A DNA stretch of 64,000 nt from Planctomycetota bacterium (GTDB lineage Bacteria; Planctomycetota; UBA8742; UBA2392), in NCBI GenBank assembly GCA_020638675.1, contig JACKID010000001.1, positions 2,243,261 through 2,307,260 on the forward strand, in the 5' to 3' direction. The translations under genes were made by a program, and so were the position numbers. The stretch's first letter is position 1; every line of letters starts with the position of its first letter. The notes beneath the pieces were generated by a model. That model was not told the DNA's origin and ran no database searches. It worked only from the letters and a program-made list of their open reading frames with translations. This document shows, in pieces, positions 1-64,000 of this stretch.

Positions 1-1221
1 GTGCAGGTCGTCGTCAGCAAGAAGGACGTGCCCGAAGAAGTCTTCGAGACCGCCAAGCGCATCGGCTACGAAAGCAGCATCATCGTGCGCGGCAAGGTGA
101 CCAAGGATGACCGCAGCGCGCTCGGCGTCGAGGTGCAGGGCAGCGCTGTCGAAGTGATCCAGGAAGTCCACGACTACCCGATCCAGATCACCGAGGACGT
201 GCCCAACATCGACAAGCTGCTCGACCTGCGCCACCTGTGGGTCCGCAGCAAGCGCCCGCACGCGATTCTCAAGGTGCGCAGCGAAGTTGTGCAGGCGATC
301 CGCGATTTCTACTACGAGCGCGACTTCGTGCTGTACGACGCGCCGATCTTCACGCCCGCGAGCTGCGAGGGCGTCAGCACGCTGTTCGAGGTCCCCTACT
401 TCGAAGAGACCGGCTACCTGACGCAGAGCGGCCAGCTCTACGGCGAAACCGGCGCGATGGCGTTCGGCAAGGTCGTCGTGTTCGGGCCCACGTTCCGCGC
501 CGAGAAGTCCAAGACGCGCCGACACCTCACCGAGTTCTGGATGGTCGAGCCCGAGGTCGCATTCCTTGAGCTGGACGGAATCATGGACCTTGCCGAGCAG
601 CAGATCCAGTACGTCGTCGGGCGCGCACTCGACAAGTGCAAGGCGGAGCTGAAAGAGCTTGAGCGCGACACTTCAGTGCTCGAGCAGGTTGTTAAACCGT
701 TCCCGCGCATTCACTATGAAGAAGCGCAGAAAGTGCTGCAGCAGCTCAAGTCTGAGTTCGCCAAGTCCGACGACCCGGAGAAGGTCAAGCTCAGCGGCGA
801 CATCCTCAAGAACGGGCTCGGCGACGACCTCGGCGCGGCCGACGAAACCGCGCTGGGCATGCACTACAAGCAGTGCATCTGCATCCACCACTACCCGCGC
901 GAAGTGAAGGCGTTCTACATGAAGGCCGACCCGACGGGAAAATACGCCATGGGTGTGGACGTGATCGCGCCGGAAGGCGTGGGCGAAATCATCGGCGGCG
1001 GGCAACGCGAAGACAGCCTCGAGGTTCTTGAAGCCCAGATCAAGAAGCACAACGTGCCGCCGGAATCAGTTAGCTGGTACGTCGACCTGCGCAAGTATGG
1101 TAGCGTCCCCCACGGCGGATTCGGCATGGGCGTCGAGCGCTGCGTGCAGTGGATCACCGGCTGCCAGCACGTTCGCGAGGCCATCCCGTTCCCGCGCACG
1201 ATCTACCGCCTGACACCCTGA
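1..1221 (+). CDS. asnS: Asparaginyl-tRNA synthetase, C-terminal ~406 aa (5' end lies outside the window)
   Basis: Class II aaRS core with EFWMVEPEVAF and C-terminal GGFGMGVERCVQWITG...VREAIPFPRT motifs typical of AsnRS. The frame is open from base 1 and the stop is at 1219-1221. Confidence 0.88.
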   Translation: MQVVVSKKDVPEEVFETAKRIGYESSIIVRGKVTKDDRSALGVEVQGSAVEVIQEVHDYPIQITEDVPNIDKLLDLRHLWVRSKRPHAILKVRSEVVQAIRDFYYERDFVLYDAPIFTPASCEGVSTLFEVPYFEETGYLTQSGQLYGETGAMAFGKVVVFGPTFRAEKSKTRRHLTEFWMVEPEVAFLELDGIMDLAEQQIQYVVGRALDKCKAELKELERDTSVLEQVVKPFPRIHYEEAQKVLQQLKSEFAKSDDPEKVKLSGDILKNGLGDDLGAADETALGMHYKQCICIHHYPREVKAFYMKADPTGKYAMGVDVIAPEGVGEIIGGGQREDSLEVLEAQIKKHNVPPESVSWYVDLRKYGSVPHGGFGMGVERCVQWITGCQHVREAIPFPRTIYRLTP

Positions 1222-1230
1222 GGAAGCACC

Positions 1231-1908
1231 TTGCCGAACGCCATCATCATCGACATGCCGGACGTCCTGACGGACGAGGCGGAGAATGACCGCGAGGCGG
1301 CCGCGCTCGTGCGGCAGATCGTCGCGACCGCGGGCGTGCGCGTGACCGAGCAGGCATTCAACCAGGCAGACGAGTTCGCGATCCAGTCGTTCGCGCCGCA
1401 CCAGTTCGACGCGATGATCTTCAAGCTGGTCAACCGCGACACCACGCTGGCGCTGCGCTGCATCAGCGCGTTCAAGAAGAACTTCAAGCCGCGCGTGAAC
1501 CTGCGCAAGGAAGCGGGCGACATCCTGAACGCTTGCAGGCAGCGCGGCTGGAAGATCGGTATCGCCGGGCACCTGAGCGAAGACCAGCTGGCGGCGCTGG
1601 AGCGGGCGAAGCTGCTGCAGATGATCCACGTGAAGGGTCTGCCGAGGCAGATGAAGATCGACCTGCCGGACCCGCGCGTGATCGAGTTCCTGGTCGGGCT
1701 GCTCGGCACCAGCACCGGCGAATGCCTGATGCTCGGCACGCGCTGCGACAACAACGTGCGCCCGGCGAACATCCTGCGCATGCAGGCGATCCAGTTGCAG
1801 ATGGGGCGCTACGGCAAGCTGCAGTTGCCGCGCGACCTGCAGGACGTGCCCGACTACGAGGCGCCCGACGTCAACGCCCTGCTGAACGTGATTCCGACGG
1901 TTGTGTAA
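1231..1908 (+). CDS. Hypothetical protein, degenerate HAD-like hydrolase fold (putative)
   Basis: 225-aa ORF with a TTG start 5 nt after an AGGAAG SD. The N-terminal IIIDMPDVLTDE resembles HAD motif I but reads DxxD rather than DxD, and a GxxxND-like motif lies near the C-terminus. High GC3 codon usage. Confidence 0.45.
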   Translation: MPNAIIIDMPDVLTDEAENDREAAALVRQIVATAGVRVTEQAFNQADEFAIQSFAPHQFDAMIFKLVNRDTTLALRCISAFKKNFKPRVNLRKEAGDILNACRQRGWKIGIAGHLSEDQLAALERAKLLQMIHVKGLPRQMKIDLPDPRVIEFLVGLLGTSTGECLMLGTRCDNNVRPANILRMQAIQLQMGRYGKLQLPRDLQDVPDYEAPDVNALLNVIPTVV

Positions 1909-3362
1909 TGGCCACAGGCACGAAAACCGAGTACGAGCCGGTCATAGGGCTGGAAGTCCACGTCCAACTCAAGACCGCGTCCAAAATGTTCTGCGGCTGC
2001 GCCGTGCAGTTCGGCGCGCCCGCGAACTCGCTGACCTGCCCGGTCTGCCTCGGGCTGCCGGGCGCGCTGCCGATGGTCAACAGGCAGGCCGTCGAGTACG
2101 GCATCCGGGTCGGGCTGGCGCTGAACTGCCAGATCGCGCACCGGGTTAAATTTGACCGCAAGAACTACTTCTACCCGGACCTGCCCAAGGGCTACCAGGT
2201 CAGCCAGTACGACGAGCCCCTGTGCTTCGACGGCGAGCTTCAGCTGCCGATTCACGACGCGAGCGGCCAGCCCAAGATCTGCCGCATCACGCGCGCGCAC
2301 CTTGAGGAAGACGCGGGCAAGTCGATCCACATGGACGGCAGCACGCTGGTGGACCTGAACCGCGCCGGCACGCCGCTGATCGAAATCGTCGGCGGGCCCG
2401 ACCTGCGCAGCCCCGAAGAGGCCTACATCTACCTGAACACGCTAAAGCGGAACCTGAGCTATCTCGGGGTCAGCGACCTGAGCATGGAAAAGGGCAGTCT
2501 AAGGTGCGACGCTAACGTCAGCATCCGCCCGAAGGGGCAGGAGAAGTTCGGCGTGCGCAGCGAGATCAAGAACCTGAACAGCTTCCGCATGGTCCGCGCG
2601 GCGCTGGAGTTCGAGATCAAGCGGCATGAGCAGGTGCTCGAATCCGGCGGCACGCTCACCCAGCAGACCCTGCTGTGGGACGACGAAAAACAGGAGACCC
2701 GCAGCATGCGCAGCAAGGAGGAAGCAACCGATTACCGCTTCTTCCCCGAGCCGGACCTCGCCACGTTCGATGTACCGCGCGAATGGGTCGAGCAGGTCCG
2801 CGCCACACTGCCCGAGATGCCGGAAAAGCGCCTGCTGCGCTTTCTGGACGACTACAAGCTCAGTGAGCAGGACGCGGAGTACCTGGTCGGGGACAAGGCG
2901 CTGGCCGACTTCTACGAGACCGCGCTCAAGCTGATGGACGAGCCGCGCAAGGTCGCGGCCTGGGTGGTCGGCGAGGTCACGCGCGAGCTAAATGACCGCA
3001 ACGCCGCCATCGGCGACCTGAAGCTGACGCCCGAAGAGTTGATCGAGCTGATCAAACTGCTCGACGCCGGCAAGCTGAACAACATCACGGCCAAGGAAGT
3101 CTTCCACGCCATGGTCGAGACGGGCGAAGGCGCAATGACAGCAGCCCAGCGCCTGAACAAACTGATCGTGCAGGACGACGACGCAATGAACGCCGTGATC
3201 GACGAAGTCATCGCCGAGTTCGCCGACAAGGCCGTCGCCGACTTCAAGGCCGGCGAAGAAAAGGCACTTGGCTTCCTGATCGGGCAGTGCATGCGCAAGC
3301 TGAAGGGCAAGGCGAATCCGAAGGAGCTGGGACCAAAGATTGCGGCGCGGATCAACGGCTAG
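1908..3362 (+). CDS. gatB: Asp-tRNA(Asn)/Glu-tRNA(Gln) amidotransferase subunit B
   Basis: ATG at 1908 overlaps the upstream stop (TAATG). N-terminus MATGTKTEYEPVIGLEVHVQLKTASKMFCGC matches the GatB signature, and the protein is ~484 aa. The 609-aa ORF-track extension upstream from 1533 overlaps the previous gene and is rejected. Confidence 0.9.
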   Translation: MATGTKTEYEPVIGLEVHVQLKTASKMFCGCAVQFGAPANSLTCPVCLGLPGALPMVNRQAVEYGIRVGLALNCQIAHRVKFDRKNYFYPDLPKGYQVSQYDEPLCFDGELQLPIHDASGQPKICRITRAHLEEDAGKSIHMDGSTLVDLNRAGTPLIEIVGGPDLRSPEEAYIYLNTLKRNLSYLGVSDLSMEKGSLRCDANVSIRPKGQEKFGVRSEIKNLNSFRMVRAALEFEIKRHEQVLESGGTLTQQTLLWDDEKQETRSMRSKEEATDYRFFPEPDLATFDVPREWVEQVRATLPEMPEKRLLRFLDDYKLSEQDAEYLVGDKALADFYETALKLMDEPRKVAAWVVGEVTRELNDRNAAIGDLKLTPEELIELIKLLDAGKLNNITAKEVFHAMVETGEGAMTAAQRLNKLIVQDDDAMNAVIDEVIAEFADKAVADFKAGEEKALGFLIGQCMRKLKGKANPKELGPKIAARING

Positions 3363-3365
3363 CTC

Positions 3366-3444
3366 GCGATCAGCCCCGCCCAAGAGGGCGGGGATAGGTC
3401 AGACAGAATTGCCGCATCAATCCCCGGCCTTTCGGCCGGGGCGG
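3366..3444. repeat. REP-like double-hairpin intergenic element, copy A
   Basis: gcgatcagCCCCGCCCaagaGGGCGGGG, then 28 nt, then CCCCGGCCtttcGGCCGGGGcgg. It is nearly identical in both hairpins to a second copy at 24229-24306. Both copies sit directly 3' of a stop codon. Confidence 0.6.
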
Positions 3445-3457
3445 AGCGACTCGGCCT

Positions 3458-3877
3458 ATGTTCGAAGACCAACGCCCGTTGCGCCATGCCATCGTCGCCG
3501 TGATTGAGTCCGGCGACGAAATCCTGTTTATCGAACGCGCGGCCATGGACACCTGGCCCGGCTACTGGTCCACGGTGACCGGCCAGCTTGAGCCGGGCGA
3601 AGACCAGCAATCGGGCTGCGTGCGCGAAGCCTTTGAGGAAGTCGGGCTGCGCGTGAAGCCCGTTCGCAAGCTGTGGGAAAGCATGACGCGCCGCGCCCAC
3701 TTCGTGCTGCACTGGTGGCAGTGCGAGCTGACCGGCCCACGCGACGTCACGCCCGACCCCAAGGAAGTCGCCAACCACAAGTGGATTCACCGTCGCGATA
3801 TCCCGAGCATTCCGCTGATGTTCAGCGACTCCCGCTGGTTCTTCCGCGAGGTGTACCCGGGCGTCAGACATGCCTGA
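3458..3877 (+). CDS. NUDIX hydrolase
   Basis: Nudix box GQLEPGEDQQSGCVREAFEEVGL (GX5EX7REUXEEXGU pattern). 139 aa. Confidence 0.8.
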   Translation: MFEDQRPLRHAIVAVIESGDEILFIERAAMDTWPGYWSTVTGQLEPGEDQQSGCVREAFEEVGLRVKPVRKLWESMTRRAHFVLHWWQCELTGPRDVTPDPKEVANHKWIHRRDIPSIPLMFSDSRWFFREVYPGVRHA

Positions 3878-3886
3878 AGAGTGGCG

Positions 3887-4003
3887 CAGACAATCCTGTC
3901 TGCGGGGCGCGACGCGACCACAGACAAGATTGTCTGTGCCACCCAACCGACCACAGACATGATTGTCTCTGCCACTCAACCGACCACAGACACGATTGTC
4001 TGT
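3887..4003. repeat. Phased array of four 18-bp palindromes (ACAGACA-N4-TGTCTGT) at exact 33-bp spacing, candidate operator/iteron array
   Basis: Palindromes start at 3887 (degenerate: cAGACAatccTGTCTG), 3920, 3953 and 3986, a 33-bp period. The N4 cores are aaga, atga and cgat. The array lies between the NUDIX stop (3877) and the start of the membrane-protein gene (4032). Confidence 0.7.
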
Positions 4004-4031
4004 GCCACCCGAACGCTACTACACTCTGCCC

Positions 4032-4790
4032 ATGCCCCACGCCCTGCTTGCCCTGACAATTTCCAACGCGCTGGACATCCTGCGCCGGGGCGGCACCTGG
4101 GTTCTGGCCGCAACCGGCGTCGCGTTCATCCTGTCGCTGCGCTGGTTCAGCACGTTCGGGCTGGGCTACGAGGTCGTGCAGCTTGAAGAACTCGGCGTCT
4201 ACACCATCGGGCTGCTCGGCGCGGTGGCGGTACTGGTGTTCTGCCTGCCCGGCGAAGACGAAACCGATGAGCCCGAGGCGCTGCTACTGACGCGCCCGGT
4301 GTCGCGCTGGGTCCTGTCATTGGGCACGTTCTTTGGACGGCTGCTTCCGATCGCGTTGCTGTGCCTGCTCTGGAGCTTCGCGATCTTCAACGCGCTGCTG
4401 TGGTTTGAGCTGGAAGACCCCGGGCTCTTCAGCTACCGCGGCTCCAGCAGCGCATTGTCCGAGAGCGGCGGCCTGATCCTGCCGGTACTGGGGCAGTTGT
4501 TCGCCACCAGCATCCTGCTCGCGTTCGTGCAGCCGGTGGCCCGCCTGCGTCGTCCGGTGCTGGTGGGGCTGGCGACGTTGGGGCTGTACGTGCTCGGGTA
4601 TGCTGTGGCCGGGCTTGGCGGCGCCTGGTCGGTCATCCTGCCCGATCTCAGCCGTCACGACCTGACTTCGCTGCTGTGGGGACCCGGTTTGCAGGTTTCC
4701 ATGCCCGCCCTGCTAGTTCACGCTTGTGCGTGGTGTGCGGCCGGGGTAGCGTTGGACAGCATCGGATTAACAGTCAAGTCAGCGGCATAA
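4032..4790 (+). CDS. Hypothetical polytopic membrane protein
   Basis: The ORF is open from a TTG at 3963, but the first ATG at 4032 (MPHALLALTIS...) lies outside the repeat array. There are multiple hydrophobic helices and no recognised family. Confidence 0.5.
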   Translation: MPHALLALTISNALDILRRGGTWVLAATGVAFILSLRWFSTFGLGYEVVQLEELGVYTIGLLGAVAVLVFCLPGEDETDEPEALLLTRPVSRWVLSLGTFFGRLLPIALLCLLWSFAIFNALLWFELEDPGLFSYRGSSSALSESGGLILPVLGQLFATSILLAFVQPVARLRRPVLVGLATLGLYVLGYAVAGLGGAWSVILPDLSRHDLTSLLWGPGLQVSMPALLVHACAWCAAGVALDSIGLTVKSAA

Positions 4791-4919
4791 GGCACAATAC
4801 GGCGGGCGTTTGCATTCGTCTTGCCGGGTATGAAAGTAAAGGCTAGACTTTAATATTGGACCTCACGGGTCTACTTCTGTCCAACATCCTGTCACAGGTA
4901 CGCCTGCCGGGGGTCGGTT

Positions 4920-5645
4920 TTGCGGTACGCCATATTCGGTGACATCCACGGCAATATCGAGGCGCTGGATACAGTGCTGTCGCATTGCAAGAAAGAGGGC
5001 GTTGACCGCTACCTCTGCCTGGGTGATATCGTCGGCTACGGCGCCAACCCCGACGAGTGTTGCGACATCGTCCGCGAAATGGGCTGCCCCACCGTCGCCG
5101 GCAACCACGACTGGGCCGTCTGCGGCAAGCTCAGCATCGAATTCTTCAACACCTACGCCAAGCAGGCCGTCTACTGGACGCGCGACAACCTCAAAGAAGA
5201 GAACATGCAGTTCCTTCGCGAGCTGCCGCTGGTCCATGAGGTCAACGACGACATCACGCTTGTGCACGGCAGCCTGAACTTTCCGGACCTGTTCGACTAC
5301 ATCCAGACCAGCCAGGACGCGCGCCTCTCGCTTGAGAAGCTGCGCACGCGCGTCTGCTTTCTCGGGCACTCACACGTGCCGGTCACCTTCTTCAGCGGGC
5401 CGATGGTCAGCTACTCGATGTCCTACGAGATCAACCTCAAGGGCTTCGAGAAAGCGCTGGTGAACGTCGGCAGCGTGGGCCAGCCGCGCGACGAAAACCC
5501 GAAGTCGTGCTTCGCCATCTACGACAGCGACAAAGAGATGGTGAAGATCACCCGCCTCGAGTACGACCTGGAAACCACAGGCCGAAAAATCCTCGACGCA
5601 GGCCTGCCCGAAATCCTCGCCGAACGCCTGAAGTTCGGGCGCTAA
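4920..5645 (+). CDS. Metallophosphoesterase (calcineurin-like phosphoesterase family)
   Basis: N-terminal GDIHGN motif, then GDIVGYG, GNHD and GHSH metal-ligand motifs. TTG start at 4920 (no in-frame ATG upstream). Confidence 0.8.
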   Translation: MRYAIFGDIHGNIEALDTVLSHCKKEGVDRYLCLGDIVGYGANPDECCDIVREMGCPTVAGNHDWAVCGKLSIEFFNTYAKQAVYWTRDNLKEENMQFLRELPLVHEVNDDITLVHGSLNFPDLFDYIQTSQDARLSLEKLRTRVCFLGHSHVPVTFFSGPMVSYSMSYEINLKGFEKALVNVGSVGQPRDENPKSCFAIYDSDKEMVKITRLEYDLETTGRKILDAGLPEILAERLKFGR

Positions 5646-5818
5646 CTGCCGTCGTCAGGATAGGCAGGATTGAAGAGGATGGGTTCACTTCGCAGAGCGC
5701 TGTCGCCATTTGCCCCATGAAAGTTGCGACGTGCGACGACCGGTCGCCATCCACTCACATCCTGTAAATCCTGACCAATGGCCTTTGCGGTATTCAGTTG
5801 TCAAACAGCTCGCGCTCG

Positions 5819-6283
5819 TCATGAGCTGTTTTGGTCGTGGCATGTTTCCGGTGTTTCGTCGGCGATCGGCTCGGGGTACGGCTCGTCTTTCATCTCGGGG
5901 AAGTACTCGGGCACGGGCACATCTTCGGTCGGGCTTGCGCCTTCTTCCGCCGCGGCCTGCTTTTCGACGTCGTGCTCGATCATCTCGTCGAGGTCGGCAC
6001 GGCACTTCGCGAGCTTCTTTTCACGCTCCTGCAGCAGCATGCGCAGTTCACGCGCGGCCTTGGTGGCCTCGCTGATCGGGTCGCGCCCGCGCCCGTCTTC
6101 ACGCGGGATGTAGCGCTGGGCACGCTCCAGTGCGAGGTCGTGGGTGGCCTGCGTGGACTCGATCGCGCGGTCGATTTCCTTCCCGCCTGTCTCAAGGTAC
6201 AGGCGGTGTGAAGAAGCAAGCGCCTCGAAGACCAGCTTGCGGCTGCGGGGCTTGCGATTGCGAACGTTGGCGTAGCGGGACAT
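5819..6283 (-). CDS. Hypothetical protein with basic N-terminus and acidic C-terminus
   Basis: ATG at 6283 preceded by GGAG about 7 nt upstream. The codon usage is realistic (K/E/D-rich), and the plus-strand ORFs overlapping it look like antisense artefacts. It lies immediately downstream of moxR on the same strand. Confidence 0.5.
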   Translation of the reverse strand: MSRYANVRNRKPRSRKLVFEALASSHRLYLETGGKEIDRAIESTQATHDLALERAQRYIPREDGRGRDPISEATKAARELRMLLQEREKKLAKCRADLDEMIEHDVEKQAAAEEGASPTEDVPVPEYFPEMKDEPYPEPIADETPETCHDQNSS

Positions 6284-6501
6284 GGGACGGCTCCGGATGA
6301 CTGGGCGGGAACTGCCCGCCCTCAATCATCCCGAGCGATGGAGTGCGTTCGGATTTGACCATCGCGACGAGAGGTTTTTTCGCGCACGCAAGTGGGCGGT
6401 TCGGCGTGACTTCGGTGGAATCGATGAAATGGCGAAAAAGATTCTTTTCACGAACACGTACCATTCGCACGGACCACAAACGCCATGCGCGAAGGCAGCG
6501 A

Positions 6502-6548
6502 AGAAAAAGCCCGAAGGACGCGAAGTCTCTAGACTCTTCGCGTCCTTC
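6502..6548 (-). terminator. Rho-independent terminator downstream of moxR
   Basis: Perfect 13-bp stem GAAGGACGCGAAG / CTTCGCGTCCTTC (6513-6525 and 6536-6548). On the minus strand it is followed by GGGCTTTTTCTTC. Confidence 0.55.
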
Positions 6549-6577
6549 GCTTGTCTTCGCCTCTTCGCGTGAAGCCC

Positions 6578-7687
6578 TTAGACCTTGGCAGGCTTGCGCT
6601 TCTTTGACTTGCCCAGCAGCAGATCCAGCAGGAACTGGCCCGGGCTGCGCCGCGCCTTGCGCTCTTCTTCGCGAACGTCCCATGCCGGGCGCGGCACGTC
6701 CTTGATCAGCATGCGCACGATGTCGCGGCTGTTCACGCCGTCGGCTTCCGCGTGAAAGTTCGTCAGGATGCGGTGGTGCATGGCTGGCAACGCGATGGCG
6801 CGCACGTCGTCGGGCAGGGCTTCGTCGCGGCCTTCCAGCGCCGCGCGTGACTTGGCGCCGAGGATCAGCGCCTGTGTGGCGCGCGGGCTGCCGCCGCACT
6901 CGATAAGGTCTTCGACATCGGCGTTGAACTTGTTCTCGGGGCGCGTGGCGCGCACCAGGTCGATGGCGTACTTCAGCGTCTCGTCGCGCATGTTGATGCG
7001 GCGCACGACGTCGAGCATCTTGACCACCTGCGCCGAGTCCATGATCCGGTCCACCGGCGGCATTTCGCGGCTGGTGGTGCGGTACAGCATCTCCATTTCG
7101 TCGTACTGGGTCGGGTAATCGACCAGCACGGTGAACATGAAACGGTCCAGCGCGGCGGCCGGCAGAACGTACGTGCCTTCCTGCTCAATCGGGTTCTGGG
7201 TTGCCATCACGAAGTACGGGCGCGGCAGCGGGTAGCGCTTGCCGGCGACGGTGACGGCGAACTCTTCCATGGCCTCAAGCAGCGCGGCCTGCGTCTTGGG
7301 CGGCGTGCGGTTGATTTCGTCGGCGAGCACGAAGTTGGCGAAGATCGGCCCGCCCATGAACTGGAAGCCGCGGTCTTCTTTCTCGCCGACCAGCACGTCG
7401 CTGCCGGTGATGTCGCTCGGCATCAGGTCGGGGGTGAACTGGATGCGGTTGAACTTCATGCCCAGGATTTCGGAGAGCGTGCTGATCAGCAGCGTCTTGG
7501 CGAGGCCCGGCACACCCAGCAGCAGCACGTGGCCGCCGGCGAAGAAGGCCGTCAGCACTTCCTCAATCACCTGCTCCTGCCCGACGATGCGTTTGCCCAA
7601 CTCGGCGCGGATGGCCTTGTGGGTTTCGCCGATTTCACCGAGTACGCGGTAATCGTCGCCTGACAGTGACGGCTGTTCTCTGCCCAT
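6578..7687 (-). CDS. MoxR-family AAA+ ATPase
   Basis: Walker A GVPGLAKT, Walker B VLADEINR, and the ...RIVGQEQVIEEVL... arrangement typical of MoxR. The ATG at 7687 has a GAGGAA SD; alternative starts are the ATG at 7705 and the GTG at 7729. Confidence 0.85.
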   Translation of the reverse strand: MGREQPSLSGDDYRVLGEIGETHKAIRAELGKRIVGQEQVIEEVLTAFFAGGHVLLLGVPGLAKTLLISTLSEILGMKFNRIQFTPDLMPSDITGSDVLVGEKEDRGFQFMGGPIFANFVLADEINRTPPKTQAALLEAMEEFAVTVAGKRYPLPRPYFVMATQNPIEQEGTYVLPAAALDRFMFTVLVDYPTQYDEMEMLYRTTSREMPPVDRIMDSAQVVKMLDVVRRINMRDETLKYAIDLVRATRPENKFNADVEDLIECGGSPRATQALILGAKSRAALEGRDEALPDDVRAIALPAMHHRILTNFHAEADGVNSRDIVRMLIKDVPRPAWDVREEERKARRSPGQFLLDLLLGKSKKRKPAKV

Positions 7688-7750
7688 GGGTTCCTCGCGC
7701 GCCATTATGGAAACGCAAAGCCCGGCCACAAGCAGAGATAAATCCGGGGG

Positions 7751-8059
7751 CTAGTCCGGCTCGTTCGCCCGGGGCTTCCAGACCTCCGGGTCGCGGGCCG
7801 CATGCACGACGCCGACCACCAGGATGCGCTCAGGCTCAACCCGATACCCGATGGAGTATGGGAAGCGCCTAAGTCGCACCCGGCGCATGCTGCCGCGTAC
7901 TTCCGCGTATGCCAGGGGGCTTGCCTTTAAGCGCGAGACCGCCTCCCGGAATGCAGCCTCAAATGCGGCCTCCAGGTGCGGCGACAGGGCCTGGTAATAA
8001 CTGCGGATCTCGGAGACATCCTGGACGACGCGTTTGTCGAACTCCAACGCGCGGGTCAT
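7751..8059 (-). CDS. ParE/RelE-family type II toxin
   Basis: 102 aa. The C-terminal YRVEPERILVVGVVHAARDP matches the ParE/RelE pattern. Its start overlaps the upstream small ORF's stop in an ATGA (8056-8059). Confidence 0.7.
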   Translation of the reverse strand: MTRALEFDKRVVQDVSEIRSYYQALSPHLEAAFEAAFREAVSRLKASPLAYAEVRGSMRRVRLRRFPYSIGYRVEPERILVVGVVHAARDPEVWKPRANEPD

Positions 8060-8304
8060 TCCGACCAGCCCAGTTCGCGACAGAACTCTCGCCAGCTGAG
8101 CGCTTGCTCAGGCTCGGCGGCACGGCGTTCAAGCGCTTCCCACGTCGGACCGCGGACTGAAGCGGGGTCGTCGCCGGCAAGAATGCTTTCCATGATCTCG
8201 CCCACCAGCTTCAGCCGGTTCTCGACGCTGAGCTTGAGGTAAAACTTGGATTCCGCCGCCTCTGCCATGGCTTTATTGAACCACGTTAGTCCAGCGCGTT
8301 CCAT
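8056..8304 (-). CDS. Putative antitoxin (addiction-module component) paired with the ParE-like toxin
   Basis: Small ORF ending ...KFYLKLSVENRLKLVGEIMESILAGDD... with 4-nt translational coupling to the toxin gene. The start is uncertain (ATG at 8304 or 8268). Confidence 0.5.
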   Translation of the reverse strand: MERAGLTWFNKAMAEAAESKFYLKLSVENRLKLVGEIMESILAGDDPASVRGPTWEALERRAAEPEQALSWREFCRELGWSE

Positions 8305-8585
8305 ACCTTGGGGCGGCGCCAATTCAACCGAACCGGCCGGGATGGCTATCCGTTTCAGTTGTTGAGGAAATCCGAACACGCTTCAGCAGGCTTCAGCAGG
8401 CATCGGCGGCACGGCATTTGATGCATGCGGGTTGTGGGCCGAATTCGGCCCCGGAAGCGCCCGTTTGCTACGGTGCGGACACCTTCCGGGGGCCGTCATG
8501 TTACCTGTTGGTAGCATTGCGGCTTCCGTGCAGTGGACTAGACTGCTTGGGTACCCCCGCCCGGGAGCTGAAACGAGGAGGCAAC

Positions 8586-10274
8586 ATGCAGCGCCCGAAT
8601 CATTTCCGCTGGACACTGATGCTGTTTGCAATTGCGGCCGCGTTCCTGGCCTTAAGCGTCGCGCCCGCCACGGTGCGCGCGGATGACGACTTCAAGTCGC
8701 TCAAGAAAGAGTATGAGCAGGCCAAGGCAGACGGCTCCCGCACTACCATGGGCCGCCTCGTCGACAAGATGGCCCGAACCAACGAAAAGGATGCGGCCAA
8801 GTACCTGCTGAAAGAGCTGTCCGAAGACCAGGCCGCCCACAAGCGCGGCAAGGCGGGGCTGCCCGGCGACATCCGCGACAAGATCGTCAACGCGCTCTCC
8901 AGCTTTACCGATGAAGACAGCGTGGGGCTGATCGGCAAGGCCGCGCTGGATCTCAAGAGCGACAAGGACCCGACGCTGGCGCTCGACCAGTTCGACTTCT
9001 TCAAGTCGCTGGCCCGCATGACCGGCGTGGCGCCCGCTGACAAGACCATTCGCGAAGCCCTGTCCGAGACCAAGAACCCGTTCATCAAGTGCGCCGCGCT
9101 TGAGGCCGTGCGCCAGGCCGGCGCCAAGCGCTTCGCGCCCGACGTCATCGCGATCCTGATGGAAGAGAACGAGGAGTGGATCAAGAAGTGGCTGATCGTC
9201 CCGATCAACACGCTGGCCTGCCTCGAAGACATCGTGGATCCCGCGGACAAGGAGACGGTCATCAAGGTCGTGGACGCGGTCGTCGCGTTCCAGGAACGCA
9301 CCACCTGCGCCGATGAACGCGTACGCTTCTTCGGCGGCAAGATGCTCCGCAAACTCACCGGCGAAATCGCCGACATGGAAAGCACCTATTACTGGAAGTG
9401 GTGGTCCGCGCAGATGAAGGCCGTCGGCGCCGTCGACAAGTCCAGCAAGCCCGAGGGCAAGCGCAGCAAGACCGCGGCCGTGCCGCCGGTGTTCGACGCG
9501 CAGCCCGTGGGCCGGCGCTTCGTGTTCGTGATCGACGTCAGCAAGAGCATGGAGATGCCGCTCAAGATCACGCTTGAAGAGATCGAGAAGCGCAAGAAGG
9601 AACGGGACGGCCCGGTCACCAAGGGCCCCAAGAAGGAAGAAGGCGGCGAAGATCAGGACCCGGCCGACAAGGATGCGGACAACCCGCTGCGCCAACTGCC
9701 GTGGAAGGACATCAGCACCAAGATCGAGCTTGCGCGTGAAGAGCTCTCGCGCGCCATCAAGACCTTCGTAGGTGACCGCCAGTTCGCAATCGTCACCTAC
9801 TCGACAGAAGTCGAAGTCATCACCGGCGGCTGGGTCCAGGCGACGCCCGACAACTGCGAGAAATGGTCCAAGGAAGTGAAGACACTTGAGCCCGTGTCGC
9901 TCACCAACATCCACGGCGGACTGATGCAGGCCCTGCGCATCTCCGACAAGGGGCTCGACGCCGAGGCGCCGTCCGTTGACCGCGACTGCGTGCTGACGGG
10001 CGCCGACAGCATCATCTTCCTGACCGACGGATGGGCAAGCTGGGACGACCAGAGCCAGACCAAGGTCAAGGACAAGCGCAACGGCCAGGACGCAAGCGTC
10101 GGCGACGGCCCCTTCATCTACGGCGAGGACATCTGGCCTGACATCCTGCGCCAGAACCTTTTCCGCAAGGTCATCATCAGCACAGTCGGCATCGGCATGC
10201 ACGACAAGGAACTGCTGAAGGCGCTGGCAGACAAAACCGGCGGCACCTACGTGGACTGGGGCTTCCCCGAGTAG
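8586..10274 (+). CDS. Secreted HEAT-like repeat / von Willebrand factor A domain protein (paralog 1)
   Basis: AGGAGG SD 6 nt before the ATG and a signal-peptide-like N-terminus (MQRPNHFRWTLMLFAIAAAFLALSVAPATVRA). MIDAS motif FVFVIDVSKSM, a downstream TNIHGGL threonine and an FLTDGWA aspartate. Its C-terminal ISTVGIGMHDKELLKALADKTGGTY is shared with the three paralogs. Confidence 0.8.
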   Translation: MQRPNHFRWTLMLFAIAAAFLALSVAPATVRADDDFKSLKKEYEQAKADGSRTTMGRLVDKMARTNEKDAAKYLLKELSEDQAAHKRGKAGLPGDIRDKIVNALSSFTDEDSVGLIGKAALDLKSDKDPTLALDQFDFFKSLARMTGVAPADKTIREALSETKNPFIKCAALEAVRQAGAKRFAPDVIAILMEENEEWIKKWLIVPINTLACLEDIVDPADKETVIKVVDAVVAFQERTTCADERVRFFGGKMLRKLTGEIADMESTYYWKWWSAQMKAVGAVDKSSKPEGKRSKTAAVPPVFDAQPVGRRFVFVIDVSKSMEMPLKITLEEIEKRKKERDGPVTKGPKKEEGGEDQDPADKDADNPLRQLPWKDISTKIELAREELSRAIKTFVGDRQFAIVTYSTEVEVITGGWVQATPDNCEKWSKEVKTLEPVSLTNIHGGLMQALRISDKGLDAEAPSVDRDCVLTGADSIIFLTDGWASWDDQSQTKVKDKRNGQDASVGDGPFIYGEDIWPDILRQNLFRKVIISTVGIGMHDKELLKALADKTGGTYVDWGFPE

Positions 10275-10341
10275 TCGCGCAACGGGCTGGGATTCGGGGC
10301 GGAGTCGTCGGTCGAAGTCACGGCCGCTAGAAGGAAATCGA

Positions 10342-11736
10342 ATGCACAGGCAACTGGTTCTGGCACTGGCTGCGGTCGCGCTGCTGTTTGCGCCGCTGGC
10401 CGTAACCCACGTGGATGCCCGCAAAGTCGGCCCGGTGCTGGTCAAGGACGACCCCAGCGAGGCGTTCGAGACCTTCAACAGCATGCTTCCGCTGGTCGTG
10501 AACGGCGACGACGCGGGCAATGCCGCGGTGCGCGAGGCGCTAGACGACAAGTCGCCGTGGATCGTGATCGGCGCCGTGGAAGCCGTCCGCCAGGGCGAAG
10601 TCAGCAAGAGCGGCAAGGGCAAGGTCTACCTGCCCGAAGTGCTCGCGCTGATGGATGAAAAGCACAAGAAGCTGCACAAGGAAGAGATCGTCACCGTCAA
10701 CGTGATCGCGTGCCTCGGTGCGCTCGCCGTGGTGGATACACCGCAGGCGCTGCAGGTCGTGCAGGCGATCGTCGACTGGCAGAAGTGGTCTGAAAACGAA
10801 GTCGTGCGCCTGCGCCACATGGCTGAAAAGGTGCTGTTCGACCTCACCGGCGACGACTGCACGCTCAAGGCGGAAACCGTAGGCTTCTGGGAGTGGTGGA
10901 TTCGCAACAAGGCCAACGCCCAGCCGGACAAGGCGCCCGAGAAAAAGAGCAAGACCGCACCGATCCTCTTCAAGGAGCCCGCGGTCGGCACCCGCATCTG
11001 CTTCGTGATCGATGTGTCCGACAGCATGAAGTGGCCGATCAACGAAGAGGATCTGCCCAAGATCAAGAAGCTCACGCCGCACCTGGACTGGGCCAAGATG
11101 CCCGAGCCCTGCAGTGCGATGGACCTCGCCAAGGCCGAGCTGATGCACTCCATCGACGCGCTGAAGCCCGGCGCGGAGAACGCCGACGAAAAGGACGGCA
11201 AGAGCACCAAGTGGAGCAAGAACGACCCGGAGCGCCGCTATTTCTCGATCATCACGTACTCGCAGGAGGTCGTGAACTTCAGCGGCGGCTGGATCGAGGC
11301 CAGCGAGAAGAACTGCAACATCTGGAAGGCCAAGGTCGAAGAACTCGAGCCCGACTCCTACACGAACATCCACGGCGCGATCCTCATGGCCATGGGGCTG
11401 CACGACAAGGGCGTCAAGACCGACAACCTTGAGCTCGACAAGGAGTGCGTGCTTACCGGCGCGCACACCATCGTGTTCCTCACCGACGGCTACGCGACCT
11501 GGAGCAACGACTCCACGGACCGCACGGCGCAGGACCAGTTCGGCAATCCCGTCGGCAACGGCGAGTACATCAGCCGCGAGAAACTGGTCGAGCTGGCTGT
11601 GCGCCTCAACCGCTTCCGCAAGGTGGTAATCAACACAGTCGGCATCGGCAATCACGACAAAGAGCTGATGCGCGACCTGGCCAAACAGACAGGCGGCAGC
11701 TACCAGAACTGGTACTGCCGCATCGTGTACAAGTAA
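10342..11736 (+). CDS. Secreted HEAT-like repeat / vWA domain protein (paralog 2)
   Basis: Signal peptide [42 protein letters not shown], then TNIHGAI, VFLTDGYATW and [26 protein letters not shown]. Confidence 0.8.
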   Translation: MHRQLVLALAAVALLFAPLAVTHVDARKVGPVLVKDDPSEAFETFNSMLPLVVNGDDAGNAAVREALDDKSPWIVIGAVEAVRQGEVSKSGKGKVYLPEVLALMDEKHKKLHKEEIVTVNVIACLGALAVVDTPQALQVVQAIVDWQKWSENEVVRLRHMAEKVLFDLTGDDCTLKAETVGFWEWWIRNKANAQPDKAPEKKSKTAPILFKEPAVGTRICFVIDVSDSMKWPINEEDLPKIKKLTPHLDWAKMPEPCSAMDLAKAELMHSIDALKPGAENADEKDGKSTKWSKNDPERRYFSIITYSQEVVNFSGGWIEASEKNCNIWKAKVEELEPDSYTNIHGAILMAMGLHDKGVKTDNLELDKECVLTGAHTIVFLTDGYATWSNDSTDRTAQDQFGNPVGNGEYISREKLVELAVRLNRFRKVVINTVGIGNHDKELMRDLAKQTGGSYQNWYCRIVYK

Positions 11737-11811
11737 CCCCGCAGCGCGCCGCCCCCTCGGCGCAAGCCCGCCACAGGCTCTGGGAGGAGGCTGGACGGGA
11801 CTGAGGAATCC

Positions 11812-13362
11812 ATGCAGATCCGCATCGCTCTGATCGCGGCGCTGGCGCTAATGCTGACGCCCGCCCTCCTCGTGCACGCGGGCAACAAGGACGTCGACAA
11901 CGCCCGCGGGGCATACCAGCAGGCACAGGATGAAGTCGCCCGCAAGGCAGCCCTCAACGCGCTGGTAGCGACACAGCACGAAGAGGCCGTGGATTTCATC
12001 GTCGGGCGTATCGCGCGCGAAAACGATGAGGTGAAACACGCAGAGTTCATGGACGCGCTCGCCGGCTTCAGCGCCGACAAGCCGCTCAAGGCGCTTCTCA
12101 AGGCGGCCGAGGAAGTCAAAAGCGAAGAGGACCACCAGCTCGCTCATCACCAGTGCGACCTGTTCACGGCGCTTGCGCGCAATCGCAAGTCCGACCTGCC
12201 CGAGAAGTCCCTTCGCAAGATGCTCGACGACCAGCGCATGAAGCCCTGGGCGACCCTGGCACTGGTGGAGGCCATTCGCGCGGCCGACGTGGCGGATGCC
12301 GGCACCGGTCGTCGCTTCATCGCTGAAGTACGCGCCCTGCTCGACAAGAAGCAGGCCAGGCGGCTGGCGTTCGAAATCGTGACCGTGAACGTGCTTGCCT
12401 GCCTGAAACAGTTGACGCCCAAGGACTCGCCCGCCGAGCGCAACGCCACGGTAAAGGCGGTGGTCGAATGGCAGGCCTGGAGCCACAACACGCAACCCCG
12501 CCTACAGGATATGGCGGACCGGGTGCTTCATCACCTGACCGGCGAAACCTGCACCCTCAATGATGAGACGCTTAAGTTCTGGCGCTGGTGGCTGGCAAAC
12601 AGCCCGGACCAGCCCGACAAGCCAAAGCAACAGGCGCGGGGCACGGCGACACTGTTTGACCAGCCGGCGCTCGGCGACCACATCGTCTTCGTGATCGACG
12701 TGTCCGACAGCATGAAGTACGACGTCACCGACGAAGGACGCGCCGCGATCCGAAAGAAGTCCGAGCACCTGGATTGGGACAAGATCAAGAGCAAGCTCGA
12801 CCTCGCCCGGCAGGAGCTGATCTACTCGATCAACCAGCTCAACCCCGGCAGCGACGCGCCGGACGCCCGACGCCCCCGGTTCGCCATCATCGCGTACTCA
12901 GACCGCATCTACGGCTGCACGAACGGCTGGCTGGTGGCCGACGACGCGGGCTGCAAAGAAGGCGTCGAAGCGGCCGAGAAGTTGGAGATCAAGTTCACCA
13001 CCAACATCCACGACGGGCTTGCGCGCGCCTTTGCGATTCACGATGGCGGCAACAAGGCGGACCACCCGGACACTACCGAGGAGTGTGTGCTGACGGGCGC
13101 GCACACGATCGTGTTCTTGACCGACGGCTTCGCGACGGCCAACGAGGACAAGAAGCTGCTGGAACCGGAGAACATCCGCGCCTCGATCCGTCGCCTGAAT
13201 CGCTTCCGCAAGGTGGTCATCAACACCGTCGGCATCGGCAATCACGACGACAAGCTGATGCCAGACCTGTCTGATGACTCCGGCGGCAAATACACAGACT
13301 GGACATTCAAAGAGAACGTCGAAGAGAAGAAGGGCAACTTCGGATTGGTCCCACGGCGCTAA
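11812..13362 (+). CDS. Secreted HEAT-like repeat / vWA domain protein (paralog 3)
   Basis: Signal peptide [39 protein letters not shown], then [17 protein letters not shown] and [26 protein letters not shown]. Confidence 0.8.
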
Positions 13363-13414
13363 CCGACGGCTATTTGAAGTTGCGCACCCCTCCTCGGCGG
13401 GCTATCCCTCTGCC

Positions 13415-14101
13415 ATGGATGGCAAACCTGCAATCGTGCTGGTCAGCGGCGGGCTCGACAGCGCCACAGTGCTGGCAATGGCCAAGGCCGACGGCTACCT
13501 CCCCCACGCCCTGACCTTCGACTACGGCCAGCGCCACGACATCGAGTTGCAGGCCGCCAACGCCGTTTGTGCTTCCCTTGGCGTCGCCCCGCCGAAGGTC
13601 ATCAGGCTGGACCTGCGCGCCATCGGCGGCAGCGCGCTGACGGCCGACATCGAGGTCCCGAAGGACCGCCCCGAAGGCGCGCCGGGCATTCCCGTCACCT
13701 ACGTGCCCGCCCGCAACACCCTGTTCCTGAGCTATGCATTGGCCTTTGCGGAGGCCTCGGGCGCGCATGACATCTTCGTCGGCGTCAACGCCGTGGACTA
13801 CTCGGGCTATCCGGACTGCCGCCCGGAATTCATCCAGGCGTTCGAAAAGCTGGCCAATCTCGCCACACGGGAGGGGGTAGAGGGCCGCCTCATCCAGATC
13901 CACGCCCCGCTGATCCATCTGACCAAGGCCGAGATCATCCGCGAAGGCACAAGACTGGGCGTGGACTACGCCCTGACCCACTCGTGCTACGACCCCGTGG
14001 GCGACCTCGCGTGCGGGCGCTGTGACTCCTGCACCCTGCGCCGCAAGGGCTTTGCCGAGGCAGGCATAAACGATCCGACTCGATACGCCGATTCGGCTTG
14101 A
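13415..14101 (+). CDS. queC: 7-cyano-7-deazaguanine synthase
   Basis: PP-loop VLVSGGLDS and a C-terminal Cys cluster [16 protein letters not shown], as in QueC. The ATG at 13415 lies inside a longer ORF. Confidence 0.9.
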
Positions 14102-14159
14102 TTCCATCCGGGCCGTTACTACCTTGCCGTCCGTTAGAAGGCTCTGAGGAAACTGGTCT

Positions 14160-14777
14160 ATGCCGAACCAGCCGATTTCGATCAATCTCGACCGCATGGT
14201 GGATGCCATGCTCGACACCCGCACGCCCCACTACTGGGACCCCAAGCGATCGAAGATCGTGCGCGGCAGCAGCGAACTTGACGACGACCGCACCCGCCGC
14301 GTGCTGATCGACACGATCGGCAAGCGCAAGTTCAAGCAGCTCACGGACGGCTTCGCCAAGACCATCGATCCCAAGGATGGCAAGCTGGTGCAGGAGGCCG
14401 TCAAGGGCAGCTTCGACAAGTTCAACCGTCTGCTGCAGAAGCGCCTTGACCTGAAACAGGCCTGGATCGCTTACGCCGGCGTGGAACTCATGGACGCGGC
14501 CGTGGACTGGCTCTCGATGCAGGGCGTCGAGGAATTCATCGCGACCGGCGAAATCGCCAAGTTCGCGATCGAAGAAGCCGAGGCCGAAGAAGAGGCCGAA
14601 GACGAAGACCTCGACGAGGATGACGACGAGGAAGAAGAAGCCGAAGAAGAAGAGGAAGAAGAGGTCGAGGAGGAAGAAGAAGAGGAAGAGGAAGAAGAGG
14701 ACGAAGACGAAGAAGAAGAGGACGAAGACGAGGAAGAGGACGAAGATTCCCTCGATGAAGACGAAGACGACGAATAG
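14160..14777 (+). CDS. Hypothetical protein with an ~80-residue poly-Glu/Asp C-terminal tail
   Basis: GAGGAAAC SD. The N-terminal ~125 aa form a globular-looking region, and from ~14575 the DNA is a GAA/GAG/GAC microsatellite-like run encoding EEAEAEEEAEDEDLDEDDDEEEE... Confidence 0.6.
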   Translation: MPNQPISINLDRMVDAMLDTRTPHYWDPKRSKIVRGSSELDDDRTRRVLIDTIGKRKFKQLTDGFAKTIDPKDGKLVQEAVKGSFDKFNRLLQKRLDLKQAWIAYAGVELMDAAVDWLSMQGVEEFIATGEIAKFAIEEAEAEEEAEDEDLDEDDDEEEEAEEEEEEEVEEEEEEEEEEEDEDEEEEDEDEEEDEDSLDEDEDDE

Positions 14778-14853
14778 TCGGCAACGCTGATTCGTTACCA
14801 CCAAGCCCGGGTTGATCCCGGGCTTTGTTCACTCTCAAGCGTATACTCACGAG

Positions 14854-17800
14854 ATGGCGAGCGCCCGAGAACAACTGATCGAGGCTGCAGGCAAGCTCAT
14901 GGCCGGCAAGCAGGCCGTGGGCGGGCTTTCGGGCTGCGCGGTCAGCCTCGGCGTGGCGGCGCTTGCGGGCAAAGGCCTGCTGCTGTGCGTGACGCCCGGA
15001 CCGGAGACGGCGGAGGATGTCGCGCTCGACCTGGAAGCGCTGATGCCGGGGCTGACCTGCCTGACCGCCCCGGTGATGGACGACAACAACCCGGACAAGC
15101 AGGCCGCGTGGATCAGCCTGCTGTCGCAGGTGGCACACGCCGGCGGCCCGACCGTCCTGCTGACGCCCGCCGCCGCGCTGATTGAAGGGCTGCCCGCACC
15201 CGACGAAATCCGGACCGCCAACCTGAGCCTGCGGCCCGCGAACAAGCTGAAGCTCGACCCGCTGTTCAGCCAGCTCGTGGAAGCCGGCATGCAGCGCGTC
15301 GAGCAGGTGGACAGCCCGGGACAGTTCGCCCGCCGCGGCGGCATCGTCGATATCTTCCCGCCAACGCTGGCCAACCCGGTGCGCATTGAGTTGTTCGGCG
15401 ACGAGATCGAGAGCGTCCGCAGTTTTGACATCCAGACGCAGCGAAGCTTCGAAAGCCTCGACGCAGGCATCGCATTCCCGCTGGTGCCGGTCGAAGGCGG
15501 CAAGGACGCGATGCTGCTCGACTACTTGAAGTCCCCCACCGTGGTCGCCATTGAGCCCGAACGCGTCGCGGAAAGGCTCAAGACGCTCGCCAGCTTCACC
15601 GACGACCCCATACGCCACAAACGCGTTGAGGGCGCGCACAAGCTGCTCGCCACCGCGGGCGCGCTGACATCCGGGACGGCCGCGACCAACCTCGAGTGCG
15701 TCGCGCCGGTCAGCCTCGGTGATGGCTACGAAGGCGTCGCCAAGCTGTTGACCCCGCTGCTTGATTCCGGGCTGCGCGTGCTCGTGTTTGGCGGCACAGA
15801 AGCCGAGCTGCGCCCGGCGCGGGAAGGGCTCGAAGGCCAGGGGCTGAAGGAGTCCGCCAACCTGCAACTCCTGACCGGCGACGTCGAGGGCGGGCGCGTA
15901 CTGCCGGGGCTCGGCTTCGCGATCCTCAGTCTGCACGAGTTGCTTGGTCGTTCGCGTCGGCGCCTGCGCTTCGAGAGCTCCGACCGTCCGGACATGGGCG
16001 ATATGCTCGACGACTTCATTGAGCTTGAGCCCGGCGACTACGTCGTCCACCTGCAGCACGGCATCGCCCGCTTCAAGGGCATGGAAACACTCAACCGCGA
16101 GGGCCGCCCGGGCGAGTTCCTGAGCCTGGAGTTCGCCGACAACATCACGCTGCACGTGCCCGCGACCAACGCCGACGTCGTGCAGAAGTACATCGGGATG
16201 CGCGGCATGGTGCCGCAACTCAGCCGCCTCAACACGCAGGCGTGGTCCGAGCGCAAGCTGCGCGCCCAGCACAGCGTGCTGAAGCTCGCCAGCGACATGC
16301 TTGAGGTGCAGGCCATCCGCGCACACGAGGCCGGCCACCCCTGCCGCCCGGACGGCCCGGAAATGGCCGAGTACGAGGCGGCCTGCCCGTTCCGCGACAC
16401 CCCCGACCAGGCCAAGTCCAGTATCTCGATCAAACGCGACATGGAATCACGCAAACCGATGGACCGGCTGCTCTGCGGCGACGTGGGCTACGGCAAGACC
16501 GAGCTGGCGATGCGCGCGGCCTACAAGATGGTGCTGGAAGGCCGCCAGGTGGCGATCCTCGTGCCGACGACGGTGCTCGCACAGCAGCACTACCTGACCT
16601 TCAGCGAACGCTTGCGCAGCTTTCCGGTGATCGTCGATCTGCTGTCGCGCTTCCGCTCAGCGGGCGAGCAGCGCAAGACCATCGAGCAACTGGCCGAGGG
16701 CAAGGTCGACATCGTAATCGGCACCCACCGCCTGCTGAGCAATGACGTTCAGTTCAAGAATCTCGGGCTGGTCGTGATCGACGAGGAGCAACGCTTCGGC
16801 GTCGAGCACAAAGAGCGCCTGAAGCACATGCGCCGCACGGTGGACCTGCTGACGCTCAGCGCGACGCCGATTCCGCGCACGTTGCACCAGGCGCTGCTGG
16901 GGCTGCGCGACATCAGCAACCTCACCACGCCGCCGCAGGACCGCCTGTCAATCATCACGCGGCTGATGCACTGGAACGACAAGGAGCTGGCCGACGCTAT
17001 CCAGCACGAGCTTGCGCGCGACGGACAGGTGTTCTTCGTGCACAACCGCGTCTTTGACATCGACGTGATTGCCGAGCGCGTGCAGAAACTCTGCCCCGAC
17101 GCCCGCATCGCCGTCGGCCACGGGCAGATGCCGGAAAGCCAGCTTGAAGAGGTCATGCTGCGCTTCATGAACCGCGAGATCGACGTGCTGGTCTGCACCA
17201 CGATCATCGAAAGCGGCATCGACGTGCGCAGCGCCAACACCATCATCATCGACCAGGCGCAGAACTACGGGCTAAGCGACCTGCACCAGCTTCGCGGGCG
17301 CGTCGGGCGCTACCACAACCAGGCCTACTGCTACCTGCTGGTACCCGACGACGTGAGCCTGAGTGAAATCGCCGCCAAGCGCCTGAAAGCGATCCTGCAG
17401 TACTCGGCGCTGGGCAGCGGGTTCAAGATCGCCATGCGCGACCTTGAGCTGCGCGGCGCCGGCAACCTGTTAGGCCCGGAGCAGTCGGGCCACATCGCGA
17501 CCATCGGCTATGACCTGTACTGCCGCATGCTGGACCGCGCGGTGCGCAAGATGAAGCACCAGCCCGTGCCGCCCGAGGTGGACACCCAGCTTGATCTCGG
17601 CATCGACTTCCGCATCCCCCACAGCTACATCCCGTCGCAGAAGCAGCGCCTTGAGGTGTACCGCCGCCTCGCCCGCATCGGCGACGACCGCCAGTCCGAC
17701 GAAATCGGCGCCGAGATTCGCGACCGCTTCGGCAAGCCGCCGCGCGAGTTCGAGCAGCTCATGCAGGCCGCACTGGTGCGGTCACGCCTGGCGCGCCTCG

Positions 17801-18060
17801 GCATCACCAGCGTCAGTCGCGCCGAAGACCACATCAAGCTGCGCGCGCTGTCGGCTCCGCAAAGCCAGCGCAAACTCAGCCTCGCCAGCAAGTCGTTCCG
17901 CGTGCTGGATGAAACCACGCTCGCGCTGCCCCTGCGCAAGGGGCTGGAGCAGCCGCTGGACCAGCTTCGCTTCCTCGCCAACCTGCTAAGCGCGCTGGCA
18001 CGGCAGGGAGTGTTCGCCAACAAGCCGGATCCCGAGCCCGTCACGGCCGAGACCAGTTGA
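14854..18060 (+). CDS. mfd: Transcription-repair coupling factor
   Basis: Mfd helicase motifs (LLCGDVGYGKTELAMRAAYK, DEEQRFGV) and a TRCF C-terminal domain. ~1068 aa from the ATG at 14854. Confidence 0.9.
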   Translation: MASAREQLIEAAGKLMAGKQAVGGLSGCAVSLGVAALAGKGLLLCVTPGPETAEDVALDLEALMPGLTCLTAPVMDDNNPDKQAAWISLLSQVAHAGGPTVLLTPAAALIEGLPAPDEIRTANLSLRPANKLKLDPLFSQLVEAGMQRVEQVDSPGQFARRGGIVDIFPPTLANPVRIELFGDEIESVRSFDIQTQRSFESLDAGIAFPLVPVEGGKDAMLLDYLKSPTVVAIEPERVAERLKTLASFTDDPIRHKRVEGAHKLLATAGALTSGTAATNLECVAPVSLGDGYEGVAKLLTPLLDSGLRVLVFGGTEAELRPAREGLEGQGLKESANLQLLTGDVEGGRVLPGLGFAILSLHELLGRSRRRLRFESSDRPDMGDMLDDFIELEPGDYVVHLQHGIARFKGMETLNREGRPGEFLSLEFADNITLHVPATNADVVQKYIGMRGMVPQLSRLNTQAWSERKLRAQHSVLKLASDMLEVQAIRAHEAGHPCRPDGPEMAEYEAACPFRDTPDQAKSSISIKRDMESRKPMDRLLCGDVGYGKTELAMRAAYKMVLEGRQVAILVPTTVLAQQHYLTFSERLRSFPVIVDLLSRFRSAGEQRKTIEQLAEGKVDIVIGTHRLLSNDVQFKNLGLVVIDEEQRFGVEHKERLKHMRRTVDLLTLSATPIPRTLHQALLGLRDISNLTTPPQDRLSIITRLMHWNDKELADAIQHELARDGQVFFVHNRVFDIDVIAERVQKLCPDARIAVGHGQMPESQLEEVMLRFMNREIDVLVCTTIIESGIDVRSANTIIIDQAQNYGLSDLHQLRGRVGRYHNQAYCYLLVPDDVSLSEIAAKRLKAILQYSALGSGFKIAMRDLELRGAGNLLGPEQSGHIATIGYDLYCRMLDRAVRKMKHQPVPPEVDTQLDLGIDFRIPHSYIPSQKQRLEVYRRLARIGDDRQSDEIGAEIRDRFGKPPREFEQLMQAALVRSRLARLGITSVSRAEDHIKLRALSAPQSQRKLSLASKSFRVLDETTLALPLRKGLEQPLDQLRFLANLLSALARQGVFANKPDPEPVTAETS

Positions 18061-18133
18061 CCGGCTTCACGAATTCCCCCACACCCTTGCCCGCCAGCAC
18101 AATCCATCGCAAGCTGCCGGCCCCGGAGAAGAC

Positions 18134-19258
18134 ATGAAACGCATCCTGGCTGCCGCGCTGCTACTGATTGTCGTCTGCCCGCTGGTTGTGGCTGACGAGC
18201 GCTCCGACGGCGCCGACGAGATTCTCGCCGTCGTGAACGGCAAGGCGATCACGTACCAGCAGATCGTCGGCGACCTCGACATGCAGGCCGAGATCAATGC
18301 CACCCGCACGGTACAGCGCGTCCCGGCCGACATCGCCGACAGCGAGATCGAGCAGCAGCTGGTATTCCAGCGCCTGCGCAACTACATCCTGCAGCGGCTG
18401 CTGGATGCCGAGGCGGATCGCGTGCAGCTCAAGATCAGCGACTCGCAGATGCGCGGGATCATCATCCGCCAGAAGAAGAACCTGGGGCTGCGAGATGACG
18501 ACGTCAAAGCCTGGGCCAGCTACCTCAAGGAAAAGTTCAACCTGACTCCCGGCGAGTACCTGGAGCGGACACGCGGCGAGATCCGGCGCAACGAGATACT
18601 GAACTACATGGCCGGGCTGTACGGCCCGCTGCCGGCGCAGTTCCCGCTGGAAATCTACTTCTCGCTCTCCGTCACGCCGCGCGACGTGCGCGAAGAGTTT
18701 GACCGCACCGCCGACAGTTGGCGCATCGCGCGCAACATCGACTACCGACGTTTCCGGTTGCTGTACCCGCCGGAGGTCGCGCGCGAGAACCAGGCGAAGC
18801 TTTACTCGGCCGTGCTGAACGGTGACAACAGCGTGCGGGAACGGGTAATCAAAGGCGAATCGATGGAGCGCGCCTCAGACGGGCTGAAGAAGCTGATCGA
18901 GGATCTCGGCATACCCGGCGCACAACTGGAGCTCGGCGAGCGCAAGACAGCCAAGGACGACAGTGACCTCGACCCGCTGACCTACCAGATGGTGCTTTCG
19001 GTGCCGGCCAACGGCGGCATCAGCGAACTCGGCTACGCGGAAGACACCGACGACGAAGGCCAGAAGCTTGAGGGTTTCCAGTTCGTCCAGTTGTTCAGCC
19101 GCGAAGATGGTGACCGGCGCAACTACGAAAGCCCAAAGGTGCAGGAGGGCATCCGCGCCGCAATCGAGCGCGAACGCCTCTCGCAGAACCAGGCGAAGGT
19201 GGAGCGTGCGCTGCTGAAACGCGCGGCCATCGTGCCCGAGAAGCTGTTCCAGAGATAA
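18134..19258 (+). CDS. SurA N-terminal-domain-like periplasmic chaperone (no PPIase domain evident)
   Basis: Signal peptide, then ILAVVNGKAITYQQI as in SurA_N / PpiD-like chaperones. It follows mfd, a common mfd-surA neighbourhood. Confidence 0.5.
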   Translation: MKRILAAALLLIVVCPLVVADERSDGADEILAVVNGKAITYQQIVGDLDMQAEINATRTVQRVPADIADSEIEQQLVFQRLRNYILQRLLDAEADRVQLKISDSQMRGIIIRQKKNLGLRDDDVKAWASYLKEKFNLTPGEYLERTRGEIRRNEILNYMAGLYGPLPAQFPLEIYFSLSVTPRDVREEFDRTADSWRIARNIDYRRFRLLYPPEVARENQAKLYSAVLNGDNSVRERVIKGESMERASDGLKKLIEDLGIPGAQLELGERKTAKDDSDLDPLTYQMVLSVPANGGISELGYAEDTDDEGQKLEGFQFVQLFSREDGDRRNYESPKVQEGIRAAIERERLSQNQAKVERALLKRAAIVPEKLFQR

Positions 19259-19322
19259 TTCGCCATAGGCAAACCACTGCTGAAGAGTTAAGTAGCACAG
19301 CAAGCAGCCAGCGGAGCACCGA

Positions 19323-19589
19323 ATGCCAGCGCCACCCAAACGTTACAAGGTCGGCGAGATCATGCGCCACACGGGGCTGTCGCGGCAGACTATCCACAAC
19401 TACACGATGCTCGGGCTGATTCACCCGGTTGAGCGCACCGAGGCGGGCCACCGCCTCTACGACGAGGGCGTCTTCGACCGCATCCGCAAAATCGAGCTGC
19501 TGAAGATCCACCGCACGCTCAACGAAATCCGCGAGATGCTTGAGGAAGAAGACAAGAAGTCCGGCGACGGGCAGAGCGCCGCCGGCTAG
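19323..19589 (+). CDS. MerR-family HTH transcriptional regulator
   Basis: YKVGEIMRHTGLSRQTIHNYTMLGLIHPVERTEAGHRLYDE is a MerR-type HTH. 88 aa. Confidence 0.7.
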   Translation: MPAPPKRYKVGEIMRHTGLSRQTIHNYTMLGLIHPVERTEAGHRLYDEGVFDRIRKIELLKIHRTLNEIREMLEEEDKKSGDGQSAAG

Positions 19590-20662
19590 TTCGGAACCTT
19601 CAACTCGCGACGGCAAGCCGACAACACACGCGCAACCGAGATCGCGTCCATGCAGCGATGATCGATCGGGCATTCCTTCAACTGGCACGGCCATGCATAC
19701 GGCGAGCAATCCACGCGCTCGCGGATCACTTCACCGCGTTCGACGTCCGGCAGCGCCGTATACCGTGGGTCGTTCGGTCCCATGATGCAAACCACCGGCT
19801 TGCCCAGCGCGACGCCGATGTGCCGGGGCCCCGCGTCGTTGGTGAGTATCAGGGCCGCACGCTCATACACGGCCTTCAGCGTGCCGAGATCAAGGCCAAG
19901 GCTGGTCGGGAATTCACGGCCGGCCGCCATGTTCACCGTCTCGGCGTCCGCAATCTCGTTGGGCGCCACGCTCAGCAGGATCTTCGCGCCGTCGCCGTGC
20001 AACTCGTTCAGCACCTCGGCATAGCGCACCGGCGGCCAGAGCTTGCTGGGGCCAAACGCTCCGCCCGGCGCGCAAATCACCAGAGGCCCGCCATCCAGCC
20101 CGCGTTCGGCGATGAACTTCTCGGCCGCCTCACGCTCGCTTTCCGCAATCGGCAGGCTGGGGCGCAGCTCGCCGGGCGGTATGCCGACCTCGTCCAGCAA
20201 CTCCATGAAATAACGCCCGGTGTACTTGGGCAGGAACTTGCCGTCGTCGCCCATTTCGCGTGGACGCCCGGCATGCAGCAGGAAGCTGCGCCCGTCCTTG
20301 AAATAGCCCACGCGTTTCTTCACGCGCCCCTGAAAGAACTGCCAGGCGCTGCTGAAGCTGTTCGGGAAGATGAACCCGAGGTCGAAATGACGCTTGCGAA
20401 GCTCGGCCGCGAAGCGGTTGGCGCCCAGCATCCCCCGGTGGGCCCCCTTGCGGTCGTAGGGAATGACTTCCTTGAACCAGGCGTTGCCCTGAATCAGCGG
20501 CACCCCGGCGGGCAGACAGACCAGGCTGAGACGCTCCTGCCCGAAATGGTCGGCCAGGCGGGCGAAGGCGGGCGTCGCCATGACCAGGTCGCCCAGCGCG
20601 TTGGGCGCGCGTACGACTACGTTGCGGGAGTCCAGAAGGTCGCGTACCATCGAATCGATCAT
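19586..20662 (-). CDS. Glycosyltransferase family 9 (ADP-heptose:LPS heptosyltransferase-like)
   Basis: ~358 aa from the ATG at 20662 (MIDSMVRDLLDSRNVVVRAPNALGDLVMATPAF...), with the GT9 C-terminal TNDAGPRHIGVALGKPVVCIMGP. The longer 660-aa ORF-track N-terminus is rejected. Confidence 0.7.
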   Translation of the reverse strand: MIDSMVRDLLDSRNVVVRAPNALGDLVMATPAFARLADHFGQERLSLVCLPAGVPLIQGNAWFKEVIPYDRKGAHRGMLGANRFAAELRKRHFDLGFIFPNSFSSAWQFFQGRVKKRVGYFKDGRSFLLHAGRPREMGDDGKFLPKYTGRYFMELLDEVGIPPGELRPSLPIAESEREAAEKFIAERGLDGGPLVICAPGGAFGPSKLWPPVRYAEVLNELHGDGAKILLSVAPNEIADAETVNMAAGREFPTSLGLDLGTLKAVYERAALILTNDAGPRHIGVALGKPVVCIMGPNDPRYTALPDVERGEVIRERVDCSPYAWPCQLKECPIDHRCMDAISVARVLSACRRELKVPN

Positions 20663-20677
20663 ATCTGAAGGGCGTCC

Positions 20678-23299
20678 GTGCGCATCATCCGGGACGATTT
20701 CGACAAACTCGTGGAAAGCTTCGGCGCGTCTCGACGCATGGCGACGCGGCTGGGCGCGTTGGCGCGCAACCAGCTGCACGTCTCCGAGACTCTGCTTGAA
20801 TTCGCTCACGACGACGACGGCAAGCCCCTCAGCAAGCTGCTGCTGGCAAAGGCGCTGCTGGATGACGCGGCTGAGCTCGACGATGCCGGGCTGGCCCGTC
20901 TGGCAAAAAAGCAGGACGCCGACTTCTTTGAAGAAAACCCCATCGCACTGCGCCGACAGGACGGAGTACGCGTCATCTGCCTCGCCGAGGAAGCCCCGGA
21001 AGCCGAGCCGGCCGAGCCGCCCCAAGGCAATCTCGCCATGCTGCCGGAAGGCGGCGTCTCCGGCGTGATCGACAAGAACGAGGCCCGCAAGCTGCTCGGC
21101 ACGGACGAAGTTTCGCGCCTCAAGCTGGACCTGGTCACCAGCAGCGACGTCGGTCGAAGGCTTGAGGCCGTGCGCAAGCTCTACCTGACCGAGCTGCCGC
21201 CGGACGAGAAGCTGAAGTTGTTCCTTGCTGCGCTGCGCGATCGCGAGGCCGACGTGCGCGCCGAAGCCGCCCGGGCGCTGGGCGGGCTGGGGCTGGAGGC
21301 GTCGCTTACCGAGAATCTGGCCAAGGCCGCGCGCGGCGCAACCGACGAGCGTGTCGTCGCCATCAGCAACCTCGCCCGCGTGCTGGGCAAGATGGACGGC
21401 GGTCAGCGCAGGCTGGGGCTCAGCCTGCTGATCGAGTTCGTTACGTCCGGCGAGGACAAGGAAGTGGTGCAGGGCTCGCTCGGCGTACTTGCCAACCAGC
21501 TCGTGGAGATGGAAGGCGGCGCAACGCTGGCCCCCCACCTGCACAAGCAGTTGATCGAGCTGCTGCAAGTGCGCTTCAACATGTACGAGGACGCTGCGCG
21601 GAAGGTCTATGGCAGGCTCTATGACGCCGACCGCGAAGGCATGTCCGCCCTGCTGGTCACCAGCGTGGAAGAAGTCTCACAACCGGAGCTGCGCTTTTTC
21701 CTGCTGAGCCTGATTACAGAGCACGACCTGGCAGCCGCTTCGGCCCCGCCCGTGATTGCGCAACTGATCGACGGGCTGACCCACGGCTCCGAGCTCGACC
21801 GCAATTTCCAGGCCTGCTCCGGCGCGCTGACCCGGCTCGGAGAAAAGGCCGTTCCCGGGTTGCTGAAAGCGCTGGACCCCGCCGACGACGCGGCGCGCGG
21901 ACGCGTGATTGACTTGCTGGGGCACATGTTGCGCGGCAGCGACGCGGCCGAGTACCCGTTGAAGAAGGCGACCTCGGCAAAGATTGCGAACGCGTTGCTG
22001 GGGCTCTACTCCGACGCAACGCCTGAGGTCTGCACGGCGCTGCTGGAGAGCGGCTTCTTCGATCATTCGGCACTCAGCAATGAGGCCCGCACCAAGGCGT
22101 CCGAGTTGATCATTGAAAGCATGCACGAGTTCCGCTTCGAGCGGCAGATCGAGCTGGTGCACGCCGCGCTGGAACGCTGCGGGCACTTTGCGCTGGAGCC
22201 GCTGCGCGTTGCGATGCTGGAATCCGCCTACGACGTCACGCGCCTGGCCGCGGCAAAGCTGCTGCCCGAGATCGTCGAGCGCGTGCCGGAAGTATCGAAG
22301 AAAGAGCTGCTGCAACTGCTGGAGTCCATCCGCACCATCACCGACGCGGAAGAAACCGAGTTCCCCGACCGCGGCCCGTTGTACATCGCTCTCGGGCGCA
22401 TCGGCGCGCACGGCAACATGCCGGCCGAGAAAGCCAATGAGCTGGCGCAACTGATGCGCGACCGGCTCGGGCATTCCAGCAACGTTTACGACATCCTCGA
22501 GGGCCTGGGCTACCTCGCCGCGGGTGAGAACCTGGCGAAAGACGAGCGCCTTGAGGTCGGGTATCACCTGCTCACGGTCCTCAAGCGCGGGCTGCCGGGC
22601 ATGTCCGGGCGCATGCGCAAGAATGAAGAGGGCGAAGACGTACTGCACTTCGGGCGCGAGACCACCGCGTACACGGACATGATCCCGCGGATTCTCGAGG
22701 GGCTCGGGCGCATGATCGAGGCCAAGTCCACGCCGGACGTGCTGTTCGAGCGCATCGCCGAAGAGCTGATCAAGCTGTGGACGGAGATCACCGACTACAA
22801 GCGCGTCTGGGCGCCGGCCGCAACGATGACGCTGGCGCGCCTGCTGGGGCGCATCGCGCTGGGCGAGCGCTGCAAGCCGCGCATGGCCGACGACATCACC
22901 GACCTGCTGACGCGCAAGCTGGTGCTGCTGCCGGTGATGCAGGTGATCGCGCAGCTCGTACTTTCGGGCGTAGACAGCGAGCGGATGGACCTCATCGCCC
23001 AGCGCGTGTTCAACGAGCTGGCCAAACGCATCAACGAAGAACCCGGGCCCGAGCCGACCGAACGCCGCCAGATCCTGGAAACGATGACGGCCGTCGCGCA
23101 AAGACCGAAAATGGGCGAGCGCGAGAAGGACGTCGAGCACGCCCGCCGGGTCGTGATCGAGGCGCTGTTCGCCGCGTTGCGGGACCGCGTCTTCCAGGCG
23201 CGCACGATGCTGGAACAACTGGCGGCCAGCAAAGCGCTGTCAGAAACCATGCGAACGGACATCACCCGCCGCCTCAAACCCGCAGCCAAGCGCGGCTAG
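20678..23299 (+). CDS. Large cytoplasmic HEAT-repeat protein
   Basis: 873-aa ORF with a GTG start at 20678 (alternative ATG at 20738), no signal peptide, and repeated ...DVRAEAARALGGLG... HEAT-like units. Its start is 15 bp from the divergent heptosyltransferase. Confidence 0.6.
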   Translation: MRIIRDDFDKLVESFGASRRMATRLGALARNQLHVSETLLEFAHDDDGKPLSKLLLAKALLDDAAELDDAGLARLAKKQDADFFEENPIALRRQDGVRVICLAEEAPEAEPAEPPQGNLAMLPEGGVSGVIDKNEARKLLGTDEVSRLKLDLVTSSDVGRRLEAVRKLYLTELPPDEKLKLFLAALRDREADVRAEAARALGGLGLEASLTENLAKAARGATDERVVAISNLARVLGKMDGGQRRLGLSLLIEFVTSGEDKEVVQGSLGVLANQLVEMEGGATLAPHLHKQLIELLQVRFNMYEDAARKVYGRLYDADREGMSALLVTSVEEVSQPELRFFLLSLITEHDLAAASAPPVIAQLIDGLTHGSELDRNFQACSGALTRLGEKAVPGLLKALDPADDAARGRVIDLLGHMLRGSDAAEYPLKKATSAKIANALLGLYSDATPEVCTALLESGFFDHSALSNEARTKASELIIESMHEFRFERQIELVHAALERCGHFALEPLRVAMLESAYDVTRLAAAKLLPEIVERVPEVSKKELLQLLESIRTITDAEETEFPDRGPLYIALGRIGAHGNMPAEKANELAQLMRDRLGHSSNVYDILEGLGYLAAGENLAKDERLEVGYHLLTVLKRGLPGMSGRMRKNEEGEDVLHFGRETTAYTDMIPRILEGLGRMIEAKSTPDVLFERIAEELIKLWTEITDYKRVWAPAATMTLARLLGRIALGERCKPRMADDITDLLTRKLVLLPVMQVIAQLVLSGVDSERMDLIAQRVFNELAKRINEEPGPEPTERRQILETMTAVAQRPKMGEREKDVEHARRVVIEALFAALRDRVFQARTMLEQLAASKALSETMRTDITRRLKPAAKRG

Positions 23300-23395
23300 A
23301 AGCCGGAGGTTGGAGGTGAGAGGTTGGAATTGGGGCGTTTCCCGGCAGTTCCCCACCTACCGCCTCCAGCCTCCAACCTCCCGCAGTTTTCCACG
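23300..23395 (+). terminator. Long imperfect hairpin plus T-run after the HEAT-repeat gene
   Basis: GGAGGTTGGAGG...CCTCCAGCCTCCAACCTCC followed by cgcagtttt. Confidence 0.4.
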
Positions 23396-23488
23396 CCGTT
23401 CACATTTTCGAATGTCAGCAAACTTTTGACAGCTTTGCTGGCCCGTGTCGCGTGTATCGGTACGCTTGCGCGTCCATCGGAGACGAAC

Positions 23489-24226
23489 ATGCAAGCCCAC
23501 CACTACAAGTTGATGATCTGCGGCCAGCCCAGCTTCCGCGCCGTGCGCGACACCCTGCCCACGCTGGAGTACGAGCCGGGCATGCAGCGCGGCTTCCTGC
23601 TCAGCGCCGAGAGCACGCAGAACCGCGTGAAAGGCCGCTACATCTACACCAAGATCGGCAAGCTGGCCGAGATCGACCCAGAGTCGCTGGAAGTCAAGGA
23701 GACAGCGACGGAGTCACTGGCCGAGTGCGTATTCGAAATCGACCAGCAGAAGGGGCTGGCGAAGGTGCTGCAGCGCCGCGGCGAGCTGAACGCGCTGCAC
23801 GAGGCGCTGGACGCGATCCCGGGCGCGAACGTCGAGTTTGAAGACCTGAACCTGAACCTGTTGGACCTGATGCTCGAGGTGCAGGGCGCGTACAAGAAGA
23901 ATGTCATCAAGAGCCTGCGGATTCACGACTACCTGGCGCGCGAAAACATGCTCGCCAATGCGAGCTTCAAGATCATCGAGCCGCAGGATGGTGAGAAGAT
24001 CGCCGAGAAATTCAGCGACCAGCTTGATGCGTTCACACTCACGCTCAAGCTCCCCGACGGCGCCTGCGCACTGACAGTCACCCGCAAGGGCTCCGTGCGC
24101 GCCAGCGACGACGCGCCGGATGAGCTGCTGTCATTTGTGAAAGACCTGCTGCCCCGCTTCCACGAGGCTGAAGTAGAAACGGCCCAAGTGGTCGACCCGG
24201 TAGCCGCCCAGCGCAAGCGGAGGTAG
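23489..24226 (+). CDS. Hypothetical protein
   Basis: ATG at 23489 (MQAHHYKLMICGQ...). The upstream part of the ORF overlaps a hairpin and is low complexity. No recognised family. Confidence 0.45.
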   Translation: MQAHHYKLMICGQPSFRAVRDTLPTLEYEPGMQRGFLLSAESTQNRVKGRYIYTKIGKLAEIDPESLEVKETATESLAECVFEIDQQKGLAKVLQRRGELNALHEALDAIPGANVEFEDLNLNLLDLMLEVQGAYKKNVIKSLRIHDYLARENMLANASFKIIEPQDGEKIAEKFSDQLDAFTLTLKLPDGACALTVTRKGSVRASDDAPDELLSFVKDLLPRFHEAEVETAQVVDPVAAQRKRR

Positions 24227-24228
24227 AT

Positions 24229-24306
24229 GCGATCCGCCCCGCCCGATAGGGCGGGGTGACGCTCCCAAGATCAAACGCTGAATCCGCGGCCTTTCGGCCG
24301 GGGCGG
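24229..24306. repeat. REP-like double-hairpin intergenic element, copy B
   Basis: gcgatccgCCCCGCCCgataGGGCGGGG, then 27 nt, then CCGCGGCCtttcGGCCGGGGcgg. It is paralogous to 3366-3444 and lies between convergent genes. Confidence 0.6.
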
Positions 24307-24322
24307 GACGGAGCACTCCGAC

Positions 24323-25006
24323 TCAAACGTCCAGGATACGCGTGCAGTTGCGGCAGCGGAGGATTTCTTTACGGGCGCGGATCTGCATCTGTAGCTGCGT
24401 ATTCAGCTCGCTTTGGCAGCCGCCGCAGAACTCGCCCTCGAGGTGACAGAGCGCCTTGCCGGGGTGGCGGGTGTTTACTTCTTCGTACACCTGCAGCAGC
24501 TCCGGCACGACGTTGGCAACAGACTCCGCGCGCGTCTTGTATTCTGCCGCGATTACGGCCTCTGCTGACTTGATCACTTCCCCGTTGGCCGCGGCCGTCG
24601 CTTCGTGCGTCGTGCGGTAGGCTTCGGCTTCCGCCCTCGCGGCCTCAACGTTCTGCTCGGCCGTGGCGACGGCTGCGATGAGGTCCAGGCCCTTCATTTC
24701 CAGCTCGTCGATCTTGGCGCGCTGCTTTGCGGCCGCGTCCATGCCGGCCTCTGTGCCCTGGCCTTCGAGCTGCTTCACGCGCTCGTCCAGCCTGTGCAGC
24801 TCGCCTTCAAGCTCTTTGTGCTCGTTATGCAGCTTGCGCAGCTCTTCCTGCCGCTCGGCCAGCTTGGCCTGCCGTGCCTCCAGTTTGGCGAGGCTGGCGG
24901 CGGTATCGCGATTGGTCTTGTCGATGGTCTCCTGCGCGCGGACGATCGCACGATCGTGTTTCTGCACCGCCCACAGCGAGTCGAGGCTTTCAGCGAATTC
25001 GGACAT
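24323..25006 (-). CDS. Coiled-coil protein with C-terminal C4 zinc ribbon (COG1579/DUF164-like)
   Basis: A long heptad-rich central region and a C-terminal CHLEGEFCGGCQSEL...CRNCTRIL. Confidence 0.6.
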   Translation of the reverse strand: MSEFAESLDSLWAVQKHDRAIVRAQETIDKTNRDTAASLAKLEARQAKLAERQEELRKLHNEHKELEGELHRLDERVKQLEGQGTEAGMDAAAKQRAKIDELEMKGLDLIAAVATAEQNVEAARAEAEAYRTTHEATAAANGEVIKSAEAVIAAEYKTRAESVANVVPELLQVYEEVNTRHPGKALCHLEGEFCGGCQSELNTQLQMQIRARKEILRCRNCTRILDV

Positions 25007-25041
25007 GGCCCGGTTCTAGCCAACGGGCGGTACCCCCGTCC

Positions 25042-25072
25042 AAAACAAAAACCGGCGAGCTCTCGCTCGCCG
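25042..25072 (-). terminator. Rho-independent terminator of rpoD
   Basis: CCGGCGAGC-tct-GCTCGCCGG hairpin. On the minus strand it is followed by TTTTTGTTTTGG (A-run 25042-25051 on the plus strand). Confidence 0.6.
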
Positions 25073-25101
25073 GTTCTTGCGGGCGGGACGCCCGCATCAC
25101 T

Positions 25102-27129
<2,028 letters not shown>

Positions 27130-27238
27130 CTAACCTCTTCCTGTCGCGTTCTACGCGTGACTGTTCCCCCTGCCTTAACGAAGCAGAGTTCCTCGCCCCA
27201 TCCGCTTAATGCCGCCGAATCGATAATTCGGGCGGGCG

Positions 27239-28993
27239 TTATGCCCTTTTGCCGCTCTTTCTGCCCTTCTTTTGACGCAAAACTTCCAGTTTATCTGACG
27301 CACTTTTCGGCCGATTGTCCGCGGCCAGCTTCTGTATTTCCGAGACCAGCCTGCGTTCTTCCTCTTCCGCCACACCGGTGCCGAGGTCGGCGGGGATGCG
27401 TATATGTTCCAGCACCCTCTCCAGCTCGCCGCGGGCTTCGCCACTGACGTGTGACAACAGCGCCCCGGGCACCACTTCGCCATGCTCGTCCCACGCGTTC
27501 AGCATCTCGCGGTACAGCTCGCCCAGTGCCGCCGTTTCAAACGCTTCGGGCGCAAGACTGCTCGACGCCGTCGCCAGAATCTTCGGGTGCTCGAACAGCC
27601 GCCTCAGCACCTCGCGCTCATAGGCCGCGCGTGCGCCGCCGGGTGCCTCGGGCGTGCGCGGGCGTGGTGCTTCTTCGCGCAGCTTTGCTTCCGCGTGGCG
27701 GGCGTGCTCAGCCTCGACCGCGTTCAGAACCGCGCCTTCACGCACATTCAGCGCCGTCGCCGCGCGCCGCGAGTACAGCTCGCGCAGGCTTGGGCTGTCG
27801 GAGCGCCCGATCATGTCCGCCAGTTCGCGCAGTGCCTTCTCGGCCTCCACGGGGCGCTTCAGGTCGTAGCGGCTCGCGAGCACCTCCAGCTTGTAGTCGA
27901 ACGCATCTCTCGCCGCGTCGAGTACCGCCTGAAACGCCTCGGGCCCTTTGCTGCGCAGCAGGTCGAACGGGTCCTTCGCGCCGGTGATTGTCGCGATCTT
28001 CGCGTCCACGCCCATTTCGAGCACTACGTTCACGCCGCGCTCCGCCGCCGCCTGGCCCGCGTCGTCGCCGTCGAGCACCAGCGTGATGCCGTCGCCGTAG
28101 CGACGGGCAAGCGCCACCTGCTCGCGCGTCAGGGCCGTGCCGAGGGGCGCAACAGCGTTGTCGAAACCGGCCTGGTGGGCGGCGATGACGTCCGTGTAGC
28201 CTTCCATCAGCAGCACGCGCCCGGTTTCTTTCAGGCGCTGCGAGTGGGCCAGCTTTTCGACCGCGTATAGCAGCCTGGATTTGTGAAAGAGCAGTCCTTC
28301 GGCCGAGTTCACGTACTTCTGTGCCTTGGCGTCAGGGTCCAGCAGTCTTGCGCCGAAGCCGACGATGCGCCCCCGGGGGTCGCGGATCGGGAAGGTGATC
28401 CGCCCGCGGAAGAAGTCGTACCAGCCGCGGTCTCCCTTGCGGCATAGCCCGGTCGCAAGGATCGTCTCTTCGTCAAACTTCTTCAGGGCGGCGTCGCTTT
28501 GCCGGTGGTACTCGTCCGGCGCGAACCCCAGCCCCCAGTCTTCGGCCGTTTCACCGCCCAGCCCGCGGTCTTGCAGGTACTGTTGCGCGGGCTGGTTCTT
28601 GGCCAGGTTTGCGCGGAAGCCGCGCTGGGCCCACTCCATCATCTCCAGGGCGCGCGCACGTACGCTGCGTTCTTCCTTGCTGGGCCCGCGCCCGCCCTCG
28701 AAGGTGAGGGTGACTCCGCCGCGGTCGGCCAGCTTTTCGACGGCCTCGCGGAAGTCGAGTTTTTCGTAGGCCATCACGAAGTCGATGACGTTGCCGAAGA
28801 CGTTGCAACCAAAACACTTGTAGGTCTGCCGTGAGGGCGAGACCGTGAAGGACGGCGTCTTCTCATCGTGAAACGGGCAGTTGACCCAGAAAGCCGCGCC
28901 CTTCTTGGTCAGCGGCACGTACGACTGGATCACGTCGACGATATCGTTGGCCCTGCGAACCTCCTCGATGCTTTCGCGCGCAACTCTGCCCAA
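27239..28993 (-). CDS. dnaG: DNA primase
   Basis: Zinc finger CPFHDEKTPSFTVSPSRQTYKCFGC, a TOPRIM domain and a C-terminal helicase-binding region. It lies upstream of rpoD on the same strand, the classic dnaG-rpoD arrangement. Confidence 0.9.
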   Translation of the reverse strand: MGRVARESIEEVRRANDIVDVIQSYVPLTKKGAAFWVNCPFHDEKTPSFTVSPSRQTYKCFGCNVFGNVIDFVMAYEKLDFREAVEKLADRGGVTLTFEGGRGPSKEERSVRARALEMMEWAQRGFRANLAKNQPAQQYLQDRGLGGETAEDWGLGFAPDEYHRQSDAALKKFDEETILATGLCRKGDRGWYDFFRGRITFPIRDPRGRIVGFGARLLDPDAKAQKYVNSAEGLLFHKSRLLYAVEKLAHSQRLKETGRVLLMEGYTDVIAAHQAGFDNAVAPLGTALTREQVALARRYGDGITLVLDGDDAGQAAAERGVNVVLEMGVDAKIATITGAKDPFDLLRSKGPEAFQAVLDAARDAFDYKLEVLASRYDLKRPVEAEKALRELADMIGRSDSPSLRELYSRRAATALNVREGAVLNAVEAEHARHAEAKLREEAPRPRTPEAPGGARAAYEREVLRRLFEHPKILATASSSLAPEAFETAALGELYREMLNAWDEHGEVVPGALLSHVSGEARGELERVLEHIRIPADLGTGVAEEEERRLVSEIQKLAADNRPKSASDKLEVLRQKKGRKSGKRA

Positions 28994-29285
28994 GTTGTGT
29001 CCTCAGTCGGGTTGTGGGCGCCCTCCAAAAGCGCTCGCGCACTGCCGTATTGGCAGAAGCCCCGAATCATGGGAACGTATCACACGAATCCGGCATCGTC
29101 AAATGGGGGACTTGACAAGACCGGGTTTTCCCCAATCGGCTGAAAGCCTTAGTTCAATATGGTTTCAGCGCGGTTTCGCACACGGTGTTCGACCCGTGCT
29201 TGACATGGTTGAAACGCTGAATACCTTGTTTTGCTCGATTCTCGGCACCGTCAGGGCCGGGAATTTCGTTTGAGACTGACGCCCA

Positions 29286-29362
29286 GCCCCTATCGTCTAG
29301 CCGGCCTAGGACGGAGCCCTCTCAAGGCTCAGACACGGGTTCGAATCCCGTTAGGGGTACCA
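29286..29362 (+). tRNA. tRNA-Glu (anticodon CUC) with encoded CCA
   Basis: The cloverleaf was folded by hand. The acceptor stem is GCCCCTA/TAGGGGT, and the D-arm GTCTAGCCGGCCTAGGAC closely resembles E. coli tRNA-Glu. The anticodon stem GAGCC/GGCTC carries the loop CTCTCAA (anticodon CTC), followed by the T-arm ACGGGTTCGAATCCCGT and ACCA. Confidence 0.8.
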
Positions 29363-29370
29363 GACAGTGC

Positions 29371-29411
29371 GGGCCGCTTGGTCGCTTGCCGACTGGGCGG
29401 CCCATTTTTTT
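29371..29411 (+). terminator. Rho-independent terminator after tRNA-Glu
   Basis: GGGCCGC...GCGGCCC stem with an inner GTCG/CGAC pairing, followed by a T-run at 29405-29411. Confidence 0.6.
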
Positions 29412-29656
29412 GCGATGCGACCAGCTCCCCTCTCGCCCCGACACGGGGGAGAGCCATGGGCCATGAACGGCCTACGCGAGCGACACCTGCCAGTACGTTG
29501 CCGGCAGCGGTACAGAAATCCGCAAATTTACGACACCGTCGACTTGGACCGACTTGCCCTGATGTGACTTCGACGGTTGGACACTCGACCTAGTAGCCGC
29601 TGCCGCCGACCCGGAAGACGCGATCAAGCGCCTGCGGCATCGAGAGGGAGTCGCTC

Positions 29657-29920
29657 ATGAGGCGGATCCCCGGCAAACGCTGCAACATTCAAGGGTGCGA
29701 CCGCAAGGCGTCGCCCTCAAGCAGCTGGTGCGCATACCACCGCAAGCACTACGACGACATCGACCCTCCCGCCGAGCTGCAGCGCCCTCCCGACGCAGAC
29801 TTGCTTGACACCGGCATGCGCTCGACAGTGACCTGGCCGGCGCGGTTGGCAACGACGATGCCCTCATCGGGCTGCCGCTTGCCGTGCTCATCCTTACACT
29901 CCCAGGGACTCAGGCCGTAG
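29657..29920 (+). CDS. Small Cys-rich ORF (possible zinc-binding protein); mutually exclusive with a minus-strand ORF at 29749-29994
   Basis: GGGAG SD before the ATG and the N-terminus MRRIPGKRCNIQGCDRKASPSSSWCAYHRKHY (a CxxxxC...CxxH pattern). The overlapping minus-strand ORF (MMETKGLGMFDS...) has equally good GC3, so the two are unresolved. Confidence 0.25.
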   Translation: MRRIPGKRCNIQGCDRKASPSSSWCAYHRKHYDDIDPPAELQRPPDADLLDTGMRSTVTWPARLATTMPSSGCRLPCSSLHSQGLRP

Positions 29921-30199
29921 ATCTGGTCGACCTCGCTCTCGATCGCCGCATCGAGTGAATCGAACATGCCCAGCCCCTTGGTCTCCATCATATGCCGCGA
30001 CGGGCCCGGACTCCGGACGTCGTAGAGGTTGCACATATGAAGGATGTTACTTCCATGGCGCGCGTGGGCGCAATGTGACACGCATGCAATCTAGTGTCGC
30101 AGCCTAGCGAATGTTACATCTCTCCCCACTATTGCAACACGCCCTACCTTTCGTGTATGACCTGTTCCCCACACTCCCAAAGTTCAGGAGGACACAAGA

Positions 30200-30472
30200 A
30201 TGCCAGGAGAAGATGCCGAGCACATTAACAGGGTGTTTGTCGCCAACGACGCGAACCACCGCATTCCGGTGGAGGTGCCGTCGCTCGACGTTGGGTTGAA
30301 GTCCGGTGCAATGAACCCGTTCAAGGCTGGGAGCAAAGTATCCGTTCAAGGCGACGGTGAGTACGAGGTCGTCGCCACCAGCGGAGACTACGTCCTGATC
30401 AATGGCAAGTGGTGGTATGTGCCCCACCTGATGCAATTCGGCTTCAATAACTACTACATGACAATCAAGTAG
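30200..30472 (+). CDS. Hypothetical small protein (90 aa) in a lower-GC islet
   Basis: Strong AGGAGG SD 6 nt before the ATG. Local GC is noticeably lower than the surrounding DNA. A perfect 10-bp hairpin (CCGTCCGCTG/CAGCGGACGG, 30492-30515) follows the stop. Confidence 0.55.
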   Translation: MPGEDAEHINRVFVANDANHRIPVEVPSLDVGLKSGAMNPFKAGSKVSVQGDGEYEVVATSGDYVLINGKWWYVPHLMQFGFNNYYMTIK

Positions 30473-30567
30473 GCCCTGATGATTACCAGCAACGCCGTCC
30501 GCTGTTGGCAGCGGACGGTGATTGCACAGAGTAGCCAGCGGGTCGCACCGGAGCGACCAGATCATGG

Positions 30568-31170
30568 CTACCCCCGCGCTGGGCGCCGCTTCGAAACCGT
30601 ACCCTCTGGTGGTTCATCCCGCGGCTGCGTTGAAGCCCCATCGCCCTCGTCCAGCTGGCGGCGAATTCTCTCTTTGACTTCGACTGGAACGCGTGACGTG
30701 GAGCCAGTCCTTCGGTAGTTCCTTCGTTCTCGCGCCACAGCCGTGTATACACCGTCGACGATTTGGCTAAAGCGGCCCTGGAACTCGTCGCTCTCTCCTA
30801 TTGCCAGCCACGCATCCGTTACGCGCCAGCGAGCCGTGGCCATAGTCGTTCGGCTCACCAAGCCCAGCACGTTGAGGTATGCCAGAGAATACTCAGCTGC
30901 GAGCTTCCAGCCCTCCGATGGCTCGTCTTGGTCGTCTCCATACTCGCCGGCCAAGAAGCTCGCTACATCGACGGCTAGCAACTCTCCACGCATTCTCTGC
31001 AGGTAGGTCAAAACCGCGACCAGACCGTTCGACAAGGTGTCGAGAACGGCGTTGACCTCGTGGCCACTGGGCTCGCTGGTCGCCTTCTTGGCTCGCAGTT
31101 GCTTCGCCGCTTTGGTGAGGTAGCCGAACCAAGTGAGAACGGCCTCGGCAATGATCATTGGCTCTGCCAT
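30568..31170 (-). CDS. Hypothetical protein (~200 aa) in a lower-GC islet
   Basis: ATG at 31170 preceded by AAGGGA. This is the C-terminal, realistic part of an 847-aa ORF-track entry whose upstream portion is antisense to real plus-strand genes. Confidence 0.5.
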   Translation of the reverse strand: MAEPMIIAEAVLTWFGYLTKAAKQLRAKKATSEPSGHEVNAVLDTLSNGLVAVLTYLQRMRGELLAVDVASFLAGEYGDDQDEPSEGWKLAAEYSLAYLNVLGLVSRTTMATARWRVTDAWLAIGESDEFQGRFSQIVDGVYTAVARERRNYRRTGSTSRVPVEVKERIRRQLDEGDGASTQPRDEPPEGTVSKRRPARG

Positions 31171-31479
31171 GTTGTCCCTTTCCGATGTCGATTGACGCGC
31201 AACTATACACATCTCACCCCTGCGCCTGCAGTCAGGATTCGGCCCGTACTTCAACCCATGCGCGGCGTAGTGGTCTCCCAGTTTCCAGGCAAATGGGTGC
31301 ATCTTGGCAGAAGCGCTCAATGTAGTAGAGCTCGGCCGTGACGTCGGCGACGTGACTCTGCCTTCGAACGTTGAAAAGAAGATGAGCGTTTCGAGCGCCG
31401 TACAGGACGCAAGATAGAAGTTGGTGCGCCCCACGGGTTTACAAACGGTAGGATGCGGGCGAGATTTGGGTGGAGACTG

Positions 31480-32244
31480 ATGGCTGTCAGCCGGGAATCG
31501 ATTGTGTCGGCCTGTCGGAAGGCGCTGGAGGGCATACCCTCTGTGCAGGCCGCGTTTGTAGCGGGCAGTTCGGCGTTTGGACGAGAGGACGAGTGGTCGG
31601 ACATTGACCTGTGCTGTGTCGGGCCACAGTCGGAAATCGCGGCAGTGTACGATGCGCTGGAGTCGGGGCTGGAAGGCCTGTCCCCCATCGCGCTGAAGCT
31701 GGAAATGCCGCCGAGTGCCATGTGGCCCGGGCTGAGCCAGCGTTTCTACCGGCTGCGAGACACCGACGAATTCCTGATGATCGACTTCTGCCAGCTCACG
31801 CCCGAGCAGGTGGTGACGTTCATGGAGCCGCAGCGCCACGGCACGCCGGTCGTGCTGTTCGACCGTTCGGGCATCATCAAGCCGGCGCCTCTGGAAGCCG
31901 ATCACCACGAACGCCTGAAAAACCGCATCGAATGGCTGCGCAAGTCGTTCCCCATGTTCCAGAACCTGGTGCGCAAGGCCGTGCTGCGCGGCGACCTGAT
32001 CGAAGCCAAGGCCGTCTGGATGTCGCACAGCATGCGCCCGCTGGTGGATGCACTGCGCGCGCGCCACAACCCCGAACGGTTCGACTACGGCTTCCGCTAC
32101 ACACTGCACGACCTGCCGCACAAAGTAGCCAAAGAGCTCGAAGCCATGATGTGGCCCAAGGACGCCGAGGACCTGCTGTCCAAGCTGGACGTCGCGGCCG
32201 AGCTGTTCGACAGCACCATCGAGGCACTCTCGGCCGACCTCTAG
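31480..32244 (+). CDS. Nucleotidyltransferase-domain protein (ANT/LinB-like minimal NTase fold)
   Basis: GGAGA SD. The GSSAFGREDEWSDIDLCCV motif matches the polymerase-beta-type NTase signature [G]S...D.D. Confidence 0.6.
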   Translation: MAVSRESIVSACRKALEGIPSVQAAFVAGSSAFGREDEWSDIDLCCVGPQSEIAAVYDALESGLEGLSPIALKLEMPPSAMWPGLSQRFYRLRDTDEFLMIDFCQLTPEQVVTFMEPQRHGTPVVLFDRSGIIKPAPLEADHHERLKNRIEWLRKSFPMFQNLVRKAVLRGDLIEAKAVWMSHSMRPLVDALRARHNPERFDYGFRYTLHDLPHKVAKELEAMMWPKDAEDLLSKLDVAAELFDSTIEALSADL

Positions 32245-32262
32245 CCTTGCTAGATTGTCGCG

Positions 32263-33195
32263 ATGGTCGGAATTGACGACATTCGCAACGCCGCTGAGCG
32301 CCTGAAAGGGCTGGCGCACGTGACGGCGGTGCATACGTCGCGCATGGTGGATGCGCACTGCGGCGCGTCGGTGTTCTTCAAGTGCGAGAACTATCAGCGC
32401 GTGGGCGCGTTCAAGTTTCGCGGCGCCTACAACGCGCTGTCGCGGCTTCCCAAGGGGGCGGGCGTGCTGACCTACAGCTCGGGCAACCATGCGCAGGCGA
32501 TTGCACTGGCGGGCTCGCTGCTGGGGATACCCACGCTGATCGTCATGCCCGACGACGCACCTGCCGTGAAGCAACGCGCGACGCGTGAGTACGGCGCGGA
32601 GATTGTCCTGTACGACAAGCACACGACCACACGCGAAGAACTGGGCGCCAGGCTCGCACAGGATCGCGGGCTGACCGTCGTGCCGCCATACGACCACGCC
32701 GACATCATCGCAGGTCAGGGAACGGTCGCGCTGGAACTTCATGAACAAGTGTCGGAAATGGACGTACTGCTCGCACCCTGCGGCGGTGGCGGGCTGCTGT
32801 CCGGCAGCGCGATTGCAACCAAGGCGCTGCGGCCGAATTGCAGAGTCATCGGCGTCGAGCCCGCGGCCGCCGACGACGCTACACGCTCGTTCAAGACCGG
32901 TGAGCTTCAGTGGGTACACAACCCGGACACGATCGCGGATGGCGCGCGTACACCGTCGCTCGGCAAGCTTACGTTTCCGATCATTCGGGAGCTGGTGGAC
33001 GACATGGTCACAGTGGACGATGCCGCCATCATCACGGGCATGCGATTCATCTGGGAGCGCATGAAACTGGTCGTCGAGCCGACCGGCGCGCTCGCCTATG
33101 CGGCTCTGCACTCAGGCAGGCTGAAGTTTCCCGGCAAGAGGGTAGGCGTGATAATCAGCGGCGGAAACGTAGACGTCGCCGCCCTGCCGTGGTAG
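32263..33195 (+). CDS. PLP-dependent threonine/serine dehydratase family enzyme (threonine ammonia-lyase / serine racemase-like)
   Basis: PLP-lysine motif FKCENYQRVGAFKFRGAYNA and a glycine-rich GGGGL loop. 310 aa with no ACT regulatory domain. Confidence 0.8.
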   Translation: MVGIDDIRNAAERLKGLAHVTAVHTSRMVDAHCGASVFFKCENYQRVGAFKFRGAYNALSRLPKGAGVLTYSSGNHAQAIALAGSLLGIPTLIVMPDDAPAVKQRATREYGAEIVLYDKHTTTREELGARLAQDRGLTVVPPYDHADIIAGQGTVALELHEQVSEMDVLLAPCGGGGLLSGSAIATKALRPNCRVIGVEPAAADDATRSFKTGELQWVHNPDTIADGARTPSLGKLTFPIIRELVDDMVTVDDAAIITGMRFIWERMKLVVEPTGALAYAALHSGRLKFPGKRVGVIISGGNVDVAALPW

Positions 33196-33213
33196 CGACC
33201 GCGCAACCGAGCA

Positions 33214-35505
33214 TCAGTTGCCGCTGAGCGCCAGTTCGCGCTTCCGTTCCTTGAGTTCGTCCGGCAGAAGCCCGGTGACGCGAAGGCGATCGATCCACAT
33301 CTTCATGATCTCCCACCGGCCTTCGTCGCGTGCCCATTTTGCGCGCTCATTGGCGGACTCTGCCCTCAGGCTCAGGCCCTCTTTGTTGCCTGCTTCGAGC
33401 GCAAGTACGGCCCCGCCCTTGTCGTAGGCTTCTTCAAAGTCCTGGTACCCGAACAGCAGGTCGGCCTTGCCCTTGTTCATTGCGGCGTGGCCTTCTTCGA
33501 GCAGTCTCTCGCGCTGCTCTCTTAGCGCGGTTTCCTGGGCAGACTTCGCGCGCATCTTGCGAACATCATCGGCGGCTGTCTCCACGGCCGCCAGCCCGTT
33601 GGTGGCCGTCTGGTCGCCTTCATTCACGGCGATGACTTTCTGGAACAGGTTCTTGGCCTCGTCGATCTTCAACTCGGCCTCGCGGAACTTGCCATCCTTT
33701 GCCAGCGGCTCCCACTCCTGCATCAGGGCCTGCGCGTCATCGTTCAGCCCGAGGATCTTGTCCTGGTCGAGCTTCTTGATGTACCAGAGCGTGCCGAGGA
33801 TGCCGCCGACCACCAGCAGCAGTGTCGCCGCGACGCCGAGGACTTCCTTGCGGTTTCGGCCGATCCACTTCATGGCCAGGCGCAGGGCCGAGTATTCGAC
33901 CGAGCCCATGGCCCGGCCCTCGATGAAGTTGCGGACGTTCTCGGCCAACTCCGCCACGGTATCGATGCGGTGTTCGGGCTCTTTCTCAAGGCACTTCAGC
34001 GCAAGGCGCTCAAGCTCTGCGGGGACTTCGATTTCCGGGTTGCGCTCGCGCGGCTTGACGGGCGTCATTTCGCGCACCTGCTCAAGCACCTCGTCGCTGG
34101 ACTTGCCGGTCCAGGGCGAACGCAGGCAGAGCATCTCGTACAGGATGACGCCCATGCTGAAGATGTCGCTGTGGTGGTTGATCGCGTCGATGTCACCCTT
34201 GGCCTGCTCAGGCGACATGTAGCTGGGCGTACCGATGATCGCGCCCATCATCGTCTGCGACGCACCCATATCGAGGCGGTCGGTCAGCACAATGTTGCTG
34301 TCGCTGCTGCTGCGGAACTGGCGCCCGATGACCTTGGCCACGCCCCAGTCCATCACCTGCACTTCGCCGAATCGGCCTACCATGATGTTGGCGGGCTTCA
34401 GGTCTCGGTGGATCACGCCGCGGTTGTGGGCAAAGCTCATGCCTTCGCAAATCTTGATGAAGGTATCGAGCAGCCGCATGAGGTCGAACTCGCGCCTCAT
34501 GTCGCGGTTGCCCTCTCGCAGTCGCAGCAGGACTTCCGCGAGACTCAGGCCTTCGACGAATTTCATGGTGAAATACAGATTGCCGGCGCCGTCGACGCCC
34601 ATTTCGTGCACCGGCACGATGTTGGGGTGTTCGAGCTGGCCGGTGATCTGCGCTTCTTCCAGGAAGCGCTCGACAACGTCGCGACGCCCGAGTAATTCCT
34701 TGCGCAAGACCTTCAATGCGACGCTGCGACGCAGCTCGGTGTCTTCGACCTCGAGCACTTTGCCCATGCCGCCGCGCGCGATCTCACGCACTACCACATA
34801 ACGCTTCTTGTCGGTCGTCGCATCAGGCTGATATTGCGCGAGCGACGACTGCATCTTGTCGCTCAGCAGCTTAACGCCTTCGTCTATGCCGATTTTCTGA
34901 CGCACCTGCGCGATCGTCATTTCGCTGGCGGCAATGATGGTGCCCGCCGGCACTTCCTTGTCGTCGCGGCTCAGGGCGTCCGTGTCGCGGTGCAGGTTCC
35001 AGCCGCTCGCCTTGCCGGCGCCGGTGCTGCGCGCGGTGGTACTCTTTCCCGCATTGCTGTCTTCCACGGGACGTGTGGTGGGCCTGCGCGCTTCGTCGAT
35101 TCCGCTGGTCGGGCGCTTGTCGGTCGGCGTCGTGCTGCGATCCACCGCGTCGGTCGGGCGGCGATCGGTGGGGCGATTGGATTGCTCCACGGGGTTCGTC
35201 GGGCGGCGATCGGTGTGTCGGCCGGTCTGGCGCTGTGGCGCACGCCCTGTCTCCTCGTCGCCCATGTCCGGAAGCAGGGTGGGCTCGGACAGCACGCCCA
35301 TCATGGCGTCATACAACTGGTCGGCATGCGTCTTCGTCAGGTGACCCTTGTGGATCACCAGCTCGTGCATGGTCATCTTCTTCTGGGTGGCCTTGCGACG
35401 GCGCAACTCAGAACGCAGCGTCTCGGCCTCGAGGGCCGATACGTGCCCGCGCTCGTGCACGAAGTTCAGGAACGCTTCGTCGATTTCGGCCTGGGTGTTT
35501 GGCAT
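33214..35505 (-). CDS. Hanks-type Ser/Thr protein kinase with a long C-terminal transmembrane plus coiled-coil/TPR-like region
   Basis: Kinase subdomains are present (GGMGKVL, VALKVL, HRDLKPANIM, DWGVAK, and APE-like SPEQ). A TM helix precedes the C-terminal ~250 aa. Confidence 0.85.
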   Translation of the reverse strand: MPNTQAEIDEAFLNFVHERGHVSALEAETLRSELRRRKATQKKMTMHELVIHKGHLTKTHADQLYDAMMGVLSEPTLLPDMGDEETGRAPQRQTGRHTDRRPTNPVEQSNRPTDRRPTDAVDRSTTPTDKRPTSGIDEARRPTTRPVEDSNAGKSTTARSTGAGKASGWNLHRDTDALSRDDKEVPAGTIIAASEMTIAQVRQKIGIDEGVKLLSDKMQSSLAQYQPDATTDKKRYVVVREIARGGMGKVLEVEDTELRRSVALKVLRKELLGRRDVVERFLEEAQITGQLEHPNIVPVHEMGVDGAGNLYFTMKFVEGLSLAEVLLRLREGNRDMRREFDLMRLLDTFIKICEGMSFAHNRGVIHRDLKPANIMVGRFGEVQVMDWGVAKVIGRQFRSSSDSNIVLTDRLDMGASQTMMGAIIGTPSYMSPEQAKGDIDAINHHSDIFSMGVILYEMLCLRSPWTGKSSDEVLEQVREMTPVKPRERNPEIEVPAELERLALKCLEKEPEHRIDTVAELAENVRNFIEGRAMGSVEYSALRLAMKWIGRNRKEVLGVAATLLLVVGGILGTLWYIKKLDQDKILGLNDDAQALMQEWEPLAKDGKFREAELKIDEAKNLFQKVIAVNEGDQTATNGLAAVETAADDVRKMRAKSAQETALREQRERLLEEGHAAMNKGKADLLFGYQDFEEAYDKGGAVLALEAGNKEGLSLRAESANERAKWARDEGRWEIMKMWIDRLRVTGLLPDELKERKRELALSGN

Positions 35506-35613
35506 TCAGCCCGCCTGGTGCCAACGTCATAACCATTGTGTCGGACGGATCATACCGTTACCCCCCGACAGTGGGGATGGCAAATTCCTGTGAAATGCCC
35601 AATTCACGTGCGA

Positions 35614-38493
35614 TTAGTCGCTATTGGGCATAAGCTCCGCCAGAATCGTTGCAACCTCTTTCGCCGTAAGGGCGAATGTCCGCGTGCGGTCCGCGCGTGC
35701 GATGTTCAGCCCCACCAGGTTGCCCCTCAGGTCAAACACTGGGCAGCCCTGCTGTGACGGCAATGTCACACCGTCGTGCTGGATGACCTTCCCGAGGTGC
35801 GTGTAGCGGTCGTTGATAGGACCTTTCACGTTCGGGCGTCCCCCACCCGGAGGCGGCGGCGGGGCGTCTTCCTCGGCAAGCTCGACGTCCAACCGAGTTT
35901 CCTTGCCGTCGCGCAGCATCACGATCCCCACTGTGTCGCCGATTTTGTGGGCCTTGACCGCGTCGTCGATGTCGCGTTGCTCGGTCACGTCCTTGTCGTC
36001 GATCTTGAGCAGGATTTCGCCGCTGCTGACGCCGGCCAGCTCAGCCGGTGAGCCCGGCTTCACGTACCCGACCTGCACCCCTTTGCCTTCGGGCGCAGCC
36101 TTGGATTGGAAGATGCCGAGTTCCGGCTTGCCGGTACCCTTGCTGGGCACTTTCTGTCCCAGCGCTTCGGCGCGCGCCACGAGCTGGATTTCCAGGTCGA
36201 GCGTTTGATCGCCGCGCTTTACCGACAAGGTCACCTTGTCGGTCGGCTTGCGCCCGCGGATCATTGCGATCAGCCCGTTCCAGTCGTCCACGGTCTGGCC
36301 GCTCATCTTGAGCACGATGTCGCCGACCTTCACACCGCCCTTGTCCGCGGGCATGTCGGACGTGACGCTGGTGACTTCCGCGCCGCCGCCGTCGGCGTCC
36401 TTTGCCGAGATGCCGAGGAACGGGCTGTTCGGGTCCGGCTGGCCGGCGATCTTGTCGCTGTCGTACGGCGGAAGCGCGACGAACCCGTGCGCAAAGCAGT
36501 CGCCGTGCGCGTCCACACTGGCGAGCATCGTGCCGATCATCGGGAAGTCTTCCGTCGTGGTCCCCGCTTTGAAGTCGATCCACTTGGTGAACTTGCGGTC
36601 GCACTTCAGCAGCGCGATGTCGTGGCGGTCGTTGCGCCCCGCCACCTTGGCTTCGAAGCCGGTCGTGCCATCCAGCAGCTCGATCTTTTCCGCCTCGTCG
36701 ATCTCGCTGGCTTTGGTCACGAGGTAGCCGTCCTTGCCGACGACTGTGGCGAACGCGACCTGCTTGCCCTTCTGCTTGACCGGGAAGACGGTGCCCTTGG
36801 CTTTGCTTTCGAGCAGCTTGGCCCACAGCACCAGCAGATGGCTGCCCTGCTTCCAGTCATCGCGCGGGAGGCTGCCGTCGCCGCTGTCTTCGCCCCCTAC
36901 GTCGCCGGTGGAATAGCTGAACTTGATGCGCTCGCGCGAGTAGCCGCGCTTAACCTCAAACTCCGTCTCGCTATTGCCGTCGATCATCATCATCGCGTTC
37001 GCGAAATCAAGCGCGCCATCGATGTCGAGGTCGCCGACTTTCACGATCACGTCGTCCTCGCGCAGCCCGGCGTTGAACGCCAGTCCGCCTTCCATCAGCT
37101 CAATGATGCGCGCCCCGCCCTGGCCGAAAATGCGTGCGCCGAACGCCGGAACGCTGAGGTGCAGCACCTGCCGTTTCCCGCCGCGGCTGATCTTGATCTC
37201 CTGCTCTTCGACGATGCCGCGCGAAATCACCCATTCGACCCAGTCGGTTGCCTTCTCGACCTTGTCGCGATCCACGCGCTCGATGATGTCGTTGGCCTCG
37301 AACCCCGCCTTGCCGGCCGGTGAGTTCGGCAGCACGTCGTCCACTCGCACGCCCTTGTAGGACCGCACTGCCATACCCACGACGGGCCGTTTGCTGGCGC
37401 GGCGCCCGTTCTTCATCCACTCCTTGAAGTCGTCGCGGTCGCGCACGGGGTCGAGGTCCGTGTCCTGGCCCGCGTGGTCCATGTCGCGCCAGCCGGCTTC
37501 CGTGGACCGCTGCAGCGCGGAGATTGCCTTCTTGGCGGCTTCCTCGGCTTCCTTGCCCTTGAGCTCGGCCGAGTAGAGCGAATAGGCACAGGCCGCGTTG
37601 TACAGTACATCTGCTGTGCGCTTCTCGGGCTTGAGCAGGTCGTCAAACAGCTTGCACGCACGCTTCAGATCACGGTCCTGCAGCGCCTTTACGGCGTCCT
37701 GGTAGGTCTTCACTTCCTTGCCGGTCAGCTCGCCTTCGACCGGGACACGGTTGCCCTTGCCCCAACTGGGGTTGGTCGCGTTGCCGAAGGTCTTGCCGGC
37801 CTTCAGATCTTCCATCATCTCTTTCATCGCCTTGACCGGCGTGACATTGTTGATGGAGACGTTGTTGGTCTGGATGGACTGATTGATCGCGACCATGTTG
37901 CCGTCCAGGTCGAATACCGGGCCGCCTGAGTCACCGCTGATTACCGGCGCGTCCGTCACGATCATCCCGCGCCCGTTGTCCGGCGCGAGGCACCGGCCTG
38001 CACGCACGACCGGGTCGCGCCCGGCCTCGGGGCCCAGCGGGTGGCCCATCGGGATCAGCCACTGCCCGGCCTTAACCTTGTCGGAGTCCCCCAGAGGACA
38101 GAACGGAACTTTGGCCCCTTTGGTGTCCGCCTTGATGAGTGCGTGGTCGAAGTCTTCGTTCCAGCCGCAGGTGACGGCATCCAGCATTTCGCCGCCGAAC
38201 AGGACGATGCGGCACTTGGTGCCGACCTTGGGCCCGGTGACGTGACCGCAGGTCGAAATCCAGCCGTCGTCGCTGATGAAACAGCCTGAGCCGGACGAAT
38301 TGCTCATGCGCACGCCAACGACCGCGGGCCGCACTTTCGCGGCGACGGTCTGGATACGGCGTTCCAGTTGCAGATAGTCGTCAAACTTGCTGACTGGCTG
38401 CTCGGGCGCTGACTGCGCGCGCGTGAGAGACAGCAGACCGACGGCCGTGAGCACGACGGACGCCAGAAAAAATCGGGTCCCGATCTTCTTCAC
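35614..38493 (-). CDS. Large secreted trypsin-like serine protease with multiple PDZ domains (HtrA-related, 959 aa)
   Basis: Signal peptide. The first trypsin-like catalytic core contains GDSGGP (TDAPVISGDSGGPVFDLDGNMVAI), followed by further, possibly degenerate, trypsin-like segments and several PDZ-like GxGV motifs. Confidence 0.78.
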   Translation of the reverse strand: MKKIGTRFFLASVVLTAVGLLSLTRAQSAPEQPVSKFDDYLQLERRIQTVAAKVRPAVVGVRMSNSSGSGCFISDDGWISTCGHVTGPKVGTKCRIVLFGGEMLDAVTCGWNEDFDHALIKADTKGAKVPFCPLGDSDKVKAGQWLIPMGHPLGPEAGRDPVVRAGRCLAPDNGRGMIVTDAPVISGDSGGPVFDLDGNMVAINQSIQTNNVSINNVTPVKAMKEMMEDLKAGKTFGNATNPSWGKGNRVPVEGELTGKEVKTYQDAVKALQDRDLKRACKLFDDLLKPEKRTADVLYNAACAYSLYSAELKGKEAEEAAKKAISALQRSTEAGWRDMDHAGQDTDLDPVRDRDDFKEWMKNGRRASKRPVVGMAVRSYKGVRVDDVLPNSPAGKAGFEANDIIERVDRDKVEKATDWVEWVISRGIVEEQEIKISRGGKRQVLHLSVPAFGARIFGQGGARIIELMEGGLAFNAGLREDDVIVKVGDLDIDGALDFANAMMMIDGNSETEFEVKRGYSRERIKFSYSTGDVGGEDSGDGSLPRDDWKQGSHLLVLWAKLLESKAKGTVFPVKQKGKQVAFATVVGKDGYLVTKASEIDEAEKIELLDGTTGFEAKVAGRNDRHDIALLKCDRKFTKWIDFKAGTTTEDFPMIGTMLASVDAHGDCFAHGFVALPPYDSDKIAGQPDPNSPFLGISAKDADGGGAEVTSVTSDMPADKGGVKVGDIVLKMSGQTVDDWNGLIAMIRGRKPTDKVTLSVKRGDQTLDLEIQLVARAEALGQKVPSKGTGKPELGIFQSKAAPEGKGVQVGYVKPGSPAELAGVSSGEILLKIDDKDVTEQRDIDDAVKAHKIGDTVGIVMLRDGKETRLDVELAEEDAPPPPPGGGRPNVKGPINDRYTHLGKVIQHDGVTLPSQQGCPVFDLRGNLVGLNIARADRTRTFALTAKEVATILAELMPNSD

Positions 38494-38623
38494 GCTATCC
38501 TCCGGTTTTGGTGCTTGTGGACGCTTACGTCTTTATACAAGCCTATACGTACAAGTGGGATGCGAGAGGGTCACCTTACCGGCTTTGGCATCCCGGGATA
38601 TCACCGCCAGCTAATGGATTTTC

Positions 38624-39049
38624 ATGGCTACCATCTACCTGATCCGGCACGCCGAGGCCGACTACGAGTGGCACGGGCCTGACAGCGGGCGCCCGCTCTC
38701 TGCCCGCGGCGTCAAACAGGCACGCTGGATGGCCAGACGGCTGGCGGGGATCAAGCCTTCAGAGCTGCGGACCGCGCCTCACCAGCGCTGCCGGCAGACG
38801 GCGGCTGAACTCGGGCAAGTGCTCGGTATCAAGCCCGAAGTCGATGACCGGCTTCACATCGCACGCAGCTTCCGCGTGACCATTCCACCCGACGTCGCGG
38901 TCTGGGTTTCGCACAGCAACAATATTCCCGGCGCTCTCGAGGCCCTGGGCGTGCCATGCAACGCGTGCGGCCACGCCTCTGCATGGGTCGTAAAGTTCGA
39001 CGACGCGGGCGAAGTCGCAAGCTACGACTACATCGAGCCGGAGGTCTAG
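38624..39049 (+). CDS. Histidine phosphatase superfamily protein (SixA-like)
   Basis: N-terminal LIRHAEA (RHG-type motif). 141 aa. Confidence 0.7.
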   Translation: MATIYLIRHAEADYEWHGPDSGRPLSARGVKQARWMARRLAGIKPSELRTAPHQRCRQTAAELGQVLGIKPEVDDRLHIARSFRVTIPPDVAVWVSHSNNIPGALEALGVPCNACGHASAWVVKFDDAGEVASYDYIEPEV

Positions 39050-39051
39050 CC

Positions 39052-39825
39052 ATGCCGATCGAAGTCAACGTGTCAGACCGCATCGCGCATGTGGCGTTGA
39101 ACGCGCCGCCGCTGAACATTCTGACCTCTGCGCTGCAGAGTGAATTGCGCGCAGCTCTCGAAGCACTGCGCGAACGGGACGATCACAACGCGGTGTTTCT
39201 CACCAGCGCGCTCGACGGCAAGTTCTCGGCCGGCGCGGACGTGGGCGAGCACATTGGGCGCGACAACTGCAAGCGCATGCTGGAGGCGGCGCATGGATTG
39301 ATTGCGGAGCTGCTGCGCACGCCTGTCCCGACGCTCTGCTTTGTGGACGGACCCTGTCTTGGCGGTGCGTTTGAGTTGGCACTCGCCTGCGACCAGATTG
39401 TTGCGTCCGAGCGATCGACGTTTGGAACACCGGAGATCCAGCTCGGGTGCTATCCGCCTGCCGCGATGGTACTCATGCCGCAGAAGCTGCCGGCGGCCCT
39501 GGCGGCGGAGCTAATCCAGGGCGGACACGGGCTGACCAGCGTTGAGTTTGCCCAGCGCGGGGCGGGCATCCGGGTCGTCGATGAGCTGTCCAAGGCGCTC
39601 GAAATGGCCGGCAACAACTATCGCAACCTGCCACGAGGCGCCCTCGTAGAAGCGACCAGGCTGTTGCGATCCGGATCGCCCGAGCGGTTTGCCGCACAGG
39701 TGGGCGGCATTGAGCAGGCGTATCTCGAACGACTGACCGACTTGCAGGATGCAATCGAAGGCGCCGAGGCATTTTTGGCGAAACGAAAGCCGGTCTGGGA
39801 CCACAGAAGTGTTGGAGGCCGATAA
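39052..39825 (+). CDS. Enoyl-CoA hydratase/isomerase (crotonase) family protein
   Basis: GGAGG SD. Oxyanion-hole region FSAGADV...VDGPCLGGAFELALACD. 257 aa. Confidence 0.8.
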   Translation: MPIEVNVSDRIAHVALNAPPLNILTSALQSELRAALEALRERDDHNAVFLTSALDGKFSAGADVGEHIGRDNCKRMLEAAHGLIAELLRTPVPTLCFVDGPCLGGAFELALACDQIVASERSTFGTPEIQLGCYPPAAMVLMPQKLPAALAAELIQGGHGLTSVEFAQRGAGIRVVDELSKALEMAGNNYRNLPRGALVEATRLLRSGSPERFAAQVGGIEQAYLERLTDLQDAIEGAEAFLAKRKPVWDHRSVGGR

Positions 39826-39909
39826 CAGGCGGGTCAGCACCCCGAAAACCTGTAACCTGAAGCTCGGAAACTCGTTAGAGTTAATGAGGACAGAGGGCTG
39901 GAGGAAACC

Positions 39910-41571
39910 ATGAGGACTGTATCCATCCTGGCTGCATTTGCGGCCGTGGCGGTGATGCTGGGCTATTCACCCCAGCCGGTAGCCGCAAAGGACGACATCG
40001 ACAAGCGCGAGCAAAAGGCGGCCATGGCGGAAGCCGAGGGCCTGCTCAAGCGCGACAAAGAGGCGGTGGACGAAGTCGTGACGGCCATCGAGCGCCTTTA
40101 TGGGCTGCTCGATCACGACATGGCGATCGCACTGCTGGGCTACTTCGACGAGTGCGACAGCGCCTGGGACTCAGCCAGCGGCGACAAGAACGCACCGAAG
40201 GAAGCCAAGGGACGCCCCAAGCAGGCATACAAGATTGCAAATGCGATCCTGCAGTGCATCCGCAACATGACGCTGGCGGATGAAGTCGCCGAGTTCGAAG
40301 ACGACATCAATGAGCGCGACAAGTACTCGCTGCGCCCGCGCATGGCGATGATCGATGCGCTGGCCAACAACGCGGAAAACGAAGCCTGCCTGAAGGTGCT
40401 GGTCGACCTGGCCAAGAACGATAAAGGCAAGATGGACACCGATATGCGCGTGCTCGCGATCCAGCACCTGGGCAAGCACGCCAAGGTCGACGACGTATTC
40501 CACACGCTGATGAAGACCCTGAACGACGGAAGCTGGCGCATTCGCGAAGCTACGGCTGTTGCACTGATCGACGCCGACGGGCCGAACGAAGACCAGATCA
40601 TCGTCGCGCTGATCAACGACCTTGCCAAGGAAACCGGCAAGATGCGCAAGACGATCTCCGACGTCCTGAAAAAGATCACCGGCGTAGACAACGGGACAGA
40701 CCCGGACAAGTGGATCGACTGGTTCGCCAACAAGAAGCGCGAGGACCAGGGCCTGCCGCCGAAATCCGGCAAGGGCGACCGCGGGACGCGCGTGAAGGTT
40801 TTCGAAACCGAAACCTTCAGTGACCGCTACGTCTTCCTGATCGACACCTCGGTATCGATGACGGAAAAGATCACCGATGAAGAGAAAGAGAAGCTGAAGA
40901 AGTCCATCACCAGCGGCCCCGGCGACGACAAGGACCCGCGCCGCCCGCTCGACTGGAGCCAGATCAACTGCAAGCTCGACCTCGCACGCGAAGAAATGAT
41001 CCGCAGCCTTGAAGTGATGGACCCGCAGCGCACCACGTTCACGGTCATCTCGTTCGCCGAGAACGCAACGATCTGGAAAGATGAGCTGGTCCCGACCGAC
41101 GAAGACAATGTCGCCGAAGTGGCCGACTGGCTGCGCAAGATAAAGGGCCAGAAGCGCACGAACGTCTTCGGCGCGCTCGACGCGGCCTATGACCTGAGCG
41201 AGCGCATCGCCGGCACCGAAGTCGACAAGCGCAAAGAGAAGAAGAAAAAGAAGAAGGACGACAAGGACGGCCCCGTCACCGGCATGCACCGCGACGACGC
41301 GCTGCCGGACACCATCTTCCTGTACACTGACGGCTACGCCACCTGGGGCAAGTACTCCGGCGAAGACGTGCTGTGGGCCGGCAAGTCCAACGAAGAAAAG
41401 GCCAAGCTGTACGCACCGATCATGAAGTTGATGATCGACGAGGTCGAAGACCGAAACCGCATCGCCCGCATCACGGTCAACTGCGTGGGAGTGGGCCTGC
41501 GCCAGGACAACACGACTCTCAGCGCGCTTGCAAAGTCCTGCGGTGGCAAATACGTCGCGATCGGCAAGTAG
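39910..41571 (+). CDS. Secreted HEAT-like repeat / vWA domain protein (paralog 4, dispersed copy)
   Basis: Signal peptide MRTVSILAAFAAVAVMLGYSPQPVAA and MIDAS YVFLIDTSVSM. A lysine-rich insert (KRKEKKKKKKDDKDG) precedes IFLYTDGYATWG, and the C-terminal is VNCVGVGLRQDNTTLSALAKSCGGKY. The architecture matches the 8586-13362 triplet. Confidence 0.8.
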   Translation: MRTVSILAAFAAVAVMLGYSPQPVAAKDDIDKREQKAAMAEAEGLLKRDKEAVDEVVTAIERLYGLLDHDMAIALLGYFDECDSAWDSASGDKNAPKEAKGRPKQAYKIANAILQCIRNMTLADEVAEFEDDINERDKYSLRPRMAMIDALANNAENEACLKVLVDLAKNDKGKMDTDMRVLAIQHLGKHAKVDDVFHTLMKTLNDGSWRIREATAVALIDADGPNEDQIIVALINDLAKETGKMRKTISDVLKKITGVDNGTDPDKWIDWFANKKREDQGLPPKSGKGDRGTRVKVFETETFSDRYVFLIDTSVSMTEKITDEEKEKLKKSITSGPGDDKDPRRPLDWSQINCKLDLAREEMIRSLEVMDPQRTTFTVISFAENATIWKDELVPTDEDNVAEVADWLRKIKGQKRTNVFGALDAAYDLSERIAGTEVDKRKEKKKKKKDDKDGPVTGMHRDDALPDTIFLYTDGYATWGKYSGEDVLWAGKSNEEKAKLYAPIMKLMIDEVEDRNRIARITVNCVGVGLRQDNTTLSALAKSCGGKYVAIGK

Positions 41572-41594
41572 CCGGAAGCGTGAGCAGATTTGCG

Positions 41595-41622
41595 AAAGAG
41601 GACGGCCGAGGCCGTCCTCTTT
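41595..41622 (+). terminator. Perfect 13-bp hairpin after vWA paralog 4
   Basis: AAAGAGGACGGCC-ga-GGCCGTCCTCTTT. There is no extended T-run beyond the stem. Confidence 0.45.
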
Positions 41623-41648
41623 GCGTCGCGCGCGTTCTAGAATATGGC

Positions 41649-42143
41649 ATGGACGACAAGCAGAAACGCAAGGTTCGCAACATCGTCTCGGGCATCGTCC
41701 TGTCCGTGCTGGTGCTTCTGGTGCTGGCCTACTGCGGCGTGTTCGAGGGCGCGCAGTCGGACGAAGCACAGGTCCGCTCACTGCTGGAGCACAGCCGCGA
41801 AGAGATCAACGACAAGGACTGGCAGGATCTGTTCGATCTCTGCGATCTCACCGAAGCCGAGAAGCAGGCCTGGATCGAGGCGGTGCCCGCGCAGGCCGAC
41901 ATCGTTCAACTGGACTCCGTGGCGGCGGCCGAGATAATCAGCATCCCTGACGGCGCGACCGAGTATGAACTGGACGTCACCGTCACAGGCCACATCGGCA
42001 AGCTGTTCGTGAAGGGGCCGCAGCTCAACTCGGTCTCGTGCCACGTCTGCTTCGTCAAGAAGAACGGGCGCTGGTACATCGACATCAACAACCCGAAAGC
42101 GAACTTCGGGCCGTACGTGCAGAAACCAACGATGCCGAAGTAG
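41649..42143 (+). CDS. Hypothetical membrane-anchored protein (single N-terminal TM)
   Basis: The ATG at 41649 (MDDKQKRKVRNIVSGIVLSVLVLLVLAYCG...) gives a 164-aa protein. Unknown family. Confidence 0.5.
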   Translation: MDDKQKRKVRNIVSGIVLSVLVLLVLAYCGVFEGAQSDEAQVRSLLEHSREEINDKDWQDLFDLCDLTEAEKQAWIEAVPAQADIVQLDSVAAAEIISIPDGATEYELDVTVTGHIGKLFVKGPQLNSVSCHVCFVKKNGRWYIDINNPKANFGPYVQKPTMPK

Positions 42144-42145
42144 GC

Positions 42146-43306
42146 CTAGCGCTCCACGACCGCATTGCCCGGCTCGGGTGCATATTGCTCCGCCACGGGT
42201 TGCGGTGCGGGCTTGGCAGGATGCTGAATCGTGATCGGCAGCAGCGCCAGGGCAACCGCGGCGCACGCCATGCCGGCCTTCCAGAAGCTGCGGGTAACGG
42301 CCGACTCGTGCTTGCCACCGAACTGGTAGTGATGGTGCAACGGCGAGCAACGGAAGATGCGCTTGCCCCTTGTGGCCTTGAAGTAGGCGACCTGCAGCAT
42401 CACGGAACCGGCTTCCGCCACGAACACGCCGCCGGCAACCGCCAGTACCAACTCAAGCCGGGCGAGCGTGGCAATGAAGCCAAGTAGGGCACCCAGGCTC
42501 AGGCTGCCGGTGTCACCCATGAACACCTTGGCGGGGTGGCGGTTCCACCACAGGAAACCCAGCAACGCCCCGGACGCCGCCACGCCCAGGACGGCGCAGG
42601 TCCAACCCAGACTCGGGTCGGCACTACCAAACACTGCCATCAGGACGGCCGCGCCGCCCAGTGCGTAGAATGCTATCGCGCCCGTGCCGCCGGCGAGGCC
42701 ATCGAGCCCGTCCGTCAAGTTGTAGGCGTTGCTCGCCCCCACCATCACGAATGTGCCAAGCGGAATCATCAGCGCGCCCAGCGGAATGCGGGCAAACGGC
42801 AGCACCAGCACCGCGCCTTCGTCGCCGAGCAGGCGATACGCCGCCGTGCATGCAATGACTGCGATCGCCGTCTGGATCGCAAGCTTCTTCTTGCCAGAGA
42901 TGCCGTCCTTGCCGCGTTTGGTCAGCTTGCAGTAGTCGTCCCACAACCCCAGACCGGCGTGCGACAGCACCACGAATGCAGCCGCGCCCAGTGCAGGCCA
43001 GACGCGCGCAGCATCGGCCCCGCCCAGCGTGATCACAGCGCAACCGAGCACGGACGCAACCAGCATCGCGGGCACAAGGAACGCGCCGCCCATCGTCGGC
43101 GTGTTCTTCTTGTCGGCGTGCAGCATGTTGAGGTAGTCGCTGGCCTTGCGCTGCTCGCCGTCATTGAGCTTGCGCCGCACCAGCCACGGGATGACCAGCC
43201 GGCCCGCGAACGCGCTCAGCAGCACGCTCGTGAGGAATATACCGAACGCGCCACCAATCAGGATCGCGGCGAAGTTCCAGTTCAGTTCGGGGTTTGCAAG
43301 GTCCAT
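42146..43306 (-). CDS. mraY: Phospho-N-acetylmuramoyl-pentapeptide transferase
   Basis: Polytopic membrane protein with NAYNLTDGLDGLA and HHHYQ motifs. It is the last gene of the dcw cluster here. Confidence 0.92.
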   Translation of the reverse strand: MDLANPELNWNFAAILIGGAFGIFLTSVLLSAFAGRLVIPWLVRRKLNDGEQRKASDYLNMLHADKKNTPTMGGAFLVPAMLVASVLGCAVITLGGADAARVWPALGAAAFVVLSHAGLGLWDDYCKLTKRGKDGISGKKKLAIQTAIAVIACTAAYRLLGDEGAVLVLPFARIPLGALMIPLGTFVMVGASNAYNLTDGLDGLAGGTGAIAFYALGGAAVLMAVFGSADPSLGWTCAVLGVAASGALLGFLWWNRHPAKVFMGDTGSLSLGALLGFIATLARLELVLAVAGGVFVAEAGSVMLQVAYFKATRGKRIFRCSPLHHHYQFGGKHESAVTRSFWKAGMACAAVALALLPITIQHPAKPAPQPVAEQYAPEPGNAVVER

Positions 43307-43307
43307 G

Positions 43308-44828
43308 TCAGGCCGCCGCCGGGTTGCGTGTACGAGTCAGGATGTCGGGCAATGGATCGCCCACCGGGTGCTCACGGCGCGTGGGACGCAGCGGCATCAA
43401 AGATTCCGCGTCGTAGCGTTTGCGGAAGGCGTCGACGATGCGGTTCATCTTCATGCCGTTACTGCCCTTGATCAGCAGCAGGTCGCCGCTGCGGCACTCT
43501 TCCAGCAGGTGACCGGCCGCTTCCTCCGAGCTATCGAAGCTCCAGACGCAACCCTTGCCGTTGGCAAGGAATTGCTCTTGGTAGATCTCGCCCAGGGCCC
43601 GCATCTGTTTGCCGACCGTTACCACCAGATCGACCGGCTGCGTTGTGCCCAGGTAGGCGACTTCGCGGTGAAGACGCTCGGAATCCGGGCCCAGTTCAAG
43701 CATGTCCCCCAGCACGGCAATCCGCAGCCCTTCGCAGGGGAAACGTCCCAGCGTGCGAAGCGCCGCGCAGGTGCTGGCGGGGTTGGCGTTGTAGGAATCG
43801 TCCAGCACGCCGATGCCGGCGAAGTCGCGGTACTCAAGGCGGCGCCCGACGGGCTCGATGCGGCGCAGCGCGATCTGCATCTCGGCGATGGAAACGCCCC
43901 CCACCCAGCCGACAGCGATCGCCGCCAGCGCATTCAATGCGTTGTGTTCGCCGTGCAACGGCAGGCGGAATTCATGGCGTCCGTTGAGCATGAAGTGTGT
44001 GCCGAACTTGTTGCTGCGGATGTCGCCGGCACGCAGCTCACAGCGCTTGTCCGTACCGTAGCCGACCACGCGGCAGTTTGCGCGCTCGGCCGCGCGCACG
44101 CAGCGCGGGTCGTCAAAGTTCACGATGGCGATGCCGTCCGACGGCAGGGCCGCCAACAGCTCACCCTTTTCCGCAATGATGCCATCCAGGCTACCGAGCC
44201 CGCTCAGGTGGCTCTCGCTGACACTGGTCAGCACACCGCAGGTCGGGCCGGCGATGCGGGCGAGCTCGGCGATCTCGCCGGGCTCGCTCGTGCCCATCTC
44301 GATCACCGCAAATTCGTGGTGATCCGACAGGCGCAGAACCGTGTGCGGCACGCCGACGCGGTTGTTCTCATTGGCCGTGTTCTGCAGCACGGTGAAGTTG
44401 CGCTTCAGGATTGCGCTGGTCATCTCGCGCGTCGTGGTTTTGCCGTTGCTGCCGGTGATGCCGACCACAACCGCTCGCTGCATGTCGCGATAGCCGCGGG
44501 CCAGGCGACCGAGCGCCTTGAGCGAGTCTTTCACGAGGATTGTAGGAACGCTGGGGACGAAGCCGGCCGGAACGCGGTGCGTAACGAGACAGCGCGCACC
44601 CTTGGCCTGTGCTTGCGCGAGAAACTCGGAGCCATCGAAGTTGTCGCCCTTCAGCGCGATGAAGACGTCGCCCGCGACGATCTTGCGCGTGTCCGTGCAG
44701 ACCGCGCCGAACTTCACCGGCAGTGCGCGGGAGCTGTCGTCGGCCTCGCTGCCGTCCGCGCCGTCAGGCCGGCGAATCCACTCCCCGCCTACGGCCAGGC
44801 GTACATCCTGGACGGTCATGTTGTGCAT
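43308..44828 (-). CDS. murF: UDP-N-acetylmuramoyl-tripeptide--D-alanyl-D-alanine ligase
   Basis: Mur ligase P-loop GITGSNGKTTT and position between murE and mraY. Confidence 0.9.
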   Translation of the reverse strand: MHNMTVQDVRLAVGGEWIRRPDGADGSEADDSSRALPVKFGAVCTDTRKIVAGDVFIALKGDNFDGSEFLAQAQAKGARCLVTHRVPAGFVPSVPTILVKDSLKALGRLARGYRDMQRAVVVGITGSNGKTTTREMTSAILKRNFTVLQNTANENNRVGVPHTVLRLSDHHEFAVIEMGTSEPGEIAELARIAGPTCGVLTSVSESHLSGLGSLDGIIAEKGELLAALPSDGIAIVNFDDPRCVRAAERANCRVVGYGTDKRCELRAGDIRSNKFGTHFMLNGRHEFRLPLHGEHNALNALAAIAVGWVGGVSIAEMQIALRRIEPVGRRLEYRDFAGIGVLDDSYNANPASTCAALRTLGRFPCEGLRIAVLGDMLELGPDSERLHREVAYLGTTQPVDLVVTVGKQMRALGEIYQEQFLANGKGCVWSFDSSEEAAGHLLEECRSGDLLLIKGSNGMKMNRIVDAFRKRYDAESLMPLRPTRREHPVGDPLPDILTRTRNPAAA

Positions 44829-44842
44829 GGTGAAACCCCGAC

Positions 44843-46360
44843 TCAGTTGACGGCGAGTGCGCGGCGGCCGCTGCCGGCCACGCCCCAGAAATGCTCGAGG
44901 GCACTTCGGGCTTCTTCTCTGTCGTCAAAATGAACCGTGCGGTCTGAGAAAATCTGGTAGTCCTCGTGCCCCTTGCCGACGATCACGATGACGTCCTCCG
45001 GCGACGCCTCGGCGATGGCCTTCTGGATCGCCTCGCGCCGGTCGACGTAGACCTCGGCGGGCTTCTTCTGCGGGGGGAAGCCGGCGAGAATTTCCTCGAT
45101 GATGGCGCCCGGGTCTTCGCTGCGCGGATTGTCGCTGGTGACGATCGGGCGGTCGGCAAGCTCGGCGCCGATCGCGCCCATCTGCGGTCGCTTGGTGCGG
45201 TCGCGATCGCCGCCGCAGCCGAAGATGCAGGTCAGCTTGCGGCCTTCGCACACCTGCCGAAGTGTTGTCAGAACATTCTGCATGGCGTCGGGTGTGTGGG
45301 CGTAGTCCACGAACACCGACGGTGCCGGCTTGTCGAAGCGGACGCGCTCGAGGCGTCCCGGCGCGCCCTTGAAGTCCATCACGGCCGCGCGGATCTTCGG
45401 CAGCGGCAGGTCCAGCGCCAGCGCCATGGTGATTGCGCCGGAAAGATTCTGCACGTTGTAGCGCCCGGTCATGGGGCTGTGGAACATCGAGCCGCGGCTG
45501 AGCCAGCGCATACCGAAGCTCATGCCCTGCACGCCAAGGTTGATCTGCTCGACGTCAACGTCGGCCTCGGCATGTTCGCCCACGCCGAAACAGACGCTGC
45601 GCGCACGTGACGCCATGCGGGCGCCGTACGCATCGTCCAGGTTGACGACCGCGACGCTGCGCACCGGGTGCAGCATCTCAAACAGGCGCGCCTTTGCGTT
45701 GAAGTACCGCTCGAAGTCGCCGTGGTAGTCGAGGTGGTCGCGCGTCAGGTTGGTGAAGATCGCGCCGTTGAATTCTACGCCGGTCACGCGGTGCTGATCC
45801 AGCGCGTGGCTGCTGACCTCCATAACGCAGGCTTCCTGCCCCAGCGCCCGCATCTCGGCCAGCATCTTCTGCACGCTCAGGCTGCTCGCGGTCGTGAGCT
45901 TGGCCGTGCGTCGCTCGCTCCCGACGATGTTCCAGACCGTTCCCATAAGACCGCAGCGAATGCCGCAACGCTCAAAGATCTCGCGCATCATGAATGCGCT
46001 GGTGGTCTTGCCGTTGGTCCCGGTGATGCCGACCACCTTCATGTGCCGCGACGGGTGGCCGTACATCATGCTGGCCAGGTAGCCGAGAGTGCGGCGCGGA
46101 TCGTCCGTGACGATCTGCGGCACCAGTTTGAATTCCTTCAGCGGACGCCCGACCAGCAACGCACCCGCGCCACGGTTCAGCGCGTCGCGAACGAATCCCG
46201 TACCGTCGTGCTTGCTGCCCGGCAGGGCCGCGAACAGGTTCCCCGGCATGACTTCCCGGCTGTCGTCCACGACACCGGTGATCCGCAGGCGCTGGTCGTG
46301 CAGCACCCAGATTTTCGGGTCGAGCTTCTTGAGGTCACGTGCAAGCGACTGAAAGCGCAT
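44843..46360 (-). CDS. murE: UDP-N-acetylmuramoyl-L-alanyl-D-glutamate--2,6-diaminopimelate ligase
   Basis: GITGTNGKTT P-loop and a DNPR-containing C-terminal domain. Confidence 0.9.
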   Translation of the reverse strand: MRFQSLARDLKKLDPKIWVLHDQRLRITGVVDDSREVMPGNLFAALPGSKHDGTGFVRDALNRGAGALLVGRPLKEFKLVPQIVTDDPRRTLGYLASMMYGHPSRHMKVVGITGTNGKTTSAFMMREIFERCGIRCGLMGTVWNIVGSERRTAKLTTASSLSVQKMLAEMRALGQEACVMEVSSHALDQHRVTGVEFNGAIFTNLTRDHLDYHGDFERYFNAKARLFEMLHPVRSVAVVNLDDAYGARMASRARSVCFGVGEHAEADVDVEQINLGVQGMSFGMRWLSRGSMFHSPMTGRYNVQNLSGAITMALALDLPLPKIRAAVMDFKGAPGRLERVRFDKPAPSVFVDYAHTPDAMQNVLTTLRQVCEGRKLTCIFGCGGDRDRTKRPQMGAIGAELADRPIVTSDNPRSEDPGAIIEEILAGFPPQKKPAEVYVDRREAIQKAIAEASPEDVIVIVGKGHEDYQIFSDRTVHFDDREEARSALEHFWGVAGSGRRALAVN

Positions 46361-46361
46361 C

Positions 46362-48218
46362 TTAGTCCTTACTGGCGGTTTCTTCGGGCATGTCTTCCGG
46401 CACGCCCAGCTGCTTGAGGGATCGCAGAACTATTCGCGACATGGTGGGTGCGGCGACCGTGCCGCCGTAATGGCGGATCGGCCAGCCGTACTTGTTGAGA
46501 ACCTTGCCGTGGGCTTCGTTCACCACGACAATCACGCTGATGACCGGGTTGTCCGCGGGCGCATAGCCGACGAAGCTGCAGACCTTGTCTTCGCTGTACT
46601 GGCCGTTCTTGACCTTCATGGCCGTGCCGGTCTTGCCGGCGATGCGGTACTGCTTCAGTTGCGCGCCGGTTGCCGTGCCGTCCTCGACGACACCCTTGAG
46701 CGTCTCGTTCATCATCTTGCGGGTGACTTCTTCGGACAGCCCGCTCTCGACGAGGATCTCCGGCTTGCCCTCATGCAGCACCTTGCCGTCCGGCCCGACG
46801 ACGCGCCCGATCACCCACGGCTTGTAGACGTGACCGCCGTTTGCGATGGCGTTGAAGCAGTTCAACATCTGCATCGGCGTGACCTGCACTTCGTAGCCGA
46901 TGCTCACGCTCGGGATCGAGCTGGGTACGGTCCACTTGTCGAGCGGGCGCACAACGCCGGCGCTCTCGCCGAAACGGGGGCCGCCGAGATCGAAGCCGGT
47001 GCGACGTCCGAAGCCGCACTTGGTGATGGAGTCATAGAGCTCATCGCAGCCGAGCAGCAGCCCGATGCGGGTCATGACGGTGTTACTGCTGCTGACCAGA
47101 GCGCGGTTGACGGTCACGCAGCTTCGCCCGTTCCACTGCACCCAGTACTCGTTGGGTATCTCGTGCCCGTGGTCGGTGATCTGTTTCTTGCGCCCGGGGA
47201 TCGAAAGTTCCGGCGTGTATTCGACCAGGCTGGTCGGCGTCAGCAGCCCGCGCTGATAGGCGCTGCACACGATCAGCGGCTTGAACATTGAGCCGGGCTC
47301 AAACGGGTCGGTGATCGCAATGTTCTTGCGCGCCGCCGCGTCACTGCCGGGAGAGTTCGGGTTGAAGCTGGGGTAGTTGGCCAGCCCGAGAATCGCGCCG
47401 GTGTTGGTTTCCATCACGATGACGGACACCGTCTCCGGCTCCCACATATCCACCAGCGAGTGCAACTCATCTTCGACGATCGCCTGAATGCCTGAATTGA
47501 TCGTGAGGTAGACCGATGCTCCGTCCTGCGCGGCTTCGATGCGGTCGTCGATATTCTCGATCGGGTGTCCCAGCGCGTCGACTGCGATCACGCGCTTGCC
47601 TGGCTTGGCCGCGAGATAGCTTTCCAGCGCGCGCTCCACGCCTTCCTGCCCGTACATGTCGCGCCCGACGAAGCCGACGATGTGCGAGGCAAAGTTGCCC
47701 AGCGGATACTCGCGCGTCTCGATGGCGCGCAGCTCGATGCCCGGCAGGTTGCCCAGCCGCAGCTCGGCGTCGATCTTGGCCGTCGCATCGATCGCGACTT
47801 CGCGCTCAATGCAGTAGTAGTATTTGTCGCGACGCTCATAGAGCTGGTTCTCGACGTTGCGTGCATAGTCGCCGTCTTGTCCGAGCAGCGACGCAAGGCG
47901 CGTGGCCACCTCGGCACGCTGGTCGCCGGGCACGGCCCGGGGATTCGCCACCAGGGATGCACCCGAAAAAGTCGTCTGCCCGAGGCAAACCTTGTCTTCG
48001 CTGAAGATGCTGCCGCGAGTGCCGGGCAACGTCAGCGTGCGAGTGGAGTTCGCATGGCGCTGGGCGAGGTAGTCGTCGTGGTGCCAGACCTGCAGGCTGA
48101 ACAGACGCCCGCTGAGACCGAACAGCACCACAATCACGCCCCCAAGCACAATACGCGCGGAGCGCCGCGGAGAGACTCCGCCGCCTGTTTCACGCAGCAT
48201 CCAGAAGAGAAGCTTCAT
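46362..48218 (-). CDS. ftsI: Peptidoglycan D,D-transpeptidase (FtsI / class B PBP)
   Basis: N-terminal TM, a dimerisation domain, and transpeptidase motifs (SxxK region, SSN, KTGT in ...AGKTGTAMK...). Confidence 0.88.
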   Translation of the reverse strand: MKLLFWMLRETGGGVSPRRSARIVLGGVIVVLFGLSGRLFSLQVWHHDDYLAQRHANSTRTLTLPGTRGSIFSEDKVCLGQTTFSGASLVANPRAVPGDQRAEVATRLASLLGQDGDYARNVENQLYERRDKYYYCIEREVAIDATAKIDAELRLGNLPGIELRAIETREYPLGNFASHIVGFVGRDMYGQEGVERALESYLAAKPGKRVIAVDALGHPIENIDDRIEAAQDGASVYLTINSGIQAIVEDELHSLVDMWEPETVSVIVMETNTGAILGLANYPSFNPNSPGSDAAARKNIAITDPFEPGSMFKPLIVCSAYQRGLLTPTSLVEYTPELSIPGRKKQITDHGHEIPNEYWVQWNGRSCVTVNRALVSSSNTVMTRIGLLLGCDELYDSITKCGFGRRTGFDLGGPRFGESAGVVRPLDKWTVPSSIPSVSIGYEVQVTPMQMLNCFNAIANGGHVYKPWVIGRVVGPDGKVLHEGKPEILVESGLSEEVTRKMMNETLKGVVEDGTATGAQLKQYRIAGKTGTAMKVKNGQYSEDKVCSFVGYAPADNPVISVIVVVNEAHGKVLNKYGWPIRHYGGTVAAPTMSRIVLRSLKQLGVPEDMPEETASKD

Positions 48219-48520
48219 TCCTTCTTCTCCTTCTTCTCTTCTTCCTTTTCCTTCTTCTTGCCGGGCAGCGGCTTGATCTCGCCCTCAGGCGGCAGCAGCG
48301 GCAGACCGGCCTCGCGGGATTCGCGAATCATGCGGGCGGGGTCGCGCTTCTTGGCTACCTCGGCGCTGAGCACGCGATTGCGCTCGTTCAGCTCACGCAG
48401 CTCGCGATCCAGTTGCGCGGCCTCAAACCCGACGCTGCGGATGTTGAGCCGCTGGCCGACGATCACGGCCGCGAGCGAGACGCAGAAGATAAGGAAGATG
48501 ATGCCTGTCTTGACGTTCAT
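48215..48520 (-). CDS. ftsL: Cell division protein FtsL-like (bitopic, coiled coil)
   Basis: 101 aa with an N-terminal TM, a short coiled coil, and a K/E-rich tail. Its stop overlaps the ftsI start and its start overlaps the rsmH stop. Confidence 0.6.
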   Translation of the reverse strand: MNVKTGIIFLIFCVSLAAVIVGQRLNIRSVGFEAAQLDRELRELNERNRVLSAEVAKKRDPARMIRESREAGLPLLPPEGEIKPLPGKKKEKEEEKKEKKE

Positions 48521-49458
48521 GGATTCCGCCGGTGCTTCTTGCTGCGATACCTGTCGTCGCCCAGCTCCTGCTCGGGCTCGCCCCAGGCGAAGCGCCGCAG
48601 CTTGGCGCTGCGTGCACGGGGGTTGGCCGTGCGCTCCGATTCATCGGCGGTTATGTGCTCAGGCTTGAGGATTCTCCCCAACCCCTGTTTCTGCCAGTCA
48701 CGAAAGGTCTGCTTGACGATCCGGTCTTCCAGAGAATGGAAGCTGATCACGCAGATCACTGCGCGTTCGGCCATGCCGTCCGGCACGGCGGCGAGCGCCC
48801 GCTCAAGCTCGCCGAGCTCGTCGTTTACGTAGATGCGCAGGGCCTGGAATGTGCGGGTGGCGGGATCGATGCGGTGCTTACCCTTGGGATAAGCGCGCCG
48901 GCAGAGTTCGGCGAGGTCCGCGGTTGTGCTCAACCGGCCCTCGTCAATCGCGAGTTTGGCCTGGCGCGCGATGCGGCGCGATAGACGCTCCTCACCGTAC
49001 CGCCAGATCACACTCGCGATTTCATCTTCCGGCGCGCTTTCCAGGAACTCCAGCGCGGATGGACCCCCGCCAGGGTCCATTCGCATGTCCAAGGGTCCAG
49101 CATGTCTGAAGCTGAAACCGCGCTCAGGTTCATCGAACTGCGGACTGCTGACGCCTACGTCTAGTAGCAGACCGTCTGCGTGCTCCACACCCACGGCGCG
49201 GAGCTGTTCAGGCCACTCGCCGAACCGACCGTGCCGGACAACCGCACGTCCTCCGAATCTTCCAAGACGCTGAGTTGCATGTGCCACCGCAGCGGGGTCG
49301 CGATCGATAGCGACAACCCGGATGCCCGGATACCTCTCGAGCAACTCGGCACTGTGTCCACCGAGCCCGCAGGTACCGTCCACGACAGTCGCGCCATCTC
49401 CGAGTCCGGCAAAGGCTTCGGCAACCGCTGTGACAAGGACGGGTAGGTGTTCGGCCAC
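48517..49458 (-). CDS. rsmH: 16S rRNA (cytosine1402-N4)-methyltransferase
   Basis: SAM-binding VDGTCGLGGHS motif. GTG start at 49458. Confidence 0.9.
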   Translation of the reverse strand: MAEHLPVLVTAVAEAFAGLGDGATVVDGTCGLGGHSAELLERYPGIRVVAIDRDPAAVAHATQRLGRFGGRAVVRHGRFGEWPEQLRAVGVEHADGLLLDVGVSSPQFDEPERGFSFRHAGPLDMRMDPGGGPSALEFLESAPEDEIASVIWRYGEERLSRRIARQAKLAIDEGRLSTTADLAELCRRAYPKGKHRIDPATRTFQALRIYVNDELGELERALAAVPDGMAERAVICVISFHSLEDRIVKQTFRDWQKQGLGRILKPEHITADESERTANPRARSAKLRRFAWGEPEQELGDDRYRSKKHRRNP

Positions 49459-49465
49459 GGGCTGC

Positions 49466-49720
49466 TCACGCTACCTCCGCCAGCCGCGCACTTTCCTGCT
49501 TCTCGGCCGTGTTGATCATGCGCATGACGTAGGGGCTGAACTCGATGCCCGGGCTCAGCTCCTGCACGCGAGACAGCAGCTTCTTTACGCGCTGGATCTC
49601 CGGCAGGCGGTCGCTGACCTTCTTCTCGAAGTCGTCAGCCTTGCCCTGATCGAGCAGTTCGGCAACGGCGCGAAGCCCGTGCGGATCGTCTTCCTGGCGC
49701 GTGTTCGGAATGATGTGCAT
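49466..49720 (-). CDS. Small conserved-looking hypothetical protein (84 aa) inserted between mraZ and rsmH
   Basis: GGGGGGAG SD before the ATG at 49720, excellent GC3 codon bias, and a stop 8 nt before the rsmH start. Confidence 0.55.
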   Translation of the reverse strand: MHIIPNTRQEDDPHGLRAVAELLDQGKADDFEKKVSDRLPEIQRVKKLLSRVQELSPGIEFSPYVMRMINTAEKQESARLAEVA

Positions 49721-49947
49721 GTTTGCTCCCCCCTAGGGATTTCGGTACAGGCAAGGCGCGACCGGTGACGTGTGCACCACGCCGTCCTTGCCGGAGTTCG
49801 GTTCCGCCGCAGCTGCGGCAATTCGGTTGAGGTGACACCCTTGCGCCGGGTGTCGGGCGACCGGCTGTGACGCGGCCGGTAAGCGCCATGGTTTAGGCCA
49901 TGGGGCGCAGACTTCGCGCCGGGTTGGGGGCTTGCCCCCGCAACACG

Positions 49948-50433
49948 CTAGCCCTGCTCAGGTAGCGTGCTGTTGTAGATGCCTGATACCGCGCCCGGGT
50001 CCAGCTTTTCGATGTTCACGGGCACATTTGCCTTCTCGGCCTCGGTCGGATCGTAGAGCTGCATGTGATCGCCGTTGCCGCTGACCACCACCTCGGACGT
50101 CAGATTCGCGTACGCGACGTGGCTCTTTGGAAGCAGGACTCGGCCCTGTTTGTCGACCTCTACCTGCTCCACCATGGCAAGGAACTGCTGCCTCTGACGC
50201 TGCACGTCGCTGGGCAAACCAGCGTCGCCACTCAGCGCCTCGATGCGGCGTTCCCCGCTTTCCTGGTCAAAGATGTCAAGGTGTCGAAAATCCGCCCCGA
50301 GCATGACGTACAGCAGAACCTTGCCATCACTGGATGCCGGCAAGCGGGAGCGGAACTTGGCCGGGATTGTGATGCGGTTCTTCGAATCCATCGAAGTGGT
50401 GGCGAGTCCGAAATACTTGGGTGCACCCGCCAT
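49948..50433 (-). CDS. mraZ: Transcriptional regulator MraZ
   Basis: Two SpoVT/AbrB-like halves with DxxxR motifs (DSKNRITIP and DKQGRVLLP). GGAGGGG SD. First gene of the dcw cluster. Confidence 0.85.
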   Translation of the reverse strand: MAGAPKYFGLATTSMDSKNRITIPAKFRSRLPASSDGKVLLYVMLGADFRHLDIFDQESGERRIEALSGDAGLPSDVQRQRQQFLAMVEQVEVDKQGRVLLPKSHVAYANLTSEVVVSGNGDHMQLYDPTEAEKANVPVNIEKLDPGAVSGIYNSTLPEQG

Positions 50434-50458
50434 TTCCCCTCCGACACAAGGGAAGATA

Positions 50459-50477
50459 ACCCACTTCCACCCACTTG
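50459..50477 (-). promoter_or_regulatory. GTGGG-N5-GTGGG direct repeat (MraZ-box-like) immediately upstream of mraZ
   Basis: The minus strand reads GTGGGtggaaGTGGG with 10-bp periodicity. A second cluster of CCCAC/GTGGG motifs lies at 50666-50714. Confidence 0.4.
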
Positions 50478-50738
50478 TCCAACACAGAAGGTGGATTTTT
50501 CCTAAATCTTTTATTCAAAGGGTTTATGATGCATCACCCCAAAGGGGCTGGTATTTCAGTTGCATATTACCCTATATGTGGTGGTCATTTGTCCGAATAA
50601 CCATCCGAATAGAGTGCCTGAGCTCACCTTATCGGACGGACTTGGGGCGAAATCGACTCCAATTTGCCACTCTCACCCACCGGCGGGCAGAGAATCCACC
50701 CCCTTCCACCCACCGGGCTGCATCGCACAATCAAAATC

Positions 50739-51686
50739 ATGTCCAACCACTTCGCAGACCGCCTGCGGGCGGCCATCCAGGCCAAGGGCGCACCGATCTG
50801 CGCCGGCATTGACCCGCGCCCGGAATGGGTTCCGCAATCCTTCTACGACGGCGCTTTCGAGGAATTCGGGCGCACGCAGAAGGCCGTACGCTTCGCCGTT
50901 CGCAACTTCTGTATCGAGGTGCTGCGCCTCGTCGCGCCGCATGTGCCCGCCGTGAAGCCCCAGGCGGCCTTCTTCGAGTCGCTTGGCCCGGGCGGCTGGG
51001 CGGACTTTGCCGCCGTGTGCGCTGAGGCGCGGCGGCTGGGGCTGATCGTCATTGCAGACGTCAAGCGCGGTGACATCGGCAGCACGGCCGAAGCCTATGC
51101 ACAGGCGCTGTTCGGAAACCGCGAAATCAAGGGCGTCACGATCGAGTCCGCCCATGTGGACTGTGCAACGGTCAACCCGTATCTCGGCGCGGACAGCGTC
51201 GTCCCATTCGTTGCGGCCGCGCGAGAGAACGGCGCGGGGCTGTACGTGCTCGCACGCACCAGCAACAAGGGCAGCGCCGAATTCCAGCAACTCGAGCTGA
51301 AGCAGGGCGGTGCGCTGGTGGATGAAGTCGCCCGCAAGATCGACGCCTGGGGCGCGGAGAGCCTCGGGGAGTGTGGCTACAGCGACGTCGGCGCGGTTGT
51401 CGGCGCCACACACGTGGACGCCGCAAAGCATCTCAGGCGCCTGATGCCGCGCACTCCGTTCCTGGTACCCGGCTGGGGTGCCCAAGGCGGCCACGCTGCG
51501 GCCGTGCGTGCCTGCTTTGATGCCAAGGGCCAGGGCGCAATCGTGAACTCGAGCCGGGGCGTGATGCACGCCTACGCGGCAGGACCGCTGAAAGAGCACG
51601 GCGAAGCCCACTGGAAAGAAGCCGTCACGCAGGCCGTGAAGATCTTCCACCAGGAGATTGCACAGCTCGCGGCTGAACCCGCCTAG
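50739..51686 (+). CDS. pyrF: Orotidine 5'-phosphate decarboxylase (type 2)
   Basis: IADVKRGDIGSTAEAY catalytic-lysine motif. ~315 aa from the ATG at 50739. Confidence 0.85.
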   Translation: MSNHFADRLRAAIQAKGAPICAGIDPRPEWVPQSFYDGAFEEFGRTQKAVRFAVRNFCIEVLRLVAPHVPAVKPQAAFFESLGPGGWADFAAVCAEARRLGLIVIADVKRGDIGSTAEAYAQALFGNREIKGVTIESAHVDCATVNPYLGADSVVPFVAAARENGAGLYVLARTSNKGSAEFQQLELKQGGALVDEVARKIDAWGAESLGECGYSDVGAVVGATHVDAAKHLRRLMPRTPFLVPGWGAQGGHAAAVRACFDAKGQGAIVNSSRGVMHAYAAGPLKEHGEAHWKEAVTQAVKIFHQEIAQLAAEPA

Positions 51687-51779
51687 GCGCTCACACGTTC
51701 ATAGGGAAGGGCCCGGGGTTGTCTCAGGTGGATGATTTGGGCACACTTGGCCCACCCCATCCGGAACAGGAACACAGGC

Positions 51780-52868
51780 ATGCTGAGTTATCGACTTTCT
51801 GTCGCGATGATGGCTGTCGGGCTGCTGCTGGCCGGCACTCTCTATGCGGACCGCATTTCGTACATCCAGGGCTCGGGTGCTAAAGCCGAGATGAAGATGG
51901 ACGAAGACATCACGATCACCGGCTGGAGCGCCTCCAAGGTCGACTACAAGACCGCCGACGGCAAGGCCGCGAGCGTGAAGTACAACGACATCCTGTCGCT
52001 CGACCGGCACTACGGCAGCATGAGCGCGCAGCTTTCCGAGGCAATGGACCTCATCGCAGCCGACCCGGGCGACGCGATCGCCGCGCTGGCCGAGATCGCG
52101 GCCAACGGCAACGCGCTTGACCGCGAGGAAGCGGCCTTTCTGCGCGCGAACATTCTCGACAGCGAAAGCTACGCCGACAAGGCACTCCTGGGCCAGGCCG
52201 TGAAGGCCTACCAGGACTACGTGAAGAGCTACAAGGCGGGCTACTTCGCACGCGAGGTATACCGGGGGCTCTCCAACGGCCAGTTGCGCTCGAATGATGT
52301 CAGCGGCGCGCGGGCGACTTTGAAGGGCATGGTTCGGGCCGACAGCGCGCTCGAGCGCGAAGGCAACCAGCTGCTGGGTGAGCTGGAGGCCGGCGAGGCC
52401 AAGTGGTCCGACGCGATCGCTGCGTTCAAGGCCGCGCAATCGTCAGCCAGCAGTGAGAAGGACAAGAACCACGAATACCTCGCCAAGGCGTGGGAGGGCT
52501 GGTGCACGCTCAAGAACGGCAACGCCGCCGCGGCCAAGACGCTGCTGGAGTCGGTGACGGACGACGACGGCTTCGACGACCCGAACAGCACGGTTGACGA
52601 GGCTGCTCTCGGTGTTGCGTACCCCGCCCTCGGTGATTGCTATTTCGAAGGCGACAACTTCCAGAAGGCCTACGACGCGTACGTCAAAGGTGCCTATTTC
52701 GCCTGGTGGTCGGCGGGAACGCGCGAAGGCTACTGCCTCGGGCAGGCCTACCTGTGCGCCAAGAAGAACGAGAGCACCGGCGACAAATGGAAGAAGCGCA
52801 TGACCAAGCTGCGCACCGCACTGGCGCTCGGCTTCCCGCGCGTGCTGGCGGAAGTGGACAAGCAGTAG
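51780..52868 (+). CDS. Secreted TPR-like repeat protein
   Basis: The ATG at 51780 gives a signal peptide (MLSYRLSVAMMAVGLLLAGTLYA). The rest is A/L-rich helical repeats. Confidence 0.55.
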   Translation: MLSYRLSVAMMAVGLLLAGTLYADRISYIQGSGAKAEMKMDEDITITGWSASKVDYKTADGKAASVKYNDILSLDRHYGSMSAQLSEAMDLIAADPGDAIAALAEIAANGNALDREEAAFLRANILDSESYADKALLGQAVKAYQDYVKSYKAGYFAREVYRGLSNGQLRSNDVSGARATLKGMVRADSALEREGNQLLGELEAGEAKWSDAIAAFKAAQSSASSEKDKNHEYLAKAWEGWCTLKNGNAAAAKTLLESVTDDDGFDDPNSTVDEAALGVAYPALGDCYFEGDNFQKAYDAYVKGAYFAWWSAGTREGYCLGQAYLCAKKNESTGDKWKKRMTKLRTALALGFPRVLAEVDKQ

Positions 52869-52880
52869 GGCTACGCCAAA

Positions 52881-52920
52881 TGAAAACGAGGGACGCCCGC
52901 TGGCGTCCCTCGTTGCGTTT
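52881..52920. terminator. Bidirectional terminator hairpin between convergent genes
   Basis: CGAGGGACGC-ccgctg-GCGTCCCTCG, flanked by an A-run on one side and TTGCGTTTTG on the other. Confidence 0.55.
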
Positions 52921-52928
52921 TGCATCCC

Positions 52929-53903
52929 CTACTTCATCTCGACCTTGGTGGCCTCCAGCACGGTTTCACCGGACTTGGTCTTCTTCACCAGCTTGATGAG
53001 CGCGCCTTCGGAAATCCACTCGCTGGTTTCCGTTCCAGCCTTTTCGTCCTTGGACTCGAAAACGTCGCAGACGAACTCGCCGGCCGCGACCGTCAGCTTG
53101 ACGCCGGTCTTTGTTGGCTTGCCGTATTCCTTGTCCCAGGTTTCCTTGTCGGTCGTCTTGTCCACCGCCTTGGCGCCTTCGCTCGGGACGCCCGCTTCGT
53201 CACAGGCCACGGCCGACCAGGTCGCTGACTTGGCCTCAACGGCGCCGACCTTGCGCAACTGGTAGCTCTGGTCCCGCCCCGGGACGGTGATCTTGAGAAT
53301 GACGTAGTTGTCGGTCGCGGCATAGAAACGCGGCATCTCGGACTTCACGGTCTCGACCGGATCCGGGTCCTTGGATTCCGCACTGCCCTTCTTGTCACTG
53401 TGGAAGCTCACTAGCCAGACAACATCCTTGCCGTTCGTAACCTGCTTGACGACGCCGCCGCACGGGACGTCTTTGCAGTAGTACGCTTCCGTGGTCGCCT
53501 GGCCGATGGTCCACTTGGCTTTGTCGCACTTGAGTTCGATTTCGCCCAGGGTGAGCGTCTCCTCAGTCCACTCGACCTCTTTTTCCTTACCGTACGGCAT
53601 GCGGATCTGGATCTTGATGGAGGCCCAGTCGCGCGTCTTTTCCTGCTGCGCGGTCTGCTTGCCGTTGGCGAACATCGTGTGCGTGTACGTGATCTTGCCA
53701 GCGTTCACCCGGGTTACTTCGTCCTTGAAGGTGATCCCGTTGCCGAGTGAGTACTCGGCCCAGTCCCCCTTCTCGGCATCTTTCCAGGTGTTCCAGCCGT
53801 CCGCCCAGTCGCCTTCCTTGGCGTCGGCGTGAATCGCGGACTGCTGCCATGCAAGCAGTGCCAGCACGGCGCAAAGCATTCCTGCGCGAAAAAGTTGGTG
53901 CAT
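52929..53903 (-). CDS. Secreted paralog-family protein P5 (unknown C-terminal domain)
   Basis: GAGGAGGAGGA SD and a signal peptide. The C-terminus AGEFVCDVFESKD...SEWISEGALIKLVKKTKSGETVLEATKVEMK is homologous to the P1-P4 C-termini. Confidence 0.6.
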   Translation of the reverse strand: MHQLFRAGMLCAVLALLAWQQSAIHADAKEGDWADGWNTWKDAEKGDWAEYSLGNGITFKDEVTRVNAGKITYTHTMFANGKQTAQQEKTRDWASIKIQIRMPYGKEKEVEWTEETLTLGEIELKCDKAKWTIGQATTEAYYCKDVPCGGVVKQVTNGKDVVWLVSFHSDKKGSAESKDPDPVETVKSEMPRFYAATDNYVILKITVPGRDQSYQLRKVGAVEAKSATWSAVACDEAGVPSEGAKAVDKTTDKETWDKEYGKPTKTGVKLTVAAGEFVCDVFESKDEKAGTETSEWISEGALIKLVKKTKSGETVLEATKVEMK

Positions 53904-53969
53904 TCCTCCTCCTCCTCAAAAGGGGGTGCTGCGGCCCGGCACCAGTGTATACGGACGAGCTGCGCCCGC

Positions 53970-55310
53970 CTACTCCATCTTCAGCTCGGTCAGCTCGATT
54001 GTGTGCGGGTCCGCGCCTGCGACTGTGGTCTTCGCGAGGATGACAATCCCGTTCCAGCTCCAGCTTTCGGTGTGTCCGTAGGCTTCGCTAACGGAATACA
54101 GCGCGGGATATGTGCCCGCTGGCGTCTCGACCATCTGCTCGATTTCGCCCGCGTAGGCTGCCGGCTCTTCTTCGGCCTCGCCCGGAAAGGTGTGCTTCAA
54201 CGTGTCCTTGCCCGTCTCGTTTCCCGCGGCATCGGTGACGGTCATCGTGTACGTCGCCTCGGTCTCGGTCACCTCGGTGACTTCGACGCGAACGGTCCTT
54301 TCCGGCTTCTTTTCGCCGTTTGCGGTCGTGTAGCTGCTGGTGACGTAGTAGTTGCCCAGCGTGCGGTAGAACTGGTGCTCGTCGTGGCCGAGGTCAAACA
54401 CCTCCAGGTCCATGCTGTAGTTCTTCATCTTTGTCGCTACGGTCAGCCCGGGCCAGTAGACGCTGGTCCAGCTTTCGAAACCCGCGTCATTCATGTGGTA
54501 GCACTGGAAGTCGCCGGCCGGGCAGTTCTTGGTGACCATCTCCATGTTGGATGAGGTTCCACCACCCATGGCCATGGCGGGCGCACTGAAGCTCATTTCC
54601 GTGTCCTGGCTGAACATGGACTTGCCGGTGTTGTCGAGGACGGAGAGCGTGAATGTCGCGCCGTCCGCGCGTACTTCCTTGACCTTGTACTCCATCGACG
54701 TCGAGGTTTTCCCACCGCCGGCGCCTGAGGTGGTGCGGATGGTCCAGCGCCTGCCTTCCTTGCGATAGAGCTGGTACGGGTCCACATCCGCGGCGTCGAA
54801 CCAGGTGAGCTTGGAAATCTGAGTCGAGCTCGAAGCAATCTTCAACTGCTTCACGACCAGCGGGTGATAGTCAACGCTCACCCACGTGGTGGTCTGCAAC
54901 GTCTCCGTCTTCGTCACGTGCTTGCGGCACTTGAACTTGCGGAAGCCCATATCGAGGGTCTCTTCGGTCAGGCCGGCCGCGGCGTAGCCCAGCTGCTCCG
55001 GTGATGGTGACTTCAGGTCGACTGTGTAGCTCGACGACGTGTAGCTGTTGCCGCCATCGGACACCGTCTCGTCAGTGATTTTCGCCTTGCCGTCCTTGTA
55101 GCTGGTCACCTGCACCGTCCGCTTGCTGACTTCGGGGGACTCGCCGCGTGTCCAGTCCACCACGCGGTAAGACCAGTTGCGGCCCTTCTTCGCGTACACG
55201 TCCATCAGCTTGATCGTCGGGTCGAGTTTGACTTCCGGTTCGGCGTCCTGTGCAAGCACGGCCGGGAACGCGAGCAGCAGCAGGAAGGCGGACAGGATCA
55301 GGCGTTTCAT
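53970..55310 (-). CDS. Secreted paralog-family protein P4 (internally duplicated)
   Basis: GGGGAGAT SD before the ATG at 55310 and a signal peptide (MKRLILSAFLLLLAFPAVLA). The conserved DPYQLYRKEGRRWT motif is present, with an N-terminal second partial copy (KGRNWSYRVVDW). C-terminus ...SWSWNGIVILAKTT...IELTELKME. Confidence 0.6.
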   Translation of the reverse strand: MKRLILSAFLLLLAFPAVLAQDAEPEVKLDPTIKLMDVYAKKGRNWSYRVVDWTRGESPEVSKRTVQVTSYKDGKAKITDETVSDGGNSYTSSSYTVDLKSPSPEQLGYAAAGLTEETLDMGFRKFKCRKHVTKTETLQTTTWVSVDYHPLVVKQLKIASSSTQISKLTWFDAADVDPYQLYRKEGRRWTIRTTSGAGGGKTSTSMEYKVKEVRADGATFTLSVLDNTGKSMFSQDTEMSFSAPAMAMGGGTSSNMEMVTKNCPAGDFQCYHMNDAGFESWTSVYWPGLTVATKMKNYSMDLEVFDLGHDEHQFYRTLGNYYVTSSYTTANGEKKPERTVRVEVTEVTETEATYTMTVTDAAGNETGKDTLKHTFPGEAEEEPAAYAGEIEQMVETPAGTYPALYSVSEAYGHTESWSWNGIVILAKTTVAGADPHTIELTELKME

Positions 55311-55382
55311 GGCATCTCCCCTGGCGACGGCTTGACCAGTGTAGTCGCCCTGTCCGCAAGTCGCCAAATCATTGCGCAAATG

Positions 55383-55407
55383 AAAGCGGGCGCCCGAAGG
55401 CGCCCGC
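55383..55407 (-). terminator. Cloned terminator hairpin, copy 1 (after P3)
   Basis: AAAGCGGGCGCCCGAAGGCGCCCGC, with a perfect 9-bp stem and a CGAA loop. It is identical to copies at 56462-56486 and 57533-57557. Confidence 0.6.
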
Positions 55408-55422
55408 CTGAGTGTCGTTGCC

Positions 55423-56376
55423 CTAGTCTACGTATTCAATCAGTTCAGTCGTCATCGACCCGCTTTCCATCTTGACCAGCAGGCCGGGGTATTTTTTCGA
55501 CATCCAGGATTTCGTGCCGCTCACTTCCGTCACAGTGCACTCAAACTCGCCTGCCTCAACCTTGATCGTTTCCTCGGTCGTCTTGACCTCAGGTCTGTCG
55601 CCCCAATCGTCTTCCGCTTCGCGGAACTCAATCTCTGTCTCGTTTGCCGGCAAGCCTGCCATCGGCTTCCTGTCCTTGTCCAGAACCGTGTATGACACCG
55701 TGGCACTGTTGGCACCGACTTTGATGACTTCCGCCTTGAAGTACGAGATTATGTCGTCCATGCCCTCAAGCTTCGTAGTGGTCTTCGCAGTCCATTTGCG
55801 TCCCTTCTTTTTGTAGAGCACATACGGGTCAGGCTTGTCCTTGTCTACGGCATAGCCCTCGCCGAAGTTCACGTCCGGGCTCGCTTCCTTCAGCTTCGCC
55901 AACGTGTCGAACCAGCGGACGTCACCTTCTCCGCGCGCCCACGGGAACACAAGAATCCCGAAGCGCTTGTTGATCTTGTCTTCGGCGACGATGGCCGCCT
56001 GTTCTACGCGCTGCAAGCGCTTGGCCGCATAGACGGCGTCGTGGACTTTGTAGTTGTCGGTTTCCATCACGTCGCTTGCGACGTCGCAGCCCTTCTTGTC
56101 CCAGGATGCATGCAGCGTCTCGGGTGGACTGCCGTTCCGTGCGTAGCTGATACGCGCGCTGTCGCGCATCCCGAAAAGGACCTTCTCCGTCTTTTCGGCC
56201 GCGAGTTCTTTCTCGGCCTTTGCGAGCCTGTCTTCGAGTACCTTGACTCGTTCCTCCAGCTCCTTGAGCCGCTCTTCGACAGTCTTGGAGGTCGTTTTCT
56301 GAGCAACGGTCACTACCGGGGCGATCGCCAGCAACACGCCAACCAACGCCGCAATCACTGCCGTCCTGATCATCAT
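55423..56376 (-). CDS. Secreted paralog-family protein P3
   Basis: AGGAGA SD, signal peptide MMIRTAVIAALVGVLLAIAPVVTVA, and a coiled-coil stretch. Motifs DPYVLYKKKGRKWT and ...AGEFECTVTEVSGTKSWMSKKYPGLLVKMESGSMTTELIEYVD. Confidence 0.6.
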   Translation of the reverse strand: MMIRTAVIAALVGVLLAIAPVVTVAQKTTSKTVEERLKELEERVKVLEDRLAKAEKELAAEKTEKVLFGMRDSARISYARNGSPPETLHASWDKKGCDVASDVMETDNYKVHDAVYAAKRLQRVEQAAIVAEDKINKRFGILVFPWARGEGDVRWFDTLAKLKEASPDVNFGEGYAVDKDKPDPYVLYKKKGRKWTAKTTTKLEGMDDIISYFKAEVIKVGANSATVSYTVLDKDRKPMAGLPANETEIEFREAEDDWGDRPEVKTTEETIKVEAGEFECTVTEVSGTKSWMSKKYPGLLVKMESGSMTTELIEYVD

Positions 56377-56461
56377 CGTCTCTCCTGTGTGTTCGGAATG
56401 CTCCAAACAGCTTCGTGGGCATTAGAGTTGTGAGCTTGCTGAACAGCAAGTCTCAAAAAAG

Positions 56462-56486
56462 AAAGCGGGCGCCCGAAGGCGCCCGC
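56462..56486 (-). terminator. Cloned terminator hairpin, copy 2 (after P2)
   Basis: The identical 25-mer AAAGCGGGCGCCCGAAGGCGCCCGC, preceded on the plus strand by an A-run (a T-run on the minus strand). Confidence 0.6.
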
Positions 56487-56502
56487 TTGTCTTCACACTG
56501 CT

Positions 56503-57426
56503 CTAGTCTTCGTCGCCTTCGTTGAACTCAACCAGTTCCATTGCCTCGCTCTTGACGATGATGCCCGGGTACTTCTTCATCATCCAGGTCTTGCCGTCGT
56601 CGTAGCTGATCGCCTCAAACGTGCCCGCCTTGCACTCAATCTCCTTTTCGATCGACTTCGGCGCGGGCGGCATTTCGCCCGACCCACGCTCGGCCGTCTC
56701 GAACTTGAGCGCCGTCGTGTTGGCCGGGCCCATCGCCTGGCCGTTCATGTACATCTGCGTTTCCATGTCGCAGCCGTCATCGGTTACGTTCTTGATCGTG
56801 GTCTTCATCTTGAAGCCGCCGGTGATTTCGTACGTCCAGTTGCGGCCTTCCTTGCGGTAGGCTGCCCATGGATCGATCTCGCCGTCGCCCTCTTTGGCGT
56901 CTTTGCCCTCGCCTTCAGCTTCCTTGCCTTCCCCCGCGTCCGTGGTCTTGTCTTCGATCTTCACCTCCTTGTGCGCTTTCTTGAGCTCGTCAAGCGAGGC
57001 GTACCAGTCGACCTTTGAGTCACCGCTCGCCCACTCAAACGTCATGATCGCGAAGCCATCTTTGCCGGCCACGTCTTCCACTATCAGCGCTGCGCTTCCC
57101 CGCTTGTCAGTTACGGCGTAGACTTGGTCGTGCATCTTGGCGTAGTCACCCTTCAAGTCTTCCGCAGTCGCACCACACCCTTGTTTGCCCGCCTCGCCGG
57201 TCAGCGTTTTCGGTGCTTCACCGGATTTTGCATAGGCAACGCGAGCCAAGTCCCTCATCGATCCGATGATCTCCTCGCACTCCTTGCGGCGATCCTCCTG
57301 GCTGGTCTGCTTGGGCTTCACTTCTGCGGGCTCCGCCTCGTCCTTGGCTTCCTGTGCAAGTGGAGCCTGGGCAACAAACACGCACGCAACGAGTGCGGCC
57401 AAGAGCATCGTGAATGTGTTTTTCAT
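56503..57426 (-). CDS. Secreted paralog-family protein P2
   Basis: GGAAGGAAA SD and a signal peptide. Motifs DPWAAYRKEGRNWT and ...KAGTFEAISYDDGKTWMMKKYPGIIVKSEAMELVEFNEGDED. Confidence 0.6.
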   Translation of the reverse strand: MKNTFTMLLAALVACVFVAQAPLAQEAKDEAEPAEVKPKQTSQEDRRKECEEIIGSMRDLARVAYAKSGEAPKTLTGEAGKQGCGATAEDLKGDYAKMHDQVYAVTDKRGSAALIVEDVAGKDGFAIMTFEWASGDSKVDWYASLDELKKAHKEVKIEDKTTDAGEGKEAEGEGKDAKEGDGEIDPWAAYRKEGRNWTYEITGGFKMKTTIKNVTDDGCDMETQMYMNGQAMGPANTTALKFETAERGSGEMPPAPKSIEKEIECKAGTFEAISYDDGKTWMMKKYPGIIVKSEAMELVEFNEGDED

Positions 57427-57532
57427 AGTCAGTTTCCTTCCCTAGCGCGGCAGACGCCGCTCGTCAGTAAGGGCCAAATTAGACACCTGAGGGCATAGTG
57501 TGTCCATCTTCACAATTGATCCACCAAACAAA

Positions 57533-57557
57533 AAAGCGGGCGCCCGAAGGCGCCCGC
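57533..57557 (-). terminator. Cloned terminator hairpin, copy 3 (after P1)
   Basis: The identical 25-mer again, AAAGCGGGCGCCCGAAGGCGCCCGC, with a T-run on the minus strand (TTTTTTGTTTGG). Confidence 0.6.
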
Positions 57558-57581
57558 TCGGTACTGCTACCGGGAATTCAA

Positions 57582-58124
57582 CTATTCCTTGAACTCAACC
57601 AGCTCGGACTTACCGGCGGCCGACTCCATCTTGACCATCAGGCCCGGGTACTTCTTGGACATCCAGGTCTTGGTGCCGGAAACTTCGGTCATGGTGCACT
57701 CGAACTCACCCGCACCAACCTTCACGGTCTCGTCCTTGGTCTCAACCTTGGGTGCGGCATCCGCCGGAGCCGTGGTATCAGCCTTCGTGAACGGGATCTT
57801 CGTCGGCTCGGGCTCAGGCATGCCGGCCATGGGCTTCATGTCGGCGTCGAGAGTCCACATCTTGACCATCGCGTGATCGTCGGCCACTTCAACAACTTCG
57901 GTCTTGCTGTGGCTGATGTTTCCACTGAAGTCGTTCTTGACGACCCAGATGCGGCCCTTGGACTTGTAAAGAGCGTACGGGTCTGATGCGGTCTCGCCAC
58001 CGCAACCACCGCCACAAGCGGCCGTGTTGCCGCCGTTGCCGCCTGCAGCGTTGTTGCCGCCGCCACAAGCAACTGCCACGACTGCCACCAGGCAAAGAAG
58101 GCTGAAAAGGATGCTCTTACGCAT
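57582..58124 (-). CDS. Paralog-family lipoprotein P1 (shortest member)
   Basis: GGGAGAA SD and a signal peptide with a lipobox-like VAVAC, followed by a Gly/Asn/Ala-rich linker. Motifs DPYALYKSKGRIWV and ...AGEFECTMTEVSGTKTWMSKKYPGLMVKMESAAGKSELVEFKE. Confidence 0.6.
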   Translation of the reverse strand: MRKSILFSLLCLVAVVAVACGGGNNAAGGNGGNTAACGGGCGGETASDPYALYKSKGRIWVVKNDFSGNISHSKTEVVEVADDHAMVKMWTLDADMKPMAGMPEPEPTKIPFTKADTTAPADAAPKVETKDETVKVGAGEFECTMTEVSGTKTWMSKKYPGLMVKMESAAGKSELVEFKE

Positions 58125-58321
58125 GAAATTCTCCCTGATAATTTAGGTTAGCTGCCAATCCTGCTCAGATACGTGGCTTGCGAACAAGCACAAGATATGC
58201 CATATCTAATCAGAGTGTCATGGAGCCCTTGAATTAGGGCTCAGGGGGCGATTCCGCCTTCTGGAATGCCGGGTAGTCCATGTCACGTTATGTGTGCAAG
58301 TGTAAGAAAAGTTGACACGCC

Positions 58322-58561
58322 ATGCCCATCTACGAATACCGCCACACAGGCAAGATCGGCGACACCTGCGAGGAGTCGTTCGAGATCTTTCAGAAGATGT
58401 CCGACGAATCGCTCACCAAGTGCCCGGTGTGCGGAAAGCCCGTCGAGAAGATACTGTCGAGATTCTCCGGCGGTGCCGATAAGATGGCACCCAGCCGCCT
58501 GAAAGAGCTTGGCTTCACGAAGCTCGTAAGACGCGACAAGGGCGTCTACGAAAAAGAGTAA
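58322..58561 (+). CDS. FmdB-family zinc-ribbon protein with a degenerate first Cys pair
   Basis: MPIYEYRH...C matches the FmdB signature MPxYEYRCxxC, but only one Cys remains in knuckle 1. The second knuckle CPVCGK is intact. Confidence 0.6.
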   Translation: MPIYEYRHTGKIGDTCEESFEIFQKMSDESLTKCPVCGKPVEKILSRFSGGADKMAPSRLKELGFTKLVRRDKGVYEKE

Positions 58562-58588
58562 CCCCGCACGTCCCCCACTGAGCCTTAG

Positions 58589-59827
58589 ATGATGCGTCAG
58601 CGATTCGTCCTTTCCGCGTGCATGGCACTCTGCCTGGCCGCATGCGGCCAACCTGAAGAAGACACAGAGCCCGTCAAGCCCATCAAGGTCACCGTCGGCG
58701 TCGCGCTGGAAGAGCCGATGATTCCGACAGACCCGGCCGTCGACCCTGCCGTGGCCTATGACGGCACGCGCGTACACATGGTCTACAGCCAGTCCAACGG
58801 GACGCAGTACAATCTCATGTACACCCAGCGCCTCGGTGGCGGCAGCTTCACGGCGCCATCGCCGGTTTTCCCGGGCTCTACGGGCAACAGCCGCAACGCG
58901 CACGTGTTCATGGACAGCGCGGGAACGCTGCACATCGTCTGGGAAGAAGGCACAACGCCCAACCGCGAGATCTACTACGCCACGCGCACCAGCGGCGGCG
59001 TGCTGAGCACCCCGGTCGACATGACCAACACCAGCGAGGACGAGGCCGACCCGCGCGTGCACGTCGACAGCACCGGGCGCATCCACATCATCTGGACCGG
59101 CTCGACTGTCCCACCCAACCCCACAACGGCGATCTACTACAGGCGCACGCAGGGTTCGATCTTCCTGTCCGCGACGATTCTGCCCAAGGGCACAGGCAAC
59201 CAGCCGGCCGAAATGGGCGACATCTGCACCGACGCCGGCGACCGCATTTACGTGGTCTGGGCCGAAAGCGACGGGGCGTCCCGCAACATCCGCATGGTCC
59301 GCAGTGACGACAACGGGCAGAATTTCGGCGGTGTCGGCAGCGGCTTTGCCGCTAGCGGCTCGGTCGACATGACCCAGCCGCGCGTGCAGGGCGGCACCGA
59401 CGGCGAAGTCTTCCTCACGTTCGTGGGCCAGGCGCAGAACGGCGACCGGGCGTTGTTCGTCACATACACGCGCACGGGCGGCACGTTTGCCAGCCCGGGC
59501 CAACTGGTCAGCAGCCAGACGCTCGGCATACGCGACCCGGAAATCGCCGCCTTCGACCGCGGCTCGAACGACTACAACGTCTTCGTCGTCTGCAACGACG
59601 GCTCCACCGCGGGAGGAGCAATTCTACTGTTCAGCAGCCACGACAACGGCGAGAACTGGTCCGAGGACCCTGTGGACATGAGCCAGGGCAACTCCCAGCC
59701 CGTGACAAACGTTTCCCCGGCCGTGGCGCTGGACGACAACGAGGTCATCGTCAGCTGGGCGGCGCAGCCCCAGGGGGGTGGAATCGTCCGGACCTGGACC
59801 TCGACCAGCGACTACAGCTTGCCCTAG
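58589..59827 (+). CDS. BNR/Asp-box repeat lipoprotein (sialidase-like beta-propeller)
   Basis: Lipoprotein signal (LAAC). Asp-box SxDxGxxW motifs appear as SDDNGQNF and SHDNGENW. Repeated ...IYYA/IYYR... blades. Confidence 0.65.
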   Translation: MMRQRFVLSACMALCLAACGQPEEDTEPVKPIKVTVGVALEEPMIPTDPAVDPAVAYDGTRVHMVYSQSNGTQYNLMYTQRLGGGSFTAPSPVFPGSTGNSRNAHVFMDSAGTLHIVWEEGTTPNREIYYATRTSGGVLSTPVDMTNTSEDEADPRVHVDSTGRIHIIWTGSTVPPNPTTAIYYRRTQGSIFLSATILPKGTGNQPAEMGDICTDAGDRIYVVWAESDGASRNIRMVRSDDNGQNFGGVGSGFAASGSVDMTQPRVQGGTDGEVFLTFVGQAQNGDRALFVTYTRTGGTFASPGQLVSSQTLGIRDPEIAAFDRGSNDYNVFVVCNDGSTAGGAILLFSSHDNGENWSEDPVDMSQGNSQPVTNVSPAVALDDNEVIVSWAAQPQGGGIVRTWTSTSDYSLP

Positions 59828-59964
59828 GTGGCCGCGAGCGGAAAATTACCTCAACGAACGTGCTCCCCATTGACACGGTAGGCGCAAACCCTATCGTTTT
59901 CTGCCCTTGAGAGATCGCTGCCTCGTCGCGCACTGTGGCGAGGCGTCGTTTATTGGAGTCATGA

Positions 59965-61251
59965 ATGTCCACCGCGGTTGCCTCCGACCTGCTGACCGAA
60001 GTTACCGAGACAAAATCACCTGACATCAAGCACCTGCTGCAGCTGCGCGAGCAACTGCTGGCGGAGCCCGGGCTGCGCAAGACCGCAGACGCCGCGCTTG
60101 ATAACTGGACCGCATCACGCGAACGCCAGGGCGTGCTGCTGTACCTGCTCGGGCGCCTTGAGCGCTCGCTGACTATCCTCGAAACCGAGGCCGCCAGCGC
60201 ATGGAGCAAGCACTTCCTCGCGCGCGCCTACGTTGACTGCGGCTTCTACGCCAAGGGCGAAGAGCTGCTCAGCGGCGAGCTGAAGAACAACAAGGACCTC
60301 GAAGTCGTCATGCCCCTGTACCGCTCACAGGTCATGCAGGGCAAGTACGACGAGGCCGCGAAGACACTCAAGGCCTTCAAGGGCGATCACCCGTCCGTCA
60401 AGGCCGGCTTCATTGAGCTGAAGTACCGCGAAGGCGACCTCGAGACCGCGATGGATGAAATCGTCGCGCTTTACAACGATGTGCAGGACGACCGCATGGT
60501 CGCGTTCGTCTACGGCCAGATCGCGCAGGCCGCCGGTGACGACGAAGCCGCGCGCCGCGCCTATGAGCAGATCGCCCAGCACCCGCCGGTAGCGGTGGAC
60601 GTGTTGATTAACCTCGGCACGCTGTATGAAGACGAGTCGCACTGGGAACTCGCCATCAAGTGCTATGAGACGGTGCTGGCTGCATACCCGACGCACTCGC
60701 GCGCCCGCCTTTACAAGCGCGACGCGGAAGCCAGCAAGAACATGTACTACGACGAAGATCGTGAGCGCAAGGAAGACAAGCGCCTGCAGATCCTGCGCAC
60801 GCCGGTCACCGACTTCGAGCTTTCGGTGCGCTCGCGCAACTGCCTGCAGAAGATGAAGATCGACACGCTCGGCGACCTGATCCTGAAGACCGAGTCCGAG
60901 CTGCTGAGCTACAAGAACTTCGGCGAGACCAGCCTGCAGGAAATCAAGTCCATCCTCGGCTCCAAGGGCCTGCGACTGGGCATGCGCACCGAGGACGCGC
61001 TCGCCTACGCTCCGCCGGAAGACGGCAGCGCACCGGTCATCACGGGCGACGACCAGCTGGCGCAATCGATCGACGCGCTGGAGCTTTCCGTGCGCTCGCG
61101 TCGATGCATGGAGCGACTTGGTATCAAGACTGTCGGCGAATTGGTCGACAAGACAGAGGCCGAGCTTGTGGCCGCGCCGAACTTCGGCCAGACCTCGCTC
61201 AACGAAGTGCGCCAGAAGCTGGCCGAGATGAACCTGTCGCTCAAGGGCTAA
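59965..61251 (+). CDS. TPR-repeat protein with two tandem RNA polymerase alpha-subunit C-terminal-domain (alphaCTD)-like modules
   Basis: An N-terminal TPR-like helical region, then two HhH modules: ELSVRSRNCLQKMKIDTLGDLILKTESELLSYKNFGETSLQEIK and ELSVRSRRCMERLGIKTVGELVDKTEAELVAAPNFGQTSLNEVR. Confidence 0.6.
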   Translation: MSTAVASDLLTEVTETKSPDIKHLLQLREQLLAEPGLRKTADAALDNWTASRERQGVLLYLLGRLERSLTILETEAASAWSKHFLARAYVDCGFYAKGEELLSGELKNNKDLEVVMPLYRSQVMQGKYDEAAKTLKAFKGDHPSVKAGFIELKYREGDLETAMDEIVALYNDVQDDRMVAFVYGQIAQAAGDDEAARRAYEQIAQHPPVAVDVLINLGTLYEDESHWELAIKCYETVLAAYPTHSRARLYKRDAEASKNMYYDEDRERKEDKRLQILRTPVTDFELSVRSRNCLQKMKIDTLGDLILKTESELLSYKNFGETSLQEIKSILGSKGLRLGMRTEDALAYAPPEDGSAPVITGDDQLAQSIDALELSVRSRRCMERLGIKTVGELVDKTEAELVAAPNFGQTSLNEVRQKLAEMNLSLKG

Positions 61252-61272
61252 AGACAACTCGAAATGAACAAT

Positions 61273-61325
61273 GCAAAATCCAAAATTGGACCGCACGCCT
61301 GAGTCCATTTTGGATTTTGCAATTT
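61273..61325 (+). terminator. AT-rich long hairpin after the TPR-alphaCTD gene
   Basis: GCAAAATCCAAAATTGGAC ... GTCCATTTTGGATTTTGC (~18-bp imperfect stem), followed by aattt. Its composition is unusual for this GC-rich locus. Confidence 0.45.
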
Positions 61326-61345
61326 GAAGTCCCTGCGGAGCTGTG

Positions 61346-62647
61346 ATGTCGGATGCCACGGGCACAGTTACCGACCCTCTCGAATTCAGAGAGGGCCGCG
61401 GCGCCCTGGACTTTGGCCTGCTCGCCGTTCGCAACGGCTTGCTGACGGCCGAGCAGCTTGAAGATTGTCGCGCCAAGCAGGCGGCCAGCGCCAACCTCGG
61501 CGAAAACAAGACACTCAAGGACATCATCCTCGCCAGCCGCCTCATGACCGAGGAAGAGTGCCTGCGCGTCGAGCGTGCGCAGCAGCACCTGACGCAGGAC
61601 CGCGAGCGCAAGCAGGACCTCAAGTTCAAGGGCTACGAGATCATCAGCACGCTCGGTGAAGGCGGGCTGGGCAGCGTGTTCAAGGCGCGCCAGGTCAGCA
61701 TGAACCGGCTCGTCGCGTTCAAGGTGCTGCACAACCAGTGGATCAGCGACGACGAGTTCCGCAAACGCTTCGTGCTTGAGGCCCGCATCGTCGGCAAGCT
61801 GAGCCACCAGAACCTGATTCAGGTCTACGACGTCGGGCGCGAGGCCGACTACTACTACTTCAGCATGGAGTTCGTCGACGGGCGTACGGTCGAAGACCTC
61901 GTGCGTGAGGCCCCGCGCAAGCAGATGGAAGTCGCGCGCGCCGTGGACATCTGCATCCAGACGCTGCGCGCGATCAACTACTACAAAGACTTCGACATCG
62001 TCCACCGCGACATCAAGCCCAGCAACATCATGATCACGCGCTCGGGCCTGGTGAAGCTGGGCGACTTCGGCTTCGTGAAGAGCAAGCTGGACAAGGAGCT
62101 GGGCTACGAGGGCATGGTGCTCGGCACACCGGACTACATCGCGCCCGAGCAGGCCATGGGCAAGGAAGACGTCGACTATCGCGCCGACATCTACAGCATG
62201 GGCGCGACGCTGTACCACATGCTCACCGGGCGTCCGATGTACGACGGCACGCCCAGCAAGGTCATGCTCGCGCACACGCGCACGCCAATGCCGGACCCGC
62301 GCACGTATCGCCCCAGCCTGGGCGACGACGTGGTCAACGTGCTGCAACGCATGCTGGCGAAAGACCCCAACCAGCGCTACGCGAACATCAACAGCCTGTT
62401 CGCCGACCTCGAGGCACTGCGCGATGCCCACAAGGCCAAGGCCGCAACGAAGTACGAGATCGGCAAGAGCAGCATCATGCGCGCGCTGAACATCGAAAAG
62501 AGCCGCCACAATGAGCTGGCCGAGCGCATCAAGACCGCCGAAGCCAAGGCCGACGCCGCCTCCGCCGCGGCAAAGCTGGCCTGGGGAGTGGCCGCCGGCG
62601 CGGTTATCGCGGCGCTGACCTTCCTGATTCTCTGGCTGGCTACGTAG
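61346..62647 (+). CDS. Hanks-type Ser/Thr protein kinase with C-terminal TM anchor
   Basis: GGAG SD before the ATG at 61346. Kinase motifs present: GEGGLGSV, AFKVL, HRDIKPSNIM, DFGFV, and an APE-like APEQ. A C-terminal hydrophobic helix. Confidence 0.85.
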   Translation: MSDATGTVTDPLEFREGRGALDFGLLAVRNGLLTAEQLEDCRAKQAASANLGENKTLKDIILASRLMTEEECLRVERAQQHLTQDRERKQDLKFKGYEIISTLGEGGLGSVFKARQVSMNRLVAFKVLHNQWISDDEFRKRFVLEARIVGKLSHQNLIQVYDVGREADYYYFSMEFVDGRTVEDLVREAPRKQMEVARAVDICIQTLRAINYYKDFDIVHRDIKPSNIMITRSGLVKLGDFGFVKSKLDKELGYEGMVLGTPDYIAPEQAMGKEDVDYRADIYSMGATLYHMLTGRPMYDGTPSKVMLAHTRTPMPDPRTYRPSLGDDVVNVLQRMLAKDPNQRYANINSLFADLEALRDAHKAKAATKYEIGKSSIMRALNIEKSRHNELAERIKTAEAKADAASAAAKLAWGVAAGAVIAALTFLILWLAT

Positions 62648-63097
62648 ATGCCGCCGCCAGACGGAACCCGCTTTCACGCATCACTAAGCCGCTGGACAAT
62701 CGGCCTCCTGGTCGCGACCGCGTTCGTAGTCGCCGCGACATTCGGCATTGAGACTCTGCGCTCCGACTGGGTTCTGGTCGGCGTGGTCGTGCTGGCTGCA
62801 TCGGTCGCCGTGGCCGTGGCAGGCGAGGTCTTGCTGCACTTCGTGGCCGGCCCGCGCAGTTACGTGGTGAATGACACGGGGCTGTGGTTCGGTCGCGGCA
62901 GCAATCTGACGAAGCTGTTCGACTGGAGCGAAGTAACTTCCTGGAAGCTCATCACGCAGCGCAACGGCAACGACCGTTGGAAGATTGAAACGGATGACAA
63001 GGTCTTCACCATCCGCAAGCTCGACGTGGAGCTTCCCTCGGCAGACAATTTCGCACGCGAACTTGAAACACGGATCAGTACCCCGCGATCCGCTTGA
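62648..63097 (+). CDS. Hypothetical membrane protein (two N-terminal TM helices plus a small soluble domain)
   Basis: The ATG immediately follows the kinase stop (TAGATG), suggesting co-transcription. No recognised family. Confidence 0.5.
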   Translation: MPPPDGTRFHASLSRWTIGLLVATAFVVAATFGIETLRSDWVLVGVVVLAASVAVAVAGEVLLHFVAGPRSYVVNDTGLWFGRGSNLTKLFDWSEVTSWKLITQRNGNDRWKIETDDKVFTIRKLDVELPSADNFARELETRISTPRSA

Positions 63098-63099
63098 GC

Positions 63100-64000
63100 T
63101 CATGGGCGCGGATAGAGGCGCGCCCAGTACTCCCAGAACGTGGGGAAGCTCTTGGCGACGCACTCCGGGTGTTCGATCTTGATCGCCGTACGCAGGCCGG
63201 CGATGGCAAAGCTCATTGCCATGCGGTGATCGTCATACGTGGATATAGCAACCGGCTTTGAGTGCGAAGCGTCAGCGATCGGCCCGTCCACTTCCAGCCA
63301 GTCGCCACCTGCCAGTGTTTCTACGCCAAGTTTCTTCAACTCGGCCTGCAATGCCGCAATCCGATCCGTCTCCTTCACCCGCAGCGTGCTCAGCCCTTTC
63401 AGGCGTGAAGTCCCCTGCGCAAAGGCGCACACGACCGCGAGTGTTTGGGCGCAATCCGGCAGGCCAGAGAGATCCGCTTCAATCGCACGCAGTGGTGCAC
63501 CCTTCACACCAAGACCGTTCGGGAACTCCAGCACTTCGCAACCCATCTGCTCCAGCAGGTCGACAAAACGTACGTCCCCTTGCACGCCGCCCCGCGCCAA
63601 GCCATCAATCACGCATGTGCCGCCAGTGACAGCCGCCGCGCCCCAGAAGTAGCTCGCGGCCGTGCCATCCGGCGGGCAGGTGTAGTGCGTCGGCCGATAG
63701 TTTGCTTCGTGGATGTGAAAGCGCCGATAGCCGTCGCGCTCGATGTTGCTCTCGGGAATGCCGAACGCCTTCATCACTTCCAGCGTGATGTCCGCGTAAG
63801 GCTTGCTGACGAGATCACCCTCGATTTCGATCTCGATTCCCCCACCGCGCGTCGGTGCAATCATCAGCAGTGCAGACAGGAACTGGCTGGAGACGTCGCC
63901 TCGCAGAGTGCATTTGCCGCCGCGCAATGACGCTCCTTCGATCTCCAATGGAACGCAGCCCGACGCGCCCGCCTCAGTGATCCGCGCTTCCAACTGCCGA
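63100..64000 (-). CDS. aroA: 3-phosphoshikimate 1-carboxyvinyltransferase (EPSP synthase), C-terminal part; 5' end beyond the window
   Basis: LRGDVSSQFLSALLMIAPT and downstream EPSPS motifs. The ORF remains open at the window edge. Confidence 0.88.
   Translation of the reverse strand, partial: RQLEARITEAGASGCVPLEIEGASLRGGKCTLRGDVSSQFLSALLMIAPTRGGGIEIEIEGDLVSKPYADITLEVMKAFGIPESNIERDGYRRFHIHEANYRPTHYTCPPDGTAASYFWGAAAVTGGTCVIDGLARGGVQGDVRFVDLLEQMGCEVLEFPNGLGVKGAPLRAIEADLSGLPDCAQTLAVVCAFAQGTSRLKGLSTLRVKETDRIAALQAELKKLGVETLAGGDWLEVDGPIADASHSKPVAISTYDDHRMAMSFAIAGLRTAIKIEHPECVAKSFPTFWEYWARLYPRP

Follow-up and report, generated by a model that had tools for sequence, protein, structure and literature searches.

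A TPR protein with two RNA polymerase αCTD-like modules next to a Hanks kinase gene: a local member of a large Planctomycetota family

The window, the whole 64-kb stretch of planctomycete DNA analysed here, contains a gene for a protein with an N-terminal tetratricopeptide repeat (TPR) region and two modules resembling the C-terminal domain of the RNA polymerase (RNAP) α subunit (αCTD). On the same strand it is followed by a Hanks-type Ser/Thr kinase gene and a small membrane protein ORF, and the latter converges with aroA. The features of this region are the following.

59870..59897, plus strand: sigma-70-like promoter candidate, TTGACA-16-TATCGT, upstream of the αCTD gene
59919..59945, plus strand: GC-rich leader stem-loop of 12 bp, from a terminator-like scan
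59965-61251, plus strand: TPR + 2×αCTD gene, 428 aa, cytoplasmic; the local orthologue in a family spread across the Planctomycetota
59965 to 60744, plus strand: TPR-like solenoid, residues 1-260, all-helical, 16 helices in ~8 repeats
60715..60801, plus strand: charged linker helix, residues 251-279, DAEAS..MYYDED.ERKEDKRLQILRT, leading into αCTD module 1
60802..60987, plus strand: αCTD module 1, residues 280-341, the best-conserved part of the family (conservation 0.85)
60988..61068, plus strand: tether between the αCTD modules, residues 342-368, acidic, partly disordered, ~25 residues
61069..61248, plus strand: αCTD module 2, residues 369-428 (conservation 0.74)
61272..61321, plus strand: AT-rich stem-loop 3' of the αCTD gene stop codon, arms of ~20 bp
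61343 (or ATG 61346)-62647, plus strand: Hanks Ser/Thr kinase, 434 aa, with a helical N-terminal domain (residues 1-95), a catalytic domain (residues 98-347, nt 61634-62383) and a linker
62564-62644, plus strand: C-terminal membrane anchor of the kinase, residues 408-434, a single hydrophobic segment at the extreme C-terminus
62648-63097, plus strand: ORF of 149 aa with two transmembrane (TM) segments, TAGATG junction with the kinase gene
63100..63993, minus strand: 3' part of aroA (EPSP synthase; PF00275, E = 1.8e-69), convergent with the small ORF

The 428-aa protein matches the Pfam model RNA_pol_A_CTD (PF03118) over two stretches (149.9 bits against a cut-off of 23.8, E = 1.6e-44) and three TPR models above their cut-offs (TPR_6, 38.7; TPR_2, 35.4; TPR_19, 36.1 bits). 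The RpoA models of NCBIfam also match it twice, with their C-terminal ~80 positions only (from position ~212 or 242 on), and module 1 can be aligned over its entire length to the αCTD of Escherichia coli RpoA (1COO; ~78 residues, E ~2e-16). A sequence-only reading of this DNA had proposed an N-terminal TPR region followed by two αCTD-like modules of the helix-hairpin-helix (HhH) type, and both the domain order and the nature of the repeats are borne out by these profile matches and by the alignment. The modules begin with FELSVRSRNCL and LELSVRSRRCM, respectively, and are 45%–49% identical to each other (E ~1e-14). A hydrophobicity scan of the protein found no hydrophobic, TM, or signal-like segment.

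In the AF2 model of the protein (mean pLDDT 88.9, pTM 0.62), the 16 TPR helices are followed by a linker helix and two αCTD bundles of 4-5 helices, with a disordered tether. The solenoid, whose helices span H2-15 to H245-259, is the most variable part of the family (mean conservation 0.39–0.47), and a Foldseek search of the PDB with the model returned generic TPR superhelices only, headed by an 8-repeat consensus TPR (E = 1.8e-7), OGT, and PEX5. The linker region that follows contains near-invariant columns (conservation 0.72) and is modelled as a helix at residues 264-277. Each module is predicted to fold into a compact bundle of helices containing two HhH-like hairpins, as seen in the model and in sequence alignments to 1COO and 3K4G, with helices at residues 288-296, 302-306, 310-314, and 321-333 in module 1 and 376-385, 390-394, 398-402, and 409-421 in module 2 (pLDDT ~88-92). 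The tether between them carries a net charge of -6, is poorly conserved (0.38), and has pLDDT values below 50 at residues 351-360.

Residues R265, N294, G296, S299, and E302 of E. coli α, and also N268 and C269, contact the DNA minor groove and backbone, and E. coli genetics has shown that K298 matters for UP-element binding. R265, N268, C269, G296, K298, and S299 make up the 265-determinant for DNA contact. Counted over 104 family members, the equivalents of R265, N294, G296, S299, and E302 are invariant in both modules. Module 1 has R289, N292, N318, G320, T322, S323, and E326 in 104/104 members and C293 in 103, thereby keeping the N268 and C269 equivalents as well, and the N268 position of module 2 is occupied by R or K. 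The K298 position is a threonine in both modules of all 104 members, compared to a lysine in every solved RpoA αCTD aligned, and the K297 position is Glu in module 1 and Glu or Gln across the modules of the family. Except for these two positions, module 1 keeps the residues of the 261-, 265-, and 287-determinants of E. coli: the D259 equivalent is found in 102/104 and that of E261 in 104/104 members, and most of the 287-determinant is retained (T285, E286, E288, L289, and G315), so that the positions for σ and activator contacts (D259, E261, T285, E286, and E288) are preserved. The invariant exchange of K298 for threonine implies that the DNA affinity or specificity of these modules may differ from that of genuine α, and, together with the Glu at K297 of module 1, it could also mean that DNA binding was lost rather than retuned.

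We found the same architecture of ~425-460 aa in at least 7,850 protein clusters with a significant match and in at least 591 species genomes of the Brocadiia, Phycisphaerae, and Planctomycetia; the family is present in every major Planctomycetota class sampled. The combination had been considered uncommon in the sequence-only reading, which these numbers contradict. Members of this unnamed family are 39%–97% identical over ~90%–100% of their length and agree in domain order and invariant residues, with a lineage-specific stretch of ~50 residues at the N-terminus. They are annotated either as ‘tetratricopeptide repeat protein’ or as ‘DNA-directed RNA polymerase subunit alpha C-terminal domain-containing protein’. 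The protein encoded in the window has the length of the family, a TPR region followed by two PF03118 modules, and the family motifs of module 1 (DFELSVRSRNCL and KNFGETSL) and of module 2 (NFG.TSL); judged by its sequence, it is an ordinary member of a large uncharacterised family common across the Planctomycetota. A full-text literature search found no paper or experiment on this family or on free-standing αCTD proteins, and its one match for PF03118 lists the domain merely as a phylogenetic marker.

The genomic context of the gene varies within the family. At 74 broad-family loci, the gene 3' of the αCTD gene is ruvA (n = 32), spoIID (n = 19), or tgt (n = 10) in 61 cases, on the same strand and at distances of 8-460 bp. 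Whereas most members thus lie upstream of ruvA, spoIID, or tgt-yajC-secDF, the gene studied here is flanked by a lipoprotein gene and the Hanks kinase gene. The typical context was not found in the window or at the related loci L004, L001, L084, and L003, where the kinase gene lies downstream instead, and ruvA was not found anywhere in the 64 kb. The functions of the conserved neighbours ruvA, spoIID, tgt, and secDF are unrelated and do not point to any particular role.

The kinase gene probably starts at the ATG at 61346, which is preceded by a GGAG at a distance of 7 nt. Its product matches Pkinase (PF00069) with 169.5 bits (cut-off 31.7, E = 1.2e-49) and contains GEGGLG (GxGxxG), VAFK, HRDIKPSN (HRD), DFG, and APE; it is predicted to be an active Hanks kinase that is anchored by its tail and has the catalytic domain in the cytoplasm, and it has no extracytoplasmic domain because the protein ends at the TM segment. 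It scores 287.3 bits against the PASTA kinase model PknB/Stk1 (NF033483), below the cut-off of 450, and is not a member of that family. Instead, it belongs to a phylum-wide Planctomycetota orthologue group of ~415-435 aa with 49%–64% identity over the full length, including the helical N-terminal domain, and shares with it the post-catalytic motif IGKSS(I/V)(M/I/L)RA. Two distant orthologues of this group were examined, and both have a DSP/PTP phosphatase gene directly upstream (gap of at most 5 bp) and no αCTD gene within 7 kb; such a phosphatase was not found in the 64-kb window. The 149-aa ORF encodes TM segments at residues ~16-38 and 41-69 and a C-terminal domain of ~80 aa, without a match in Pfam, NCBIfam, or PADLOC. 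Of the related loci, only L004 has this ORF, and although the two genomes are near-identical, the encoded proteins share just 48% amino acid identity; it is missing from L001, L084, and L003 and has only eight representatives at E ≤ 1e-3 among 1.84 billion, which marks it as a fast-evolving orphan that, given the TAGATG junction, is presumably translationally coupled to the kinase. The adjoining aroA gene is complete in L004.

Upstream of the αCTD gene, the promoter candidate agrees with the consensus at 10/12 positions, which is a consensus match only, as planctomycete promoters are poorly known. Between the leader stem-loop and the ATG lies a GGAG, a ribosome-binding site spaced 5 nt from the start codon. 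The stem-loop 3' of the gene has a dG of -26.9 kcal/mol (z = -3.6); no second copy of the arm sequence occurs in the window (0.02 matches expected by chance), which rules out a repeated element, and Rfam gave no match for the hairpin or the leaders. An operator for the αCTD modules was also considered and rejected, as the hairpin sequence is conserved only in L004. L001 and L084 have different stem-loops at the same position, that of L084 being a canonical intrinsic terminator. Since these other relatives have unrelated stem-loops there, a terminator is the simpler reading, and the hairpin at 61272-61321 probably terminates or attenuates transcription of the αCTD gene.

The hairpin, the kinase with its C-terminal TM segment, and the 2-TM ORF joined to it had all been placed correctly by the sequence-only reading, which further combined the genes into a signalling module. 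In its developed form, this proposal makes the TPR-2×αCTD protein a substrate of the kinase: phosphorylation, for instance of the tether or linker, would switch its binding to DNA or RNAP, and the 2-TM protein would serve the kinase as a membrane sensor or partner. The two genes are adjacent on the same strand in all four directly read loci of the window's lineage (the window, L004, L001, and L084); of the four sister-group loci, which are more distant, L003 alone shows the same arrangement; about 11 further group-A αCTD/kinase pairs probably share a contig, judging by equal longest contigs (e.g. 6760, 5925, 5193, and 3580 bp; a twelfth equal-contig match of 111,504 bp is L003, which was already read directly). 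The upstream context of the L003 pair differs from that in the window's lineage, and that the pair was kept nevertheless leaves some room for functional coupling. Phosphorylation is also physically possible, since the catalytic domain, with all its motifs, and the αCTD protein both face the cytoplasm, and BREX PglW offers a precedent for physically joining an αCTD-like HhH region to a Hanks kinase. The expected synteny of the gene pair, however, ends with these lineages: no kinase adjoins the αCTD gene at the sister-group loci L085, L086, and L087 or at any of the 74 broad-family loci. Within the window's lineage, the whole block of eight genes from a Zn-ribbon gene to aroA is syntenic, and the adjacency therefore carries no specific signal. 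The pairing of the distant kinase orthologues with a phosphatase, the terminator-like stem-loops between the two genes, and the patchy orphan ORF likewise speak against a three-gene module. Phosphoregulation of the αCTD protein is thus unsupported, and we regard the switch as improbable; judged by gene order, the αCTD-kinase pairing is a lineage-specific juxtaposition and not a conserved system.

Another explanation would dispense with DNA binding altogether: the modules may mimic αCTDs and occupy the docking surfaces of activators or of σ region 4 in competition with the αCTDs of RNAP, and the TPR region would confer specificity or sequestration. The preserved 261-determinant and most of the 287-determinant in module 1 fit such a decoy, as does the loss of both DNA-loop lysines, which is compatible with weakened DNA contact. 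Yet no positions of the family are more invariant than the equivalents of R265, N268, C269, N294, G296, S299, and E302. It is difficult to account for this without selection on the DNA-contact face itself, and the decoy is rather unlikely. Less credit still is due to a recombination or repair accessory acting with RuvA, in which the HhH-type modules would contact branched or duplex DNA. This idea draws on the 32 loci with ruvA immediately downstream (gaps of 8-303 bp, and of 8-40 bp in the tightest 19), which come from lineages ranging from Brocadiaceae to Phycisphaerales and Planctomycetaceae. The same position is held by spoIID or tgt in 29 other loci, however, ruvB is not among the recurrent neighbour families, the window lacks ruvA, and the modules are far closer to the RpoA αCTD than to the RuvA-type HHH_5 (E = 0.048, below threshold), so that we consider a role with RuvA very unlikely.

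With moderate confidence, we favour a reading in which the family protein is a constitutive cytoplasmic adaptor that binds DNA or RNAP partners bivalently, its neighbours forming no conserved system with it. By analogy to the two αCTDs of the RNAP α dimer, the two tethered modules may bind A/T-rich minor grooves bivalently, or they may bind the partners of αCTDs, and the TPR solenoid would hold a protein partner. Such a protein would be a constitutive nucleoid or transcription accessory adaptor rather than an RNAP subunit. A bolder version, which we consider a long shot, would make this phylum-specific, trans-acting αCTD pair a general transcription cofactor of the Planctomycetota that acts at UP-like A/T tracts or bridges activators and σ to promoters, in parallel to or in competition with the αCTDs of RNAP, and is tuned in the window's lineage by the adjacent membrane-anchored Hanks kinase. 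For the window itself, the outcome is mainly a correction, replacing an unusual signalling module by an ordinary gene of a large family in a lineage-specific juxtaposition with a kinase gene. Planctomycetota have an unusual cell biology, and to our knowledge their transcription machinery is almost unstudied. A protein with two nearly canonical αCTDs on a TPR scaffold and invariant DNA-contact residues is a candidate lineage-specific transcription or nucleoid factor, for which the invariant exchange of K298 for threonine offers a clean mutational handle.

Among known systems, PglW of BREX type 2/Pgl (NF033442; PADLOC PDLC02512) combines similar parts, a Hanks kinase region (match at profile positions 506-815) and, directly after it, a stretch to which the two αCTD modules align (positions ~798-861; E = 2e-9 and 4e-11). 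With scores of 35.7 and 71.8 bits against a cut-off of 990, this is a domain-level similarity only, and whereas PglW is a single defence protein of ~1,400 aa, the family described here is housekeeping-like and phylum-wide. A defence system was considered and rejected: no BREX genes lie nearby, the PADLOC matches are at the domain level only (generic PD-T4-6 kinase models and the PglW HhH region), and the phylum-wide, housekeeping context disfavours such a role. AtfA of Acinetobacter was considered as a possible αCTD-like factor and dropped from the comparison, as a review describes it only as an acidic RNAP-binding protein of 67 aa. The closest known system is the αCTD of RpoA (PF03118; 1COO, 1LB2, and 3K4G), which is alike in sequence and fold, and the two modules per molecule echo the two αCTDs of the RNAP α dimer. 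Unlike in RpoA, a single chain carries the two modules in tandem behind a TPR solenoid, the N-terminal assembly domain of α is missing, and the RpoA equivalog models of NCBIfam score below their cut-offs (TIGR02027, 141.5 vs. 227.8; best NF0035xx model, 159.8 vs. 302). Together with the threonine at K298, the tandem arrangement on a TPR scaffold and the missing α N-terminal domain suggest a paralogous use of the αCTD rather than a subunit of RNAP.

The three open reading frames (ORFs) described in the sequence-only reading are all present at the locus with the features reported for them, confirming that observation:

59965-61251, + strand: αCTD protein, 428 aa, combining tetratricopeptide repeats (TPR) with two modules of the type found at the C-terminus of the RNA polymerase α subunit (αCTD)
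61343-62647, + strand: Hanks kinase (PF00069, E = 1.2e-49)
62648-63097, + strand: 2-TM ORF, 149 aa, starting in a TAGATG junction and encoding two hydrophobic segments

The Pfam model RNA_pol_A_CTD (PF03118) matches the 428-aa protein in two stretches (E = 1.6e-44, 149.9 bits, cut-off 23.8), and several TPR models score above threshold. NCBIfam RpoA equivalog models align through their last ~80 positions only, twice, and below their full-length cut-offs. The two modules, αCTD-1 (residues 280-341) and αCTD-2 (residues 369-428), share 45-49% identity, and the Escherichia coli αCTD structures 1COO, 3K4G, and 1LB2 align end to end with the first (E about 2e-16). In an AlphaFold2 model computed from 104 family members (mean pLDDT 88.9), residues 1-260 form a TPR-like solenoid of 16 helices, followed by a linker helix (residues 264-277), αCTD-1, a disordered stretch (residues 351-360), and αCTD-2. 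Generic TPR superhelices were the sole matches of the N-terminal part in a Foldseek search of the PDB. The protein lacks any hydrophobic segment and is therefore cytoplasmic.

Residue conservation was counted in the 104 family sequences, with E. coli numbering fixed by alignment to the E. coli αCTD. The equivalents of R265, N294, G296, S299, and E302 are invariant (104/104) in both modules. N268 is likewise invariant in module 1, where C269 is kept in 103/104 sequences, and module 2 carries R or K at the N268 position. The K298 position is occupied by Thr in every family sequence and in both modules, and the K297 position by Glu in module 1; all solved genuine RpoA αCTDs in the alignment have Lys at 298 (GKKS, GRKS, GQKS), and both substitutions are specific to the family. 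Conservation is highest in αCTD-1 (0.85), followed by αCTD-2 (0.74) and the pre-αCTD linker helix (0.72), the TPR region (0.47), and finally the N-terminus and inter-module tether (0.38-0.39). Selection therefore falls chiefly on the two modules and precisely on their DNA-contact face, but with an altered lysine loop.

A search with the αCTD protein returned at least 7,850 significant matches, the best 120 of which are nearly all 420-460 aa long, combine TPR with PF03118, and are labeled as Planctomycetes 'tetratricopeptide repeat protein' or 'RNA polymerase subunit alpha (C-terminal domain-containing protein)'. When one genome per species was scanned, the family turned up in at least 591 genomes, those listed including Brocadiaceae, Kuenenia, Sedimentisphaerales, Fontivita, Pirellulales, Gemmataceae, Planctomycetaceae, and Kolteria. 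With these numbers, the TPR plus tandem αCTD architecture, previously called uncommon, is not unusual, and the 428-aa protein is an ordinary member of a catalogued Planctomycetota family without functional characterization. Full-text literature searches found no paper on this TPR-2×αCTD family. Taken as a whole, the family is a sensible subject for experiments. The orthologue in MAG HKST-UBA87 (locus L004) is 97% identical, so this MAG represents essentially the same organism as the window.

Genomic context was read at the 74 broad-family loci for which 900 bp or more were available downstream, classed by the immediate same-strand downstream gene. This gene is ruvA at 32 loci (gaps 8-303 bp), a SpoIID-domain gene at 19, and tgt at 10, and a Hanks kinase gene occupies the position at none of the 74. 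The downstream block usually continues with tgt-yajC-secDF, and a murA-type gene often lies upstream in divergent orientation. The ruvA linkage is found in Brocadiia, Phycisphaerae, and Planctomycetia alike and is therefore old. The ancestral setting of the αCTD gene is a housekeeping cluster. Within the broad-family loci (L005-L083), gaps to ruvA (e.g. L010, 7258-7900; L007, 4479-5100) are often 8-40 bp, and ruvA is followed by tgt-yajC-secDF, not by ruvB; this ruvA context beside the αCTD gene is unusual and seems to be ancient.

The kinase translation shows every catalytic motif, and its start is more probably the ATG at 61346, 7 nt after a GGAG. The only hydrophobic segment (residues 408-434) lies at the extreme C-terminus, so that the kinase is tail-anchored and has a cytoplasmic catalytic domain but no extracytoplasmic sensor. 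Its orthologues across the phylum (~415-435 aa, about 50% identity over at least 94% of the length) have in common an N-terminal helical domain and a post-catalytic IGKSS(I/V)(M/I/L)RA motif. The window also encodes a second, larger Hanks kinase of 763 aa (33214-35505, - strand). Its Pkinase match covers residues 236-515, and in the catalytic domain it shares about 31% identity with the first.

The window's αCTD sub-clade falls into two groups: group A (the window, P0013, and P0041, 65-74% identical among themselves) and group B (P0047-P0055, 45-50% identical to group A). In each of the four group A loci read (the window, L004, L001, and L084), the kinase gene comes directly after the αCTD gene, and for 11 more group A αCTD/kinase cluster pairs the longest contigs are of equal size, down to 3,580 bp, implying that both genes lie on the same contig. 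In group A, synteny extends over the entire block (Zn-ribbon-lipoprotein-αCTD-kinase-aroA-aminotransferase-Fer4), so the adjacency there is not a specific signal. In group B, the pair is kept in one of four loci, L003, with a different upstream context, and is absent in L085-L087. The upstream part of the block, syntenic with the αCTD gene in L004, L001, and L084, comprises in the window an FmdB-type Zn-ribbon gene (58322-58561, + strand, 79 aa) and a gene (58589-59827, + strand) for a 412-aa lipoprotein, which matches 'PDIAV motif lipoprotein' below threshold and BNR repeats weakly. In two distant genomes (loci L088 and L089), the kinase orthologue directly follows a DSP/PTP phosphatase gene (gap at most 5 bp), and no αCTD gene lies within 7 kb. 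The phosphatase of this tight pair (L088, 6537-8260; L089, 6540-8263) has 152 aa, and the pair is preceded by genes for an AMP-binding enzyme and for a protein of 125 aa that lacks a Pfam match; it looks like a conserved Planctomycetota cassette, which is absent from the window.

Between the αCTD and kinase genes, the window contains a stem-loop (61272-61321) with arms of about 20 bp that are unique in sequence within the window (dG -26.9 kcal/mol, z = -3.6). Each lineage has a stable stem-loop in this spacer, but the sequence differs: the window and L004 have an AT-rich one of 20 bp, L001 a GC-rich one of 11 bp. In L084, the spacer (6300-6400) contains a hairpin that is very long and almost perfectly paired, with a U-tract after it (dG -62 kcal/mol, z = -5.1), which makes it a canonical intrinsic terminator; to our knowledge, such textbook terminators have seldom been documented in Planctomycetota. 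On the simplest reading, αCTD transcription would end ahead of the kinase gene.

The 2-TM ORF is absent from the L001, L084, and L003 loci and does not belong to a conserved gene module. It has no match in Pfam, NCBIfam, or PADLOC, and only eight cluster representatives among 1.84 billion reach E ≤ 1e-3. At this place in L004 (8683-9129) lies an intact ORF of 148 aa, which has the TAGATG junction and layout of its counterpart in the window but only 48% amino acid and about 60% nucleotide identity to it, and which keeps the motifs GPR.YVV, GL.FGRG, and RWK.ETD.K.FT.R. DNA divergence between the window and L004 runs exactly from the kinase stop to the aroA stop, with flanking genes 87-97% identical. 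The ORF is a hypervariable cassette, a genuine accessory gene that evolves fast and is translationally coupled to the kinase. Elsewhere in the window (53970-58124, - strand), four tandem genes encode proteins of 469, 327, 307, and 180 aa with signal-peptide-like N-termini and a common C-terminal module of ~130 aa (DPY.LYKKKGR.W ... AG.FEC ... SGTKSWMSKKYPGL.VK); apart from one sub-threshold DUF3108_like match, no Pfam family was found for them. They form an array of local paralogues, whose products are predicted to be secreted.

Overall, we lean slightly towards a constitutive αCTD adaptor that would act bivalently and hold a protein partner through its TPR region. The two flexibly tethered modules may bind, bivalently, either the minor grooves of DNA or the partners of αCTD, behaving like the two αCTDs of the α dimer, and the TPR solenoid would grip a protein partner. 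Module 1 also retains D259 (102/104), E261 (104/104), T285 or S, E286, E288, L289, and G315, which belong to the surfaces used by E. coli α to contact σ region 4 and activators of the CAP type. These surfaces would also suit a decoy for activators or σ, which we consider unlikely next to DNA-contact residues that are invariant in both modules. More doubtful still is the kinase-controlled adaptor of the sequence-only reading: the pairing itself stands in all four group A loci and one of four group B loci, but as a signaling module it is weakened by its absence from all 74 broad-family loci. A recombination accessory linked to RuvA, to which the old ruvA neighborhood points, seems very improbable; ruvB does not follow there, and a SpoIID-domain gene or tgt takes the place of ruvA at many loci.

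The constitutive adaptor resembles RpoA in carrying αCTD domains and, as proposed, in working like an αCTD. It differs from RpoA in lacking the N-terminal assembly domain and in falling short of the equivalog cut-offs, and for these two reasons the 428-aa protein is not RpoA. In the BREX PglW profiles, positions 506-815 matched the kinase and positions of about 798-861 the αCTD modules, so that PglW, at the level of domain similarity only, provides a precedent for a Hanks kinase coupled to an αCTD-like region.
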